From an uncultured Pseudomonadota bacterium (GTDB taxonomy: Bacteria > SAR324 > NAC60-12): DNA of 13,871 bases. This document shows, piece by piece, positions 1 through 13,871 of this stretch. The notes under the pieces were generated by a model. That model had not been told where the DNA came from, searched no databases, and was given only the letters and a program-made list of their open reading frames with translations. The DNA is taken from NCBI GenBank assembly GCA_913020725.1, contig CAJWCD010000101.1:1-13871 (forward strand), written 5' to 3'. Position 1 is the first letter of the stretch. Each line of letters starts with the position of its first letter. The position numbers were made by a program, and so were the translations under genes.

Positions 1-223
1 TGTCTCCTCTTCATAAGGGGAAAAACACCTTAACTCATTGTCTCAAAAATGTGGGTAGCGCCAGCCTCTCTTCATCAGACGGTGAGTTGCACTTACGAGT
101 TGAATCCGCGATCGAACACAGCAAACCCTTTCCTTTGCTAGCTGCGCTTGTGTTGCTATTCTATCTGCTGATCATTCGGCTCCGAAATTCTATTCTAAAA
201 ACTATCCTCCATTGAATACTCAC

Positions 224-1045
224 ATGGCGGACGAGACCCCCACTATCAAGTTCGCCGAGTGGCGTCCTATCGGGGTTTGTGACAACGGGCCTCCGAACCA
301 GCGCAAGGCGCAGCTTTTCAGCAAGCCGGATTTTGCCATCGTCACTGCACCGGGCGTCACCCGCGAGAACTGGCGACAGCATCCTGAGGTGCTGAAACTG
401 ATCCGGCGCTACGCGCAGGATGTCGCTAAACTCTCTGGAGAAGCGCAAGCGATGAAACGTCCGGAGATCGACACAATCCACCTTGTCGGCACGATTCTCG
501 GCCACACCCGCACTCCCACAGCAAATGCGGAATCGACGGAGGGCCGGGTGCAGTTGTTCGAGGTGAAGTTCAAGGATGCCCGAGCGGACAAGAACCCCCG
601 GAAACGGCGCTGGTGGTTCTGGCTGGTAGGTGCGATTTCCACGGTGTTGCTGTTGGGGTGGACGATTTCACAACTCAGCCTGCCGTTGAAATTGGGATCA
701 ACCACCGTCAAGCCGACGGTGGGAATGCGCCAAATCTGCATTCCGGGGCAAGGCGATTCCTTTGCGGAACTTCAGGCACTGCGGCGTCCAGTCTTGCAGT
801 TCCTGAAAACCCTGCCGAATTGGAGTTCGCTGTCGCAAATCCGCAGGGTCTGCGGCTCCGGATTCAGGAGTTTGCAGGATCAACAACAACGCACGGTACG
901 CTGCGTGGTGGCGGTCAACCGGGAAGTGCCAGAACTGAACCGATCCGGAAAAGCGGGATTCGCCAAGCTCCGGAGTTGTGCGGACAACCTCTGTCAATCT
1001 GGGTTTGCCGGGCTTGGGCCTTACTGCCCGCAGCTTGGGCGGTGA
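224..1045 (+). CDS. Hypothetical single-pass membrane protein with a Cys-rich C-terminal domain
   Basis: Longest ORF in the region (track 212..1045 from TTG; ATG at 224 preferred, MADETPTIK). Basic patch KNPRKRR is followed by hydrophobic WWFWLVGAISTVLLLGWTI (likely TM helix), then a domain with 6 Cys. No family recognised. Confidence 0.65.
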   Translation: MADETPTIKFAEWRPIGVCDNGPPNQRKAQLFSKPDFAIVTAPGVTRENWRQHPEVLKLIRRYAQDVAKLSGEAQAMKRPEIDTIHLVGTILGHTRTPTANAESTEGRVQLFEVKFKDARADKNPRKRRWWFWLVGAISTVLLLGWTISQLSLPLKLGSTTVKPTVGMRQICIPGQGDSFAELQALRRPVLQFLKTLPNWSSLSQIRRVCGSGFRSLQDQQQRTVRCVVAVNREVPELNRSGKAGFAKLRSCADNLCQSGFAGLGPYCPQLGR

Positions 1046-1052
1046 CGAACAA

Positions 1053-1979
1053 CTAAGCCGATTTCCGTAAACCAGCGGCAGCTTCCGGGATTTCCTTCAT
1101 TTCAACTCCAAGGCGTGCGAGGAAATCCGGGAGCGATTCCCGCACTTGCCGCACGTCGTTGTGGTCCTTGAAGACGATGCCGAGTGTTTCCGAGACAATT
1201 TCCGGGTCAAGGTGGTTCTGGTGCAGCACCACCAGCGAACGTCCCCAGTCAAGGGTTTCGGACACTCCCGGAACCTTTTCCAGTTTCTGCTGGCGGATCA
1301 GTTCCATGAAACGGCAGATTTGCTCGGCGAGGGTGGTGTCGATATTTGGAACCTTGTTGCGGACGATAGCGAGTTCCTTCTCGTAGTCCGGATAGTCGAT
1401 CCAGAGATAGAAACAGCGGCGGCGCACCGCATCGGAAAGCTCGCGGGTGCGGTTGCCCGTGAGAATGACATAGGGCGGATTGTCGGTCTTGATGCTGCCA
1501 ATCTCCGGAATCGTGATCTGCCACTCGGAGAGGATTTCGAGCAGGAAGGCCTCGAACTCCTCGTCGGCGCGGTCCAGTTCGTCAATCAACAAAACCGGTG
1601 CTTGCGGATGCGTGAGCGCTTGCAGCAAGGGGCGCTTGAGCAGAAACGCTTCACTGAAAATGTGCGACTCGCGTTCCTCTAGAGAACGAGTGCTGTGTTC
1701 GTCCATCTTGAGATGCAGCAACTGGCGCTGGTAGTTCCATTCGTAAAGCGCCATGTTCGCGTCCAAGCCCTCGTAGCACTGGAGCCGGATCAAATCCGTT
1801 TCAAGGGCCTGTGCCATCACCTTGGCGATTTCCGTTTTCCCAACCCCTGCCGGACCTTCGATCAAGAGCGGCTTGCGTAGCGTTATCGCCAGATAAACCG
1901 ATATGACGATGCTGCGGTCGGCGATATAGCCCTGCTGCTCCAAGAGGCGTTGGATGCGCTCAAGTTCAGTGTTTTGCAT
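1053..1979 (-). CDS. coxD: MoxR-family AAA+ ATPase, CoxD-like CO dehydrogenase maturation chaperone
   Basis: Walker A GPAGVGKT, LIRLQCYEGLD...ALYEWNY motif typical of CoxD-like MoxR proteins, Walker B LLIDELD followed by RADEEFEAFLLE, and AVRRRC. Last gene of the cox operon. Confidence 0.9.
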   Translation of the reverse strand: MQNTELERIQRLLEQQGYIADRSIVISVYLAITLRKPLLIEGPAGVGKTEIAKVMAQALETDLIRLQCYEGLDANMALYEWNYQRQLLHLKMDEHSTRSLEERESHIFSEAFLLKRPLLQALTHPQAPVLLIDELDRADEEFEAFLLEILSEWQITIPEIGSIKTDNPPYVILTGNRTRELSDAVRRRCFYLWIDYPDYEKELAIVRNKVPNIDTTLAEQICRFMELIRQQKLEKVPGVSETLDWGRSLVVLHQNHLDPEIVSETLGIVFKDHNDVRQVRESLPDFLARLGVEMKEIPEAAAGLRKSA

Positions 1980-1998
1980 AACAAATTGGCTTGGACTT

Positions 1999-2427
1999 TC
2001 AGGTTGTCGTTTCGGAGTTTTTCAGGCATCCCTCGAGCGCATTCCACGCGAGCAGGGCGCATTTGACACGGCTTTTGTGCTTACGGATTTCCAGTAACGG
2101 ACGCAGGCTTGCGATGGCATCGGACGACAATTCTCCAGAAGACATCGCTTCCCGGAACAGAGTGCCATACGTTGTGGCCTGAGACAACGAAACCCCTTGG
2201 ATCAGTTCTCCCATCATCGAAGCAGAAGCCACGCAGACCGAGCAGCCCCGCACTTGGGCACGGGCTTCCCGGATACAGTCGCCAGTAAGGGCGAGAGTCA
2301 GTTCTAACTCGTCCCCACAAAGAGGGTTGTACGCAGAGGCAGTGCGGTCGGCAGGCTCGACTTTTCCCGCAAAACGCGGGTGGCGCATGTGGTCGAGCAA
2401 GAGGTCTCGGTAAAGCGATTCGCTCAC
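1999..2427 (-). CDS. sufU: SufU/IscU-family Fe-S scaffold / sulfur-acceptor protein (SufU type)
   Basis: LYRDLLLDH..HPR N-terminus, NPLCGD, GCSVCVASASMM and RVKCALLAW. It has the extended spacer before the third Cys and lacks the IscU LPPVK motif, as in SufU. GTG start overlaps the sufS stop (GTGA, 2424-2427). Confidence 0.88.
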   Translation of the reverse strand: MSESLYRDLLLDHMRHPRFAGKVEPADRTASAYNPLCGDELELTLALTGDCIREARAQVRGCSVCVASASMMGELIQGVSLSQATTYGTLFREAMSSGELSSDAIASLRPLLEIRKHKSRVKCALLAWNALEGCLKNSETTT

Positions 2428-3668
2428 AGGAACAGCCTCCGGACCTCGGCGAGTGCGTCAACAGCGCGGTGGATTTCACTCACAGTGTTGTAAACGCCAA
2501 AGCTCATGCGCACCGTCGCGCCCACGCCCAACCGTTCGTGCAGCACTTGGGCGCAGTGGTGTCCGGCGCGAACGGCGATTCCAGATTCGTCCAACACCTG
2601 CGCCACATCGTGAGGATGCACCCCAGCAAGTGCAAACGACACCAGCCCCGTGCGCTCGGTGGCATGGTGTGGCCCGAAAACCGTCACCTCCGGTTCCTCC
2701 AACAAGCGTCCCAAGGCGAGGTCCGTGAGGGTTCGCTCATGTTCCCGGATTTCCGCAACCCCCCAGCGTTCGACATAATCCAGTGCGGCGTGCAGCCCCA
2801 CCGCCTCGGCGATGGGCGGGGTTCCGGCCTCGAACTTCGCAGGCACCTCGCCCCACGTCGAGTACTCGCGTTCCACCTTGGCGATCATCCCGCCGCCACC
2901 CTGCCACGGTTCCATTGCGTCAAGGTGTTTGGACTTTGCGTACAACACCCCAATTCCGGTGGGGCCGTAAATCTTGTGTCCGGAAAAGGCGAGGAAATCG
3001 CAATCGAGTTCCTGCACATCCACCGGAATCCGTCCCGCCGCTTGCGCCGCGTCCACCAACACCGGAACTCCGTGGTCGTGTGCCGTGGCGATGATCTCCC
3101 GAAGCGGATTGATGGTGCCAAGGACGTTGGAAACGAGCGTGATCGCCAACAATTTGGGCGACTGCGTCAGTTGGCTTGCAAGCTGGTCGAGGTCGAGGTG
3201 TCCGGCCGGAGTGACGGCAACGTAATCCAGCTTTGCTCCGGTTGCCTGTACGGCGAGTTGCCACGGCACGAGGTTGGAGTGATGCTCCATCTCGGTGAGC
3301 AGCAGGCGGTCTCCGGATTGCAAGCGGGGCCGCGCCCACGACTGTGCCACGAGGTTGATGGCTTCCGTCGTGCCTCGTGTGAAGATGATTTGCCGTGGGT
3401 CCGGAGCGTTGAGGAACTGAGTCACGCGCACTCGTGCTTGCTCGTAAAGCTCCGATGCTTGCTCGGAAAGCGCGTAAACACCGCGATGGATGTTGGCGTT
3501 GGAGGTTTCGTAAAAGCGAGTGAGCGTGTCGAGGACTGTCCGAGGTTTCTGGGTGGTCGCTGCGTTGTCGAGGTAAGCGAGTGGATGGCCATTACTGGTG
3601 CGAGCGAGGATCGGGAAGTCCTGCCGAAGCGATTTCGGAAGCGGGGTCATCGGAAAAGCAGCAGGCAT
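2424..3668 (-). CDS. sufS: Group II PLP-dependent cysteine desulfurase (SufS/CsdA family)
   Basis: YLDNAATTQKP, MEHHSN, PLP lysine motif SGHKIYGPTG, FEAGTP, and catalytic group II motif RAGHHCA (2550-2570). ATG overlaps the upstream stop (TGATG, 3666-3670). Confidence 0.95.
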   Translation of the reverse strand: MPAAFPMTPLPKSLRQDFPILARTSNGHPLAYLDNAATTQKPRTVLDTLTRFYETSNANIHRGVYALSEQASELYEQARVRVTQFLNAPDPRQIIFTRGTTEAINLVAQSWARPRLQSGDRLLLTEMEHHSNLVPWQLAVQATGAKLDYVAVTPAGHLDLDQLASQLTQSPKLLAITLVSNVLGTINPLREIIATAHDHGVPVLVDAAQAAGRIPVDVQELDCDFLAFSGHKIYGPTGIGVLYAKSKHLDAMEPWQGGGGMIAKVEREYSTWGEVPAKFEAGTPPIAEAVGLHAALDYVERWGVAEIREHERTLTDLALGRLLEEPEVTVFGPHHATERTGLVSFALAGVHPHDVAQVLDESGIAVRAGHHCAQVLHERLGVGATVRMSFGVYNTVSEIHRAVDALAEVRRLFL

Positions 3669-4474
3669 CAGCAGGTGGGCGCCTGCACCTGTTTGTTAGT
3701 CATCAACACCCCGCCGCTACCACCACGACGGCGCTGCACGATTTCGCTGATGACGCTCAGGGCGATTTCTTCCGGAGTCGTGCCGCCCAAGTCCAACCCG
3801 CACGGGGCGTGAACGCGCTGGAGTTCGCCCGCCTTCACTCCTTCGTCCAGCAGGTACTCGAACACGAGCCGCGAGCGCTTGGTGCTGGCGACGAGGCCGA
3901 TGTACGCGCTGTTGCCCTCCAACGCCTTTTTGATCGAATGCTGGTCGCCCTTGTGCTGCGTGACGACCACAACGTAGGAATTCGGACTCACCTCAAGCTG
4001 GCTGTAGTCCGGATCGGAAGTCACCAGCCGTTCGGCGTGGGGGAAGCTCTCGCGGGTTGCGCCTGCGTCGTTGACCGTGACCGAGAAATGCAGCATGTGT
4101 CCCAACTCCGCCAGCACCTCGGCGATGCGCCCGTGTCCGACGATCAGCAGCTCCGGACGCGGCAGGAACGGCTCGACATAGACCTCCATCGTCCCGCCGC
4201 AAGGCATCCCCACGCCCAGCACCTCGTCGTCGAGGTCGAGCGGCACGATGCAGGTCTGCCGATCCTTGAGGCATTCCAGCGCCGCTTCCCGCACCGCGCT
4301 TTCCGCGCAACCGCCGCCGACCCAACCGAACACCGTCTCGCCCTGCGCGTTGATGATGGACTTCGCCCCCGGTTTGGCGGAAACCGATCCCGTGATCTTG
4401 ATCACCGTCGCCACCGCAAACGACACTTCGAGGCGGTTCAACTCATTCAGCTTCTCAAAGAATTCGGCGGACAT
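3668..4474 (-). CDS. xdhC: XdhC/CoxF/CoxI-family molybdenum-cofactor chaperone (paralog 2)
   Basis: GSVSAKPGAK, GWVGGGCAE, MPCGGTMEVYVEP, Rossmann-like LLIVGHG, YIGLVAS, HAPCGLDLGGTTPEEIALSVISEI. ATG at 4474 (MSAEFFEK) is preferred to the track GTG at 4516, which lies inside a palindrome. Confidence 0.9.
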   Translation of the reverse strand: MSAEFFEKLNELNRLEVSFAVATVIKITGSVSAKPGAKSIINAQGETVFGWVGGGCAESAVREAALECLKDRQTCIVPLDLDDEVLGVGMPCGGTMEVYVEPFLPRPELLIVGHGRIAEVLAELGHMLHFSVTVNDAGATRESFPHAERLVTSDPDYSQLEVSPNSYVVVVTQHKGDQHSIKKALEGNSAYIGLVASTKRSRLVFEYLLDEGVKAGELQRVHAPCGLDLGGTTPEEIALSVISEIVQRRRGGSGGVLMTNKQVQAPTC

Positions 4475-4506
4475 GCTTTTGGTCTGTTTTGGGGGCGTCG
4501 GTCTTT

Positions 4507-4532
4507 GGGCAGACACGCAGGTCTGCCCCTAC
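4507..4532 (-). repeat. GTAG-type REP-like palindrome
   Basis: Minus strand reads GTAG-GGGCAGAC-CTGCGT-GTCTGCCC: a GTAG tetranucleotide followed by a perfect 8-bp GC-rich stem, the architecture of GTAG-family REP elements. Only one copy in this window. Confidence 0.65.
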
Positions 4533-5134
4533 ACACCCTGAGATCGGATTTGCCTGCCGTACTGCTCCGGCGTGTCAATGTCCCGCAGCACATGATCGGT
4601 GGCCATCTCCAGTTCCCGGACGTGTTCGGGGTGCTGCTTGATGAGTCCCCGGCAGCCTTCCAGCTTCTCGTGCGCAAGCAACAACTGCCGATACTCCGAC
4701 GAGAACAGCACCGGATTCCCCGGACATCCCTGATGCACCGGGCGTACAATGGCGTGGTCGTCCTCTACTCGTGCTTTCCGGAAGGCGTTTAACAAGTAAT
4801 TGTAGTCGCTTGGCTCCACAAAGGGCAAATCGGAAAGGCAGATCATGAACCCTTCCGACTGTGGGGAGGCCATCCGGACGCCCGCACGGATCGAGGTCGT
4901 CATGCCCTGTGCGAAATCCGGATTTTCCACGATCCGGAACGGACGATCCGGCAATGTCGCCCGCACTTGTTCGGCCTCGTGTCCAAGCACCACCACCACC
5001 TCGCCTGCATCCGAATCGCAGAGGGCGGTCACGACTTGTCCGAGCAGGGTGTTGTTGCGGAAGGGCAGGAGCAGCTTGTTCTGCTCTCCCATGCGCCGGG
5101 ATGCTCCGGCGGCGAGCAGGATCGCTGAGATCAC
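4529..5134 (-). CDS. mocA: Molybdenum cofactor cytidylyltransferase (MocA-like NTP transferase, makes MCD)
   Basis: ILLAAGASRRMG, NPDFAQGMTTSIRAG, LSDLP, GNPVLF and DIDTPE motifs, in an operon for an MCD-dependent enzyme. GTG start overlaps the upstream stop (GTGA, 5131-5134). Confidence 0.87.
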   Translation of the reverse strand: MISAILLAAGASRRMGEQNKLLLPFRNNTLLGQVVTALCDSDAGEVVVVLGHEAEQVRATLPDRPFRIVENPDFAQGMTTSIRAGVRMASPQSEGFMICLSDLPFVEPSDYNYLLNAFRKARVEDDHAIVRPVHQGCPGNPVLFSSEYRQLLLAHEKLEGCRGLIKQHPEHVRELEMATDHVLRDIDTPEQYGRQIRSQGV

Positions 5135-6096
5135 GGAATGCTGGTGAGGTAACGCTCCGGTTCTGTTTCAAAACGTGTTCGACACCGAGCACAACAAAAA
5201 TAAAAGACCGTCTCTCCATGTTTGGCCACATGCTTTGACGAGCCAACCACCACCGACATTCCGCAGACAGGATCAACCGTTTCTGTTAAGATCTTTGTCT
5301 CTGTTGGGGTATCGCCCGCTAAAATCCCAGATGTTGAGTTGCGGTGAAACTGTATGATTTCTGCGAGAATACTGACCGCAATCTCTCCGGGAGTTTTGGC
5401 TTGGAGGTCAAGCCCGGCGGGTGTACGCAGAGCATTCAAGCGGTTACTAGAAATGCCCTCACGCCTTAAATAATCCTTGAGTGCCTTTGCTTTTTTCTGA
5501 CTACCCACAAACGCGACATAGCTCACCTTCGTCTGCAAAGCTGCTTTCAGGGCAAGTTCATCATCTGCGCCTTGGGTGCTGACCAGCACAAAGCATGGAT
5601 CCGCAAGTGGAAGTTGGCTAAGGTCGTTTTCTGGAAACTTAAACTGGGCTCCTGCGAGTTCCACTCCTTCTGAAATCGCCACGCTGTAGCCGATTTCTTG
5701 CGCAAGTCGGGCAACGCTCTGGCCCACTGGTGAGTGACCTAAGATCACCACCAATGGATTCGGCAACACAGGCTCAATGTAGATGTCCAAGGTGCCTCCA
5801 CTGTGGCAGGTCATGGGATACTGCGCGAAATCACGAATGGGTTGTACCGCTCCGGATGGGGAGATTGCAACCAAGCGGGGTTCACCTTCTTGAAGTGCCT
5901 GAAGTGCTTCCTTGACCACCACCGGGTGGGTGCATCCGCCGCCAATCCAGCCGTGTATCGCACCGTCCTGACAGATGATCATCTTGTCTCCAGGCTTACT
6001 CGAAATTGGCTTTCCATGCCGAATTACGATCGCATGAGCATAAGCCTCGCGGCGCTCTCGTAGCATCAGAGACTGCTTCAGAAACTCGTCAATCAT
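5131..6096 (-). CDS. xdhC: XdhC/CoxF-family chaperone fused to a C-terminal YHS/TRASH metal-binding domain (paralog 1)
   Basis: SSKPGDK, GWIGGGC, MTCHSGGTLDIYIEP, YVAFVGS, TPAGLDLQAKTPGEIAVSILAEII; C-terminal DPVCGM...FYFCCARCRTRF..EPERY. ATG at 6096 (MIDEFLKQ) is preferred; the track start at 6204 overlaps coxL. Confidence 0.88.
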   Translation of the reverse strand: MIDEFLKQSLMLRERREAYAHAIVIRHGKPISSKPGDKMIICQDGAIHGWIGGGCTHPVVVKEALQALQEGEPRLVAISPSGAVQPIRDFAQYPMTCHSGGTLDIYIEPVLPNPLVVILGHSPVGQSVARLAQEIGYSVAISEGVELAGAQFKFPENDLSQLPLADPCFVLVSTQGADDELALKAALQTKVSYVAFVGSQKKAKALKDYLRREGISSNRLNALRTPAGLDLQAKTPGEIAVSILAEIIQFHRNSTSGILAGDTPTETKILTETVDPVCGMSVVVGSSKHVAKHGETVFYFCCARCRTRFETEPERYLTSIP

Positions 6097-6124
6097 CGGG
6101 ATGGATTCGGTCGGCAAAGTTGTG

Positions 6125-6149
6125 CGGAGACGGCATAAATCCGTCTCCG
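6125..6149. repeat. Intercistronic perfect 9-bp inverted repeat after coxL
   Basis: CGGAGACGG (6125-6133) - CATAAAT - CCGTCTCCG (6141-6149). No U-tract on either strand. Confidence 0.7.
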
Positions 6150-6167
6150 ATGACAGAATTCTGCGAG

Positions 6168-8537
6168 TTAGGTCGCGAGACCCTTCTCCTGAAGAATCTG
6201 CCAAACTTTGAAGGGCGTGATGGGAATGTCAACATGCTTCACGCCGAGGTGTGAAAGTGCATCCACAACCGCATTCGCAATCGCAGGAGGAGCCCCAACT
6301 GTGGGAGATTCTGCAACACCTTTTGCTCCTAACGGATGGTGCGGAGAGGGTGTGATCGTGTGGCCTGTTTCCAAATGTGGAATCTCCACGGCAGTAGGAA
6401 CGAGGTAATCCATGAAGGTACCGTTGAGAATATTTCCGTCGTCGTCGTAGATCATCTCTTCATACAACGCCGGAGCAATACCCTGCGCAAGCCCACCGTG
6501 GATTTGGCCCTCAACAATCATCGGATTGATGATGTTCCCGCAGTCGTCAATCGCCATAAAACGCCGCACCTTCACTTGACCCGTTCCCTTGTCAATGTCC
6601 ACCACACAGATGTAGGAACCAAAAGGAAACGTCAGATTGGGCGGATCATAATAGTGCGTCGCTTCCAAGCCTGCCTCCATACCCTGCGGATGATTGGTGT
6701 AGGCCGCAAAGGCGATGTCCTGGATGGTTTTGGACTTTTCCGGACTTCCCTTCACCCAGAACTTTCCGGGTTCCCACTCCAAATCTTCCTCGTCCACTTC
6801 CAGTAAATGCGCTGCAATTTTGCGGGCTTTGTCGAGGATTTTGTAAGACGCCTTCGCAGCAGCAGCTCCCGCAGTTGGAGTACTGCGACTAGCGTAAGTG
6901 CCAAGACCGTAGGGTGCGGTGTCCGTGTCACCCTCCTCAACCTGAATGTGCAGTGCCGGAATGCCGAGTTGCTCTGCAATGATCTGGGCGTAGGTGGTCT
7001 CGTGTCCTTGTCCCTGTGACTTGGTGCCGAAGCGGGCGATGGCCTTACCTGTTGGGTGGATACGGATTTCACAACTGTCGAACATCTTGATGCCAAGGAT
7101 GTCAAAATCCTTTGACGGTCCTGCACCAACGATTTCGGTGAAGCTGCAAACGCCAATGCCCATCAACTCTCCACGCGCTCGTTTTTCAACCTGCTCTTTA
7201 CGCAGGTCGTCGTAGCCGATCCGCTCCAGCGCAAGTTCGAGTGCTGCGGGGTAGTTTCCGGAATCGTACTCCCAACCCAACGGTGAATTGTACGGGAACT
7301 GCTCCGGTTGGATGAAGTTCTTCATCCGGAGTTCTACCGGGTCCATCTTCAGTTCCTGCGCTAACACATCCGTGATGCGTTCCACGGCATGAACCGCCTC
7401 GGTCACCCGAAAGGAACAGCGGTAAGCCACTCCACCCGGAGGCTTGTTGGTGTAGACCGCATCCATTTCGGTGAAGGCATCCTGAAAATTGTAGGAACCT
7501 GTGCAGATCGAAAACAACCCTGCCGGATACTTTGACGGGTTTGCTGCCGCGTCCGTGTAGCCATAATCGGCCAACGTCTTGATCCGCAGTCCTTGCATCT
7601 TGCCTTCCTTCGTTGCGGCCATCTCCACGTCCATGTGGTAGTCGCGGGCGAAGGAATCGGCCTGCAAATTCTCCGATCGATCCTCAATCCACTTCACCGG
7701 CTTGCCGATCAGCACCGAGGCAGCAATCGCGATCACATATCCCGGATAGACTGGCACCTTGCCGCCGAAACCTCCGCCGATGTCCGGAGAGATGATGCGG
7801 ATTTTCTCTTCGGACAAACCGACGTGTCCGGCCACAAGCGCAAGCACCGTGCGGACCGCGTGTGGTGCCTGAGTCGTCATCCACACGGTCAGCTTGCCCT
7901 CGGCTTTATCGAAACTAGCAACGCAACCACAGGTTTCGATGGAGCAAACATGAATCCTCGGCAAGTACATCTTCTGCGAAACCACCACATCCGCATTCTC
8001 GAAAATCTCTGCAGTTGATTTGCGGTTGCCAGCTTCCCAATGCCAAATGTGGTTATCGGTCTTGCCCTCTTTGTCCGGACGCAGCAAAGGGGCGTCCTCA
8101 TCGAGGGCCTTGTGTGGATCAATCACGGGTTTCATCTGCTCGTACTCGACCGTAACCGCCTCCACACCATCAGCCGCCGTATAGCGATCCGTGGCGATCA
8201 CCGCCGCGACCTCCTGTGACTGATACATCACCGTGTCGGTCGGCAGCACCATCTGCGTGTCGGACATCAGCGTCGGCATCCAGTGCAGATTATACTGCTC
8301 CAAATCTTTGCCAGTGATCACCGCCAGCACTCCCGGCAGTTCCAGTGCCGCTTCGGAGTTGATACTCTTGATTTTTGCGTAGGCGTAGGGGCTGCGCACG
8401 ATGGCCATGTAGAGCATCCCCGGCAGGTTCACATCATCCGTGTACTTGCCTTGCCCCCGGATGAAACGGGCATCTTCCTTGCGCTTGAGGCTGTGCCCCA
8501 TGCCTCCGATTTCTTTCGATGTTTTGCACTGGATCAT
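6168..8537 (-). CDS. coxL: Aerobic carbon monoxide dehydrogenase large subunit, form I (Mo,Cu-CODH)
   Basis: Diagnostic form I motif AYRCSFR (7407-7427), plus GGGFGGK, QGQGHET, GTYASRS and GAKGVAESP. The true start ATG at 8537 overlaps the coxS stop (ATGA) and follows the SD AAGGAGG. The track start at 8726 is inside coxS. Confidence 0.97.
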
Positions 8538-9022
8538 GCGGCCTCCTTTTGCTGTTCGTTGAGCTTGTTTGCCGCGTACTGGATCGCCTTGATGATGTTG
8601 ACATATCCGGTGCAGCGGCACAGGTTTCCGGAAATGCCCCAGCGAATTTCCTCCTCCGTGGGATTTGGATTCTTCTCTAGCAACTCTTTGGCTCGCATGA
8701 TCATACCCGGTGTGCAGAACCCGCACTGGAGTCCATGCTCCTCGTGAAAACCCTCCTGCAACGGGTGCAGCGCATCCTGCTCCATGCCCTCGATAGTTTC
8801 TACCGCTTTGCCGTTTGCCTGAGCTGCGAACACGGTACAGGATTTGACAGAACGGCTATCGAGCAAAACGGTGCAAGCTCCGCAATTGGAAGTGTCACAA
8901 CCGATGTGGGTTCCTGTTTTTTGAAGATCGTCCCTGAGTAAATGGACTAGCAGCAATCGTGAATCCACCTCTTGAGTGACTGAATCTCCATTGAGTGTGA
9001 ATGAAATGGTGTGTTTCGACAT
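8534..9022 (-). CDS. coxS: CO dehydrogenase small (2x[2Fe-2S]) subunit
   Basis: [12 protein letters not shown]...KSC and QCGFCTPG...GNLCRCTGY motifs; SD GGAAGGAG upstream. Confidence 0.96.
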
Positions 9023-9024
9023 GG

Positions 9025-9900
9025 TTAACTCCTTCCCTGAGCATGGTCCACCGCACGGCGGAGGGCGCGTTTTATCAGTTCCCGGATCAAGGACCGCTTG
9101 TAGTCCGCCGATCCTCGCAAATCATCTCCGGGGTCAGCATCCTCAGAGGCAAGCTGTCCGGCTTGTGCGTAGAGTGCTTCATCCGGACGCTGGCCCCGCA
9201 AGGAATCTTCTGAACGCACGGCTCGAATGGGAACCGGCCCCACGTTCGTTAGGCCAAGACCGACTTGCTGGAAGGTGCCGTCCGCGCCCAAGCTCACTTG
9301 AGCCGCAACCGCCGCAACCGCGTAATCCCCTACCTTGCGCTCGATCTTGAGGTACGTACCACCACTGTTGGAAGGTGGAATCGGAATCTGGATCTCGGTG
9401 AGAATCTCCCCGTGTTCCAGCACGGTCGTGAAGAAATCCGGAAAGAAGTCATCAATCGGCACGGTGCGTTTTCCGCCCTGCCCAGTGATCTCGACCTGTG
9501 CCCGCAACGCGAGCATCGTCGCCGGGTGGTCGTTTGCCGGATCACCGTGCGCGAGGTTGCCGCCCAGGGTCGCCAGATTCCGGACCTGTGGGTCCGCGAT
9601 CATCTTGGCGGTATCCAGCAGGATCGGGTAGTTGGATTGAATCAACTCGGAATCCTCAAGCTCAACCTCTCTGGTCATTGCTCCAATCCGCAGAAATCCG
9701 CCGGATTCGCGAATGTAACTCAAGCCTGCGATGCCACTGATGTCAATGAGGTGGCTCGGTTCAGCAAATCTTAGACGCATTGCCGGGATCAGGCTGTGGC
9801 CCCCGGCCAGCACTTTGGCCTCAGAGCCGTGCTGATGCAGCAGGGCAATCGCCTCGCTCAGTGATTGCGGGGTCGCGTAGTCAAAAGATGGTGGAATCAT
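9025..9900 (-). CDS. coxM: CO dehydrogenase medium (FAD) subunit
   Basis: MIPPSFDY start, [45 protein letters not shown] upstream. Confidence 0.96.
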
Positions 9901-9901
9901 G

Positions 9902-10029
9902 CTCCTCCTCGTCTGTTGGAAGGGAGATCACTCCACAAGCACACGGAGTGCGGCAAGGTTGGTAAAGGTGAGTTCCAAGGCCTCCCCCTAGTGAACCTTG
10001 GAACTCAACACCCACCAAGTCTAGCTGCC
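9902..10029 (-). promoter_or_regulatory. Structured 5' leader of coxM: three consecutive hairpins, the last pairing with the RBS
   Basis: Perfect 12-bp inverted repeat (9969-9980 / 9996-10007), 6-bp inverted repeat (9929-9934 / 9945-9950), and CUCCCUUC (9926-9919) complementary to the SD GAGGAGGAG (9910-9902). Confidence 0.5.
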
Positions 10030-10265
10030 TTGATGGGAAAAGCCAAAACAAAAGACCCTATCGGTAATAGAACCACCTGTGCTACCCTGGGTAGGCACGA
10101 CCAACCATTTTGCCATAAGGAGCCGTTTCTGGGTATTTTTGTCTAACTTACTGATTTTTTAGAAAAACTCGCAAAACTCAGGTTAGATAAAAACTTGAAA
10201 GGTTCGATGTTACGCAATACATCTAACACATTGAAATAAACGTCCACTCCCATATTTCTCCCCTT

Positions 10266-10381
10266 TTCTCTGAATCCCTCTCTATCTGGTTGTGAGTGGG
10301 GGGTCGGTTCCTTGGTCGGGTTGGGTCTTCTCTCGTCCTGACTCCCCCCTCAATCACACCCTCTCCATTCTCTGAATCCCT
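10266..10381. repeat. 14-bp direct repeat TTCTCTGAATCCCT, two copies
   Basis: Identical copies at 10266-10279 and 10368-10381 flank an imperfect hairpin (about 10288-10360). Confidence 0.75.
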
Positions 10382-10666
10382 TACAGGGACGTCTCAGCAC
10401 GCCCATCAGCATGCGGGTGTGACACTGCCTGTGAGGGTCACGATGCACTCCTGTGATCCTCCTCCAGAACCGACGCCACAGGGGAACGGAATTCCGCGTT
10501 GCCGCGTTGCCACCCGATTTTTCGCATTGTTTTTTGGTTCACTCTTTTTTACTGTTCTTTAGAAGACCTTCACTTGAAGGTGGATTTGGAGTATGTCGGA
10601 AAAACTGCCTCAACATACCGGAGAGGAGGTCGTGTTTCAAATTTCAACTAATCAAAGGAGAGAATC

Positions 10667-12262
10667 ATGACCAGACTAAGTATCTTAATCTTAGCGGCAA
10701 GCATCGTAGTGTTGTCAACAACGCAAGTCCATGCCCAGAGCGGGACATTCCGCCAATCCCACGACGTTGGGTTTGGCGCGGAGGCTATAAACGTCGACCC
10801 CATTTCTTCGGGTCGCTTCTGGCAAGTCACTGAGAAGACGATGAGCCGCCTGGTTCGACCAGGCACGAGTGGAAAGCCGGAGTCGAATCTGGCGACGGAG
10901 TGGTCGGCAAACGAGACCGCAACCGAATGGACCTTCAAGTTGCGTGAAGGAGTCAAATTCCACGATGGATCCGACTTCGACGCGGATGACGTGGTTTATA
11001 CGTTGGAACGCGTCAAAGACCCCGAACTCGCTTCGCCGGCCGCGTCGGTCATCGCGATGGTAGACACGATAGAGGCCGTTGACCCGTTGACCGTCAAGAT
11101 GACGCTCAAGGCACCTTACGCGGATCTCCCGTTGCAGCTGATGGATTATCGTATTCGGATGATCCCGGAAGGTTCGGCGAACAAGCACCATAAGACGCTA
11201 CGCTCGGAGATCGACAAATGGCGCTCCGAAGGTCTCATCGATGCCGGGCTCGCCGATCGACTCCGAAAGCGATATGTAACCATCGAAACGACGGGGATCG
11301 GAACCGGGCCCTTTATTCAGGTAACGCTCGATCCCGGAGGAACGACCGTTCTGAAGGCGAATCCCGACTATTGGGAGGGGCCGCCGGGTGTCGAGACCGT
11401 TGAGATCATCGGCATTGCGGATACGCAAGCGCGCGTGCAAGCGTTGCTGAGTGGCCAGATCGACATGCTGGGCTATGGTGATCTGTCCGGACAACAGTTA
11501 CCGCTCTTCAAGGACAACCCGAAGTTCAAGGTGCATAGCGTGCCCACAGGCGATTGGCAGGGCATCGTCTTCCGAACCGACACCGAGCCTTTCACCGACG
11601 CCCGCGTCCGCAGGGCGCTGCGCATAGCAACCGATCGTCAGGCCCTCATCGACCTTGTTCTAGGCCCCGATGGCGGCGTCGTCTCCTGTGATCATCCGGT
11701 GTGGACGGGCGATCAATATCGCGCGCCGTTCGATTGCCCACCGCAGATCGATGAGGCCAAGCGGCTGCTCGCCGAAGCCGGTTATCCCGACGGCATCGAA
11801 ATCGACGTCACCACCAGTGATCTCAGAGCCACCTGGATCGATATGGTGCAGGTCTACCAGCAACAGGTCGCACAGGCCGGCATCAAAGTCAACATAGTGA
11901 AGGCCCCGGGGGACGGATATTGGTCGGAAGTCTGGATGAAGAAGCCAGTAGTGACCACTAGCTGGGGGCAGCGGCCCGCCGATCAGATTCTAAACGAAGA
12001 CTACCGCGGCGGCGCGACTTGGAACGAAACATACTGGAACCGTGCCGATTTCGACAAGCTGCTGGACCAGGCGCGGACGGAGCTCGACTTCGATAAACGT
12101 AAGGCTTTGTACCATAAGCTGCAAAGGATACTTTACGAGGAGGGCGGATCGTTCATCCCCTTCCACGTCAACCAGGCCGTTGCTACGACCGCCAGAGTTT
12201 CGGGCCTACAGGCGGTGTTTACAGACGCCGTCCGCTACCACCTGGTGCACGTAAGCGACTAG
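10667..12262 (+). CDS. ABC transporter solute-binding protein, family 5 (Opp/Dpp/Nik-like)
   Basis: SD AAAGGAG (10654-10660); Sec signal peptide ending VHA|Q; family-5 signature LATEWSAN...WTFKLREGVKFHDGSDFDADDV; GTGPF; DARVRRAL; AKRLLAEAGYPDG. Confidence 0.93.
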   Translation: MTRLSILILAASIVVLSTTQVHAQSGTFRQSHDVGFGAEAINVDPISSGRFWQVTEKTMSRLVRPGTSGKPESNLATEWSANETATEWTFKLREGVKFHDGSDFDADDVVYTLERVKDPELASPAASVIAMVDTIEAVDPLTVKMTLKAPYADLPLQLMDYRIRMIPEGSANKHHKTLRSEIDKWRSEGLIDAGLADRLRKRYVTIETTGIGTGPFIQVTLDPGGTTVLKANPDYWEGPPGVETVEIIGIADTQARVQALLSGQIDMLGYGDLSGQQLPLFKDNPKFKVHSVPTGDWQGIVFRTDTEPFTDARVRRALRIATDRQALIDLVLGPDGGVVSCDHPVWTGDQYRAPFDCPPQIDEAKRLLAEAGYPDGIEIDVTTSDLRATWIDMVQVYQQQVAQAGIKVNIVKAPGDGYWSEVWMKKPVVTTSWGQRPADQILNEDYRGGATWNETYWNRADFDKLLDQARTELDFDKRKALYHKLQRILYEEGGSFIPFHVNQAVATTARVSGLQAVFTDAVRYHLVHVSD

Positions 12263-12410
12263 GTGGAGGACCACGCTCAAGGACCGGGCACGTGACGTTC
12301 AGGTCCGATTTAAACCGGGTCAGGGCGGCATGAACCGCGCCCGGAAGGCTAAAGCGTGACTGTCTTTGGAACGCTTGGCGGGCTCGGGACATGGCTTTAC
12401 GGGGGGTGGA

Positions 12411-13331
12411 ATGAAAATCGTCAGCTACAATATTCGTTTCGGACTGGGACTCGACCAGCGATACGATCTTGGGCGCATCGCCGATACCGTGCGCGATGCC
12501 GACATCATCGGCTTGCAGGAGGTCGAACGCAATTGGAAGCGAAGCGGCATGAGTGATCAGCCGGACATTCTTGGCGGGTATTTGAAGGAGTTCTACTGGG
12601 TCTACTGTCCCGCGTTCGATATGGACGCCAGCGGACGCAACGTAGACGGGACGGTGTTCAATCGGCGGCGTCAATTTGGCCCCATGCTGTTGTCCCGTTG
12701 GCCGATTCGCGTGGCTCGTCTCATCTTGCTTCCAAAACTCGGCACGGTGGACCGTCTAAACATGGATACGGGAGGAATCGAGTGTGTTATCGACGCGCCT
12801 TCGGGTCCGCTACGGGTCTATTCCGTCCACCTCTCGGCCGTCTCGACCCGGGAACGGCTCATACAAATCGATCGATTGCTTGAATACCACCGTAGCGCTC
12901 AAGTGAGCGGCGGCGCCTGGACCGGTGTCGGAACAAGTGTCGATCCCATCGAGGCCAAGCATTTCGCCGATCAGGACTGGTCCAATGGTGAGGCGCCGCC
13001 GCCCATGCCCAAAGAAGCAATCATCATGGGCGATTTCAACAGCGTATCCGAGAGCGACGAATACGTGCGGATGGTCGGTGAAATCGATCTCAGCTACGGC
13101 CGGGTTGCGCATCTGGACGGCTTCGTCGATAGCTGGACGGTGGCAAACGACGGTTGCGATGATCCCATCACCTGGTGGCCCGACCCGCCCGAGCGTTCGC
13201 CCGGCCATGGCGTGAGGCTGGATTATTGTTTTGTCAGTCCTGACTTGGCGCACAAGATCAAGGGGGCATGGGTCGACAGTGCCCCCATAGGCTCCGATCA
13301 TCGCCCCTATTGGGTTGAACTGGATCTCTAG
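12411..13331 (+). CDS. Endonuclease/exonuclease/phosphatase (EEP) family metal-dependent hydrolase
   Basis: MKIVSYNI, GLQEV, SVHL, MGDFN, RLDY and GSDHRP motifs. ATG at 12411 follows a G-rich SD-like run and is preferred to the track TTG at 12366. No signal peptide. Confidence 0.92.
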   Translation: MKIVSYNIRFGLGLDQRYDLGRIADTVRDADIIGLQEVERNWKRSGMSDQPDILGGYLKEFYWVYCPAFDMDASGRNVDGTVFNRRRQFGPMLLSRWPIRVARLILLPKLGTVDRLNMDTGGIECVIDAPSGPLRVYSVHLSAVSTRERLIQIDRLLEYHRSAQVSGGAWTGVGTSVDPIEAKHFADQDWSNGEAPPPMPKEAIIMGDFNSVSESDEYVRMVGEIDLSYGRVAHLDGFVDSWTVANDGCDDPITWWPDPPERSPGHGVRLDYCFVSPDLAHKIKGAWVDSAPIGSDHRPYWVELDL

Positions 13332-13360
13332 ATCATTCTAAGCCATGAACAGGGGTCGAA

Positions 13361-13871
13361 ATGGTTAGGCTAATTGCCCGCAGGCTGGCACTCGGCGTTT
13401 TGACGATCTTGCTTGTCTCAGGCATTATCTTCGTGGGTGTTGAGGTGCTGCCCGGCGATGCCTGCACCGCCTATCTGGGGCGGATGGCCCAAGGAAAGAG
13501 GCTGGAGAATTGTCGCCGAGATTTTGGGCTTGAACGGCCTGCCCTGACACGCTACGCCGAATGGGCCCTCGGCGCAGTCCGAGGCGATTTCGGCGTCTCC
13601 CTCAAGCGCAAGACGCCAATCTCAGAAACCGTTGGCACGCGTTTCCGTAATACGATCATCCTCGGCGTTACCGCGTCGATAATAGGTATTCCACTCGCCA
13701 TCCTGCTTGGGATTATCGCGGCCCTATGGCGAGATCGCCTCCCCGATTTGTGGATATCCACCACAGCGATCTTCGCCATGACGATCCCGGAGTTTGTGAG
13801 CTCCACGGTTTTAATCTTGATTTTCAGCGTCTGGCTCGGATGGCTCCCCGGAATCGTAATTACTCGACCCG
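13361..13871 (+). CDS. ABC transporter permease, DppB/OppB-like (3' truncated by window edge)
   Basis: Not in the ORF track because it is open at the edge. Hand translation: MVRLIARRLALGVLTILLVSGIIFVGVEVLPGDAC...FGLERP...RY..W...AVRGDFGVSL...RFRNTIILG...IPEF...LILIFSVWLGWLP, typical of the OppB/DppB N-terminal half. Confidence 0.92.
   Translation, partial: MVRLIARRLALGVLTILLVSGIIFVGVEVLPGDACTAYLGRMAQGKRLENCRRDFGLERPALTRYAEWALGAVRGDFGVSLKRKTPISETVGTRFRNTIILGVTASIIGIPLAILLGIIAALWRDRLPDLWISTTAIFAMTIPEFVSSTVLILIFSVWLGWLPGIVITRP

Follow-up and report, generated by a model that had tools for sequence, protein, structure and literature searches.

A desulfurase and SufU-type carrier linked to XdhC in SAR324 bacteria: candidate sulfur donors for xanthine-oxidase-family molybdenum enzymes

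Introduction

In a 2026 review, XdhC-NifS4 is the sole named bacterial system for sulfuration of xanthine-oxidase-family enzymes, and its detailed mechanism is called unknown (PMC13653126). This R. capsulatus system combines an XdhC-family chaperone with a cysteine desulfurase, and sulfuration of the cofactor is proposed to occur before insertion (PMC2997495, PMC13653126). NifS4 is described in these accounts as an essential, shared enzyme that acts directly on XdhC, with no carrier described; because it is essential, genetics has been blocked. E. coli IscS-FdhD and eukaryotic ABA3 likewise join a desulfurase, a persulfide carrier and a cofactor binder in one relay, with carrier and binder residing in one protein in FdhD and in the ABA3 MOSC domain (PMC13653126). 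The E. faecalis locus EF_2563-2570, as presented in PMC2276186, places a desulfurase-like gene, a small carrier, and MocA-like and XdhC-related genes by a molybdenum hydroxylase, and includes SelD, YqeB/YqeC, a SirA-like carrier and a TIGR01977 lyase. In the O. carboxidovorans cluster coxMSL-DEFG-I, which encodes a form I CO dehydrogenase (CODH), a CoxF-type XdhC and a MoxR ATPase, sulfuration is reported on cofactor already in the folded apo-enzyme and requires CoxD; the same source states that the sulfur donor of the aerobic CODH Mo-S-Cu site is unknown (PMC4240915). Group II desulfurases are reported to rely on an acceptor protein, and the catalytic and zinc-swap residues of the B. subtilis pair SufS-SufU have been described (PDB 5XT5; PMC8918507, PMC13066941). 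In the literature searched, we found no earlier description of a SufS-SufU relay to an XdhC-bound cofactor.

Here we analysed a 13,871-nt stretch of SAR324 DNA (the window) in which sufS and sufU lie beside an xdhC gene. Unlike the system built on NifS4, this locus has a separate desulfurase paralogue next to xdhC, in addition to a housekeeping IscS, and includes a SufU carrier, MocA and a MoxR ATPase. All catalytic and zinc-swap residues of B. subtilis SufS-SufU are kept, but a SufBCD acceptor was found in none of 64 genomes of the order, and the proteins have their own clades and signature. The form I CODH, CoxF-type XdhC and MoxR ATPase are shared with O. carboxidovorans, where neither a desulfurase nor a U-type gene lies within 12 kb of the cluster on plasmid pHCG3; in contrast, the second XdhC of SAR324 (XdhC2) is neither CoxF nor CoxI, its CoxD2 is not the coxL-linked CoxD, and coxE and coxG lie elsewhere. 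Whereas FdhD and ABA3 unite carrier and binder, these would here be SufU and XdhC2, from unrelated families. The locus differs from that of E. faecalis in that no YqeB was found and the desulfurase scores as SufS.

Results

Organization of the locus

A sequence-only reading had placed the sufS-sufU block inside a form I coxMSL operon. Gene order agrees with this, as do the CoxL score above the TIGR02416 cut-off, the AYxCSFR motif and the coxM-S-L arrangement (Table 1). On the minus strand the genes run coxM, coxS, coxL, xdhC-YHS, mocA, xdhC2, sufS, sufU, coxD2.

Table 1. Genes of the SAR324 locus and the evidence for their assignment
Gene and product	Position in window	Strand	Evidence
coxM, FAD subunit	9025..9900	-	PF00941 + PF03450
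coxS, 2x[2Fe-2S] subunit	8534..9022	-	PF00111 + PF01799
coxL, form I Mo,Cu-CODH large subunit	6168..8537	-	TIGR02416 1247 bits, cut-off 991; AYRCSFR at residue 371
XdhC-YHS, CoxF-type XdhC paralogue	5131..6096	-	PF02625+PF13478+PF04945
mocA, Moco cytidylyltransferase (makes MCD)	4529..5134	-	TIGR03310 178 bits, slightly below cut-off 186
XdhC2, XdhC-family Moco chaperone	3668..4474	-	PF02625+PF13478
SufS, group II cysteine desulfurase	2424..3668	-	TIGR01979 566 bits, cut-off 475
SufU, zinc-type sulfur acceptor	1999..2427	-	TIGR01994 118.5 bits, cut-off 92.5
CoxD2, CoxD-like MoxR AAA+ ATPase	1053..1979	-	AAA_5

Both overlaps claimed for xdhC-sufS-sufU can be read in the DNA: the xdhC2 stop and sufS start meet at ...TGC TGATG CCT, and the sufS stop and sufU start at ...CT GTGA GC, which suggests translational coupling. 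A GTGA overlap is also present between xdhC-YHS and mocA, and 19 nt separate sufU from coxD2. The gene after sufU does lie where the sequence-only reading had put a coxD, but it encodes a separate paralogue: 26 post-sufU copies grouped together (support 0.95), separately from coxL-linked CoxD of the O. carboxidovorans type. The same reading had envisaged a self-contained Mo/S/Cu maturation pathway, which is not supported. coxE and coxG are on other contigs of this genome (C8 and C19), so the operon is not self-contained, and a YHS-bearing XdhC was not found in any of the three form I genomes of genus g11 tested. Part of the window was contained in 20 of the 23 RNA runs listed, and in the four runs examined contigs spanned coxMSL, with pieces across mocA/xdhC2, sufS/sufU and sufU/coxD2; these contigs carry neither strand nor single-transcript information and lack a silent control region, and their weight is weak. 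Scans for promoters (4 sites; 3.5 in shuffled sequence) and terminators (7 sites; 9.6 in shuffled sequence) were uninformative.

SufS-SufU and the housekeeping Fe-S system

The genome carries a housekeeping iscR-iscS-iscU-hscB-hscA operon on contig C33; the sufS and sufU of the locus are thus accompanied by a separate Fe-S system. No SufB or SufD match was found in this genome (93.3% complete), although the family was detected in 14/14 control genomes, and the lack of a sufB/sufD partner extended to all 64 genomes of the SAR324 order. Within the class, 7 of 88 genomes had SufB/D, all from another family. IscS was present in 58 of the 64 genomes of the order. SufS-SufU is not the housekeeping Fe-S system here, given the isc operon and the absence of sufB/D from 64/64 genomes.

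Alignment to B. subtilis SufS (5XT5) showed that the PLP lysine (Lys232), catalytic Cys372 and SufU-pairing His351 of SufS are all kept. SufU, aligned to its B. subtilis counterpart, has the zinc-site residues Cys37, Asp39, Cys62 and Cys123 plus Arg120, invariant in 36/36 sequences (alignment A3), with a Lys preceding the third Cys; motif comparison gave the block lineage a signature unlike that of sufBCD-linked SufU. Phylogenies set both proteins apart. Molybdenum-linked SufS formed one clade of 49 sequences (support 0.976), plus one at a contig end (L019, labelled 'other' in the trees), with 15 sufBCD-linked copies outside, and 26/26 grouped together in an IQ-TREE subset (SH-aLRT 98.9); SufU of the block also formed its own clade. 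The molybdenum-linked SufS sequences all come from one order, so clade and phyletic profile are not independent observations; the outgroup is also thin.

XdhC2 represents a subfamily separate from CoxF and CoxI, with Cys56 and Cys92 invariant (alignment A2), and scores under the cut-offs of TIGR02964 and NF045664. Its predicted structure (pLDDT 86) has the XdhC-like 2WE7/2WE8 as top fold match. Complex prediction for XdhC2 with SufU, using alignments, scored 0.01 and was counted neither for nor against. The genome gave no second match to MocA (single tblastn match, E<=1e-4).

Distribution in the SAR324 order

The linkage is conserved across the order and is not a peculiarity of this genome. 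Of the class's 30 best SufS loci, 29 have xdhC directly in front of sufS and the other is truncated at a contig end, so chance does not account for the arrangement. The order itself yielded 46 SufS matches; of the 44 we inspected, 42 have xdhC2 or mocA immediately in front of them, one is cut at a contig end and one is unrelated.

Of the 56 genomes that encode a xanthine-oxidase-family large subunit, 46 had a SufS match; the 8 others had none (Fisher test, p about 1e-5, which is overstated because related genomes are not independent). All eight genomes without these enzymes have IscS and seven have MoaE, so SufS-SufU track neither Fe-S nor molybdopterin synthesis: block presence follows the xanthine-oxidase-family enzymes. 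Ten of the 56 lack a full SufS match; five of the ten are 88% complete or better, and in one of those five a contig end holds a partial copy. In 5/5 tested genomes with client enzymes and without molybdenum-linked SufS, xdhC2 was also absent.

Downstream gene content varies. The CoxD2 gene follows sufU in family f1, and coxE comes after it in four genomes (G063, G046, G058, G052); no coxD follows sufU in 8 family f2 loci, or sufS in G038, G039 and G044. We considered SufU an optional partner on finding five genomes without sufU beside sufS, and dropped this idea when SufU was located elsewhere in 5/5; there an other-lineage SufU adjoins coxG (4), a generic xdhC (3) or coxD (1), and no SufE was found in 5/5 genomes tested. 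An in-frame MocA-SufS fusion in G041 had no counterpart among the 120 best listed matches and was set aside; its join lies at a run of A and may be an assembly error.

Relationship to form I CODH

The sequence-only reading had dedicated the relay to form I CODH. Form I coxL matches occur in 26 genomes of the order (22 over the cut-off, 4 partial), and each of these genomes does have a SufS match, in one case a partial one at a contig end; the block is on the same contig as form I coxL in 16 of 23 inspected. However, 20 of 43 inspected block-bearing genomes have no form I coxL match, six of these at least 90% complete. They include G039, a single-contig, 93% complete genome; gaps in the MAGs may conceal coxL in some of the 20, but hardly in every one. 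Four of the 43 hold the block apart from coxMSL, and in G062, of the same genus as our genome, coxS-coxL-xdhC-YHS is deleted and the block intact. dN/dS was 0.03-0.17 in three genome pairs without a form I coxL match; the value for G062 takes in time before the deletion and is therefore not evidence of selection after it. Exclusivity for form I CODH is already contradicted. Retention of the block by relatives that have lost the enzyme indicates that it is probably a sulfur source for the whole molybdenum enzyme family. Our genome itself also encodes a form II-like enzyme, on contig C37.

XdhC-YHS goes with form I coxMSL and not with the SufS block. It clusters with O. carboxidovorans CoxF (support 0.996), adjoins coxL in three genomes whose SufS block sits elsewhere (G020, G021, G035), and is mostly deleted along with coxSL in G062. 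In G052, G056 and G058 the best XdhC match is XdhC2, and no CoxF-type copy was found.

U-type genes beside XdhC in other lineages

U-type proteins of other lineages likewise adjoin XdhC/cox genes. In Acidobacteriaceae-type loci, xdhC2 has as its neighbour an IscU paralogue in which the His ligand and the first cluster Cys are missing; the paralogue occurs in 41 of 80 metagenome loci and heads coxM in 24 of the 32 with room. A search for this paralogue alone recovered it from 5 of 121 genomes, beside xdhC2 in 5/5, and two of these five have no form I coxL. A planctomycete has SufU directly behind xdhC2. No U-type gene was upstream in 11 of 47 informative non-SufS xdhC2 loci. Alignment A4 omits one U-like row whose reference contains a stop, and a desulfurase-like neighbour at L100 (27% identity, opposite strand) was left out of the counts. 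In 201- and 151-genome samples of two other phyla, XdhC2 was found in the seed genome only. Among the 25 best plasmid SufS matches listed, the 10 inspected either sat with sufBCD or had no tie to cox genes, and none of five plasmid form I clusters inspected had a desulfurase within 12 kb. Together with the 10/56 genomes without full SufS, these five clusters indicate that the block is dispensable in general.

Discussion

We propose, with a probability of roughly 0.6, that xanthine-oxidase-family enzymes obtain their sulfido ligand from SufS-SufU, which would place it on cofactor bound to XdhC. The tie of the desulfurase to XdhC and to these clients is genomic, as is all the support for this reading. 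Of the relay in the sequence-only reading, from SufS to SufU to XdhC-bound molybdopterin cytosine dinucleotide (MCD), the non-housekeeping role, the separate clades and the tracking of the enzyme family stand, exclusivity for CODH does not, and the order of transfer is what we infer.

mocA-xdhC2-sufS-sufU-coxD2 would constitute a maturation block that adds the terminal sulfido ligand to the MCD cofactor, its clients being xanthine-oxidase-family enzymes, form I CODH included. MocA enzymes form MCD, and the protein assigned to this family by sequence would do so here. Cysteine sulfur would then become a persulfide on SufS Cys372 and move to Cys37 of zinc-bound SufU through a His351 ligand swap, a chemistry extrapolated from B. 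subtilis to the residues seen here. SufU would pass the sulfur to XdhC2-bound cofactor, the genome having no SufBCD, and XdhC2 may load the apo large subunits with the sulfurated cofactor, assisted by CoxD2 as the putative remodelling ATPase, together with CoxE in genomes that have it. Copper of CODH would be handled separately, probably by the CoxF-type XdhC-YHS. The block probably arose in a form I cox operon and was retained when CODH genes moved or were lost, as we propose, because other molybdenum hydroxylases need it. For CODH itself, the sulfuration reported in folded O. carboxidovorans apo-enzyme conflicts with the two proposed steps from SufU to the apo large subunit.

That report (PMC4240915), in which CoxD takes part and the sulfur source is stated to be unknown, fits a different order of events: SufU would sulfurate the Mo site in the folded apo-enzyme, as first sulfuration or desulfo repair, with CoxD2-CoxE opening the protein and XdhC2 inserting unsulfurated cofactor. 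The position of the CoxD2 gene after sufU in family f1, its own clade and retention without CODH, and the coxE genes behind it agree with this; we nevertheless consider it unlikely, as the family f2 loci and the three genomes noted above have no such coxD, and xdhC2 is the most constant neighbour of sufS or the U-type gene. If SufS-SufU instead supplied sulfur solely to CoxS-type small subunits, for their two [2Fe-2S] clusters, the phyletic profile would match too: every client carries both clusters, so the profile alone cannot part Mo=S from Fe-S supply. B. subtilis NifS-NadA is described as a desulfurase dedicated to a single Fe-S client (PMC13066941). We judge such a supply rather improbable, since the complete isc operon includes hscBA, the scaffold partner is absent (SufB/D in 0/64), SufU retains its Cys-Asp-Cys-Cys zinc set and the Lys before the third Cys, and the acidobacterial U-type partner lacks two cluster ligands. 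When separated, moreover, the block accompanies mocA/xdhC2, not coxS.

Read strictly, the relay would serve the Mo-S-Cu bridge of form I CODH and nothing else. This version can draw on the SufS matches in 26/26 form I genomes, the shared contigs, the three genomes in which XdhC2 is the best XdhC match and the acidobacterial U-type gene that usually heads form I coxMSL. It is the least probable alternative, being opposed by the 20/43 block genomes without a form I match, among them G039, by continuing purifying selection in such genomes, by G062, which kept the block without coxSL, and by the 2/5 acidobacterial genomes with U-like and xdhC2 genes and no form I coxL. SufS enzymes cleave selenocysteine too, and selD was present in four of five tested genomes. 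The block could accordingly serve selenium insertion, or an unrelated sulfur pathway kept in place by inherited gene order, and selenium-dependent molybdenum-hydroxylase loci are reported to contain a desulfurase-like gene (PMC2276186). This is very improbable: the YqeB marker (TIGR03309) was found in 0/5 tested genomes, our own included, and G039 has the block and no selD match, while passive synteny is opposed by the co-loss of the block with xdhC2 and the enzyme family and by different U-type lineages repeatedly placed beside molybdenum-accessory genes.

If SufS-SufU do donate the sulfido ligand, U-type proteins may have a third job, as persulfide carriers for molybdenum, besides Fe-S scaffold and SufB donor. 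They could have been recruited to it several times (SufU of the SAR324 block, the second SufU lineage by coxG/xdhC, planctomycete SufU and the acidobacterial IscU paralogue), with XdhC2 as the XdhC subfamily accepting their sulfur and the block as the sulfur donor still sought for aerobic CODH in these lineages. This extension is tentative, and we give it somewhat less than even odds. Since desulfurase, carrier, chaperone and MocA are packed into a single 3 kb block and a separate housekeeping system is present, a few proteins should suffice to rebuild the step, and a surrogate host should allow clean deletions. The block may also aid heterologous production of fully sulfurated CODH and related enzymes. 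The lineage has been named among the dominant marine potential CO oxidisers (PMC13203968).

Operon structure and predicted sulfur-transfer residues

The xdhC2-sufS-sufU block is real and conserved, and is apparently undescribed in print. It probably represents cofactor sulfuration by XdhC and a desulfurase that uses a U-type (SufU/IscU-like) carrier; it reaches beyond CODH, and outside one order its occurrence is patchy. Among openly available main texts, searches turned up no paper on coxL or CODH with SufS and SufU, and none on XdhC with SufU in a molybdenum cofactor context; gene neighbourhoods may be tabulated in the supplements of two marine CODH surveys from 2026. The block is not described in the accessible portions of reviews and studies on related topics.

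The window is an entire 13.9 kb contig from a 93.3% complete genome. Its minus strand carries coxM, coxS, coxL, xdhC-YHS, mocA, xdhC2, sufS, sufU and a coxD-like gene (coxD2), the last five forming the block. The TGATG and GTGA overlaps reported for xdhC2-sufS-sufU in the sequence-only reading were confirmed on reading the window sequence. CoxL belongs to form I, scoring 1247 bits on TIGR02416 (cut-off 991) and carrying AYRCSFR. Alignment with the B. subtilis proteins showed that SufS retains Lys232, Cys372 and His351, and SufU retains Cys37, Asp39, Cys62 and Cys123, which correspond to the residues of the ligand swap in B. subtilis (PMC8918507). Since all of these residues are kept, the pair looks like an intact persulfide relay. 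The genome has 10 PF02738 matches versus one mocA, and its coxG and coxE sit on other contigs.

Other features of this genome were also recorded. A 47-nt dispersed repeat is matched by blastn at about 40 places in the genome, many of them where contigs end. Two short segments upstream of coxM have about ten and three more genome matches, respectively; RNA contigs show many loose ends in them, and they could be a repeat or a regulatory leader. A 277-aa ORF convergent on coxD2 lacks Pfam and NCBIfam matches; near sufS in two relatives, G041 and G042, a similar N-terminus is encoded (cluster c61, judged by eye). Divergent from the cox operon are a peptide-type ABC substrate-binding protein, an endonuclease/phosphatase-like ORF and a permease start, labelled from translations only. 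The selD gene contains one in-frame TGA (probable selenocysteine), as in 3/4 relatives tested.

Linkage to xanthine-oxidase-family enzymes and separation from the housekeeping Fe-S system

The SufS block follows xanthine-oxidase-family enzymes. The large-subunit domain PF02738 was present in 56/64 genomes of the order, and a SufS match (E<=1e-80) was found in 46 of these 56 versus none of the 8 without PF02738, which have IscS (8/8) and MoaE (7/8). Loci were inspected for 44 of the 46 matches: 42 SufS genes lie directly behind xdhC2 (40) or mocA (2), one was cut by a contig end, and one, in G045, is unrelated. In G045, sufS and sufU of a different lineage lie together, with neither sufBCD nor Mo-accessory genes around them. 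A full SufS match is missing in 10/56 PF02738 genomes, and the block is therefore not essential to all genomes that encode these enzymes; five tested genomes with the enzymes but without Mo-linked SufS gave only distant XdhC matches.

The SufS-SufU pair is not the housekeeping Fe-S system. The sequence-only reading had proposed to look for a separate housekeeping locus and for a clade of cox-linked SufS; the locus was found, and so was a distinct clade, of Mo-linked SufS. An iscR-iscS-iscU-hscB-hscA operon lies on contig C33 of the window's genome (iscR and hscBA named from translations, IscS scored by profile), and SufB/D and SufE gave no match in this 93.3% complete assembly. SufB/D was found in 0/64 genomes of the order and in 7/88 of the class, all 7 within one other family. 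Among 70 SufS sequences placed in a tree, the 49 with Mo-accessory neighbours make up, together with one from a contig end, a single clade (support 0.976), every member coming from one order and the outgroup being small; the 15 sufBCD-linked copies, including those of the same class, fall outside. IQ-TREE analysis of 46 of the 70 gave SH-aLRT 98.9 for 26/26 Mo-linked sequences.

Form I CODH and the probable origin of the block

A relay dedicated to form I CODH, as previously claimed, was not borne out, and the block is not confined to this enzyme. Among 43 inspected block genomes, 20 lack a form I coxL match, six of these being 90% complete or more, and 23 have one, on the same contig (16), at a separate locus (4) or with the linkage interrupted by contig breaks (3). 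In genus g2, coxG-mocA-xdhC2-sufS-sufU-coxD2 sits between thyX-upp and tpiA, and in one member, G035, coxL is 470 kb away. The block is followed by a form II-like coxSLM (AYRGAGR) in three genomes, G058, G052 and G053. In G062, from the window's genus, coxM residue about 248 is joined to xdhC-YHS residue 178, coxS and coxL are gone, the coxM remnant is frameshifted, and the five block genes are intact (82-93% identity); coxS and coxL appear to have been lost by deletion, unless the joint is an assembly error. Across three genome pairs without a form I match, dN/dS was 0.03-0.17.

The block probably began inside a form I operon, because xdhC2 occurs in form I operons in both families of the order and in acidobacterial loci, and because SufS is present in every one of the order's 26 form I genomes (one partial). 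Between mocA and xdhC2 the window has a 54-nt spacer; in two same-genus genomes this spacer is occupied by unlike inserts of ~600 nt, which we take from translations to be like a REP-associated tyrosine transposase and a decayed antitoxin-toxin pair. An in-frame MocA-SufS fusion was seen once, in G041; its two parts meet in a run of A, and it was set aside as a possible assembly error.

U-type genes beyond sufS

The tie between the U-type gene and Mo maturation does not depend on sufS. In five genomes sufS has no sufU next to it; all five encode, at another site, a SufU from a different lineage, beside coxG (4), generic xdhC (3) or coxD (1), and xdhC2-sufU without adjoining sufS occurs in a planctomycete locus and in L203. 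A metagenome scan with the XdhC2 alignment gave 568 confirmed matches; the best 80 loci contained sufS in 13, sufU in 10 and an IscU-like gene in 41, the last never together with sufS. In these 80, the IscU-like gene heads coxM in 24/32 loci with room and is missing in 11/47 informative loci. It is sister to IscU (support 0.914), and in alignment A4 its product has neither the first cluster Cys nor the His that precedes the last Cys, in IscU ligand numbering. In Acidobacteriaceae-type loci, this paralogue has two extra conserved Cys and heads form I coxMSL, divergent from xdhC2; mocA and a stand-alone gene for an XdhC Rossmann domain are convergent on xdhC2 there. Searched alone, it was found in 5/121 sampled genomes of the acidobacterial family, always beside xdhC2, and form I coxL was present in 3 of the 5. 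XdhC2 searches of 201 and 151 genomes sampled from two further phyla returned the seed genome only.

Of 19 plasmid form I clusters listed at at least 56% identity, five were opened, and none had a desulfurase or U-type annotation within 12 kb. O. carboxidovorans coxMSLDEFG alone enabled CO oxidation by R. eutropha, according to PMC6011924, so a cis desulfurase is not generally needed.

Locations of features (G, genome; C, contig; L, single locus; G000, the window's genome)
Feature	Location	Strand	Remark
Dispersed repeat	window 64-110		
ORF convergent on coxD2	window 212-1045	+	
Segments upstream of coxM	window 10053-10105; 10206-10237		
ORFs divergent from cox	window 10667-13870	+	
selD	G000:C93:489-1412		
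sufS-sufU, other lineage	L040:8562-10213		G045
coxM/xdhC-YHS joint	L052:9004-9990		G062
Spacer inserts	L051:7252-7863; L052:10579-11205		
MocA-SufS fusion	L039:9174-11003	-	G041
Duplicated-domain XdhC2	L048:10611-11978		Family f2
IscU-like paralogue example	L095:9596-9967	-	Acidobacteriaceae-type locus
IscU-like paralogue example	L224:1501-1857	+	Acidobacteriaceae-type locus
IscU-like paralogue loci	L126-L205		41 of best 80

Proposed sulfur transfer and division of labour

Gene identities, residues, linkage, co-loss and clades form the established layer of the case. Upon this we propose, with a probability of roughly 0.6, that cysteine sulfur would pass to SufS-Cys372 and SufU-Cys37, a leg drawn by homology, and then to molybdopterin cytosine dinucleotide (MCD) on XdhC2, from which the sulfurated MCD would reach apo-enzymes. 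The main alternative keeps the same sulfur source and makes the folded apo-enzyme the acceptor, with CoxD2; an acceptor of this kind, with CoxD, is reported for O. carboxidovorans in the accessible part of PMC4240915, and we consider the alternative unlikely here. Supply of [2Fe-2S] clusters by SufS-SufU is a quite unlikely role in a genome with its own isc operon, selenium use or passive linkage is improbable, and strict dedication to CODH, set against the 20 block genomes without form I coxL, is very improbable.

The proposed transfer to MCD on XdhC2 involves one of two XdhC paralogues. XdhC-YHS groups with O. carboxidovorans CoxF (support 0.996) and stays beside coxMSL. XdhC2 belongs to neither the CoxF nor the CoxI group in the tree, and a predicted model and fold match give it the XdhC fold. 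The CoxD behind sufU falls in a separate clade of 26 (support 0.95). In 3/3 tested form I genomes of genus g11 the best match to XdhC-YHS was XdhC2 itself, and the YHS protein is therefore not a fixed part. At L048 and seven other family f2 loci, an XdhC2 of ~450 aa with a duplicated Rossmann domain lies directly upstream of sufS.
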